The notes beneath the pieces were generated by a model. It did no database searches. It was not told the origin of the DNA and was given only the letters and a program-made list of their open reading frames with translations. From Eledone cirrhosa (taxonomy: Eukaryota), in the NCBI GenBank assembly GCA_964016885.1, contig OZ024742.1, positions 65,224,001-65,288,000 on the forward strand: a DNA stretch of 64,000 nt, given 5' to 3'. This document shows positions 1-64,000 of the stretch, piece by piece. Made by a program: the position numbers and the translations under genes. The stretch's first letter is position 1; each line of letters starts with the position of its first letter.

Positions 1-433
1 GAGACATGGGCAGCTACCGCAGAAGATATGCGACGGCTGGAGAGAAATGAGGCAAGCATGCTCCGTTGGATGTGCAGTGTAAATGTGCGTGAACGACCCA
101 GCATAAATGTGTTGAGAGAGAAACTGTGTCTGAGAGGGATAGAATGTAGTGTACGGGAGAGGAGACTGAGGTGGTATGGACATGTGATGCGCATGGAGGA
201 TGACCGATGGGTGAAGAAGTGCCAGGAAATGCCAGTTGAAGGAAGACGTAGTAGAGGTAGACCACGAAAAACATGGGCGGAGGTGGTGAGAACAGACCTC
301 AGATCATTGAAGCTCACGGTGGAGATGACGAGGGACCGTGACGAGTGGAGAGATGCTGTGCTGAATAAGACCCGTCCCACCCTTGCAAGCAGGGAAAAGC
401 GGACGTAAAATGATGATGATGATGATGATGATG
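1..433 (+). mobile_element. RTE-clade LINE 3' end (ORF C-terminus plus (GAT)n tail), truncated by window edge
   Basis: ORF 28-408 reads RRLRWYGHVMRM...GRRSRGRPRKTW...WR, the typical RTE ORF C-terminus; followed by a (GAT)n tail at ~411-433. Confidence 0.9.
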
Positions 434-2625
<2,192 letters not shown>

Positions 2626-2756
2626 GATAGATCTACCAAAAGTTTACGGTAGTGTCCAATCCGTATGAAGAACTCAATGTAATCCGGATATCATGAAAAG
2701 AAGAGATGCATTCAAAAATCACTTTCGGTGAAAGATAAACGGAAAACAGAGTCAAG

Positions 2757-3164
2757 ATAAATTATTAAAAAAATAATGAATAAACAAAGAAACAGTTCCT
2801 TATATTAAACAAAAAAAAGTTCATTATTTTACGATCGTTTCTAGGACATATATGTGTTAGAATAGGTATGCATATTCAAAAGATCTATGTACAAAATTAT
2901 ACAAACTATCAGATAGAATAAAACATACCTTCACATATATATGCTGTCTTCAGAAATAATCATTATTTCTGAAGACAGCATATATATGTGAAGGTATGTT
3001 TTATTCTATCTGATAGTTTGTATAATTTTGTACATAGATCTTTTGAATATGCATACCTATTCTAACACATATATGTCCTAGAAACGATCGTAAAATAATG
3101 AACTTTTTTTGTTTAATATAAGGAACTGTTTCTTTGTTTATTCATTATTTTTTTAATAATTTAT
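2757..3164. repeat. Near-perfect inverted repeat, arms 204/203 bp, 1-nt spacer (C2961)
   Basis: 2757-2960 is the reverse complement of 2962-3164 apart from one indel in an A/T run. Confidence 0.95.
2961..3100 (+). ncRNA. Type I hammerhead-ribozyme-like motif with ~105 nt stem II (mirror copy on minus strand, 2822-2960)
   Basis: cattattt-CTGAAGA(2969-75)-[2976-3080 hairpin]-GAAAC-GATC-GTA(3090-92)-aaataatg; 8-bp stem I, palindromic stem III ACGATCGT. Confidence 0.65.
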
Positions 3165-6352
<3,188 letters not shown>

Positions 6353-6568
6353 TAACTATAGGTCTGGGAGTACAAGCAAGAGAAAAATAGAAATAAATAT
6401 TCTTTTACTTTCTTTAGTCTTTGGACTGTAGTAATGTTGAGACATCACTTTCAATGATGTAGTGAATCATATTGACACCAATACTTAGTGATACCATGTG
6501 CGTTATTATATATACGTACACTATTCAGTTTTTTAATATACTTAGAAGTGTCCAGGATACTAATTCTT

Positions 6569-6646
6569 CACCTACTGATGAGCAAGAATTGGTATTCCTC
6601 TTCAAAATTAATTTTGCGAAACAGCCAAGCCATAGCTGTCTGGGTG
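6569..6646 (+). ncRNA. Type I hammerhead ribozyme with intact canonical core
   Basis: caccta-CTGATGA(6575-81)-GCAAgAATT...AATTTTGC-GAAAC-AGC[caagccata]GCT-GTC(6638-40)-tgggtg; all three stems pair and G10.1-C11.1 is present. Confidence 0.8.
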
Positions 6647-7844
6647 ATTGGTAGTTACCACAATTACGGTTTGTATTTATTTTCTTGATTTGTTCTTAAA
6701 TTGAGTCTGGCAAAACCTATTGCCTATAGTTAGTATTCTTTTCACCTTATCGAATCTGGTCCCTTACGATCTGAACACATATATGTATATATCTGTGTTG
6801 TTTTTCTTTTATATTCAATTATAATATACGGCTCGGAAAAATCTCTTTCCTAGAGCTATTTTATCGTAAGAGACTATTTTGAGTTTCTAACTCAATATAT
6901 ATATATATATATATATAAAATGAACTGCCTAACAGTTTGTATCTAGAAAATTCCACTAACAAGCCATTGATCAACCCAAGGAGATATACATATATTTTAT
7001 TCAAAGCTATATTTTTATAGATCGCTACTCAAAGTCTCACACTATAATCTTTGTCATTGTCTAATGGAGAGGCAGCAATTTGAAACTTGGTGTCATGATC
7101 TATGAGGATACTAATTTGAAGAAAAGTTATTCTGCTTTACCGAACTGTATTGAGCACTTGATTGTATCAGCTAATGATTAACCATGTTTTATTTATGCAT
7201 GCATGCATATATATCCCATTAAATACCAACCTGTCCAAACTGTTTCTGGTTCTATGAAACAGAACAATACGTTTTAAAGAGATCCTATTTAAACTCTTCC
7301 AACATAATTCAATAAAGAGAATTTTCTTGGGTTGTGTCACAAATACTAGCACAATGAAAAAAAAAATAATAATTTGAGTAAATCCCTTCAAATTCTTCAT
7401 TAATTAATTCAAATACAACCGTGTGTTTCAAGAGAAATACAGTAATGAAGGGGTTAAACATATATGCACACAAATTACATAAATATATGTTTCCCTATAT
7501 ACTTATAGATAAAATGATTGTACTTGAAGTTTAAATTTCCTAAGTATGTATAATCATATGTATATCAGTCTATGTCTAAACGGTTATAAACACACTATAC
7601 ACATACGTACCCAGCAGACAAAACTGAGTGGACACAACATTCCGGAACGTTTTGTCACAAGAAAAAACAAAACAAAACGAGACATTACAGAACATACAAT
7701 CACCGAACCATTATACTACGTAACAATATACACACAATTAACTGAGAAATGGGGGTGACTACACGATACTACACCATAATCACAACACAACACACCGGTT
7801 CTCTCCCTATATAGACAAATGTTCAAGTACATCACTGCTGCAAA

Positions 7845-8069
7845 TCAATCCTTTGATACTAAACCACTCCTGGTTTTAAGATACAAAATTGTTGCTAGGT
7901 TATTTATATTCATCTAAAAACCTATCATAATTTTATGTAAGAACCTTTTTGAAAACACTAGCTTAGTAACGAGAAAGTTAGTTATATGATTAAATCTCTT
8001 CAAATTCAAAATGATTTAAAAATCATAGGCAGTATGTTTCATAAGAAATATGGTAGTGAAAGCGTTAAA
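7845..8069. mobile_element. Degraded piggyBac-like MITE (related ends near 7458 and 27850)
   Basis: Degenerate termini aatcctttgatac / ggtagtgaaagcgttaa resembling TTAACCCTTT..AAAGGGTTAA ends. Confidence 0.4.
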
Positions 8070-9394
8070 ATGTTGTTTAAACCTAGGTCACCGTAGATCC
8101 ACAAATCCTCTAATCAAAGATATTCCAGCTGTTACCATACCTTGGGTGTGAAACTTAATGTTTAATTCTAACACCTGGCCTTTGGGCTCCTTTAGATCAA
8201 CTGTATTGCAAATCTTCCAAGCCCGTCTTTGCTCATCTAGGATTTGTGGTTCTTCCACCACTTTTAGAGGCCCTGTTTACGGTCACACGATTAAGTCAAA
8301 CGCGACAGTGTTTTGAGAATTACATTAACAAATATGTCCATTTTGTAAGATAGAAGAGTGTGATATGAAGAAAACTTCGGTGCTATTTCTTGCAGAATTA
8401 GTAACCATGTAGAGAGAAAGCCACCTGTATGTCTGCCTGTGTGTGTGTAGGGATATATATAGCATATATGGAAGACGCTTCAGCTGCGATAATAACATGA
8501 AAACTTTCATGTTGGTGCTACGATAAAATGCACTCGGTAGAGTGCTGGAACGTATGTAAGGGAGATGCAGCCCCCCCCCCCCCCCCAGCTTATCTGAGAA
8601 GTCAGTAGCTCCACCCTGACCCAGGCTGTGATGACCCAGTCAAACCTTGCTAGCAAGGAAAACGGATTTTAAATCATGATGAAGATGCTACGCAGACACA
8701 ACCATACTGGTTGAGTCAACAAAAAATGAGGCATGTTGAAATTAGTTAAGACGCAGGAGAGGGAGAGAGAACGAGAGAGTTGAAGGGAGGGAGGGGGATA
8801 AGAAGAATGTGAGAGTAAAAAAAAAATATTTATGAGAGAGTGAGGGAGACATTTTATCAAAGAAACAGGAATGAGAGAAAGAAAATTGGGATACTAGCAC
8901 ATTGGTAGTGATGGTCCAATGATGATATAGCTGGCCGTATCCATCGATGACCAGTGGTGAGTGAATTGTAAATTACAGTGGTTAGTTGGTAAGTAGAAGA
9001 CCAGTTCAAGTGTAAGATATATAATTTATTGTAAACCTTAAACAATAAACTTGCAGAGACAACAGAAGGGTGGTCAGTAGTGGTCAACTATTGCTTAATT
9101 ACAGTGACATGACCAATTGACCAGTAATTAATAGAAATCTGTACTAACTTTTGGGTTTTTGTATTTGACTCATTGCTAGTGAATTTTCACAAATGTACAT
9201 GCTTGTATACATACACACATCTTTATTTTATTATAGAAATGACTTCTACAGGACTAGAACTATTTCATTCGTAAAAAATCATCATTTCTATAATAAAATA
9301 ACGATGCCTATATTCTCCGAACGCATTGAGTAGCTTTTTTTAATTGTGGTCACCTCCTGGTACACATTTGGAATCCACCTATTATTATTATTAT

Positions 9395-9813
9395 ATCTCT
9401 CCAAAACCGCAGTGAGTACTACATTATTTGCACGATGTAGAAAATATTCCGCCAGCATTGCTCAAATTTAGTTGGCATCATCTTTAAAGTACACCCAAGG
9501 CTTGGGGTCCATGATAGCTGCCCACAACAAAGATCAAACTCGCATCTCATAACATTACGGCACAATTATTTCACCTCAACTGGTCCAGCTCTCTTTAACA
9601 TTACACCAAAACCACATAAAAACAGATCCCATAAAATTCAAAAAGTCTTTGGATAAATTCCCCCAAGAAAATCCGAATAAACCTACACTTGGATATATCT
9701 CCGAAAACAATAACTCTCTACTTGAGTGGGTCATGGTGTCCAAATTATAATTTGAAAGACTTCGCTAGATGGTGCTATTAAATTAGTCATAGCTTGGGCG
9801 AAAACTATCAAAG

Positions 9814-9817
<4 letters not shown>
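9395..9817 (+). mobile_element. CR1/L2-group LINE 3' end remnant
   Basis: Degraded translation TLRHNYFTSTGPALFNITP...FKKSLDKF...NNNSLLEW resembles a CR1-group ORF2 C-terminus. Confidence 0.6.
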
Positions 9818-9849
<32 letters not shown>

Positions 9850-9953
9850 TGTATATATATATTGGAATGTAGCTGTCATGTAGCAGGTACTATTCAAGTT
9901 GTTTAAGGTAATCACAAAACACTCAATGGAACCGAGAAGTTAATACATTATCG

Positions 9954-10032
9954 TCCAGAATAGCCCTTATGAAATGTAGAAAATATAGGTGGGTCCAGAA
10001 TAGCCCTTATGAAATGTAGAAAATATAGGTGG
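9954..10032. repeat. ~39-40 bp direct tandem duplication
   Basis: gtccagaatagcccttatgaaatgtagaaaatataggtgg present twice. Confidence 0.9.
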
Positions 10033-10225
10033 AATGGACAATATGCCCGTGCATAGAAATTAATAAAAAGCAACAAATAAGTCAAGGGAGATAAATCAAA
10101 TAGGCCAATGGCATGAATTTGGATAAATTCTTTTAGATAGGTAGGTATAAACTGTAAATGGTAGAATGCATTTATTTTTTACACACCAGAAACTGATGCT
10201 GAAACAGTTAATTACTAAGTTATAC

Positions 10226-10289
10226 ATTCACATGGAATGTAAAGAATGTATTTATATATATTAATACATTCTTTACATTCCATGTGAAT
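10226..10289. repeat. Inverted repeat, 27-bp arms around a TA spacer
   Basis: attcacatggaatgtaaagaatgtatt / aatacattctttacattccatgtgaat. Confidence 0.9.
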
Positions 10290-10375
10290 ATATATATATT
10301 ATTTCATTTACCAAAGGTTTCACGAAGTCAGACGAGCTTGACACAGACGTCTAGGGCAAATGCAATACGAAGGTT

Positions 10376-10434
10376 CTGACGAACGATTTCAGGCGTCTGT
10401 GTCAAGCTCGTCTGTCTTCGTGAAACCTTTGGTA
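10376..10434 (+). ncRNA. Hammerhead-like motif, partly copied as an inverted arm at 10306-10352
   Basis: CTGACGA-ACGA ttt CAGGCG...CGTCTG tct TCGT-GAAAC-C ttt G-GTA; stem I is weak (gtt/aat). Confidence 0.55.
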
Positions 10435-10510
10435 AATAATTGTCTTATGTTGTTTATTACATAACTAAATAGCTCTGTAGCCTACATAGAGCACTCTCCT
10501 TTACCTTTCC

Positions 10511-10552
10511 TACGGAAATACTTTATATATATATATATAAAGTATTTCCGTA
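10511..10552. repeat. Perfect palindrome centred on (TA)n
   Basis: tacggaaatacttt(at)n aaagtatttccgta. Confidence 0.9.
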
Positions 10553-11179
10553 TATACATACATACATACATACATACAAACAAACACATACATTGAGAGG
10601 TAGATTGTATACCTATATGTGCCTGTGCAAATCTACATAAGTTTACGTATGTACATCATACGTAAAAATATCGGATTGAGCCTACCTTAGAAATCATCAT
10701 CATGATAATTATTATCATCATTATTTTTTATCTGAGAGTGGCAGAATCGTTAGAGCATCGGACAAAATACTTTGTTTTTCACCTTTCCGCGATCGATAAA
10801 ATAAAAGCTTCCAACCCCTATCTCTAACAAAAAAATTGTTTTGGAGACCTTGCATTCCACTCTTATTCTTTTGACACACAGAAAATAAAGTTTAGTTTAC
10901 AAAACCTTAAATTAGTTCGATTGATTATTTTTAAAACCCGATTTAAATATAATTTAATGAAAAACAAACATTAAAACGAATGACATTTATAGGTAAATAT
11001 TACGCTCCTCCTTCACATACAACATTTATAATAAAGGTAATGAAAATATTGGAATATTAAAAAATATTTGTTTTGCGCTAAATGGATCCCAAAGATTTTG
11101 TAACCCAAATCTAGAAATTATACACACACACACTATATATATATATATATATATTAATGCTAAGATTACTAAGAATATT

Positions 11180-11310
11180 TGTTTCTACTTTTGTTCTTAC
11201 AGCAATTACCCAGTGTATTACTGGTACTTTATTTTATCGACCTGGTAAGGATGAAAGGCAAAGTTAACCTCGGCGGGATTTGAACTCAGAATGGCAAGAT
11301 TTCTAAGAAT
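11180..11310 (-). mobile_element. SINE family A, partial
   Basis: Reverse complement of the family A B box, core and tail. Confidence 0.8.
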
Positions 11311-12945
11311 AATGCCAGCACTATGGTGGATATCTACGCTCTACTTCTGTAGAATACTTTTCCTTCTTATTTGTAAATTTAATATTTTCATTCATCTTAG
11401 AGTAATAATGAATAATTTATGCAAACACCAAGCTTAGGACTTTTAAGATAAATAAGGTAGAGTGAAACTTTGGAATCGAATAATTTCGAAAATCTGTTGA
11501 AAAAAAAATCAAACTTAATAATTAACAATTCGGGAAAATCGATAAATTTTGCCTATTAAATGTTTTTAAAAAAATCAGTACAAAAATACTTCATAAAAAC
11601 GAACAAGAATTTTTTTTTAAATCGATAAATTTTGCATATTAAATGTTTAAAAAGATACAAAAATACACATTAAAAAGCGAATGATTTCTTCTTCATAACC
11701 ACATTAACAATTTAGATGAACCTAGTTTTGCCTGAAAAATCTTTTAATAAAAAGTACAGTGTGAATTTACAAACATTTTTACGCATAATGAGTTATGAGG
11801 TAAATGAATCTGCACCGAAATAAATAATTGGGAATTCCGGAATTGTGTGTATGTAAGGATGTTTAATATAAATAAGGTAAAACTATAAATAGCCTGTTGC
11901 TTGTTTCAAAATGTGTTTAAAGTGGATTAACAACTTGGAAATTCAGAAATTTTGCTTACGAAAAGAAAAGAAAGACCCCCCCCCCCCCCAGGTACTATAA
12001 AGTATTAGAAAACACACTCTTATAGATACTTTCTTAAAAAAAAAACACTTTATATCACGTATTATACACACGTTCGTCAGCACAATAATGATTTCTATAA
12101 AACGACCTACAGGTAATCTATAAAAATATACATTTGAATCTAGTTTTCTTTTTCTTTTCACCAAACAGAACATACAAAGCTGGTCGTATATTTGTATTTT
12201 TAAACTATTTTATTAGATTGAGTAGCTCCCACTAATAAAATCGTAAATACTGAAAAAAAAAAAAAAAAAAAGGGTTTAAACACCTACCTTAGGCCTACGT
12301 TTTCCACACATATTGGAAATGTTTGTATATCATAAAAAAATACTTATTCAAATTCGTATTATATAGTAGGTGTGCGGTGGGTAATAGACCGTGATAGTGT
12401 TGGGTACTTATATTCTTCTGTCCGCACTTTTATAAATTAAGACTATTTGCTACTTTTATTGTTGTTTTCTTCTTTTCCTCGAAGGAGGCCAGATGGATAA
12501 GGTTTTTTTAAAATAAACTATTCTTCCTTCGTTATGTCCTCGGAATGCTACCCGATTAACAATTAACAATCGAAATTAGTCAGAGAGTTGGTTCGCCAGT
12601 TGTCGTCTTCTAGGAAGGGCCGACTGACAAAAGTGAGAATATCGAGAAACTCGGTGGAAGTTTGATTGGCAGTAGGTTGACAGCAACGGGGGTAGTTATT
12701 AACGTTTCTGTAGTACAGTGAAAGAAATGTCAAACTATGTCTTTCTTTCCCCTCGCTTATCGAATACGTGTGAGTGTGTGTCTGTCTGCGTGTCTGTCTA
12801 TCTATCTCTCTCTCAATATTTACTTTCCTGCCTATCTACCTAAATATACATATTCCCACTGCCTTATTGTTGATATACATAATCAACATATCTACTTCAA
12901 TACAAATCCGATCATTTTAAAGCTTAGCCAACTTATGTAAATATG

Positions 12946-12986
12946 CTTTGTTGATGAGATCTAACGAGATCGAAACATGTCTGAGG
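12946..12986 (+). ncRNA. Degenerate minimal hammerhead (C3->T)
   Basis: tTGATGA-GATCT aacg AGATC-GAAAC-AT-GTC; palindromic ACATGT stem III. Confidence 0.55.
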
Positions 12987-13232
12987 TTTTCACCAGTTGA
13001 CTTTAATGACAACATCCATTCCTAATTGAGTTGTCCTTATTGTCAAAAAATTTGAACGAGCTGATATTGTTAGAGTTATCTCTCTTGCATTCAGTTTTCT
13101 GATTTTTAACAATCTTACCATGAGTTTTGTCTTCTAATTCCAAATATAGTCACAGTTAACTTAAGTTTTTCACACACACACATACACACCATAATTCATA
13201 GACAAAAGTTGAAGACTGGGCATCACATAAAG

Positions 13233-13427
13233 CAGGTGTGTCAAACTGAGTCCCCCAAGGTACACATGGGCCGCATATGTGTTGTTTGAGGGTCACACAT
13301 GACAACTAATTGTGCACATTGCAACCAATTTTTTAAATTTTATATTACGAAGATAAAACATGCTCGTACTGTAAAAACCTTTGTGCGGGCTGCATCCGGC
13401 CCGTGGGCCACATGTTTGACATGCCTG
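13233..13427. mobile_element. hAT (Charlie-like) MITE
   Basis: TIRs caggtgtgtcaaac / gtttgacatgcctg; perfect 8-bp TSD acataaag (13225-32, 13428-35). Confidence 0.9.
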
Positions 13428-13629
13428 ACATAAAGAACAGTTTCCAAAGTGCTGCAGAGTGAGATTAAACCTCAAACTATGCGGTTGCAAAGCAAATTCC
13501 TCAATCAGCTATACTCTGAAATACTCTCCCCCACCTATTTTTATTCCTGCATCTAACTTGGAAGGAATGGGGGTTGAAAGTCATGAGGTGCAGCCACTTT
13601 ATCCTATCTAAAAAATGTTTAAATGGACA

Positions 13630-13669
13630 TATATAACCCCCACCATATATATATGGTGGGGGTTATATG
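13630..13669. repeat. Perfect palindrome centred on (TA)n
   Basis: atataacccccaccatatatatatggtgggggttatat. Confidence 0.9.
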
Positions 13670-15639
13670 TGTCCATATATATGGATGTGTGTGTGTGTGT
13701 GTACATGTATACACACACACATATTCTCCAACATACATATATTTGTGTGTGTGTGTTTGTATATACATATATACAAGTGATTGTATGAACAAATTTATAC
13801 ATTTGTGTTAATATATACAATAGGTTGTTTGACAGGAATGTCTTTTTAGATGTTTGTTGTGGTGTTATAATAGTAGAGATATTGTTCTTGTTGTGGAGGT
13901 AGGGTGCATGTTAGTGGTGGTGTGGTGTGGTGGTAGCAGAGTAATAAATGTAGCAGTATTAGTAGTTGTAGTAGTACTAATGGTAGTAGTGGTGTTGTTG
14001 GTGGTGGTACTTGCCAGAATGAGACTCTTTTCTTTTGTTATACAGATGTACATGACTTTGGTCTTTGTTTTGTAATAGGGTGTAGAAGAAATAGGCAGTG
14101 GTACAGAGACTTTGCTTCTGCTACTGCTTGTACCACTACCACATTATTATTCCTGCTTGCGTCTGTTTGCAGGTATTCCCCCCCCCCCCCCCCCCCCGAT
14201 ATTAATAATGGTGGAGCTGGCTCCAACCAGTGAAATCAAAGCTTTATGAATAGCAGCTGACCTTGTACAGCAATCACAGACGTCCAATCAACTAGTTGTG
14301 ATTCCAATGATAGGTGGTCACCATATATAAACAAGACACCCAGACATTCATTCTAAATCCAGCTTGATTTTTCTAATGACTATTTTCCACCTTACTGTTT
14401 ATGCCATCCTGAAAGGGGCACTGGCACAATTGCACTATGAATAAACTAATGGAGGGGCATTTTGAAGAGAATTGATCTGGCAGTGACACACTCGCTGAAG
14501 ATCCCTCCAGCTGTAAATACAAATAAATATTTGGGCTGGTAGATTATTAGAGGTTTTGGAGTGGAGTATTTGTTGTTATTTTTTATATTCGATGTTCCAA
14601 TCCCATCAGAGTCAAATTTAATAAAATGAATTATTAGTTGAGGCCTGAGGTGAATGTCATCGACGTTTCTCAGCACCCCACTCTTCAACTTCGTTTTTTG
14701 TTCCTATGTAAGAAATCATTCTTAGCTGCATATTTGTTACATATTTAACAAGTTAACAAGGAATCTATATATGATATGGAAAAATGACCAAAAAAAAAAT
14801 ATATATAATTATATTAGTCAATGACTAATACTTTTTTCTTTCCCATTTTTCTTTTAAGTAAGGGAGACAACTCCATACATATTTCAGTCTTATTTAAATT
14901 CAATCAACAAAACAGGCAACACTGCACTTGCTAAATTATCATTATCATAAATGTTAAAGATCTATTTTCCATTAGACTTTTTGTCCTGTACTGACACCAA
15001 ACTTAATTCATTCCTGAAAGTCATTCGTCACCTGAAATCTTCATAAACCGAAACTATTTTTCCATATGAAATGTTGAGAGAGAGAGACTGTGTGTCAAAG
15101 ACAAATAGTAACTAACTAGACAGCAAGTGATGATTTCTCATCGATACTCCAAATTTGTTGCCAGCTTGCTTGTTCATTACTCGAGACACCATTCATGAAC
15201 TGAGATGTTTTATGTTTGGAAAAATTGTTCGTAACAATTGTGTATGTATGTATATATATATATCAGGTGATAGGAAAGCATCCATCCAACCATAGAAATC
15301 TTGTCAAACAAAAGGGTTGGGAGGATCCTCAGTTGTGTCAAAGACATGACAACCTCTCCTGTGCACTCAATGGAGTGTTGACTGTACATAAAGTGAGACA
15401 CAGAAATCTGGCTTGCCTGATTTAGTCTATGTAGACCCATCAAACCCTTTCTAGAAGAGAAAGCAGATGTTAAAACGATAATGATGATATATATAATATC
15501 ATCATCTTCATTATTATTTAACATCTATCTTCCATGCTAGCATGGGTTATTGAGAATTGTCCCACTTGAGGCAAGATTGATTGGGTGACCATGTCTCACT
15601 CATATAGGACTATATATACATATATCATACATATATGTA

Positions 15640-15790
15640 TCCCATAACTCCTTGTGGAGTCGTAGAGGCACCATCAAACGGTGTATCTAGGGCACTTTTA
15701 AACCTAGCGGAAGCTGACCCTCTCCAGGTCCGAACACAACCGATTTTTTTCTATAGAAGAAGAATCGACCCCAGTACTGGACTGGTACTT
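15640..15790 (-). mobile_element. SINE A-related variant with an alternative 3' tail (related copies 37070-37285 minus, 56635-56865 plus)
   Basis: Shared gacctggagag...tttaaaa.tgccc...gcctctacgact tail attached to the family A core. Confidence 0.5.
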
Positions 15791-15884
15791 CTTCTCCACT
15801 ACTTTTTTTCTTTTCTGCTTTACCACTCAGAAACATACAGAAAATGAGAAACAAAAATCTGATTTATCATATCATATATATATG

Positions 15885-16174
15885 TTGTGAGTTCCATTCT
15901 CAGACCGGGTGATGTGTTGTTTCCTTGAGCAAGACACTTTAATTCACATTGCTCCAGTTTACTCAGCTGTAGAAATGCGATGATAGGGACTGGGGTCCAT
16001 ATCATTCCACTGTAAAGTGGTCGTGGAGGTGCCACGGCCAAAAAGCAACCAGCACTCACTGTAAATGAGGTTGGTGTTAGGAAGGACATCCAGCTGTAGA
16101 AATCAACCCAGAATCAGTTCCCGTCCCACCCTTGCAAGCAGGGAAAAGCGGATGTAAAATGATGATGATGATGA
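15885..16174 (+). mobile_element. SINE family B (tRNA-derived, CORE/V-like middle, RTE-derived tail), 5'-truncated
   Basis: tgtttccttgagcaagacactt core; tail cccgtcccacccttgcaagcagggaaaagcgga(t)gtaaaa(tga)n matches RTE 371-433. Confidence 0.85.
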
Positions 16175-16399
16175 TATATATATAGGGAACGAAGTGAAAG
16201 AAGAAATTAAGATAAGTTGAAGAAGAAGAATGAGTGAAGAAAATGACAAAAAGATGAAGATAAAATAACAAGAGGACAAAAAACATTAAAAAAACTATCC
16301 CCCACCCCACCCCCATCTCATAAGGAAGTTTTAGATAAAAGCTAATCTGTCAAAATCAATTATTGAGACTTCAGTGAATTGAGAGATGACAGCTCTGAT

Positions 16400-16614
16400 T
16401 TGAATGTCTTAGGAAAGAATCGCTGGACAGATTTTACAGGCAAAAACCAACTAACAGGAGACCCAGGGGTAGACCCCTAGTAAGATGGTTGGATAACATC
16501 CATGAGCTTGGCTGGTCTCACTTGGGGATCGAACCGGATCAATTGGAAACTGGAAGGCATGTGTGAGGATTCTGCCCCTACAACCCTCCCAGGAATAGGT
16601 GAATGAAGAAGAAG
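16400..16614 (+). mobile_element. RTE LINE 3' fragment with (GAA)n tail, same family as 57065-57822
   Basis: High similarity to 57590-57820 (GRPxGRP...RWLD...LGWS). Confidence 0.75.
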
Positions 16615-17584
16615 CAGCTAATCTGTCATCCAATTATCAGAGAGAGAGGGGTAGAGGGAAGGGAAGATAAGAGAGAGAGGGACGGAGAAAGAGATAAAGA
16701 AGCAGATCTGAACATGTGTGTGTATTTTTCACATTCTCATCATTATTATTACATGTGTTATCTTGTTCCACATGTAAGCAGGAATTCATCAACAGATTAC
16801 ACCAAGGCCAATATTATCTCACATCACCCCACTCTGGTCACTGTAAGAAGCAATGAGGGAATCTCTATGTAGCAATTTAGTTTGATAGAAACGGCAACCA
16901 ATACCTTTTTAAATCATAGTTTGTTTTTTCTTGTAAAAAACAAAATGATATATTAGATAATACAGTTGGAGGAAAGCTATATCTGAGAAAACAAGATAGC
17001 CACGGTTAGAATGCCTTTTCTAAAGCATTTACTCTTATTCAGATCTGACTGGTGCTAAACTGGAACAAATCAATGTACACACACACACTCCTTTATTCAC
17101 CAGACAAACTGCTTGATAATTGATAATGCATGAGTTATAAATATCTCAGTACATCTGCTTGCTGGGCCTCAGGAAGCTGGAAGAACACACAATAACCAGT
17201 GAAGTTACTTGTGATAGACTAGAGTTCTATCCAGGGTCTTTTTTTTTAAGACAATCCAGTCTTTTATTCAAAGAGTGTATCTAATATTACATTCTCTAAT
17301 ATGTCCTTCAATTATTATTATTTATTATTTTTTTTTATTTTTATTTATTATTAAACCGTGATCTAAGGGTGATAACGTTTAACACTCATCTCCTGGTTCC
17401 CTCACAGAATTACATGTTACCATTTTGGTTAACAGAACTGAGTGAACTTTGATGACATAATGTCTTTGAATTGGAAGTGAGCTTGATACAGTTCAAATAT
17501 CTTAAATAAGAAATTTGGTATATGGATTTGAGAAGTTTCAGCTTTTATGTTCCTATCCACTCTGCTTTGAAAGAGAATCTTTAG

Positions 17585-17950
17585 AATATTTCAGTACTGA
17601 TCCAAAGGCCTTTGGGGAAGCCTGTTATATTGGTACCATAAGGTGGTTATTGCTCAGATCATAAACACTACGAACCAAACCACTGCCATAAGCACAGGCA
17701 AAAACTACAATGGCCTCTGACTAGCAGTTAGTTGTTAATCTGAATAAACAGCTTAAGTTTTTACAGCATATCATAACAACCTTGCTCTGGCAAGGTATGA
17801 TCATTACCAATGATGTGACAAAACAACTGATTATGAGAAAACTTAGTGTACCTTGGGAAGAGTATATTGAAGAAGTCAGAGAAAGAAGATATGCAAACAA
17901 CTAGGAAGTAGTGGAGGAGTGCCACATCAGAGGCTAGAAGTCAATCTATG
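17585..17950 (+). mobile_element. Remnant of an RLE-type (NeSL/HERO/R4-like) non-LTR retrotransposon endonuclease region
   Basis: Degraded translation ..QLVVNLNKQLKF.QHIITT....MII...VTKQLIM..LSVPWEEYIEEVRERRYA resembles the PD-(D/E)xK 'ELTVPWE..A.ERK..KY' motif. Confidence 0.6.
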
Positions 17951-18996
17951 ATTCACTTTCATTTTATTGTACATTTATATTTTCTTTCAGTTTTATTCTA
18001 TTGTTCCCCATTTTACATACCTATGTCGAAAGTTTGTCACATGCACACAGGCACATTATATGTGTGTACCTCAGCATGGACACAGCTGAATGTTTGAAAC
18101 TGGTAAAAGTTAAAATGTTGGCAATCTGAACCATGCAGGAGTAAATGTTATAAAGGGATGAAAAGAGAGAGGGGGGGGGGGGAGAATGGGATATGAGAAA
18201 GAGAGAAAGAGAATGGGAGAGAGCACATGTGTATGTGTGAAGAGGGTGGAGGTAGATAAACATCGTAAACATATGACAAAGGTCACGATGAACTCTGGTC
18301 TACGGATGTCACTTAGGAGAAAATTGTGCTTTTAATATCTTTAAAAAACCATTCTGATAGAACACTAACTACACCACAATACAGAACATCGTAGCTTACA
18401 CTATATTATAGTCCCATGACACAATTACACTATAACCTAACCACAAGCATACATTAAATTCAACCAAAACTAGACCATAAGCACACTACAACCAAAACAC
18501 AAAAACTGCTTATAACATCACATTATAGAAGATATATATATATGTGCGTGTGTGTATTTATATATATATAAAAAACGGACGTAAAATGATGATGATGATG
18601 ATGATGACATATATATATTAGTATGAGCCTGTGTGTTTTACTATTTCTACATTACAGAACACTAATCAAACTAGAAAAACTTTTGCCAAACCACATCAAA
18701 TCACATCACAGTTAGCTTCACTCAACATCACCCTATCACCACCAGTAGACCACAGACACTACCTTTACTACTCCACACCATAGGTGCTAGATCCACACCA
18801 CACCTTTCCACTCTACACCACTACTAGATCATATGCTAGCTGTACTCCTTGCTAAACTCCACCGGCCACAAACACATCACACTCTCACTCCCTTACATCA
18901 CACATCTCCCATGACGGAAACGAGCTGTCTGTCGATGAAAACTTTACTGACCGACATACATAAAAATTTCACAAACTTTCTTCCTCACACAACCAG

Positions 18997-19032
<36 letters not shown>

Positions 19033-19599
19033 AAGTAGGTAAGGAAACTTCCCTTCACACTGGCATATCTACTTAAGCAATTTTACTTTTATACCAATAC
19101 ATTGCAGATTTTGGCAATGTAAACCACCACCAGCTTCCATCTTGGATTCTTTTTTTTAATATTTGATTATGTGTATATGCTAGCAGTGGTACACTTCATT
19201 ACTTGGGCACAGAAATGCAGAATAAATGATTTATAGATTTGCAAACACACATTGGTTCATACTAATATGTATATGTGTTGTGTGTGTTAGTATATATTAA
19301 GACTTCGTTCTACATTTCCATATTTTTATTTATTAAATAAAAAACTTTATGTACATTTCAGAGACATTAGAAAAAATTACATAAGTCAAACACATCATCA
19401 TTGCATAGGAATTAATAAGGCATGTGATATGCAGACAGCAGGACATGGGATGTTGATTATCCAAATTACATTATCATCATCATTTAAGGTCCACTTTCCC
19501 TGCCTGTAAAAGTTGTGCATGTATATATATAATATATACTAGCATGAATTCACTATCTTACAGATAGTATATTTATTGTCTTACATAGGACAATCATGA

Positions 19600-19900
19600 T
19601 GATGATTGCAGGACATCTGGTAGTTCCAATGAGTAGTCCAGATGTTTGAACAATGGATCTGTCTGCTCATGAAATTAATGTGCAAATAACTGAGAATTTC
19701 ATAGACATTTAGTTCTCCAAAAGATTCAGTGTGACACAGTGTATGATAAAGTTGGCCCTTTGAATTTACAAAGTATGAGTAAATTTTGTTAGCTGAATGA
19801 CTTGGAACAACATGAAATAAAGTGCCTTGCTAAATGGCACAACATGTAGCCAGGAATCAAACTCACAAGCTTATGATTGTGAACCAAACACCCTAAACCC
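19600..19900 (-). mobile_element. Old SINE B-related element (similar at 31420-31640)
   Basis: ggaacaacatgaaataaagtgccttgct...ggaatcaaactcac is the reverse of the family B head/core. Confidence 0.55.
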
Positions 19901-20310
19901 ACCTCCACCTTACACACAGTCATATGCACCAACTTCACACTGAATAACATTATCAACAATCAAGTCAAAACATGAATTACAAAGGAACTGTCTTGATGTC
20001 ACTCAGAAAAAGATGGGGACATGTTTGTGCAACAGTATCAGGTGATAAACTGGAAGTGTGACAGCTAAGAGAAGAAGAGGGAGATGTAAGTGCACATTGA
20101 CAATGCACTTACATGCAACAATAGTCATAGATGGTAGTGTGTTGGATGGGGGTTTGATATAGCAATAGTGGTAGTAGTTGAGGTCCAAGTCAAAATACCT
20201 GACCATGCATATGTGTGTGTGTGTGTATGTGTATCCTGGGTTCGATCGGGGGTAACCACAGTAAGTAAGGTATTCAATACATAGTAGAATATATACAATA
20301 TTTAATATAG

Positions 20311-20413
20311 AAATGGCTTCTACAGCACTAGAACTTTCATTCGAAGGAAATCACCAGGAAACTCCTGATGATTTCCTTCGAATGAAACAGTTCTAGTCCT
20401 GTAGAAACCATTT
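20311..20413. repeat. Inverted repeat (~48-bp arms) carrying a hammerhead-like core CTGATGA..GAAAC..GTC (20365-20398)
   Basis: Arms pair with a few mismatches; the same motif recurs singly at ~9242-9284 (minus) and ~62301-62342 (plus). Confidence 0.7.
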
Positions 20414-20612
20414 ATATATACACACGCACCACAATAAGATGCACCTAGTATATTCTGTTAAGAGGTTGTTAAAAGAAAAGGCATGTCAAAACTGGAAAAA
20501 ATGTAAGAGACACGCAATCTCTGGAAAGACAGTAGCTCTAGCTCCAATTAAACCATTCATTATCGTATTTCTAATGAAATACAATGGTGTTAGTGTGTAT
20601 GTATAAGTGTAA

Positions 20613-20656
<44 letters not shown>

Positions 20657-20788
20657 GTGAGGTTTTTTTTTACAAAATGAAAAATAACCGAGGTGTCCTA
20701 CATGAGTGGAAGTATAAAGAAAAAGGGATGAAATCGAAAATGCAACTGAAGTTTTATTTTTTTTTTAAATATATATATTTATTTGGTT

Positions 20789-20826
20789 CCTTTACCGGTT
20801 TCGCAGTTCTTCTGCTTTTCAAAAGG
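20789..20826 (-). ncRNA. Degenerate minimal hammerhead
   Basis: Minus strand: cctt-tTGAaaA-GCAG aagaa CTGC-GAAAC-CG-GTA-aagg; stems I-III pair, core has two substitutions. Confidence 0.45.
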
Positions 20827-20861
20827 TGAGTTGAGATGGAGGGTCTGTGGTTTTTCTCACA

Positions 20862-20912
<51 letters not shown>

Positions 20913-22084
20913 TACCATTCTTGTTGTATTGATTATATATTTATTTGCTGTGTGGAAAAGACACATCCAACCTATGCAACTATAGAAAAATGAATGTAAA
21001 ATGTTGATGAAGATGATGACAATGATACCTGGCATATTCTAGTGGTGTGAGGGAATTTAGAGGTGGTATAGAACATAACAGGTAGTGAAAGTAATCTAGT
21101 GGAGAGGACGAGGTTAATCTAGAAGGGAGCTGTATTAGATGAAATAAAATAATAGTAATTAATGGTGGTCGGTGTTTGGTGCAAAGATGCGAGACATTGT
21201 CGTGTTGCAGCTGCATTAGGTCAGATAACGCCTAAGCATGAATACACTCAATAGTGAGAGTTATGGTGATGGTAGTAGTTGCAGTGAAGTACAAGTGTGC
21301 ACACACAGGTGCATAGACAGACAAGTCCTTTAGAGGTGATTCAAATGCATCAGGTGATTAATTGCCCACCCTCTGTTGCAATGTACAAAAGCTGCACCAT
21401 AATTTATCACCATCATTTATCACAATTGTTAGGCATTAAAATGTTGGACATTCTCCAGCCCTCTCCTTCTCTCACAGACAAACACACAAACAAAAATACA
21501 CTGCATTAAATATGTTAACACTAACTTTAATTTAGTACTAAATATATAATATCTGAAAAGATGAACTGATCAGTGTTGGAAATTCTTTGATCATAGATTT
21601 GATGGATCAGAGTTGACTGGAAAACTTGTACATAAATGTAGGTGTGGTATGTTGGTGAGGTTAAAGTGTTCACTTAGCAGCCATGTGGTTTCATGTTCAT
21701 ATACATACATACAATTAGGGTCTTGCACATTGAATATGGGGGAGTGGAAAAAAAAAAATTCAATCAGCTGAGACTATTCTTGCAATTTCAAGAAAAGATC
21801 AATAAAAGTTCCATTCTTGAAAAATGATTGCTTGGACTGATATGAAAGATTAAGTCCTTTTAAGGTGATATGCCAGTATGGCCGCTGCCTAATGACTTTC
21901 GTTGACCCATATATCATTAACTTATTACACAGACTTGCACTGGAGCCAAAATATGACCAAAACTGGCCCATTTTACGACTAAACCAAATTTGGAAGAACA
22001 TAGGTTAAAACCACATGATTAGTGGTTTCGAATAACTTAATTAGTTAATTATAAACTAGTAATTAGATGCAACAACAATAGGAA

Positions 22085-23659
22085 TGATTTCTGGTGACAA
22101 GGTCACAAATTTTAGTGTAGGAGTATAATCTAATAAATTGACCCTAACAATTGTTATTTTATCGAGTCCCTAGGGATTGAAAAGATAATTAGTTATAAAC
22201 CTGATAGGATTTGTACTTACATATATAAGGGGCCAAAACAAAATACTGCAAGGCATTTTGTCAATTATTATAGAATCTGTCACTCCTTTAGTTGATAGTA
22301 ATAAATAATGATGGTGGTAGCAATGGTTGTGGTGATGGTGGTGGTTGGTAGTAATAATAATAATAATTGTTTCTACTTTTGGTACAAGGCCAGCAATTAC
22401 TCCAGTACATTACTGGCACTTTATTTTATTAACCCAGTAAGGATGAAAGACAAAGTTAACCTCAACAGGATTTAAACTCAGAATGTAAAGGAGCATAACT
22501 CTATACTGCAAAGCATGGTGTCTGACGCTCCACCGATACTGCCAATCCACTGCCCTTATGTGATAATAATGATTTCTAATTCAGGTACAAGGCCAGCAAT
22601 TTGAGGGGAAGGGAAATTCGATTAAATTGGCCCTAATGTTTTACTAGTATTTTATTTGATCAAACTTGGAAGGATGAAAGGGCAAGTTGACCTCAGCAGG
22701 ATTTGACCCCAGAATGTAACAGTCCTAATCCACTACCATAAGTGGTTTCTCATTTAGGCATAAGGCCTGCCATTTCAGGTGGGAAGAGAAAAGTAATTTA
22801 CCATTTCAAGTGGGAAGAGAAAAGTAATTTACCTGACAGATACTTTATTTTATCAACCCTCAAAAGGATGAAAGGCAAACTTGATCTGAGCAGGATTTGA
22901 ACTCAGAACATAAAGAGCCACAACAAATATTGCAAAGCATTCTGTCTGCCTATGAGTCTCCTATCTAAATAAAATTAATGATTTCTAATTTAAGCACAAG
23001 GCCAGCAGATTTTGTAGGGAGGGAAAAGTCAAGTAAACTGACCCCAGTTATTTTATGGATGAAGGGCAAAATTGATCCCAGAACAAAAACTGCCAAGTAT
23101 TCTATCATTGCCTAACGATTCTGCCAATCCACTGTCCATTGTTCACTCATAATAATGGTTTCTAAAGCCATCATTCTACCATATAATATAATGGTTCCTG
23201 ATTTAGGCACAAGGCTAACAATTTTGGAGAAGGGGATCAATTAAATCGACCCCAGTGTGTTCCTGGAACTTTATTTTATCAACCCCTTAAGGATGAAAGG
23301 CAAAGCTAACCTTGGCAGGGTTTGAAATCAGAACGTAAAGAGCTGTAACGTTATCTTGCGAAGCATGGTGCCTGATGCCCTATTGATTCTACCAATCCAC
23401 TACCCATCTTTCACCCAAAATAATGGTTTCTAACATAGGACAAAGCCAGCTTTCTACTATATAATATAATAGTAATAATAATTGTTTCTACTTTTGGCAC
23501 AAGGCCAGCAATTATCCAGTGCATTACTGGTACTTTATTTTATCGACACTGTAAGAATGAAAGGCAAAGTTAACCTCGGCAGGATTTGAACTCAGATCAG
23601 AAAGGGGCGTAACTCTGTACTACAAAGCATGTTGTCCGACCCTCTACCGATACTGCCAA
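22085..23659 (-). mobile_element. Head-to-tail stack of about seven SINE family A copies
   Basis: Repeated tttcta..ggcacaaggccagcaat...aggatgaaaggcaaag...ggatttgaactcag units starting near 22085, 22367, 22570, 22744, 22980, 23193, 23482, all in the same orientation. Confidence 0.85.
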
Positions 23660-26227
23660 ATGAACAAAGAAGAGCAACAAGACCCGACCCTCTACCGATA
23701 CTGCCAAATGAACAAAGAAGAGCAACAAGACCCGACCCTCTACTGACACTGCCAAATGAACAAAGAAGAGCAACAAGACCCGACCCTCTACTGACACTGC
23801 CAAATGAACAAAGAAGAGCAACAAGACCCGACCCTCTACCGATACTGCCAAATGAACAAAGAAGAGCAGCAAGACCCGACCCTCTACCGATACTGCCAAA
23901 TGAACAAAGAAGAGCAACAAGACCCGACCCTCTACTGACACTGCCAAATGAACAAAGAAGAGCAACAAGACCCGACCCTCTACTGACACTGCCAAATGAA
24001 CAAAGAAGAGCAACAAGACCCGACCCTCTACCGATACTGCCAAATGAACAAAGAAGAGCAACAAGACCCGACCCTCTACCGATACTGCCAAATGAACAAA
24101 GAAGAGCAACAAGACCCGACCCTCTACCGATACTGCCAAATGAACAAAGAAGAGCAACAAGACCCGACCCTCTACCGATACTGCCAAATGAACAAAGAAG
24201 AGCAACAAGACCCGACCCTCTACCGATACTGCCAAATGAACAAAGAAGAGCAACAAGACCCGACCCTCTACCGATACTGCCAAATGAACAAAGAAGAGCA
24301 ACAAGACCCGACCCTCTACCGATACTGCCAAATGAACAAAGAAGAGCAACAAGACCCGACCCTCTACCGATACTGCCAAATGAACAAAGAAGAGCAACAA
24401 GACCCGACCCTCTACCGATACTGCCAAATGAACAAAGAAGAGCAACAAGATCCGACCCTCTACCGATACTGCCAAATGAACAAAGAAGAGCAACAAGACC
24501 CGACCCTCTACCGATACTGCCAAATGAACAAAGAAGAGCAACAAGACCCGACCCTCTACCGATACTGCCAAATGAACAAAGAAGAGCAACAAGACCCGAC
24601 CCTCTACCGATACTGCCAAATGAACAAAGAAGAGCAACAAGACCCGACCCTCTACCGATACTGCCAAATGAACAAAGAAGAGCAACAAGACCCGACCCTC
24701 TACCGATACTGCCAAATGAACAAAGAAGAGCAACAAGACCCGACCCTCTACCGATACTGCCAAATGAACAAAGAAGAGCAACAAGACCCGACCCTCTACC
24801 GATACTGCCAAATGAACAAAGAAGAGCAACAAGACCCGACCCTCTACCGATACTGCCAAATGAACAAAGAAGAGCAACAAGACCCGACCCTCTACCGATA
24901 CTGCCAAATGAACAAAGAAGAGCAACAAGACCCGACCCTCTACCGATACTGCCAAATGAACAAAGAAGAGCAACAAGACCCGACCCTCTACCGATACTGC
25001 CAAATGAACAAAGAAGAGCAACAAGACCCGACCCTCTACCGATACTGCCAAATGAACAAAGAAGAGCAACAAGACCCGACCCTCTACCGATACTGCCAAA
25101 TGAACAAAGAAGAGCAACAAGACCCGACCCTCTACCGATACTGCCAAATGAACAAAGAAGAGCAACAAGACCCGACCCTCTACCGATACTGCCAAATGAA
25201 CAAAGAAGAGCAACAAGACCCGACCCTCTACCGATACTGCCAAATGAACAAAGAAGAGCAACAAGACCCGACCCTCTACCGATACTGCCAAATGAACAAA
25301 GAAGAGCAACAAGACCCGACCCTCTACCGATACTGCCAAATGAACAAAGAAGAGCAACAAGACCCGACCCTCTACCGATACTGCCAAATGAACAAAGAAG
25401 AGCAACAAGACCCGACCCTCTACCGATACTGCCAAATGAACAAAGAAGAGCAACAAGACCCGACCCTCTACCGATACTGCCAAATGAACAAAGAAGAGCA
25501 ACAAGACCCGACCCTCTACCGATACTGCCAAATGAACAAAGAAGAGCAACAAGACCCGACCCTCTACCGATACTGCCAAATGAACAAAGAAGAGCAACAA
25601 GACCCGACCCTCTACCGATACTGCCAAATGAACAAAGAAGAGCAACAAGACCCGACCCTCTACCGATACTGCCAAATGAACAAAGAAGAGCAACAAGACC
25701 CGACCCTCTACCGATACTGCCAAATGAACAAAGAAGAGCAACAAGACCCGACCCTCTACCGATACTGCCAAATGAACAAAGAAGAGCAACAAGACCCGAC
25801 CCTCTACCGATACTGCCAAATGAACAAAGAAGAGCAACAAGACCCGACCCTCTACCGATACTGCCAAATGAACAAAGAAGAGCAACAAGACCCGACCCTC
25901 TACCGATACTGCCAAATGAACAAAGAAGAGCAACAAGACCCGACCCTCTACCGATACTGCCAAATGAACAAAGAAGAGCAACAAGACCCGACCCTCTACC
26001 GATACTGCCAAATGAACAAAGAAGAGCAACAAGACCCGACCCTCTACCGATACTGCCAAATGAACAAAGAAGAGCAACAAGACCCGACCCTCTACCGATA
26101 CTGCCAAATGAACAAAGAAGAGCAACAAGACCCGACCCTCTACCGATACTGCCAAATGAACAAAGAAGAGCAACAAGACCCGACCCTCTACCGATACTGC
26201 CAAATGAACAAAGAAGAGCAACAAGAC
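23636..26227. repeat. Tandem satellite, 54 x 48 bp (SINE A-box head plus flank)
   Basis: Unit ccgaccctctaccgatactgccaa-atgaacaaagaagagcaacaagac; 2592 bp = 54 units. Confidence 0.97.
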
Positions 26228-26302
26228 AACTAATATGTGCATTATTTTATGTTCCATTGGATAAGGAATATGTGTTAAAATATGTACATGTATGTGTATG
26301 TA

Positions 26303-26617
26303 TCATCATCATTTCATTTTAAGGCCACTTTTTCCCTGCTTGCAAGGGTGGGACGGGAACTGATTCTGGCTTGATTTCTACAGCTGGATGCCCTTCCTAA
26401 CACCAACCTCATTTACAGTGAGTGATGGGTGCTTTTTTGCCGTGGAATGATAGGGACCCCAATCCCTATCATCTCATTTCTACAGCTGAGTAAACTGGAG
26501 CAATGTGAAATAAAGTGTCTTGTTCAAGGAAACAACACATCACCCAGTCTGAGAATTGAACTCACAACCTTTCGATTGCAAGGCCAATGCTCTAACCACT
26601 AAGCCATGTGCCTCCAT
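26303..26617 (-). mobile_element. SINE family B, near full length (small internal deletion)
   Basis: A box tggcttagtgg, B box gagttcaattc, core, RTE-type tail with (GAT)n. Confidence 0.88.
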
Positions 26618-26745
26618 GTATAAAAGACAGATAGTATGTTGGTGGATGTATGTATATATGCGTGTGTATGTATGTAGGTAGGTAAGAGAAAGAGCATATG
26701 TGCTAAGATATGTACACGTGTGTGTGTGTGTTTGTGGTGTTTTCA

Positions 26746-26879
26746 GTGAGTGAGAGAGAGAGAGTGTGAGAGAGTGAGAGAGTGAGAGAGAGAGAGAGTG
26801 TGTGAGAGAGAGAGAGAGTGTGAGAGAGTGAGAGAGTGAGAGAGAGAGAGAGAGTGTGAGAGAGTGAGAGAGAGAGAGA
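26746..26879. repeat. Compound (GA)/(GT) microsatellite
   Basis: Directly visible. Confidence 0.9.
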
Positions 26880-27026
26880 ACCTGTGATGCAGAAAGAAAA
26901 GTACGCCATGACACTCACCTCTAACATCAATATATCAATAAGTTAGTACTGGACTGTTGTGGTTTATTTTTGACTGGAGGAGACTATATGGAGATGTATT
27001 GGTGTGTGTGTGTTGCATATATATAA

Positions 27027-27070
<44 letters not shown>

Positions 27071-27613
27071 TATATAGAGGGTGTCCCCACCAAAACATGT
27101 ATACACACTTTGATTACCTGTACAGGCAATATCTATTAGAATGCTGTTGAAGTGTGTATACATTTTGGGGAACACATAATATATGTGTGTGTGTTAATAT
27201 AATGTCATCTTGTCATCCATCTCTTTCAATTGACTACAGAGCATGTGTGAGAAAAATGTTTGTTTTAATAAGACAGAAAAAAGAAATTAATAAAAAAAAA
27301 ATAGGAAGAAGATGAAGAATATAAGGACAAACATCTTGAAATTTTGTAACATTGAATGAAAATATGTGATGTTAAAGAACTTGCCTTTGAGTGTAGGAAA
27401 ATCTCTTTGGTGACTCTTAATTCCATTGCTACACACCTTGCTGGCTGGATTAAAACCAGTACAGGAATTTGGGCCCCAAATGTCTGATACCCAGTGTCAG
27501 ACTTAGGACAAATGAGGCCCTCTGTTAGTTATGAGGCCCTGTGCTTAAGCACATCTAAGCACAGCAGTAAATCTAGCACTGATCTAACCAGATGACATTA
27601 TTTTTGAGATAAT

Positions 27614-27800
27614 GGCGGTGGATTGGCAGTATCGGTAGAGGGTCGGACGCCATGCTTTCCAGCATAGTTACGTCCCTTTCCGATCTGAGTTCAAATCCCG
27701 CCGAGGTTGACTTTGCCTTTCATCCTTACGGGGTCGATAAAATAAAGTACCAGTAATGCACTGGGTAATTGCTGGCCTTGTGCCTAAAGTAGAAACAATT
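27614..27800 (+). mobile_element. SINE family A, full length (tRNA-derived, Meta-domain-like core)
   Basis: A box TGGCAGTATCGG, B box GAGTTCAAATCC, core gcctttcatccttacggggtcgataaaataaagtaccag, tail ccttgtgcctaaagtagaaacaattatt; ~18-bp TSD attatttttga(g/a)ataatg. Confidence 0.9.
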
Positions 27801-27869
27801 ATTTTTGAAATAATGTCATTTATTCAGTTATGCTTCTAGCTGGTTTAATTAACCCTCTCATTACCATAT

Positions 27870-28130
27870 TTCTAATAAAAATAACCATTGCCTATAATTT
27901 TCAAATAATTATGAAAGTTATCAAGAATTGGGTGGGATTTAGTAATATAACTAACTTCCTCATTATCAAGTTGGTGTTTTGAACAGAACTTAGAGTTATG
28001 ATGGAAGGTTTTTAGGCAGTTTGACATCAAAAGGCCTAAGTACCAATACAGGGGTTTTGGTATTAAGATGTCTGGATATTTATTTTGCTGCTGAAGTTGA
28101 CCTGTGCTTTTGATATTGAATAGGCACAAT
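27870..28130 (-). mobile_element. Possible Penelope-like GIY-YIG C-terminal remnant
   Basis: FHHNSKFCSKHQLDNEEVSYI loosely resembles the PLE 'Y..sk.C.LC..E...I' region; weak. Confidence 0.3.
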
Positions 28131-28193
28131 CAATGGTGATTAAATAGACATATATATAATAGTATATATATTGCTGGTTAAGTAGATCAATCT

Positions 28194-28238
<45 letters not shown>

Positions 28239-28395
28239 ATAAATGCAACAAAACAAAACACAGGAAGCAATTTTTACACATTAGGTTTAGGCTTGGTGGA
28301 AGAGGTTTCGATATTTTGAACAGAAGACCTTCAGGTAAGTTTGGATAAGGAGAGAACAGATACACGTAAGAGTAGTTAGAGAAGGTTAGATAAGG

Positions 28396-28443
<48 letters not shown>

Positions 28444-28964
28444 CTCGTCATATTGTCCTAATAGATTAAGTAGAAAATATTCATACAGTTATACATTGAT
28501 GCAACACGTTCATCATGCAGTCTACAAATGGTACAGTATGTATGATACATATTCAACTTGTCCTCTTGGTTAGAATATATTCATATAGTAATTCAGCAAT
28601 ACAATACGTTGTTCACCATGCTCTCTAACAACAAAATGGTATGTATGATATATTTTCAACCTTTCTCCTTATTCCTAAGAAGAATTCACCTCCCGACGAA
28701 GCAACTAAAATTCTTCCAATATTAGTTATTCCAATGTCTTGGAATTGCTCATATTGTATCTTGAGTTCCAGAAACCATAGTCAGGGTATTATAAAAGTTA
28801 AAACTAATTTTTTTAGGCGATTTGGCTTATATCCTCCCAAAATGAGATTGTGGCTTAAGTTTAATATATTTTAATACTTCTCTCAGTAGATCATTTATTG
28901 ATATATCTTATCCTTTCATTGAGATGTTTACGTATTAGAGACAGTTAACTTTATAGAGTTATAA

Positions 28965-29042
<78 letters not shown>

Positions 29043-29130
29043 CACTGGAAGGTAATATCCGTAGTGGTAGAGCAATCAGTCCATGGGACGAGTTTGGTAG
29101 AAGTTGTAACAACAGTAAGTTCACCATACT

Positions 29131-29167
29131 GAGAACAATTGTTTCACCTTATGCGGATCTTCAGCTC
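29131..29167 (-). ncRNA. Minimal type I hammerhead with intact core
   Basis: Minus strand: gag-CTGAAGA-tCC gcataa GGt-GAAAC-AATT-GTT-ctc; palindromic stem III ACAATTGT. Confidence 0.6.
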
Positions 29168-29354
29168 GGATATATATATATATATATATATATATAGATA
29201 TATATATATGTATATAGATATATATAATCTGTGATGCTGAGGAGACCACTAATCATGGGAGTACTCAATGCAGTGGAGCCATGGTTGGGATTTCATCTCT
29301 CTCCCTCTGTGCAGCGAGTGGAGAGATCCCATGCCGAGAAGGATCCATCTAACC

Positions 29355-29830
29355 CAGAGGTTCTCAAACTTTTCTCAAACGGCCACGTCCCCACCCCTCA
29401 CCATCAGTCTGTGATGACATCCAAACCTTACTAGCAGAGAAAGTGGACATTAAACAATGATGGTGATGATGTTAGTTTATCATTAGTAACATAGATGTAA
29501 AAAGAATGTGATTTTGCCAATAAGAATAAGGACATCTATGAGATTGTGTAGGTGCCCCAGCATGGCCTCAGCCGGATGGCTGAAACAGGTAAAAGAGTAA
29601 AAGAGTAATCTCATAGATGTCTTTATTATAGATGTCTATATGTCTTTATTATAGATGTCTATATAAATGCTTAATATACATATGCAATATATTTGTAAAA
29701 AAAAGAAAAAACAAGCTATATATTGTTTAAAATTTAAACAATAGGTTGTTTTTTTTTTTAATACTACACTATCGCCCCCCCCCCCCCCCCGCGATATCAA
29801 AGCACCGACCGCCCACTTTGGGAAACAATG
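29355..29830. mobile_element. hAT MITE with nested retroposon fragments
   Basis: Ends cagaggttctcaaa / tttgggaaacaatg; perfect 8-bp TSD atctaacc (29347-54, 29831-38). Confidence 0.8.
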
Positions 29831-29885
29831 ATCTAACCCATGCAAACGTGGAAAAATGAACCTAAAAATGATGTTAATATATATA

Positions 29886-30224
29886 TCATCATCATCATTT
29901 TACGTCCCCTTTTCCCTGCTTGCAAGGGTGGGACGGGAACTGATTCTGGCTTGATTTCTACAGCTGGATGCTCTTCCTAACACCAACCTCATTTACAGTG
30001 AGTGCTGGGTGCTTTTTTGCCGTGGCACCTCCACGACCACTTTGCAGTGGAATGATTGGGACCCCAGTCCCTATCATCTCATTTCTACAGTTGAGTAAAC
30101 TGGAACAATGTGAAATAAAGTGTCTTGCTCAAGGAAACAACACATCACCCGGTCCGAGAATTGAACTCACAACCTTTTGATTGCAAGCCCAATGCTCTAA
30201 CCACTAAGCCATGTGCCTTCACCA
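29886..30224 (-). mobile_element. SINE family B, full length
   Basis: A and B boxes, core and RTE-type tail. Confidence 0.9.
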
Positions 30225-30234
30225 TAAGGTAAAT

Positions 30235-30237
<3 letters not shown>

Positions 30238-30279
<42 letters not shown>

Positions 30280-30432
30280 TACATATATATATGTGTGTGC
30301 GTGTGCATATATATATATATACACACACACACATATATATACACACACGCACACATATATATACACACACGCACACATATATATATACACACACACACAC
30401 ATATATATATACACACACACACACACATATAT

Positions 30433-30471
<39 letters not shown>

Positions 30472-30692
30472 CATATATATACACACACACACACATATAT
30501 ACACACATATATATACACACATATATACACACACACACACACGTACATATATATACACACACGTACATATATATACACACACGTACATATATATACACAC
30601 ACGTACATATATATACACACACATACATATATATACACACACATACATACACATACACACACATACATACACATATATATATATATATATAA
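30238..30692. repeat. Compound (TA)/(CA) microsatellite
   Basis: Directly visible. Confidence 0.92.
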
Positions 30693-31820
30693 TAGTGAAC
30701 TCTACAATTGATATAGTCAGGAGTGTCCAGCAACTGGTAGACATCCATGTTTGAAGTGTCATTTAACACTTAAGTCCTGCCAAAAACAGACTTTGTTAAA
30801 AATGATTGTTTCTACTTTTGGCACAAGGCCAGCAAATAACCCAGTGTATTACTGGTACTTTATTTTATGGAGCCCGTAAGGATAAAAGGCAAAGTTGGCT
30901 TGTGTAGAACCAGTTGCACTTTTCGGATTTAGTGAAAGCATAGTACCCCTCTAACAACAGTCGTCGTGTTCTATTGTCATCGGCACTGTATCATATGGAT
31001 TCCTCTGTCCCTTGATAGCTTTTGTTTTTCATCTTGCAAGATCTCCAAGCAAGCTTGGTGGGGTTGCCGATGACCTGCCATTCAACAGGTTGTGCAGGGT
31101 TATATGTTACCAGTATGTGTGTGTGTGTGTGTGTGAATTAATCATGCAATCTTTTTTATTTAAAGGTTTTTTCCTATTACTAGTCTTTTGGAACAATAAC
31201 ATTGCTAAGTTCATTAATATTTCAACACCTTCATGCCTTTATCTTTTGAATGAGATAAAGATAGTAGCACGTTGTTGCCGAATTTTCTAGCATGCAACAA
31301 GGGTTCTAACTGATAAAATTGTCATTGCTAGACTTAATATTATATAATGGTTAACTCTCTATCTACTTTCATAGTGTACATCTATACACACACACACACA
31401 TGCTTGTGTTACAGTTATTTAAACAGAAGCGGCTCATGAAATGTTAGTGCAAGTGACTGAACATTCTACAGACACGTGCATTGTTAACATAATACTCAGA
31501 GAGATTTATGTACAACTCATTTTTGCCAGCTGAGTGGATTAGAGCAAAACGAAATAAAAGGTCATGCCCAAAACAACAACGTGCTACCAAGACTTTACTC
31601 ATAACTTTATGATCGTGAGCTGGAAACCTTAACTACAACGTCACACACATATATTAGCAGTAGCACTAACAGCATGATCCAGAACAAAGTTTTTATGGAT
31701 CAACATGAAATATGTTTATGTATGATAAATACACACATTAGTCGTGTGAATAATTTAAGCTGTGGTCATATCACAGCTACCCCAGTAGTGAAACTATGTC
31801 TATATATGCTTATGCATATA

Positions 31821-32077
31821 CAGTGTACCCCCGGCATTCGCGGAATTTCCCTTAGAACCTAACTAATAATTGTCCGAGGAAACCACCGCATATTCGTGGA
31901 GTCGTAAATATCTTCCGCGATTTTTTAATGACTTTTTCGTGACTATTTGCCGACCTATATCTTACGTTATGTCTCGACATTTATAGGCATTTTTATGGAC
32001 CACGCCCATTATTCTCGGTTTTTCACGCTTCACGGGTGCTCTAGGAACGTAACCCCGCGAATACCGGGGGACAGCTA
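31821..32077. mobile_element. Tc1/mariner (Tigger-like) MITE
   Basis: TIRs cagtgtacccccggcattcgcgg / ccgcgaataccgggggacagct in TA context. Confidence 0.75.
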
Positions 32078-32529
32078 TATACATATTGGGTAGTACACTT
32101 AACCTATTGCCTATTTTATTATTGGTAAAACAGTTTGTGTTATGCAATTTCAGTGAAAACGGTCTATTGTATTGAATTCAACTAATATACATTTAAACAC
32201 AAGAGCTTTTGTCTAATATCTTCGAGTCATTCATGAAAAAGAAACAGAAAATAACACGCGTGTACACAAATATACTGTACATATCAAAACATACAGAAAA
32301 AGCTACAAACGGACAACAGACACACACACATATACATCTATATACAAAGGTAACACATAGACATTCACAATATGAAACACACACACACACTAATGCACAG
32401 GCAAATAGATACAAATTTCCTAGTTTCGGCTTTTTTTTTCTTCCGTACTTTACATTTTTTTCTCTGTCTTGGAAATTATACGGAATTTACTTTTGTCACT
32501 TCTAGTTTCTTTTACATTTGACTTCTAAG

Positions 32530-32770
32530 TGTAGTGGTTAGGGTGTTCGACTTACGATCATAATGAGGTGGCTTCGATTCCTGGATCAGGTGGCGCGTTG
32601 TGTTCTCGATCAAAACACTTTATTTCATGATGCTCTAATCAACTCAGCTGAAAATGAGTACCACCCTGCAATGGACTGGCGTCCAGTCTTATGCTCTCAT
32701 TCGTTAAACAAATGAAACCGAGATAAACTCCGACCTGATGAGCCTCCTGACTTGGGACAGACGATTAACA
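32530..32770 (+). mobile_element. tRNA-derived SINE, family B head/core with a different tail
   Basis: tagtggttagg..ttcgattcc, caaaacactttatttca core, then an unrelated 3' part. Confidence 0.65.
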
Positions 32771-33359
32771 GTTTTCCAATGATCTCTGGTGAGAATTGTT
32801 GCGAATTAGAACGTCAATGAGAATGATAGTACTGATGCCAAAAAGAACGGGGTATGGAAATGTTACCATGAAAGGTTCCTGGAAGAAGGCATGGGAGAGA
32901 GAAAGAGTGGGGACTACCGTCAAATAAACTCAACAGCTGGTCCATAAAGGATAAATCGGCAAGATGCTGAACATATGCAGTGAAGTAGGACACGCGCTAA
33001 TCAGTTGCTTCGTGTATCAGTTAGTAGGAGCTGCCATACCTAATGTTGGATATATAAATACTTACGATAACGGAATCGGAGCAACAAACCAACCTCATAC
33101 ATATTTGGTTCTATCTTGGGACACAACCAAGACAGGACCAAACAAAGTATTGGGGCTGATTAATTGACTCCAGTGGAAATAAAACGTAAAGGTACTAATA
33201 TTTTTTATTCTAACACAGGCACAAGCTCAGCAATTTAGGGAAGAGTATTGAGCCAGTACATAACTGGGACTTTATTTTATCACCCTCGAACGGATGAAAG
33301 GCAAAGTTGATATCGGCGGGATTTGAACTCAGAGCTGTAACAAAAATGTTGCGCATATA

Positions 33360-34443
33360 TCTACTATATAAATTGGAAGTGGTCGGACGTTGTATATTTA
33401 AATAAGTAAGTAAGTGTAGTCGGATAAACGTCGAAACGGCTTGGTGGAATGCAGCGAAAATTTACACAGTTATGCAGAATGACCCGAAGAGGCGTTGGGT
33501 CGACTTTTAGGGTACAAGCTTCCATGGTTACGGAGAAAATCGATGAAACAGGAATTTCCTATTCAAATTGAACTGAGAGTAATCTCTGAACGCAGAAGTA
33601 AATATTTCGAGAAACGTTTCAACCGAACGAAAACAGGAAGACGATATTTTGGTTCGTGAAGACGTTCCCAGGCAATTAACGGAAAAAAAGCGATGATAAT
33701 ACGTCGTTATGTGGAGCGTGAAGAACAATTTCATGCAAAGACAAGACCAAGTTTATGGTATATATGGAGTCGTTAGACTAATATTCTATTTAAAATAACA
33801 ATGATTTCCAGCCCCCCCCCCCCCCCCCCCCCCCGGAGTTTAAGAATGATGTAAATAAAATTGAAAACGAAAATGACAGGTTATTAAAATAGTAAAAGTA
33901 AATAGTGAAGATTTAGGCCAGTACATACGCTGCCCCGACGGACATACACACACACACATACGCACACACAAATACATACCCCCCCCCCCTACACACGAGC
34001 GCGCGCGTGTATAAACCTTATGCATTTCTACAGTATTTTCACCAAACTTAAGACATAGGTTACTTATGTACTCCGGATGGTCATGGGCACTTTCATTTTT
34101 CCAGATATTGATTATAGGGCTTCCCGGCAGATAACCCCCTTTAACCACTTCCTTGGAGTCGACTGAAGAACTGCAGTGCAATGCAACAAAACGTCATAAC
34201 TTCTGGAGTTCGCAACCGATTTTCACAAAACTTGACACATGGGCTACGTGTGTCCTACAGATGAATGTGAACTCTCAGCATTGGCACATATTGAGTAGGG
34301 GACCCCTGGGGGCAGGAACCCTCTTTTGGAAAAAGCCGATGATTTTGTAAAAGTATAGTTTTCGAAGTAGCACTGAAGTATTGACATAAATGGTATACAC
34401 AACTGCTATTTAATACCCGAGCAACGCCGGGTACCTCTGCTAA
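33360..34443 (+). mobile_element. Non-autonomous Helitron
   Basis: 5' TC(TACTATAT), subterminal hairpin acccgagcaacgccgggt (~34415-34432), 3' CTAA, flanked by A and T, no TSD or TIR. Confidence 0.7.
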
Positions 34444-34638
34444 TATATATATATATTTGTCTCTTTCTTCATCACTTTCTGTTGCTTCACCATTTTGTTT
34501 GTTTACCCTCGCGTCCCCTTTATTTACGTGTCCCAACGACTTTTTTTAGCCGTTGCTCGCACCAACCGGAGGTATATGGTCTTTAAAGCGATGAAATACC
34601 TATGATGGTTGGAAGACCACTGATGAAGGACAAACTTT

Positions 34639-34672
<34 letters not shown>

Positions 34673-35874
34673 CGTGGAAAGGATATATACATGGTCGAAG
34701 GTTAAGCAAACTGCTGTACTACATTAATATTTCATTACTTATGATTTGAGAAAATACAAAGTGTCACACTTGAGAGCGCAAGCATCAATATACTCCTTAA
34801 TGACTAATGAATAATTTAAATGAAAAAAAAAAAAACATCATACAGACATAGTAGTAATAGGTAGGTAAATATATCCAAGGTATAGAGCAACATGTCTGTA
34901 GGGCGAGTCTGAATATAATTATTATGGCCAGTTACTACAACGACGCCATACCAGGTACGTACGTTTCGTTAACCCTGGGGACCAACTTGTTCAACATGTG
35001 CCGATGAAAATTCACTCACCCATATACGTGTGTGTGTGTACATATTTCTAAGGAGTTTTGTTTATTCGTGAACAAGGGTTCTCATTTTCATCACCAGTTA
35101 AAATACAAAATAATTTTTAATTTGTGAAAATCGATTTTATGCATAAGTATATTTTGTTTTCGTATGATAGATGCCTGATAACCGTTTGTGTGTGTTATGT
35201 ATATATGTGTGTAGGGTAAGTTTCGTTTGTTTTAGGTACATGAAATACAGACAGTAAAATAAAGTGAATGAAACTGAAAGTTTGTTTTAAATTTAAATTT
35301 TTGAATTTTTTAATCGACAAAATGAAAGATTTATCCACGAAGGTTTGTTTTTTTTAAAACTTTTTCTGAACGAATCATTTGTGACTGTTTTTCGATATTT
35401 GCGGTCAATTGCCAACCACCAACCAGTAAATAAGCTCATCAAAGCAAGACAGTCGGATATGAGACCCAAAATTCTGCTTTGGTGTTCTTTTTGTTGTCTG
35501 TCGTTCCGAAAGTGGAAATATCCAGAGAGAGAGAGAGAGTGTGTGTGTGTGTCTTAACAACTCGGACAAGCCTGTGGTCATATTTATTTTTTTTTTAATG
35601 TCTAATAAAAATAGAAATCAATTTTGCTTACGCGCTTTCGATCCGAGGAACTCGCTCTCCTATATTCCGTGCGACGAACACCGGAATTTGATCGGGTTTT
35701 CTTCGCCTTTTTATTATCCATGTTAGCCAGAACGTGGCTAGGTGGCGTGGCAGAGGTTTGAACACGAAAGATACGCGGAGAACTTAGATGAAGTAGAAGT
35801 TAGTTAAGTTTGCAATCCAGGTAGGAACTTAAACACATACCCACCACATGTCTGTTATCTACACCAGACACAAA

Positions 35875-35947
<73 letters not shown>

Positions 35948-36787
35948 CTGTGATATATATTGACCGAGTGTTGTAAAAGGGCGTTGTTATGGCGGTAGCT
36001 ATGCTACAGGAGATTAGTGATGGTGGTGGTTGTATTAGTGTTGTTGTATTGGTACTAGTAAAGGCGCTAGCAGTATTGATATAGTGTAAGGTGGTAGTTG
36101 TATTAGTTACTCTTAGTAGAAGTGTTGTTGAATGTACTTTGAGCTAGTAGCAGTAGTGTTAATAGGAAAGTGTTGTAATGTAAATTTGTATAAGAAGTAG
36201 TATTACAATGTTGATGCGGGGAGTTGGTGTTGTAGTGCCTTACTAGTAGTGAGTAAAAGAGGTTAGTAAGTGCTGTTGTATAGTGTTTGTGCTATTGGTA
36301 TAGTTTCGATATAAACCCAAAATTGTGGGTGTGAATAAAAAGTTGCAGTAATTTTAAGGTGGCGTGTTTAAAATAGCACATGCGTCAGTAGTAACAACAT
36401 TAAAAACAGCAGTAGTAGTAGCTGTTGTAATAGTACTGTGAATTGTTTGTTCTCATAACTTATACATATTATATCTATATTATATACATATATCTATGTA
36501 TATATATACATACATAGAAAACTGAATCACACAAAGAGCAAGATGAAGAAGAAGGAAAAATACTCGACAACGTCCTAGCTTAGTCAATTATTATGAATAT
36601 ACTATTATAGTGGTGGTGGTGGCGGCGCTGGTGGTAATTGTCCATACTTTTCCACGCTCTTTTCTATATTTTTGAAAATAAAGTTATCAACTAGGTCGAC
36701 TGCCTTTTATTAAAATATTAAGAGGAAGACAATTAAGAAAAAAGTTTCAAAGCTATACAACAAATATTTTGGAATACATTCTAATAT

Positions 36788-36951
36788 ATATACAATGATA
36801 TTAAATAAATGGAAACTATATTTATAAAACCATATTTATTCTATTATATATATTTCAAGGGTACCAAAATTTTGGTACCCTTGAAATATATATAATAAAA
36901 TAAATATGGTTTTATAAATATAGTTTTCATTTATTTAATATCATTGTATAT
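36788..36951. repeat. Spacerless palindrome, 82-bp arms
   Basis: Centre ccaaaa|ttttgg (36869/36870); about 2 mismatches between arms. Confidence 0.93.
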
Positions 36952-37462
36952 TATACTCCAGATATTTGTTGAGTGCTCTGAATCAGTTATACAATTTATA
37001 TATTTGTTGAATTACCAACAAATTGAATATCCCTTCTGCTTACTAATATATATATACGGATGGATGGTGCCGTAACTCCCGAGGAAGTCGTAGGGGCGCG
37101 TATTCACATGCAGCATTTATCGGGCATTTTAAAACTCGGTTGAACCCATCTCCTCTCCAGGTCTGAATACAGCAGATTTCTCCCAGAGAAGGATAGAGAA
37201 TGGAAGTGAAAAAGAGATATAGAGGAAGAACTGGTCCCAGTAGTAGACTGGTACTTTTATCGACATTGAATGGATGAAAGGTGACGTTGAGGACTGCGGT
37301 GCGGAGAACAATAAGACCACTAATATGAGTAGTACTCAATGCATGATGAGATATTGACTGAGTATAATAATGAGGTGTAGGTCGGACAGCGAGCTCAGGC
37401 GGTTCCAGCTGGTAATCTCTTACGAGTGCTCAGTCAGACCTTTACCTCATTAATATATCTAT

Positions 37463-37465
37463 ATT

Positions 37466-37511
<46 letters not shown>

Positions 37512-37602
37512 CACACACCTATATATATATTACACACACACACATATATATATATATTACACACACACATATATATATATTACACACACACACATATATA
37601 TA

Positions 37603-37664
<62 letters not shown>

Positions 37665-37792
37665 TACACACACCTATATATATATTACACACACACACAC
37701 ACATATATATATATTACACACACACACACACATATATATATTACACACACACACACATATATATTACACACACACACACACACATATATATT

Positions 37793-37834
<42 letters not shown>

Positions 37835-37911
37835 TACACAAACAGACACAGTGTGTGTGTATGTGTAATATATATGTGTCACACACATATTACACACACA
37901 CACACACACAC

Positions 37912-37960
<49 letters not shown>

Positions 37961-38015
37961 CGAAGGAATTGTGGTAAGGAACCAGATAGACCATAACGCA
38001 CCAAAGTACTCAATA

Positions 38016-38060
<45 letters not shown>
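37463..38060. repeat. Compound TTA(CA)n(TA)n repeat
   Basis: Directly visible. Confidence 0.9.
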
Positions 38061-38062
<2 letters not shown>

Positions 38063-38570
38063 TCACACACACATTAAACACACAGGTATATTTATAACCA
38101 CACTAACAAGACATATTTATAACCACACATACAAACACATATTCAATCATACACATACATCCAAACACATAAACACTTAGTCGTTAGCGATAGTCTTATC
38201 AGTGAGTAAACACTGCAACGTAACTACTGCCACTGCTCACCAAACTCCTTCATCACAACTACTACTCATACTACTGTTACCTATATTATCAGGTGTGTTA
38301 TTAGTAAAGGGCTATATAGTGAGAGCGCAGCTACTTTTTTCAACACCCGCCTTTTCCCCCGCACACAATGTGTGTGAGTGTGTATATATATATATATATA
38401 TATAGTTTGAAAATAAACAAGACTACAAACACAGAGATGCAAAAACAAAGTCTTATTAGGTTGGTCACGTATCGGTCATAAGTCCTTTAGAAATATAGAA
38501 AAATAATTGAGCAAGTTGGAGAGGAAGCACGTAGTGATTTCCAGAGGTTCACTGAGGAGATGGGACTGTC

Positions 38571-38607
<37 letters not shown>

Positions 38608-38609
<2 letters not shown>

Positions 38610-38632
38610 TGGTCATTAGTGATCGATGGGGG

Positions 38633-38674
<42 letters not shown>

Positions 38675-38699
38675 CCCCCATCGATCACTAATGACCATG
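38608..38699. repeat. Perfect palindrome, 29-bp GC-rich arms around (TA)n
   Basis: catggtcattagtgatcgatgggggcctt (at)n aaggcccccatcgatcactaatgaccatg. Confidence 0.95.
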
Positions 38700-38993
38700 G
38701 TTTTGCACCTGGAAAGTTTCTTTCTGAGGCAGAAGCCTGGGCAAAGTTTGTTTGTGGAAGACCAGTTGTCACCCATGCATATCGGTCTACCCTCTCCACG
38801 CCACCGATGTTGTCCAAGACTGATACAGCTTGGCACCAGTAACGTCGCAACTCATTCCTACAGCTGAATAAACTGGAGCAACGTGAAATAAAGTGTCTTG
38901 CTTAAGGACACAATGAATCCTCCGGTTCGAAAATCGAACTCACAACCTCTCAATTGCAAGACCAATGCTTTAATCACTAATCCATGCGCCTTC
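38700..38993 (-). mobile_element. SINE with family B head and an alternative body/tail
   Basis: Head and core at 38855-38993 match family B; 38700-38850 differs. Confidence 0.65.
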
Positions 38994-39116
38994 ACATCTC
39001 TCCCCCTCTCTCTCTCGGGGATGGGAGTGGTAGCGTCCGACCGACTATTCTTTACGTCGCTGTACCTTCTCCCATCTCTCACATATATACATATATATAT
39101 ATATACATATATATAC

Positions 39117-39152
<36 letters not shown>

Positions 39153-39587
39153 CGGACAAAGAGATACAGCGCCGTAAGTAATAGGTCGGATGCTACCACC
39201 ACCATAACTACAACCAATACCATCCCATAAAGACCACAATCTCCATAACAACCAACCCACTTTATCATAATTCGCGATACTCCCATTAATAATACCACTA
39301 TTGTTAAAACTTAATACGACATCTACTACCACCATTTTCCAGGTAAACAAATGCCTTTACGACAATCCCAAAGCTACAAAGCTAAAAACGTAATGCATAC
39401 AAACACAAACATGCATGCACATACATACAGGTAGATATTTCACAATATGTCAGTATAATATATATATATCAGTAACCTCGGAATCAGTCCCACTAAACTC
39501 TCCATTGAAGAGGTACAGTGTAAAATAAAACTATTACGGTAGTTCAACACCTTTTATATATGAACTACCGTAATATATGAATTACCG

Positions 39588-39662
<75 letters not shown>

Positions 39663-41219
39663 CACGCACACACAGATAGTTACACAAATACACAAAACTT
39701 TACGCTTGTGACACTAATACATACACTTGACATATGGTAAGACTATTTTCCTGTCGTATCAAGCGATAGTATTTAAAGTACCAGTAATGCACTGGGTATT
39801 GCTGGCCTTGTGCTTAAAGTAGAAACAATTATTAACTTGTACAGTATATATTTATATTGTACTTTATCGTTTCCGTGTGTTGTTTTTTCGTTTACTTTTC
39901 ACACACACATTTATTTGTGTGTGTGTGTACATGAGAAACAGGTGGATACATATAAACATTTAGAGAGAAAGAGGGAGATAGGGAGGTGGGCAAGGTGAAA
40001 ATGTTAGAGTAAAGCAGACGACACAATTGTAGCATCTGTTGTCGCTGTTTGTATAAACGGATGTGATATTTTCCTTTCACTAAAGACAATATAATATTTA
40101 ATAGATAAAAAAATGTGCTGAATAGCCGAAGTTATTATCTCCTTCACTGAAACCACCGACAACAATTAATCTCCATGTAGGTAGGGTTTATATTTTATCT
40201 ATATATTAAGGGTAGATTATCTAAGCAGACGTAAGAGCGTCGGATGTAAATACCTCGATATTTATAAGTCAATATTGCCTTTCATCCATCCTTTGGATCA
40301 ATAAATAGTATACTAGTTCTGGAGTGGTGGATTGGCGGAATTATTAATGAATCGGATGGGATGTTTGCAGTATCTGATTTAACTCTGCACTATCTAAGTT
40401 CAAACTTTGTTTCTTTTAGCATCAGCAAAGGAAAGAACTTTGTTTCCTTGGTCCGTCCGATCTGACAATCGACTTCATGCCCCGCCCTCACTCCTTATCT
40501 ATGTAACGGCCATCCGGTTTAACAAATTACCTTTGCAAACTTTTGGATCTATGCTCATCGTCTCAGATTTACACACACACACACCTTTTTCATGCGAAGG
40601 ACAAGTGTCCAAAACGTTAGATACTTTACTTCTTCCAGCAATTCAACTTACCGAACGTTTATCGAAAGGGCTGGTGTGTTTGGCTAAGTGCTACATATCT
40701 CTACCAGCTAGAGCAAATCCGTGTGATGTCTGTCTCTGCCGAGGAACGAGTGTCGAATCTCAAATAACCTCAATTTAGCCTATTTCGCCAGACTGACTGG
40801 CCTCAATTTGAAATAAAACAACAACAACTGAACTCTTGTTGTTTTAGGGGTCAGTATTGTGGAGAGATTTCGCTACATATATTCAGTACAGGATATTAAC
40901 AGAGACTACGGGAATGTCTATATAAATGTATACGTTGAACATACGGATATGTAAACCTCACAAATTTATATATTTCCTTATAGATAAAAAAAAAAAAAAA
41001 AAAATCCTTAATTGATTCTCGGCCCTTATTGGTATTTCAACAGAGGATATTTACATCACTAAACAAAGAGGAGATTTATCATAAAAGGCATTCCTATCGT
41101 AATCATCACGCTTGTTGGATGTGTTTTTCACTTTACCAGCTAAAAATAAGAAAATACATATCAGATATATTGTGGCTAAATAAAAGACGGAGTGATCATA
41201 ACTAGGTAGAGATGGGGGA

Positions 41220-41562
41220 TAAAGTAAATAATCGTTTCTACTTTTGGCACAAGGCCAGCAATTACCCCAGTGTATTACTGGTACTTTATTTTATCGACCC
41301 CCGTAAGGGTAAAAGGCAAAGTTAACCTCTGCGGGATTTGAACTCAGACCACGAAGGGCCGTAACTCTATGCGTCAAAGCATGGCGTCCGACCCTCTACC
41401 GATACTGCCAATCCACCAAAAAGATAATAAAGTAAATAGTTGTTTCTACTTTTGGCACAAAGCCAACAATTACACAGTGTATTACTGGTAAAGTAAATAA
41501 TTGTTTCTACTTTTGGCACAAGGCTAGCAATTACCTAGTATATTACTGGTAAAGTAAATAAT
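41220..41562 (-). mobile_element. Full SINE A plus two 3'-end stubs, separated by a 13-bp target repeat
   Basis: taaagtaaata(a/g)t at 41220, 41428, 41489 and 41550. Confidence 0.85.
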
Positions 41563-42569
41563 GGATCTTTGTTGGTTTTGACAAAGAGGATTCAGTTGTT
41601 CGATTAACAAGAACACTTCCATTAATCTAATTTTTGTAAAGGGGTAAATAACATCAATAATAACAATAACAATGAAAAACAGATTATTTAGTGATAGACA
41701 TATGTCTAAATAAAAATAGGAGCGATTTTGGTCATAGGTACGTCTAATCAGGACAGACATGCGGCTAAACAACAACGTATGCGTTTGCTAGTTACACTAT
41801 AGCTACTGTTGTAAAGGGTATTCGGCTTACAACGTGAGACCAATTCCGAGCGGTGTGCTGTGTCCTTGAGCAAGACACTTTATTTCACATTGCTTCTAGT
41901 CTATTCCGCTGGCAAAAAGGCCAAACATATACCTTATTGATATACTCAGTCTGTATCTCATCATGCATTGAGTACTACTCTGAATCGTGTTCTTCGCACC
42001 GCATACACTCCATATCTATACGCGTCGGATGGACTGTACCTGTAATTCAAATGGACAGCTTTGTCACACAGTGGTACGATGAAACTCTCTGAGAACTATG
42101 TTATCAGCACATATGTCTGTGGAATGCTTAACCACTTGCACGTTGATTTCACGAGCAGGGTGTTTCGTTGTTCGAACAGCTGGAACATTCATCGTTAGTA
42201 CCGACGGAGGTCCAACAACGACTCTACTGTTCTTTTGTCTGATGTTTAAAACACTGAAATTAATTACTCCCACCACCACTTTATTACATAGGTATACAGT
42301 CATTCCCCTTTATAATTAATTGATGATAAACAATTATATTGTTCATTATGGACACTTCTTGGTTGGTTATTTAAACAAATTACTGTCAATGTGTTTATAT
42401 ATATGTGGGAAGATCTGAGATCATGTGTATATGTATAAATGTGTATATGTATAAATGTGTACCTTTGTGTGTGTGAATGTGTTTGGAAGAATATGTGTAT
42501 ATACGTCCACGAATGTATGTACATGTGTTTGAGATTGTGAATGCATATGTTGCTTGACTATGTGTGTAT

Positions 42570-42750
42570 GCAAGCATGCTTTTGTGTATATGTTTATTAG
42601 AGTATGTATATTAGTGTGTGTTATGCAAGCATACTATTGTCATTATGTTTATTAGAGTATGTGTATTAATGTGTGTTATGCAAGCATACTATTGTGTATA
42701 TGTTTATTAGAGTATGTGTATTAGTGTGTGTTATGCAAGCATACTATTGT
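42570..42750. repeat. ~56-59 bp minisatellite x3
   Basis: atgtttattagagtatgtRtattaRtgtgtgttatgcaagcatactattgt repeated. Confidence 0.88.
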
Positions 42751-43132
42751 ACACTGCACAGTCACGTTCTCTAAACATTGACTGTCAGAGTGCGAAAGTA
42801 AGTAAGGAAGGAAGAACAAAGTCAGAAGAGGAGAAGGCAAGTAACTAAGAGAGAAAATGCTGTGTCCATATTGATAAATACACACACACACGTGATTGTA
42901 AACAAGAGGAACAAAAAAGTGTACTCAATATTGAAAGTAGAGTGGTACAATTCATTGGAAACCGAAGTGTCACAAATCATTACTCCGAGTTTCTGGCTGT
43001 CATATTTCAGACAACCACACAGAGACGATTAATCGACCGAAAATCGGCAACGAGAAACTCGAATTAACACTCTGTTAAAGTTCGGCTTTCAATAGATTAT
43101 ATATATACACTAGTGGACTAATGCCGTTAATG

Positions 43133-43280
43133 ATTGTTTCTACTTTTGGCACAAGGCCAGCAATTATCCCAGTGTATTACTGGTACTTTATGTTATCGAT
43201 CCCGTAAGGATGAAAGGCAAAGTTAACCTTGGCGGGATTTGAACTCAGATCGTAAAGGGCCGTAACTCTTTGCTACAATG
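43133..43280 (-). mobile_element. SINE family A, 5'-truncated
   Basis: Tail, core and B box. Confidence 0.85.
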
Positions 43281-43345
43281 ACAGTAATAGCGTTGAATGT
43301 ATTTAATTTTTGAAATTCAGGATTGGTATACCATATACGTATATA

Positions 43346-43990
43346 GGCGGCGAATTGGCAGAGTCGTTAGAACGTCGGGTAGAATGCTTTATGGCAAAGG
43401 TTCTCAACGGGGGAGCATATGCACCCCCGGGGGACGTTTCGGAACTCCAGGGGGGCGTTTGGGAGCAAGGTCGCGTTAGGGGTGCGTTTGGAGGGGGGGG
43501 GGGGGCTGGAAGGCTCTTTATTTTGGTAAGTTTTATAAGCCATATTTGTATGTCTTTGAGACAGCCAGTGTGAATGCATTTGAATGAGCTTGCAGACAGC
43601 ATAACTATAGTGTGTGAGCAGGTGTGCAGGCATGTCCAGTAATTGACACGTTAACCGGTAATTGAGATCCTAAAAATGGAAAAACCCAGTCAACTGGGTC
43701 AAAGACACGTTGAGCGCAGCCAGTTTGAATCTTATCTTTCCTTCACTTATCTTTCCTTCACGTTTGGTGATTTCGAGGGACAAAAGGGGGCGTTTGGCCT
43801 AAATGGGTTGAGAACCTGTGCTTTATGGTATTCGTTCCGACTGTCTGCTCTCCGAATTCACTTTTGCCTTTCATCCTTTCGAGGTCGATAAAAAAAGTAC
43901 CAGTCTAGTACTGGGGTCGATTCTTCCTCTATATCTATTTCTTATTTCCTCTCTCTCTCACTTTCTATTTTTCTCTGGAAGAAATATGCT
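43346..43990 (+). mobile_element. SINE family A variant interrupted by a hAT MITE
   Basis: Head ggcggcgaattggcagagtcgttag at 43346; core resumes after 43828. Confidence 0.75.
43395..43820. mobile_element. hAT MITE
   Basis: TIRs caaaggttctcaac / gttgagaacctgtg; perfect 8-bp TSD ctttatgg; related ends at ~60726-60790 and ~63950-64000. Confidence 0.9.
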
Positions 43991-44278
43991 CTACTCAGGC
44001 TTGATTCTTAGATCAATTTTGAATTATGGTACTACGGGTCATGAAATAGCGCTATAAGGAATTTTATTATTTCCATCTATAGCACATGTTTTTCTTTGAT
44101 ATATGTGCTTTGTATATATACAATATAGTGTGTATTCTTATGAGATATATGGTTCTCTCTCTGTATATCTACATATATCTTTTAATTTGAATTATTATTG
44201 TTCTGGACAAACGTCCATAGAACTTTTTTTTTATTGAGAAGCACAAATATCAAGCATAATTGATATGTTTTGATACCC

Positions 44279-44317
44279 ACGTTGTGGGATTATCCAAGGC
44301 GGATAATCCCACAACGT
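44279..44317. repeat. Hairpin, 17-bp perfect arms, 5-nt loop
   Basis: acgttgtgggattatcc aaggc ggataatcccacaacgt. Confidence 0.9.
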
Positions 44318-45044
44318 TGCTACATGGCAATGATGTTTAGTGATTTATTTATCGACCGCAGGAAATTATTATATATTATATAATGGCCAGGTTCATAAGC
44401 AAGTTATATATTTTATTGTATTTCATATATTTTGCTGGCTTTGTGCCTAAATTAGAAAACAATATTTAACGTATTTTCATTTCTTATAAAGATGTCAGGT
44501 TTTAACCTAAAAGTTCAATTGACACACTGAGTAGTCTCATCCCCCACTGGGGTCGATATCAAACATTATGGGAACCTTGCTTTAGAATGGTGTCAACTAC
44601 CTTAACCATTATGGTAACGTCGTCTTTATATGCAGACAAGCTATGAAAACAGGAGCAGCTGTTATATAGCGATGGTCAATCCCATTGAAAACTATCGATT
44701 GATCGAAACTGTTCTCACCGAAGCTAGGTTTGTTGTCGTCGTCGTCGCTGACGCCGCCACCACCAACACCACCACTAATAATGATTTCTTTATTAACCAC
44801 AAGGGTTTACATAAAGTAGACATTAAGGACAGTGCAGGACAATGCAGGACGGTACAAATGGGCATTTCTGCGTGTAAAAAAACAAAAACAGAGGATGTAA
44901 CAAAAATAACAATGAAAATAACAATGAAAAATTCCCCAATAGGGGGGAGACTTCGGAGGGACATTTGTGGAGAAAGCCCAGTAAAAAGCCACAATGACCC
45001 TGACCACCAAGGCAAGTGCCCTCTCCCAGTTTTCCACCTTTAGT

Positions 45045-48000
45045 TTACAGATATATACTCAGAGTCGGCCCATTCACTCGGGCCATTCTTGCTTCTCTCA
45101 CCCATCTTTCAACAAAATGCTGGGAAGAGAGCACTTCCCTCTCTACTCTGATTTTCCTTTTCAAATGAAATTTGAAAAAGTCAATCAGAGCATCACCGAA
45201 GAGGTAAGTGCTCGTCTTCAGCCCTTTCAAACGTGTCCACCATACTATCTCTTTCGCCATGGCCACCAGACAGATAAAAACTGCCTGCCCTTCCCGGCTA
45301 AAGGAGGAGGGCGGGGCAATCCTCACGATAGACTCAGATGATAGCTGGATCCGTCCTAAACGCGACAGCATGTGTTCGACATAAACCCACAAGTCAGCAA
45401 TTTTCGGACACTGGACGAGTGCGTGCAGGACGGTTTCGTCGCCCTGCGCGCATCTCGGACATGCCCGGCTGACGGCACCTCCATGCCTGTAGAGTTTATC
45501 CCGAACTGGCAAGGCTCCTCGGTAGCACTGCCAGGCCAGAGATTTCTGGAAGTTGTCCATAGGCCCTGGCCCGAAAGTTCTTCCGAAGAGATTGGCTAGT
45601 TGATTTTCGTCGACGCCTAGAGTTTCCCCAAGTACGTCGTCGCTCTTCCCCTCCACTAATCCTCTATAGAACGCCGAGGTGGAGTTTCCACCGATCACAT
45701 TGCCCGATTGGTCGAGGGCTGTGAGCGCCTGAAGACATTCCAGTCTCCAGGCGCTCCCTCTCGGTCTTCGCTTGACCCAGGACTGCAGCTCCGTCAAGGA
45801 AACGAGCTGGGGAAAAACGCGTCTAGCAAACGGGGACCACACCTGATCACCGTCGAGGAAGAGGTGGAGATGTCGTAGCCTGAGCGCGTGCCTGCGCATC
45901 ATCAGCCACGGCATGCCCAGCCCTCCACGTAGCGGGTGTTGACAACAGATGGACCGCCTGACCATCGGAGCACGTCCCTTCCACAAAAAGCGAAAGAGCA
46001 AACGCTCCAGCGCAGTCAGGCGAGGCTTAGGACAAGGTACGACGGTTAGGCGGTAGCAGATGACAGACGCGATGTACGCGTTAGCCACCTCCGCTCGACC
46101 TTTCAGGGATAGCTTCCTCTCCGCCCATTTCTGGGTGAGAGAAGCCACCCTGCTCGTCACCTCGTCCCAGTTTTTGTCCGTCTGGAGGTCCGGACCGAAC
46201 CAGACCCCTAGCAATTTAACCGGTCCGTCCGTCCAGCGCCCGACGACGCTGTTGGACGGCATGGACCTGCCTCTCCAGGTGCCGAGCTGCAGGCCCACTG
46301 ACTTTTCCTGGTTGATCATTGCTCCTGTCACCGCTTCGTATTCTCTTAGTGTAGTGCCGATCGCCTCGATGTGTTTGGCGTTCGACACCACTACGGTGAC
46401 ATCGTCCGCATATGCTGACACGGATCTTCCGCATCCTAGTTCGCGCGGGACTCCCCTCAACGTCTCCAGTTTGTGCAGTAATGGCTCGAGCGTCAATACG
46501 TACAAGAGGGACGAGAGGGGACATCCTTGGCGGACCGAGCGCATGATGTTGAACGGTTCCGACAGGTGACCGTTCACTCTCACCACAGAGCAGATGTCGC
46601 TGTGCATGGCAGCGATCCAGCCTCTGAAGACGGGCCCAAAGCCAGCCGCCCTCAGGACTGCCGCTAGGTAACGATGGTCGACCCTATCGAAAGCTTTCGA
46701 CTGATCTAAATTGATCAAGGACCCACCCGTGCCAGGTTCCCTAGCTACCCTCTCTACGATGTATCGCATGAGGTGGAGGTTGTCGTGGATGGATCTGTCG
46801 GGAATGGCGCATGTCTGCGCCTCTCCCACCAGACCACCAACGACAAGCGCCAACCTCTTTGCTAGCACCTTGGCCAAAATCTTAAACTCTGTGTTTAGCA
46901 GAGTTATGGGCCGGAAATTGTCTATGTTATCCCCCTTGTTCGGATCCTTTCTCAGCAGTGCCACCGCTCCTCGGCTCACAGAACTGGGAATTCTCCCGTT
47001 CTGTTGCCAGTTGCAGTAGACGTCCGCCAAGAGGCCTCCGAACAAGTCTGGCATCTGTACGTAAAGTTCATAGGGCAGACCATCCAAACCAGGCGATTTA
47101 CCCCTTGTGCAGCCAGTCATTGCCTCCCGTACTTCAGCGGCTGTTATCGGCTTTTCGCAACACCTCGCCTCAGTGGCCGAGAGCCGCGGCAGTCCGTCGA
47201 GGTAGACACTAAAGTCCATCCCTCTACCCGGCCCCCCGCTGCCCCCGAACAGCTGAGCGAAGTGTCGCTGAAAAGCTTCACACATTTGCCCGGGATCGAG
47301 TAGCATGCGCCCGTCGTGGTCCACCAAAGACCGGATCGTGGCTTTGTTGCCACGACGCGCCTCCGCCACTCGGGCCCATTGAACGGCTTTCGTCCCCTCG
47401 TGTCTGAGAGCACGCACCCTAGCTCTGACAACGCAGCCTTCGTGCTTTGCATTGAAGAATTGGTCAAGGGCCAATTTCGCCGCAAGCACGTCGGTCGCAA
47501 TGCCTTTGCTAAGCGCCTCGTCTAATTTTCTAACTAGTTCTCCCTCTGCTCTATTTTTCTCTATTGCTAAAGCCTTACTAAACCTAATCGATTCTATTCT
47601 AATCGCTCTTTTCAGAGCAAACCACCACTTGTTGTTGACGATGGCCCCCGTCAACGCCCGCTTAACTAGTTCGCTAATCCGGTCTCTGTAGGCCTTGCGC
47701 GCTGGTAAGGACGCGTTTAGCTTCCAGTAGCCGGGTCCTCGTCTATGAAGCCTATCTAAGTCAAGCACACAGGTCACGAATTTGTGGTCCGTGTAGCTGA
47801 CTATCTTGAATTGTGGACAGCCTATGCTAGACCTATCTATTTCCCTACAAAATACTCTATCTAGATATGATCTGGATGACCCTATGCGGTTTGTCCAAGT
47901 CCACATTGGCACATTCGGGAAATCCAATCGGTACCTGTCAGACAGTTCAAAACGCCTGAGCAGGTTGGTGAGGCTCTTGCACCCTCCACCCCTATCCGCT

Positions 48001-48464
48001 AATCCCACACAGTCCCAGCGTGCATCTAAGATCCCGTTCCAGTCGCCCACTAACACTAAAGAGCGGGACGTTCCAAGAAAGGTCTCCAGACGCCGGAAGA
48101 AATCAGGCCGCCCTGCTCCTGTCGGGGCATAGACGGCCACTAGCCTGAAAGCTTGCCCGTCTCCGCTGGTCACGTCCAGCACCACCAGCTTACCCTCTGG
48201 GTCCAGGAAGATGGCCCGTATGGCGAGATCCAAACCTCTCCGAGAAAGCACAGCAACTCCTCCACCCGATCCAGGACGGCTGGGAGATGCGTACACATCG
48301 TAGCCGCCGAAGATCGGTGCGAAGGCCCGTGCTTCGGAGATTCTGGTCTCACTGATGGCCACTACATCTATGTTTAGTGACCTGAGGTTGTTGAGCAGGT
48401 GACCCTGCTTCCATGACGACCCCAAGCCACGCGCATTTATGCTGCCTATTCTGAGTGAGGTCAT
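45045..48464 (-). CDS. ORF2 polyprotein: APE endonuclease, reverse transcriptase, C-terminal zinc finger (1139 aa)
   Basis: APE motifs SINARGL, ISET, VYAP, GDWN, YLDRVF, TDH; RT motifs KSPGLDG, NFRPITLLN, LDQSKAFDRV, VRQGCPLS, YADD, LLGV; CPRC..ETVLHAL.QC. Confidence 0.96.
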   Translation of the reverse strand: MTSLRIGSINARGLGSSWKQGHLLNNLRSLNIDVVAISETRISEARAFAPIFGGYDVYASPSRPGSGGGVAVLSRRGLDLAIRAIFLDPEGKLVVLDVTSGDGQAFRLVAVYAPTGAGRPDFFRRLETFLGTSRSLVLVGDWNGILDARWDCVGLADRGGGCKSLTNLLRRFELSDRYRLDFPNVPMWTWTNRIGSSRSYLDRVFCREIDRSSIGCPQFKIVSYTDHKFVTCVLDLDRLHRRGPGYWKLNASLPARKAYRDRISELVKRALTGAIVNNKWWFALKRAIRIESIRFSKALAIEKNRAEGELVRKLDEALSKGIATDVLAAKLALDQFFNAKHEGCVVRARVRALRHEGTKAVQWARVAEARRGNKATIRSLVDHDGRMLLDPGQMCEAFQRHFAQLFGGSGGPGRGMDFSVYLDGLPRLSATEARCCEKPITAAEVREAMTGCTRGKSPGLDGLPYELYVQMPDLFGGLLADVYCNWQQNGRIPSSVSRGAVALLRKDPNKGDNIDNFRPITLLNTEFKILAKVLAKRLALVVGGLVGEAQTCAIPDRSIHDNLHLMRYIVERVAREPGTGGSLINLDQSKAFDRVDHRYLAAVLRAAGFGPVFRGWIAAMHSDICSVVRVNGHLSEPFNIMRSVRQGCPLSSLLYVLTLEPLLHKLETLRGVPRELGCGRSVSAYADDVTVVVSNAKHIEAIGTTLREYEAVTGAMINQEKSVGLQLGTWRGRSMPSNSVVGRWTDGPVKLLGVWFGPDLQTDKNWDEVTSRVASLTQKWAERKLSLKGRAEVANAYIASVICYRLTVVPCPKPRLTALERLLFRFLWKGRAPMVRRSICCQHPLRGGLGMPWLMMRRHALRLRHLHLFLDGDQVWSPFARRVFPQLVSLTELQSWVKRRPRGSAWRLECLQALTALDQSGNVIGGNSTSAFYRGLVEGKSDDVLGETLGVDENQLANLFGRTFGPGPMDNFQKSLAWQCYRGALPVRDKLYRHGGAVSRACPRCAQGDETVLHALVQCPKIADLWVYVEHMLSRLGRIQLSSESIVRIAPPSSFSREGQAVFICLVAMAKEIVWWTRLKGLKTSTYLFGDALIDFFKFHLKRKIRVEREVLSSQHFVERWVREARMARVNGPTLSIYL

Positions 48465-48499
48465 GTTTAAAATAGAGTGGAAAAGATGGGAAAGACCAC

Positions 48500-50596
48500 T
48501 TACCGTACTTTTGGTAGAGGAGGGATGGTTTTTACATCCCTTTTCACTTGATCGTCTGGTGAAGGGACCGTTGAATCGTCCCTTCGGCTGGTCGTCGGCT
48601 CTTCTAAGAGAATGTCTGAATATACTCTTCGATTGATGGTTCCTCCTAGGTCCCTGAAATCACCAACTGCGTTGGGGAATTTCGTTTTAATGTTTGTGTA
48701 TTGTTTCTGTGCTATTTTTAGCAGTCTTATGTTAGTTGGCGTTTTGATTGGTGCTGGTATTATGTAGTCCTGTTGTGAAATGTCTGTGTGTTCAATTATG
48801 TAAGTCATTAGTTTCTTGTTGTGTGTGTTTATTGCCGTGCATTTGTTTTTCTGGGGGTGGGGTGTGGTTCTGCTATTTTCTTGTCGTTGTTGCTGGGTGT
48901 GTGTGTTTTGTTGTTGTGTTTGCGATGTTGGTGCTTGTGGTGGTGGTGTTGAAGGTGTTGTTGGCGGTGGGGTTGTCGCCGGTGGTGATGGTGGCGCTAG
49001 TGTGGGTGGTGATGGTGTTGGTGTTGTTGCTGCTGTGGGTCTCTTTGCAGTAGACTTTACCCTTTTCTCATTTCTTTCCTCCCTTTTCAAAGGCGACGAT
49101 GCGCTGCTTCTGCGTTTGTGCCTTCTTACGACCTTTTGCCATCTCTCTCCCACCTCACACTCCATGTCTGATTCTGTGAGGTCGGGGAGGGGTACCAACT
49201 CCACTCTTTCACTTGTTGTTGTTGGTGATGTTTGCACTGGAGTCTCTGTTGCAGCTGCATTTGGTATTGCTGTTGTTGTTGTTAGTATTTCCACTGCTGC
49301 TGCTGTTTTTGATTTCCGTGGAGTGGGTATGGGTGCCACGGGCCTATCGTTCCTGGTTGCCGCTTGTCCTGTTGCTGGTAGCCGTGGAGCCGGATTCGGA
49401 AGGAGGGGGGTTTTCTCCTTTCTCAGGGTCTTCTCGTTGCAGAAGGCCCTGAGGTGAGTCTTCGATCCACAGCGAAAGCATTTCGGGCGTTTGCCCTCAA
49501 CACTTATGGGCAGTTGAGTGCCGTTATCGAAGTCTATCACATCCGGGATAGCTTCGATGCACTCCTGGTTGGTTTGGATTAGCATCTCAATGGAGGAGCC
49601 GACCCAATCTTCTCTTACTTTTTTCTGTACTTGCAGTACAGTTGTTTTGTCCTCGATTCCGACGAGGACAGACGCGGCCAGCCAAGAAGGGGTCATTCCG
49701 GGGGGGACGTGGGTCAGTTTGACCCTCACAATTTTTTGCCCGCAGTAGGAGGGCACCAACACCATTTCCTCGCTCCTTAGGGTCACTACTGATTGGGCCT
49801 TTGCCTCCTGGGGTGTGGCAAAAAGTACGTCTACGGTGGCGTATTTTTTGCCTCGGGTGATGTGCGTTTTCCTCTGCCACACAGACCCCAAGGCTTTTTG
49901 TATTTGGGCCTCTGTGGCTCTTTCCACCCTACGGGATTTTGTACTTACTGTACGGTACGTGACCGTACAGTGCTCTTGGGTTTCGAAAAAATTTTTCGCT
50001 GCCTTGCAGATTGCTCGGTGTCCGTTCTTTGTCACCATCTTCTTCGCTTCCTCTAATTCCTCATTTGTTATGAGGATTGTTTCCAAGTTTTTCGCAATAC
50101 CTGCAAATGAGATTGGTTTTTCTCTGCTGTTGTTGTTGTCGTCAGAGCTGCTGGTACTTTTGTTGTTGCTGCAGGTACTACGACTACTGCCTCCGCCGCT
50201 GTTGCTGTGGTTGTTGTTGGTGTTGCTGCTGCTAATGCTGTTGTTGTTTATGCTGCTGGTGATGCTGTTGCGGCTGCTACTGTTGTTTTCATTGTCACTG
50301 TTGCTGTTGTTATTACGGCTGCTACTGCTATTATTCCTGACGTCAGACGAATGAACTGGGTTTTCGTATTTCCCGCACACCTGTTTCGTCGCTGTCGTCG
50401 TCGTCGTGGAGAAACCTTGCACGCTTTGCACGAGACTTTTCTTTTCTTTCGTCACTTGCGAAAGAGAAGGGAGGGAGAGAGACACATTTAAAGAAGGGAG
50501 GGAGAGAGACAATCTTCTCTCTGCTGTAGTGATGATTGAGGAAGAAGAAGACGGAATGAGTGGGAGTGACGTATGAAATTTCTTTTTCGTAGCCAT
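48500..50596 (-). CDS. ORF1 gag-like nucleic-acid-binding protein (698 aa)
   Basis: CCHC knuckle CFRCGSKTHLRAFC, basic WQKVVRRHKRR segment, N/S-rich and P/T-rich low-complexity regions; lies upstream of ORF2. Confidence 0.88.
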   Translation of the reverse strand: MATKKKFHTSLPLIPSSSSSIITTAERRLSLSLPSLNVSLSLPSLSQVTKEKKSLVQSVQGFSTTTTTATKQVCGKYENPVHSSDVRNNSSSSRNNNSNSDNENNSSSRNSITSSINNNSISSSNTNNNHSNSGGGSSRSTCSNNKSTSSSDDNNNSREKPISFAGIAKNLETILITNEELEEAKKMVTKNGHRAICKAAKNFFETQEHCTVTYRTVSTKSRRVERATEAQIQKALGSVWQRKTHITRGKKYATVDVLFATPQEAKAQSVVTLRSEEMVLVPSYCGQKIVRVKLTHVPPGMTPSWLAASVLVGIEDKTTVLQVQKKVREDWVGSSIEMLIQTNQECIEAIPDVIDFDNGTQLPISVEGKRPKCFRCGSKTHLRAFCNEKTLRKEKTPLLPNPAPRLPATGQAATRNDRPVAPIPTPRKSKTAAAVEILTTTTAIPNAAATETPVQTSPTTTSERVELVPLPDLTESDMECEVGERWQKVVRRHKRRSSASSPLKREERNEKRVKSTAKRPTAATTPTPSPPTLAPPSPPATTPPPTTPSTPPPQAPTSQTQQQNTHTQQQRQENSRTTPHPQKNKCTAINTHNKKLMTYIIEHTDISQQDYIIPAPIKTPTNIRLLKIAQKQYTNIKTKFPNAVGDFRDLGGTINRRVYSDILLEEPTTSRRDDSTVPSPDDQVKRDVKTIPPLPKVR

Positions 50597-50811
50597 GTTG
50601 TTTTTTGTTTAAAATGAAATTTTGGGTACAAAACCCCAATAACTGGTTATTTAACCCCGAAGGGCCAAATAACGGACAGAAAGACCCCTCTCACGAGGAG
50701 GAGGGTGTCTTTATCAACAATTTGGTTCAAGTTTTAAACAATTTACAATTGTTTTAACGGTTAAAAATTACTATACCTTACAGAGCCGAGCCTCCGTCAA
50801 CCATGGCATTC

Positions 50812-51255
50812 AATAATAATAATAATAATAATAATAATGATTTCTGATTTAGGCACAAGGCCCGCAATTTGGGGCAAGGGGAAAGTCGATTAAATCGACC
50901 CCAGTGAGTAACTGGTACTTTATTTTATTTATCGACCTCGTGAGGATGAAAGGCAAAGCTAAACTCAGAACGTAAATGGCTGTAACTATACGCCACCAAG
51001 CATGTTGTCCGATGCTCTACCGAGACTGTCAATCTGCCGCCCTTACTCATAAATGGTTTCTAATATAGGCACAGGTCAATAATTTTTGGTAAGGGGAAAG
51101 TCCTTTAAATCTACCCCAGTGCATCACTGCTACTTTATTTTGTGAAAGGCAAAATTGATATCAGCGGGATTGGTGGGGTTTTAAACCAGAAGGTAAAGAG
51201 CTGTAAGTAAATGCCGCGTTGCATTGTGTCAGACGTCCTGATGTTTCTGTCAGCA
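50812..51255 (-). mobile_element. Two tandem SINE family A copies; the (ATT)9 tail of the first abuts the LINE 5' end
   Basis: Copies at ~50812-51045 and ~51055-51255. Confidence 0.85.
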
Positions 51256-52418
51256 GGTGCATGGTGAGTTAGTATGGTCGACATAAACCCTTCGTTTACA
51301 ATAGAAATAACAAGAATACTGACAACACAACATTGACAACAATATAATTATAATAACTATGCCATAGCCACCGCCACTGCCACCACCCAGTACTTGCATT
51401 TTAGGGTGGTGTCAGTATGACATATTTGAATAGTGATATATAAGAGCTCAGAATAGGATTGTTACACCTTTAGTCGGTGGTCAGGTGTGGTGTAGTATAG
51501 CATGATAAGATACGGAATGATATGGGGTTGGACGGTATGGTATAGCGCTGGACGGTATGGTATGGCGTTGGACGGTATGGTATGTGGGGGTGCTGTGTTG
51601 TTGTTGCTACTTAGCCCCAAGGTTAATTCTGATTGAGCAGACGTATGATTAAAGACATTTCAGCCTTGATTTTCGTGTATTTTTTTCTGTGCAGAGATTT
51701 CACCACATTATCCAACGTATGATGTGAGGGAGATTTGGCTATTATTTCTAGCAGGACGAATGGCCACGTAGCAGCTCCTTCGTTGGCTCTCGTTATAGGT
51801 AGTAGAGGCGGAGTAGTGGAATATAAAGTGAGTGATGTGGTGTAGCGTATTGAGTTGAATAAGGTGTGTATAGAAAGTGGAGTTGTGTATGGAGTGAAAT
51901 TGGAGAAGAGATAATAATGTGGGTGGTGTTGTGTGCTACGGTGTATAAAGAAGAAAGAGTGTGGTGTTTATAGAGCATGTTTATTTTATTGTGTAAACAC
52001 AACAAAAACTACTACGACTACTAAAACAACCACAAACACCACCACCAATACTACCACCTCTATTGCCATTACTATTTTCATTACCTGCCGACTCTATCGT
52101 TCAAATAGTGTTCCAGTTGTGACCATCCAATCTTTTTCTTGATAATATATATTGAATACTGAGGTTTTCAATATATTTTGTCATATTAAAAAAAAAAATA
52201 TAGAGTGTAGTTTAAGAGTAATTGGGCTATTCATTCCAGTAAGTCAAGATACTTTGCAGAGGATCTTTTCATTCCTTGTTCAGATATATGGCACGCTGAC
52301 GAAGTGCAAACTGAAACGTAGACATAACCGCAAAATCTCTCAAATCATACCCGAGTATCTTGGAAAAGCAGGGATACATTGTACAAGGCTATCACTGATA
52401 TACAAAAGCAGGTGCTGG

Positions 52419-52591
52419 CAGACCTACCAACCTCTAAAAACCCAAACGGGGAGTACCATGATAAAAAGGGTCCCAAAACGGGGAGAAATGAGTCAAAAAT
52501 GGGGAGATTTTACATAATGAAAGCTATACCCATTTTCACAAGAGAAGACATCTCTCACCTACCTCAAAGTGGGTGAGAGTTGATAGGTCTG
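52419..52591. mobile_element. Probable hAT MITE
   Basis: TIRs cagacctaccaac / gttgataggtctg; imperfect TSD gtg(c/t)tgg. Confidence 0.55.
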
Positions 52592-53959
52592 TGTTGGTAA
52601 CAATTTCAATGCTATTAATTACAGGTATGCTCAATCGGGGCTAACCTTAGTGTAAACAACAAGAGCTTACAAGGAAAACAGAGTGGACGCTCAAATATTC
52701 ATAAGTCACATCTACTGTTTTGAAAAATGGATAATGTAAGGTTAGACACCCCACAAAAGATAGAATGGCTATGCTTAGAATGCCCTTGATCAGAGTGACG
52801 TTAGGGGTGAACCACAACGACCACCACCACCACACACAGAGAGCTGATCTTGGGTTAAAAACCATCATAAATAATATACAGATTACATTATACAGTAAAC
52901 CATTGCGTATCGGAATTCCTCCTGTAGTTATAAACTAGACAGGAAGTATATAGTAAGTATATCTATTATTTTTTGCTGTGGGTCACATCTAGACGTTGAA
53001 CAGACTACTCGGGTGTAATAGGTCTGCTGGATCAAGACTGATCTAGGGCTACACAGCAACAGGAACAACAATAACAGAAACAAAAACTACTCTTCAATTA
53101 AAATCAATACGAAGTCGATAAACTGAAAAAAGTAGAGAAGGAAAATCAAATGAAACCTGAAAAGAAAAATGATTTCAAATAATATGTATGTGTGTATGTA
53201 TGTGTGTATGTGTGTATGTATGTCTATGTCTCTGAGTATGAATGTGTGTATATGTATGTATGCGCGTGTCTGTAAATGTACGCACAGATGTCACCATCAC
53301 CACCACCACCACCACCAACACCACCACCTCAACAACGTTCCACCACTCAATAAATGTCATTTCGACTAAACATCGATATGTCAATCAAATAGAACAAGAA
53401 GCAACAAAAAGGAGTTTCATAAAAGTGTCACCCAATAAAGAATGACTAACAACATTATTAATGTTTTCAGTTAGATGGTGGCAATGATGGGAGGAGGGTG
53501 AATGAGTAGCAGCCGACAATTTGAACATTTGGCGCGTTAACACTAAAATATACAATAATTTTTGGATGAATCTTCATGTTAAGTTGTGGACAGGGCTGTA
53601 TTATTCATAAGGTTGACTTGAGACCCTGCAGGGACAAGAGGTCTGTCAAATTTTTAAGCTAAGGCAACTGTTACCTGCACCCTAGCAATATGTTTTTGTG
53701 TGACCTCATCGCGAAAAGAACTTTAAGATTGACAATACTTTATCAATATATAATAATCAGTAAAGGTCTTTTCACTGTATATTATTAATTGTTGTATTAA
53801 TTAAATATACTGTCCGCCGTTTTGTAATAAGAAGTCCTCCTGCACACCTACTATCAGGAACCCGCCTGGAGTTCTCTTTTCAGACAGGTACTTTTCTGAT
53901 TTCCCAAACCTAACCACAACAGCATCTGGGAGCAATGACTAATATCTTGGAGGCTGAGG

Positions 53960-54290
53960 TCACAAGAGCAAAAATGGCAAGGCCGCTGGGGAAGATGAAA
54001 TTCAGTTCGAGATGTTAAAAGCCTTAAATAAAGAAGGCATTCTCTGGCTAACCCATGTGTGCCGAGTGGCCCGAATCTCTGGAAAGACACCTAAGCAATG
54101 GCAATCAGGAGTGATAATCTCATATTTAAAAAAGGGAGACAAGAGAAATTGCTCCAATTATAGAGGGATCTTCTTGTTAAGCATCCTCGATAAAGATTAT
54201 GCTAAGTGTCAGGCAAAAAGATATAGGGAGATTGTCGAGCCCAAGCTAGCTGATGAACAGTGTGGTGTTCGCCCTGGGCGCGGCACCGCC
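53960..54290 (+). mobile_element. RTE LINE reverse transcriptase N-terminal fragment
   Basis: AAGEDEI..EMLKAL...PKQWQSGVII...KKGDKRNCSNYRGI.LLS...EQCG.RPGRGT. Confidence 0.85.
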
Positions 54291-54371
54291 CAAGTGTAAA
54301 ACTAATATATTTCTTCATTGTACTGTGTCGTTTGCTTTGTTATTTCTCTTTGCCTTTTGCATACATACATT

Positions 54372-54425
<54 letters not shown>

Positions 54426-54459
54426 AGATTTGAATGGATACAGTTTAGTTGAAAGGAAT

Positions 54460-54579
54460 TTATTGACACGTGTTTCTATAACAGTTACATAACCTAAAAC
54501 AGCTGCTATCTACAAACTTTTAGTTATGCAGACATTCAATATTTCAATGTTATTATTTACTGTCATTTCATCAGAATAA
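54460..54579 (-). ncRNA. Type I hammerhead with ~91-nt branched stem II
   Basis: Minus strand: ttatt-CTGATGA-aATGACAGT...ACTGTTATa-GAAAC-ACGT-GTC-aataa; palindromic stem III. Confidence 0.7.
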
Positions 54580-54850
54580 TATTACTGAGGACCTATTTAG
54601 TTTTTATAGAGAATATTAGGAGGGAGGGGTGAAGTTGTTAGAAGAATAGTTGAAGGAGTGGTTTTTCGATAGCAGTGAGAATTCTTGGTGGCAGTGAGTA
54701 ATTAGATTCCCATCTGTTGTTTTGACATTTTTTATAGAATATATTATTGGTTATTTTTCTAAATCTATAGAAGGATTAGAGATAGTAAAGATATGCGTGG
54801 TTGGTTTTGTGTTTGCACTTAATTAACATTCAGACTTAAATTTTTCTTTC
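54580..54850 (-). mobile_element. Possible Penelope-like element 3' end upstream of the hammerhead
   Basis: Minus-strand ..MLIKCKH.. resembles the PLE terminal 'ELISKCRH' motif; orientation agrees with the ribozyme. Confidence 0.4.
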
Positions 54851-55135
54851 AAGTGTACGTATCCTTTCACCCACGCATTCACAAACAAATATATTTGCAC
54901 ACCTCTACAAAATACATATATTCACAATTCACATATTCATACTTACATATATATACACATGCATACACATATATATACACACATGTATTCATGTACATAC
55001 ATACGCGCTCATGTGTATACATTTTCATACTCAACTTATCTTTATATACACACGTATAGACACACACATATATACATACATACATACTCTAGTCCATGTG
55101 TACACACATACACATACATACACATCCATATACAC

Positions 55136-55176
<41 letters not shown>

Positions 55177-55280
55177 CACTTTAATACATGAATACACTTA
55201 CATCTAACTATACACATCAAACATATATATATATTTACTTATTTATATACATTTTCACATATATATACATACTTATGGAC

Positions 55281-55322
<42 letters not shown>

Positions 55323-56009
55323 TTACACATATACAATATAAATATATATTTATAACGGTAGTAGTTTTACACCGACCAACAGGTAGTTTAATCTTAGGTA
55401 GGTATTTATTTACAGCTAATCTAAACCAACCAGATATCTAGCAAACATTTAAATTTACTGATATTTTCTATTTTTAAACAAACACATTTCACTATTATTT
55501 GTGTACGTTTAGCCGCTCTTCTCTTTGTTTCTTTCTTACCACCCGCCCGTGACAGCTGCTGCCTATGCTTTCACCACTACTCTTTCAGCTTGCTCTAACC
55601 TAAGTCCCATCCTTCACCACCACTTCTTTTATCTCGCTTTTCTCTAATAACCTCTTCTTTTCCACTCACTCACTCATAACCGACTCACCTACCCAACCCA
55701 CCACCACTATCACAAAACGCCTCTTAACACATCCTCTCTACCTCCTCCCCCCCCATATTGTTCCTTCTATCACTTTATTTTTCCTATGTCTCAAGGTACC
55801 CTTCTTTATATAATCACTTGTATCTCTATCTATTTATATCGACCCTGATTAACATTCGCCCCTTTCCCTTGTCATTTCCATCGTACTTCTAACAACCAAC
55901 TTCTTCCTCCATCTCTCTCCCTGCTTTATAAACTGGAGATTTCTACCAATAGACGATTCCATAGTACGACCAGTCCACTATACCGAAGAAGTATGTTGTT
56001 AACACAGCA

Positions 56010-56192
56010 TTGCAGTATCGGTAGAGAGTCAGACACCATGCTTAGCAGCAAAGAGTTACGGCCCTTTATGATCTGAGTTCAAATCCCGCCGAGGTTAACT
56101 TTGCCTTTCATCCTTACGGGGTCGATAAAATAAAGTACCAGTAATGTACTGAAATAATTGCTGGCCTTGTGCCAAAAGTAGGAACAATTATT
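56010..56192 (+). mobile_element. SINE family A
   Basis: A-box remnant, B box, core and tail. Confidence 0.88.
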
Positions 56193-56887
56193 TATCTTCC
56201 ATGTGAATAATATATATCTTTGGGTTGCTTCCCTTTATGCTCTTCTTCTTCTTCTTCGCCCAGAAGCAACCTTCTCAAAATTGTGACGAAAAAATACCGA
56301 GTATAGGTGCAATAATAGCGGACTTTTCCTTCTTTTCGACCATCCTCAACTTCAGGGGTTATGTACAGGGAGAACATTTTTTAGTATGATCGGGAAAATT
56401 TTTTAGTATGATTTCAGTGAATTGTATGGGTCACTACATATTTTAAAGGGGGCCCGGAAATTGAGTCTGCAGATTTGTAAATTAACCCTCCCCCTACTCC
56501 AATTGATCCGGCTGGATCCCTTTAGATGTTAATTAACCATCTTGCTCGGGATCTACCGCTGTGTCTCCTGTTGGTTGGTTTTACCTGTTGTATTGTCCAA
56601 ATATATATACCTTTGTATATGCATAATTATTTCTGGGCAGCGAATTGACAGAGTCGTTAGAACGTCAAATAGAATGCATTGCAGCATTCGTGCCAGGCCT
56701 CTGTGCACTCTGAGTTTAAATCATGCTGAAATCATCTTTGTCTTTCATCTTTTTGAGGTAGATAAAAAAAACAACAACTGTGTTTAGACCTGAAGAGAGG
56801 TAGGCTCTGCCAGGTTTAAAATGCCCTCAAAACGTCGTATGTCACTACAGCGCCTCTGCGACTATATATTTGCAAATTACATATATA

Positions 56888-57823
56888 TTTGCAAATTCTA
56901 GCCGACTAATTTTATACGTGCCAGTCGTGATACTTCCTACTTGGCTGCGCATGTCAATTCTGTTCATGAAAATAACGAAAAGGAGAGGTGTCAGGACGCA
57001 CCCTTGTCGGAGTCTGACTTCCACTTTGAATGGTTTCGATTTAGCACCAATTATCCGAACAACATGGTGTTACTTAACTCGACAGAAGGTGATCCGACTT
57101 GCACTTGATAGGTTTGATGCCGAGTGCTGCATGGCTGGAATGAAAATCAGAGCTTCGAACACTGTGACTCTTCCTCTCAAACAAGCCTGCGCAGTGCACT
57201 CTACATGTGAATGGTATTCCACAGAAGCAGGTGTAGAAGTTCAAGTATCACGGGACCGTGTTCACGAGTGATGGAAGGTATGAAGCTGAATTAACTGCAA
57301 GAATTGCAGGAGCTTGTGCAGTAATGCGCCAACTTCAGCATTCGATAATCAGAAGAAGGGAGGTGGGTGTAAAAGCCAATTCGCTGTCTTTAATTCAGTA
57401 TTTGTGCCAACCCTTACCTATAATCATGAATCTTGGGGTAATGAACGAAAGAATACGATTGCGAATATAAGCGGCCGAAATGGGTTCCACCGAAGGGTCT
57501 TTGGAGTAACGATACTCGGAGATCAGAAAGTCGCTACTTCTCCGGATTGAGAGATCACAATTCGGACCCTATGGGCATGTGGTTAATATGTCTCAGGAAA
57601 GAATCGTTGGGCAGATTTTACGGGCAAAACCAACCAACAGGAGACCCAACGGTAGACTCCGAGCAAGATGGTTAGATAACTATCCATGAGCTTGGCTGGT
57701 CTCTCTTGGGAAGCCAGCCGGATCAGTTGGTGACGGTTGCTTCCTACAGGACCCGCTGAAAGGAATGTTTGAGGACTCATCTCCCACGACCCTCTCAGCA
57801 ATAAGTGAGCGAATAAGAAGAAA
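56888..57823 (+). mobile_element. RTE LINE 3' copy with inverted 5' segment
   Basis: Minus 57063->56888 encodes VR..LRQGCVLTPLLFVIFM...RLEFAN; plus from ~57065 continues VLL...LALDRF..EC..GMKI..FKY.G to a (GAA)n tail. Confidence 0.8.
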
Positions 57824-58490
57824 ACATATATAGTTGTTAAGTGTGTAACATTAGTTACAGATGGTGCACTAGTTTGAGGTCTAACTTTTGTGGTGGCTTT
57901 TTACACATTTATTACCAACGGTTATTAGCAGCTGTAACATACAGAGTCTTAAAAATAAGTAGGCTGAAACAAAGAATCAAGATTGTATCTCATACATATT
58001 TTATTCAAACATGACACATGCATCGTTATCGATCAGCTCAAGGTACGATCGATCACAATCGGACCCGACTTTGCAATCGATAGCTCCTCAGATATATGAG
58101 TTTTAATGTGTAAATGCTTACGCCCAAATGGGAATGAAAAGGCTAAGCCAACCTTTTTGTATATGTAGCTTAGAGTGGATGGGGTCTTTTTTGCTGGCGC
58201 AGCTGCAACCACACAAAGAAGAAGAAAAACATTAACATAAATACAATTAGGTGTAGATAAGTAAATAAAATTATTGAAGAAAGTGAATGAGACGGGTGGA
58301 CTACTCGGGTTCGTAGATAAATTGACCATAGAAATCAGACATAATCGTATGGCGGCGTCAGAGTTGTTGAAAGTATCTTATTATCAGGTCAATCTGTGGC
58401 AGTTATCAATGTGTAGTGTCAAGTCTATCAAACCTTTTTGAGTTTCAGTGGTGGGGTAGTAACAATAACATAAACCAGGGCTCTGACCAT

Positions 58491-58855
58491 AGGTCAGTGT
58501 TATCGAAGACAGCGGCAGCAATGCCAACACACACACAACGTCACCACCACCACCACCAACATTAACTAGGACCCCGAGCAAAGGTCAGTGTTACCGAAGA
58601 CAGCGGCAGCAACACCAACACCCACAACATCACCACCACCACCACCACCACCACCACCACCATCAACATTAACTAGGACTCCGACCACAGGTCAGTGTTA
58701 CCGAAGACAGCGGCAGCAACACCAACACCCACAACATCACCACCACCACCACCACCACCATCAACATTAACTAGGACTCCGACCACAGGTCAGTGTTACC
58801 GAAGACAGCGGCAGCAACACCAACACCCACAACACCAACACCCACAACATCAGCA
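58491..58855. repeat. ~92-107 bp minisatellite x4 with variable (CAC)n core
   Basis: aggtcagtgttaYcgaagacagcggcagcaa starts near 58491, 58582, 58689 and 58787. Confidence 0.9.
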
Positions 58856-59261
58856 CCACCATCATCAGCACCAACTACAACAGCAACGACAATAGCTGGG
58901 GCATGGCTATTTATTGCTAATTACCTGAATAATGAGCAGAGCAGTGAGCCGATGGAGACGGTGACGAGAGGAGAGATTAACAAGAGTAACAACAGTAACA
59001 ACAAACAGCAACAAACGAGACAATAACAATGGCAACAATTATAACCCTCATCACCGATACCATTGCCATGCTTCCAACTAGGTTGTTGGTGGCACGACAG
59101 CACCATCTACGACCATGTTAGCAGTTGTGGTGGGCAAGTGCCTGATATTAATGTATGGAAATTAAATCAAAAGGGACAGCGATAGATTGTGTCGGGGGCA
59201 TGCATGAATGATTGTGCAACTGCTTGTGTATAGATAAAAATAGTATTGTTGTTGTTGTCGT

Positions 59262-59600
59262 TCTTCTTCTTCTTCTTCTTCTTCTTCTTCTCCCACATAT
59301 GCATTAGAGTGTCGTGAGGACAGAGTACTCAGACACGCCTTCCAGTGACTCCTATCGGAAGCAACCATTTCCAAACGATCCGGCTGTATCTCCAAGTGAG
59401 ATCAGCCGAGGTTGTGGATGTTATTCAGCCATCTTATCCGTCATCTACCGCAGGATCTCTTGCCAGCTGGCTTTGCACATAAAATCCGTCCTGCGTCCTT
59501 TCCTTTGACATCCTAGCCACATGTTCGTAGTACCGGAGCTGAGACCTCTCTATGTGGTGCTTCCCTAATGATCTCATAATAAATCTGAAACACATCCAAA
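59262..59600 (-). mobile_element. RTE LINE 3' remnant, third family, with (GAA)n tail
   Basis: ..LRYYEHVARM....R.TA....TSADLTW...A.DRSHW.. C-terminal pattern. Confidence 0.6.
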
Positions 59601-60304
59601 GATGCACCCTGAGCTAGCCAGAAAAAAAAAAAAAAAAAAAAAAAATGAAAGTAATATTAATCCTACCTAATACTGTTTTCTCTCATTCCATATTTATTCC
59701 TAGTTAGTTTAATATACCAGACATAAAATATGTGAACGCTAACTCAAGTATTTATTTCAATGTATTTGAAACAACTAGTCATCTTGAAGTAGAATGCCAG
59801 AGAATATATTATATATAACCTGAATTTTTCTGAATGTTTCTAATACCTGTCTCCGTATAATCTCGCCGACCTGCCAGTGAGAATAACTTATATGTTGGAG
59901 TCACAAGTGGGTTAGCTAATTTGTCTATTGGTGTTAGTTTCACAACTGCTGAACATTTTCTTTACACCAACTACTCCACGGGAAACTAAAATATTAACTG
60001 AAACGAGCAAGTTTGTCGTAAGACGGATACATCTTGTAGCTAAGAGTGAAAATAACTGACTTGTCCCCGCTCCCTCTAAACAACAACAACAACAACAAAC
60101 AAACCAACCAAAAACTACAGCCCACTGCTTGCCTAAACATTATGTATAAATAAACTTCATGAATTATCGAACCACTGGGAGTGTTTGAAATTTGAAAATG
60201 TGATAGGCCCAAAAGCAGAAAATAACTATTAATAACTGTTGATTACTATAAATATTTGAGAAATTTGAGTAATTTACCCAGTTTCCTCAACCATTATTAC
60301 AGTT

Positions 60305-60484
60305 GATTGGCAGTATCGGTAGAGGGTCGGACGCCATGCTTTCCAGCATAGTTACGTCCCTTTACGATCTGAGTTCAAATCCCGCCGAGGTTGACTTTGC
60401 CTTTCATCCTTACGGGGTCGATAAAATAAAGTACCAGTAATGCACTGGATAATTGCTGGCCTTGTGCCTAAAGTAGAAACAATT
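60305..60484 (+). mobile_element. SINE family A, near full length
   Basis: Nearly identical to 27620-27800; perfect 12-bp TSD attattacagtt (60293-304, 60482-493). Confidence 0.92.
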
Positions 60485-61399
60485 ATTACAGTTATCTTCT
60501 ATGTATAAAGAGAGCATAACCTTTATGCAAGCTGTCTCAACCAATTCATCCAAGACTATTGTGTGTGCAGGTAGGTGGAAAGAAAGGAGTATGGAGATTT
60601 GCCGAATAATTTTTAATAAATATAGCTGTGCTGGCTTATGTAAGAAAATGCATCAGAAGCCGCATGATCACACTCAGGCCTTCGATTCTATTCCTTACTG
60701 ATGTCTCCTCTAGTTACTCTAGTCCAAAGGTTCTCAATCCATTTTGGCTAAACACCCCCTTTTGCCCCTCGAAATCACAAAACGCCCCCCTACCCTATTT
60801 TTCCATTTTTCAATATACTACTGATTTTGATATCAGTAGATTACTGGGCCAAATCAAGTTATCTTAGATTCTTTAAAAAATACTCGTACGAATTAAATAC
60901 AAAAAAGTTTCAGTCCAAAACAAAAGAAAGCTATTTCAAATTATATATTTTTGAAATAAAAAAAAAACATTTGATCTCAGTCGAAAAAGCTTTTTTTTTT
61001 TTTAAATTCTATATTTCACTGTTAGCTGTTGTAATATTTTGAGTGGATAGACAATTGAAACTGCAAAGTCAAAATACAAAAGATGCAAAATATGAAGAAT
61101 TTCTTACCTTTCTCTGAAATCACAAACTCAGGGGAAAAATTTTACCTTGCAAAATAATATACCTCGTAGCAAAATAAGTAGTAAGGAATGAATTGAGAAG
61201 CTTGGTGACTGAGAAAGCAATATTTTTATCCCTTATATATAAACATAGATACACACACACACACACACACATATATATACATACACACACACAAACTTGT
61301 GCGTGTGTGTGCCTTGGTACAGAAAGAATTTTTTCTACAGTTGTTTATTGCCAGGTCAAAGGCCACAGCTCTTTTCAACAACGCCAAATAACAACGCTC

Positions 61400-61433
<34 letters not shown>

Positions 61434-61618
61434 AATGAAGAGAGAAAGAGGGAGGGACAGAGAGAGTAAGAAATGTGTGTGTGTTTGGTACACGTCTATC
61501 TATCTATCTATCTATCTATTTATCTCCAACAGGGGGCTCACACATGCGGCCCGCGAACTACTTATCTGTGGCCCGTGGTAGAACCAATATTTCATATCGC
61601 ATTATAACTGGTGAAAAT

Positions 61619-61834
61619 AAGGCGGCGAGCTGGTGGAATCGTTAACACATCTGGCGAAATGCTTAACGGTACTTCTTCCGTTTTTACGTTCTGAGTTCAA
61701 ATTCCGCCGATCTCAACTTTGCCTTACATCCTTTTGGGGTCGATGAATTAAGTACCAGTTGTGTACTAGGATCGATGCAATCGACTGAACTCTAAACCCC
61801 AAATTTCATGCCTTGTTCCTATAGTAGAAATGAT
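61619..61834 (+). mobile_element. SINE family A, long subfamily
   Basis: A and B boxes, core, tail; perfect 18-bp TSD attataactggtgaaaat (61601-18, 61833-50). Confidence 0.9.
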
Positions 61835-61935
61835 TATAACTGGTGAAAATTTTCACCCACCACCACGTTTGGCTCACTGTGCCTCTCCTCCGGGACGTAA
61901 TAGCCCTTTTGTGTCCTTGAGTTTGAGACCCCTCT

Positions 61936-61984
<49 letters not shown>

Positions 61985-62237
61985 TTTACTTTTTTCTGTC
62001 TCTGGACTACGACCATGCTGGAGCATCACCTTGGTAAGTTATGGAGACATCAACAAACCAACAAGCATTGGTGGGAGGGCAAACACAAACGCAAAGACAC
62101 ACACAGACATATATACAGATATACGACGGGCTTCTTTTAGTTTCGATTTATCAAATCCACTCACAGGGCTTTGGTCGGCTTGGGCAGTGGGACTGAACCC
62201 GGAAATATGTGGTTGGGAAACAAGCTTCTTGTCACAC

Positions 62238-62306
<69 letters not shown>

Positions 62307-62360
62307 ATTTCTAGAGAATGAAACAGTTCTAGTCCTGTAGAATCTCATCTATATTAAAAC

Positions 62361-62397
<37 letters not shown>

Positions 62398-62559
62398 ATA
62401 ATATATATATTATACACACACACATATATATAACCTTACACACTTAAATATAAATGCATGTATATATATACAAATGTATAAATGCATAGCTATATACATA
62501 CGTAAATGTATGTATGTATATATGTATGTATGTTGGTGCTACTGGTAACATGTATCCCA

Positions 62560-63130
62560 GTACAACCTGTCTCATGGTCGGGTCGTTGGCGACTAAACTG
62601 GCAACCCCACCAAGGTTTCTTGGTGAGGAGGGTGACTTTGGACATCCTGCAGGACTAAAAACAAAACCTGTCAAAGGGCAAAGGAGCTCTTAAGCGTCAA
62701 TGGCAATCCAAAATCACCGGGAGAGATGACCCCTTAGCCTTTGTCAAGGCAGAATTCTAGGAGAAGGAAAACTCTGATATAACACCTGCAGCCCTGATGG
62801 TGTATCCAATGATGTTGACTTGTTCTTCTTTTTGGTAAATATCATCTTGGTTAAGAGAATGGGACTGGCTTTGTGCAGTGCCTTTGCTCACTATAAAAGC
62901 TTCACGGCACAGGCATTGCTTTATATCTGGAGATCTCTCTGCAGTTGTCGTCACATGGTACCATGGGCCCAGCACTATGTGTCAATAATTGTCACAAGTG
63001 TAGTGTTTGTACCAGAGTTTTCACGTCGCTGGCTGGACTAAAAAGTCACTCGTTCAGCGCATCGGTAAGGGTTCTCCTACATGGATTTAAAGTAGTGGCC
63101 GTACTCGAAAACGAGTTAGCAGCCACCATG
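62560..63130 (+). mobile_element. Internally deleted (bipartite) RTE-like element
   Basis: RTE-like 5' motifs (ggcaatcc..ctaggagaaggaaaactctga) joined to a C-terminal WRSLC...CSVCTRVFTSLAGLKSH C2H2-like segment. Confidence 0.5.
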
Positions 63131-63163
63131 TAGATTTATATATATATATGTATGTATGTAGAT

Positions 63164-63198
<35 letters not shown>

Positions 63199-63232
63199 TA
63201 TATATATACATATAAATCTACATTCATACATA

Positions 63233-63267
<35 letters not shown>

Positions 63268-63332
63268 AGATTTATATGTATATATATACACATATATATA
63301 TATATATATAAATATATGTATGTATGTAGATT

Positions 63333-63364
<32 letters not shown>

Positions 63365-63530
63365 TGTATGTATGTATGTATGTATGTATGTATGTATGTA
63401 TGTATGTATATTTATATATATATGTATGTAGATTTATATATATATATATAAATTTACATACATACATACATTTACGTATGTATATAGCTATGCATTTATA
63501 CATTTGTATATATATACATACATTTATATT
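63130..63530. repeat. Compound (TA)/(TATG)n microsatellite
   Basis: Directly visible. Confidence 0.9.
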
Positions 63531-64000
63531 TAAGTGTGTAAGGATGTTGATACGATCTATGTCTCTTTTTTGGTAAGGAGAACATTTTCGTCGCCAGATT
63601 TTATTACCTAGGGAGTTTAAATACCACACTTCGGGTTGAAAACTGACCAGGTTCTCAACTTCATCAAACACTAACGCCGGCCTGTGTGTGTATATATATA
63701 TATGTGTGTGTGTGTATGTATGCGTATATATGTGTGTGTGTATGTCCACCACCATTGCTTCTTCTTGTCATTTCTGTTGAAGTAGTCCTTACTTTCACTC
63801 ACTTTGATTTCTTTTGATTTTCTTTTATCTCCCTAGGGAATTAATTTATTTTCTTTGTTTTCTTTATTCAAATCACTGACTGTCTAAGAGACGTACAAAT
63901 ATGGCTTATAAAGCTTACCAAACTAAAAGGGCTTCTAGCGCCCTCAAAGTTTCAAACGCCCCCCCCCCCCCCCCCCCCCCCCCCCCGTTGAGAACCTTTA

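What the first reader, a model, noticed from the sequence alone, without database searches (positions are those of the whole stretch)
44776..50920. Intact Tx1-clade LINE whose 3' end matches the tail of the SINE it is inserted into: candidate ATT-targeting LINE/SINE pair
Seen: the LINE 3' end on + (44776-44804, taataatgatttct-tta-tta-ac-cacaagg) aligns without gaps to the SINE A tail (50832-50860, taataatgatttct-gat-tta-gg-cacaagg), 24/29 identical. Further patchy matches follow in the same order (aaagt.ga..ttaa, cagtg, ggtac). The LINE has no poly(A), ends in ATT units, and sits co-oriented in the SINE's (ATT)9 tail. Established: Tx1-clade elements are often sequence-specific (including microsatellite-targeting families), and SINEs borrow 3' tails from partner LINEs. 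Inference: this Tx1 is the autonomous driver of SINE A and both target ATTAT/(ATT)n. Alternative: the 14-bp match is only a TSD, leaving the extra tta and cacaagg matches to chance or target mimicry.
Basis: partly seen in the sequence, partly recalled or inferred. Interest (0 to 1): 0.85.

Follow-up and report, generated by a model that had tools for sequence, protein, structure and literature searches.

The report
Octopod SINE borrows Tx1-type LINE tail
A young, intact jumping gene in a probably octopod genome ends in the same short tail as the very abundant small repeat it sits in, and both land at ATT-rich sites, so this family of jumping genes likely copies the small repeat, a tail-sharing partnership I found in print for this group only in plants and an alga.

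Summary
The core observation holds. The 24/29 match is real and is not a target-site duplication (TSD): AGAAATC+ATT or a near variant ends all 60 family copies examined. The extra patchy matches are chance.
The LINE is an intact, young L1/Tx1-type element (at least 6,537 copies); 34 of 36 full-length 5' ends follow five or more ATT units. SINE tails match Tx1-type tails above a 4,181-site null and match none of seven other elements' tails. Both carry a predicted CUUGU-loop hairpin whose stems covary. Both make TSDs of about 13-19 bp beginning ATTAT, whereas an ATT-tailed CR1-like rival makes none (0 of 25).
Correction: SINE A is old (at most 79% identical to other copies) and sister subfamilies B and C fit its tail as well or better. 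The partner is likely the lineage, not this subfamily. Mobilisation and formal Tx1 membership are untested. The scan already noted this pairing on other DNA of this genome. New variant of a known kind.

The parts
44783..50811 (-). Full-length L1/Tx1-type LINE, subfamily A (6,029 bp from GAATGCC to GAAATC)
50597..50811 (-). 5' UTR (215 nt); no CTTGT loop here
48500..50596 (-). ORF1, 698 aa, with a CX2CX4HX4C knuckle; no Pfam hit; Atlas look-alikes are CCHC and ZCCHC3-type clusters (0.90-0.93, a lead only)
45045..48464 (-). ORF2, 1,139 aa from the first ATG: AP-type endonuclease, reverse transcriptase, zf-RVT
44783..45044 (-). 3' UTR (262 nt) ending CCCTTGTGGTTAATAAAGAAATC
44795..44807 (-). Predicted terminal hairpin AACC-CUUGU-GGUU, followed directly by AAUAAA (44789-44794)
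   Evidence: predicted, not significant by energy
44776..44782 (-). ATTATTA, LINE tail and target junction
50812..50838 (-). (ATT)9 between the SINE 3' end and the LINE 5' end
50839..51043 (-). SINE A, an old copy of the dominant tRNA-like SINE, ending GCCTAAATCAGAAATC
50851..50863 (-). Predicted SINE hairpin GGGC-CUUGU-GCCU
51051..51252 (-). Second, more decayed SINE copy, head-to-tail upstream of SINE A
27597..27815 (+). Younger copy of the same SINE with A/B-box-like motifs and an 18-bp TSD starting ATTATT (27597-27614 and 27798-27815, 17/18 identical); reference example

Best explanation
This is a young, intact L1/Tx1-type LINE of a lineage that lands at ATTAT/(ATT)n and shares a 25-30 nt 3' end with the genome's dominant SINE, which this lineage likely copies in trans. 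Shown: fixed family 3' end, ATT junctions, tail similarity specific to Tx1-type families, similar TSD lengths, and head-to-tail stacking. Inferred, from the established target-primed reverse transcription pathway: ORF2p binds the CUUGU-loop hairpin and GAAA spacer of either RNA. It nicks the bottom strand at 5'-ATAAT/N, at the left edge of an ATTAT site. The freed DNA end pairs with the RNA's AUUAU tail and primes reverse transcription, and a second nick about 13-17 nt further on gives the TSD. Each insertion leaves an ATTAT site right behind its own tail, which explains the LINE arrays, SINE arrays and LINE-in-SINE stacks. SINE A was probably inserted by an older member of the lineage (B/C-like or ancestral), and this subfamily-A copy landed behind it much later.
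For: (1) 60 of 60 copies end CCTTGTG-N8-AGAAATC-like then ATT, 42 with the exact window tail. (2) 34 of 36 distinct full-length 5' ends follow 5 or more ATT units; the background for (ATT)4 is 0.0002 per position. (3) Tail scores for three SINE copies against Tx1-type tails B, C and the TATC sibling are reached by 0-8 of 4,181 null sites. Seven other tails (2 CR1-like, 2 RTE-like, 2 R4-like, 1 Penelope-like) fall in the bulk of the null. (4) All 7 motif hits outside SINEs in 800 kb are Tx1-type ends. (5) Stems covary around a fixed loop: AACC/GGTT (A, 87 ends), GGCC/GGCC or GGCT (B, 20), AGCC/GGCC (C, 4), TGGC/GCCA or GCCT (SINE, 106 of 163). (6) SINE TSDs were found in 32 of 52 copies: 7-22 bp, median 13.5, and 27 of 32 have ATTAT in the first three positions. 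ATTAT lies upstream of 27 of 52 SINE heads versus 7% background and 5 of 52 for the reverse motif. (7) Truncated subfamily-A copies have TSDs of 13 bp or more in 5 of 15 and 3 of 11; one B copy has a 13-bp TSD. (8) The ATT-tailed CR1-like family has 0 of 25 TSDs of 8 nt or more. (9) Both elements co-occur in coded organism C, with the hairpin letters conserved.
Against: No mobilisation or RNA data. The shared stretch is short and partly AT-rich. The hairpin is not significant by folding energy (z -1.2 to +0.1); in the 48-nt SINE fold another structure wins. The outer pair is mismatched in subfamily C and in 47 of 163 SINE tails, and one distant relative (L043) does not pair well. Subfamily A scores only 4 against one younger SINE copy (86 of 4,181 nulls). 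The TATC-targeting sibling's tail scores as well as the ATT families' tails, so the tail alone does not name the partner. ATTAT at the TSD start may come from primer pairing with the ATT tail rather than endonuclease choice (PMC6007223 abstract), so it is not independent of the tail. Most truncated LINE copies gave no clean TSD, and those were picked for an ATTATT 3' junction. Rival LINEs were sampled from only 800 kb (0.03% of the genome).
Confidence: 0.8

Rival explanations
1. The tails converged or were exchanged because both elements live in ATT runs, and the SINE does not depend on the hairpin; it is moved by relaxed recognition of an ATT tail alone.
For: The shared stretch is only 25-30 nt and the fold is weak. 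ATT tails occur on unrelated families too. The window LINE sits right behind a SINE tail.
Against: The match lies upstream of the ATT repeat and is specific to Tx1-type tails. The stems show changes on both sides around a fixed loop. A sibling with a different target (TATC) keeps a similar hairpin, so the motif is older than ATT targeting.
Confidence: 0.11
2. Another LINE (CR1/L2, RTE, R4/Dong, I/Nimb, or one not sampled or extinct) is the real partner of the SINE.
For: A CR1-like family with 9,331 exact motif hits also ends in (ATT)n. In molluscs, reported partners include L2 and CR1 (PMC4824008 and PMC4758252 passages). Sampling covered only 800 kb.
Against: The CR1-like tail scores -1 to -3 and gives no TSDs in 25 truncated copies. 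RTE-like copies end (GAT)n and R4-like copies end (AAT)n, the opposite strand. The census of sequences upstream of (ATT)3+ found no other family with the SINE-like tail.
Confidence: 0.08
3. The 14-bp match is only a target-site duplication and the rest is chance.
For: In the window alone the 14 bp look like a direct repeat flanking the LINE.
Against: The same end occurs in 60 of 60 copies with unrelated flanks, and 2,913 genomic sites carry it exactly, followed by (ATT)4.
Confidence: 0.01

Closest known systems
Kibi (TC)n and Koshi (TTC)n of teleosts, and crocodilian Tx1 families on (TTCC)n/(TTTC)n (PMC4494074, passages read)
   Same: L1/Tx1-type two-ORF element with an AP endonuclease that inserts in a microsatellite
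   Different: Target is ATTAT/(ATT)n in a mollusc; no tail-sharing SINE is described for those families in the passages read
SINEU and Tx1-Mar of crocodilians (PMC4494074, passages and section 16 read)
   Same: A SINE inferred to be moved by Tx1 elements from shared target choice and overlapping age
   Different: The SINEU link rests on a Mariner target and snRNA-derived 5' heads; here the link is a shared 3' hairpin, a tRNA-like head and an ATT target
Maize ZmSINE2/3 and sorghum SINEs with LINE1-1_ZM; Chlamydomonas SINEX-3_CR with L1-1_CR (PMC3472496 part 1 of 3; PMC3747384 passages and section 1.4)
   Same: L1-clade LINE sharing a 3' end with a SINE; in the monocot pair, a hairpin with compensatory stems and a conserved loop
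   Different: Those are plant and algal pairs (3 of 58 pairs), with 50-80 nt shared and poly(A) or poly(T) ends; here an animal, 25-30 nt shared, an ATT tail and a specific target
Octopus tRNA-derived SINEs OK, OR1, OR2 (Ohshima and Okada 1994; paper not seen; OR1/OR2 cited as CORE-SINEs in PMC4824008 and PMC4758252 passages; the name OK is recalled)
   Same: Abundant tRNA-like octopod SINE
   Different: Identity with these families could not be tested because no sequences were available; I found no partner LINE named for them

Membership tests
L1 group of non-LTR retrotransposons | ORF2 with N-terminal AP endonuclease, RT and C-terminal zinc motif | tested here: met
   Pfam PF03372, PF00078, PF13966; best PDB match is LINE-1 ORF2p, 181 bits versus 79 for R2
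L1 group of non-LTR retrotransposons | RT groups apart from RTE-, CR1- and R4-like RTs | tested here: met
   Quick tree of 54 rows (3 short rows dropped): the six other-clade rows lie on one side of a 99% SH-aLRT branch; outgroup labels are recalled
Tx1 clade | RT phylogeny with Xenopus Tx1L, Kibi, Koshi, Keno references | not testable with these tools
   No reference sequences on hand. The element forms its own 7-row branch (99%), not nested with the one TX1-labelled coral protein; that protein scores 311 bits versus 181 for human L1
Tx1 clade | ORF1 with a CCHC zinc knuckle (feature recalled) | tested here: met
   CFRCGSKTHLRAFC in ORF1; Atlas CCHC clusters
Tx1 clade | Target sequence preference | tested here: met
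   34 of 36 full-length 5' ends follow 5 or more ATT units; 60 of 60 3' ends continue in ATT
Stringent LINE/SINE pair | Shared 3'-terminal sequence | tested here: met
   short (25-30 nt)
Stringent LINE/SINE pair | Conserved 3' stem-loop with compensatory changes | tested here: inconclusive
   Covarying stems across subfamilies, but only 3-4 pairs and no energy support
Stringent LINE/SINE pair | Matching insertion signature | tested here: met
Stringent LINE/SINE pair | Tail needed for mobilisation by the LINE protein | not testable with these tools
   needs a retrotransposition assay
tRNA-derived SINE | Internal A and B boxes in a tRNA-related head | tested here: inconclusive
   TGGCAGTATCGG and GTTCAAATC in the younger window copy (box patterns recalled); no tRNA call by ARAGORN or by Rfam on the old copy
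CORE/V/Deu SINE superfamilies; OR1, OR2 | Conserved central domain | not testable with these tools
   no reference sequences on hand

The most novel reading that the evidence does not exclude
An animal L1/Tx1-type lineage uses stringent, hairpin-based recognition of its RNA (CUUGU loop) together with an ATTAT target, and through it drives the dominant octopod SINE expansion. Intact, near-identical copies make this a ready test of whether stringent recognition is ancestral in the L1 group and was relaxed in mammals.
Probability: 0.6. Interest if true: 0.62.

Novelty: new variant of a known kind. Interest (0 to 1): 0.47.

Why it matters
SINEs are a major part of octopus repeats (11.6% of O. vulgaris, PMC13282606 part 1), and I found no partner LINE named for them. 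L1-clade elements are the known exception to tail sharing: 3 of 58 SINE/LINE pairs, all in plants or an alga (PMC3472496). An animal L1/Tx1-type case with a four-pair hairpin, a defined target and many intact copies would let one test how L1-group proteins recognise RNA. It also explains the LINE and SINE stacks in ATT runs of this genome.

Tried and rejected
Patchy matches beyond 29 nt: chance. A second RT-region homolog search timed out. Two metagenome scans found no loci, so I have no tails from distant relatives. Rfam gave one weak chance hit, mir-203 at 22 bits against a cut-off of 65. No RNA holder was listed. Runs X9, X14, X17, X4 and X8 had 1-28 contigs laid and are not used. The idea that full-length copies carry their own 5' (ATT)n stayed unresolved. 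Nine full-length copies with short 3' ATT showed no normal unique-sequence TSD (one had a 50-bp repeat), but several 3' flanks look like later insertions. The 5' mode of 6 units versus a 3' median of 11.5 fits a plain TSD at the left edge of a tract. The split of SINEs into short and long subtypes was crude and is not relied on. The careful tree did not finish; the quick tree is reported.
Full report
Observation. The LINE lies on the minus strand from GAATGCC (50811) to GAAATC (44783). It has an open ORF1 of 698 aa and an ORF2 of 1,139 aa with endonuclease, RT and zf-RVT domains. SINE A lies on the same strand at about 51043-50839, with (ATT)9 between the two. The 29-nt match is 24/29 as stated. 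Beyond it, the claimed patchy matches score below the shuffle mean (17 versus 19.3).

The 14 bp are the LINE's own end. The family is large and young: 6,537 exact hits of a 25-nt 3' UTR word, and the 150 best-scored C-terminal copies are 99-100% identical, many with full frames and some in arrays spaced about 6,060 bp. All 60 fetched copies end in CCTTGTG-N8-AGAAATC or a near variant and continue in ATT, with unrelated flanks; none ends in poly(A). Genome-wide, 2,913 sites carry the exact tail plus (ATT)4, and 145 stop after ATTATT. Of 36 distinct full-length 5' ends held, 34 follow five or more ATT units; many of these are the tail of a preceding copy.

Sister subfamilies. A second 3' end, GGCCCTTGTGGCYAATAAA, has 3,740 hits; 23 of the 30 loci fetched for it have ORF2-like sequence upstream, mostly 65-80% identical. 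A third subfamily (C) and a sibling that ends in TATC repeats also occur. Their 3' UTRs differ but the last 25-30 nt are kept. The nearest named protein relative is from Argonauta hians (60% identity), so the host is probably an octopod. The RT forms its own branch among L1/Tx1-type proteins. Tx1 membership in the Repbase sense could not be tested.

The SINE. An HMM found 168 hits covering 3.2% of 800 kb of evenly spaced genome samples. A/B-box-like motifs are present. TSDs were found in 32 of 52 full copies with usable flanks: 7-22 bp, median 13.5, 27 of 32 starting at ATTAT. ATTAT lies just upstream of 27 of 52 heads (20 of 42 without a preceding tail), against 7% background. SINEs therefore land on short ATTAT sites, often in unique DNA, and re-land behind their own tails.

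Same signature in the LINE. Among copies picked for a short ATT tail, truncated ones show TSDs of about 13-19 bp in 5 of 15 and 3 of 11. The script's values run to 21 where it reads into the element's first bases. The rest gave none; some of those boundaries look like recombination points. One subfamily-B copy has a 13-bp TSD. Full-length copies show a mode of six ATT units at the 5' side and a median of 11.5 at the 3' side, as expected if the nick falls near the left edge of a tract (inferred). The window copy is atypical, with nine units 5' and only ATTATTA 3'; this is unexplained.

Rivals. A census upstream of 133 (ATT)3+ runs (117 after a complexity filter) found four recurrent families: the SINE, Tx1-type ends, a Penelope-like end and a CR1-like end. 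The CR1-like family is abundant (9,331 hits) but its tail is unlike the SINE's, and 0 of 25 truncated copies have a TSD of 8 nt or more. RTE-like copies end in (GAT)n and R4-like copies in (AAT)n, the opposite strand. These clade labels are recalled from protein features; searches support only the domains and the pairing of rows. In a 3'-anchored comparison against 4,181 null sites, the old SINE A tail scored 13 (B), 12 (C), 10 (A) and 9 (TATC sibling), each reached by 0-2 nulls. The seven other tails scored 2 or less. Against two younger SINE copies, subfamily A scored 6 and 4 (8 and 86 nulls), weaker than B and C on the whole.

Hairpin. All these tails can form a 3-4 pair stem around CUUGU (CCUGU in the TATC sibling), with different stems in A, B, C and the SINE. 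Relative to B, subfamily A changes two pairs on both sides and the SINE changes two others; the SINE form can also be read as a symmetric loss of one C and one G. Folding energies are no better than shuffles, so the case rests on covariation only. I noted the hairpin before consulting earlier findings.

Age. SINE A is at most 79% identical to other copies held, whereas this LINE copy is nearly unchanged. Nearest-neighbour identity of 150 SINE copies has a median of 93% and reaches 99.4%, overlapping the range of subfamily B and older A copies. The lineage, not this subfamily, is the likely driver of SINE A; A may drive the youngest SINEs.

Other organisms. Coded organism C holds both elements in bulk (1,908 and 234,464 contigs laid). 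No variant above threshold falls in the LINE hairpin, and the only one in the SINE hairpin is T>A at the outer position, which completes a pair. Organism D holds the SINE in bulk and 69% of the LINE words.

Literature. Seven searches were run; none listed a paper naming a Tx1 partner for an octopus SINE. Seen: passages of PMC4758252, PMC4824008, PMC5786205, PMC3531059, PMC8967140 and PMC9004415; passages and section 16 of PMC4494074; passages, section 1.4 and part of Table 1 of PMC3747384; part 1 of 3 of PMC3472496 and of PMC13282606; abstract of PMC6007223; listing only of PMC11481361. Not seen: Ohshima and Okada 1994 and 2005, Kojima and Fujiwara 2004, Akasaki 2010, Repbase and Dfam entries, and all supplements. 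Any of these may already record the family or the pair.

Verdict. A real, well-supported candidate pair of a known kind, in an unusual combination: an animal L1/Tx1-type LINE, a shared 3' hairpin and an ATT target. Function is untested. The scan noted the same pairing on other DNA of this genome; those notes are not independent support. Interest 0.47.

Noticed in passing
window 23636-26227: A 48-bp tandem array, 54 copies at 99% identity, whose unit contains the reverse complement of 24 nt of the SINE head with its A-box-like motif: a satellite born from a SINE fragment.
   Followed up: no
window 434-6330: About 5.9 kb of degenerate (AT)n array.
   Followed up: no
G000:C4:357,937,886-358,017,068 and C1:441,098,534-441,134,910: Head-to-tail arrays of the full LINE at multiples of about 6,060 bp (8 and 6 listed copies). 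The C1 copies share the same imperfect spacer, which suggests tandem duplication rather than repeated insertion.
   Followed up: partly
L226, L229, L250, L256, L085: Insertions made of only the last 24-37 nt of the LINE, flanked by TSDs of 13-19 bp.
   Followed up: partly
L009, L011, L024, L144, L153: R4/Dong-like elements ending in (AAT)n sit tail-to-tail with Tx1-type copies in the same ATT run, in the opposite orientation.
   Followed up: partly
L148:4882-4922, L136: A sibling lineage (about 60% ORF2 identity) ends GCC-CCTGT-GGC and continues in TATC-type repeats.
   Followed up: partly
L257: A full-length copy flanked on both sides by the same 50-bp spacer, then another LINE 5' end.
   Followed up: no
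P0022 cluster: Eleven ORF2 relatives (30% identity) in Patella caerulea carry near-consecutive locus tags, suggesting a tandem array in a limpet too.
   Followed up: no
L144:4644-7370: A copy with a subfamily-A ORF2 (96%) joined to a subfamily-C 3' end, likely a recombinant.
   Followed up: no
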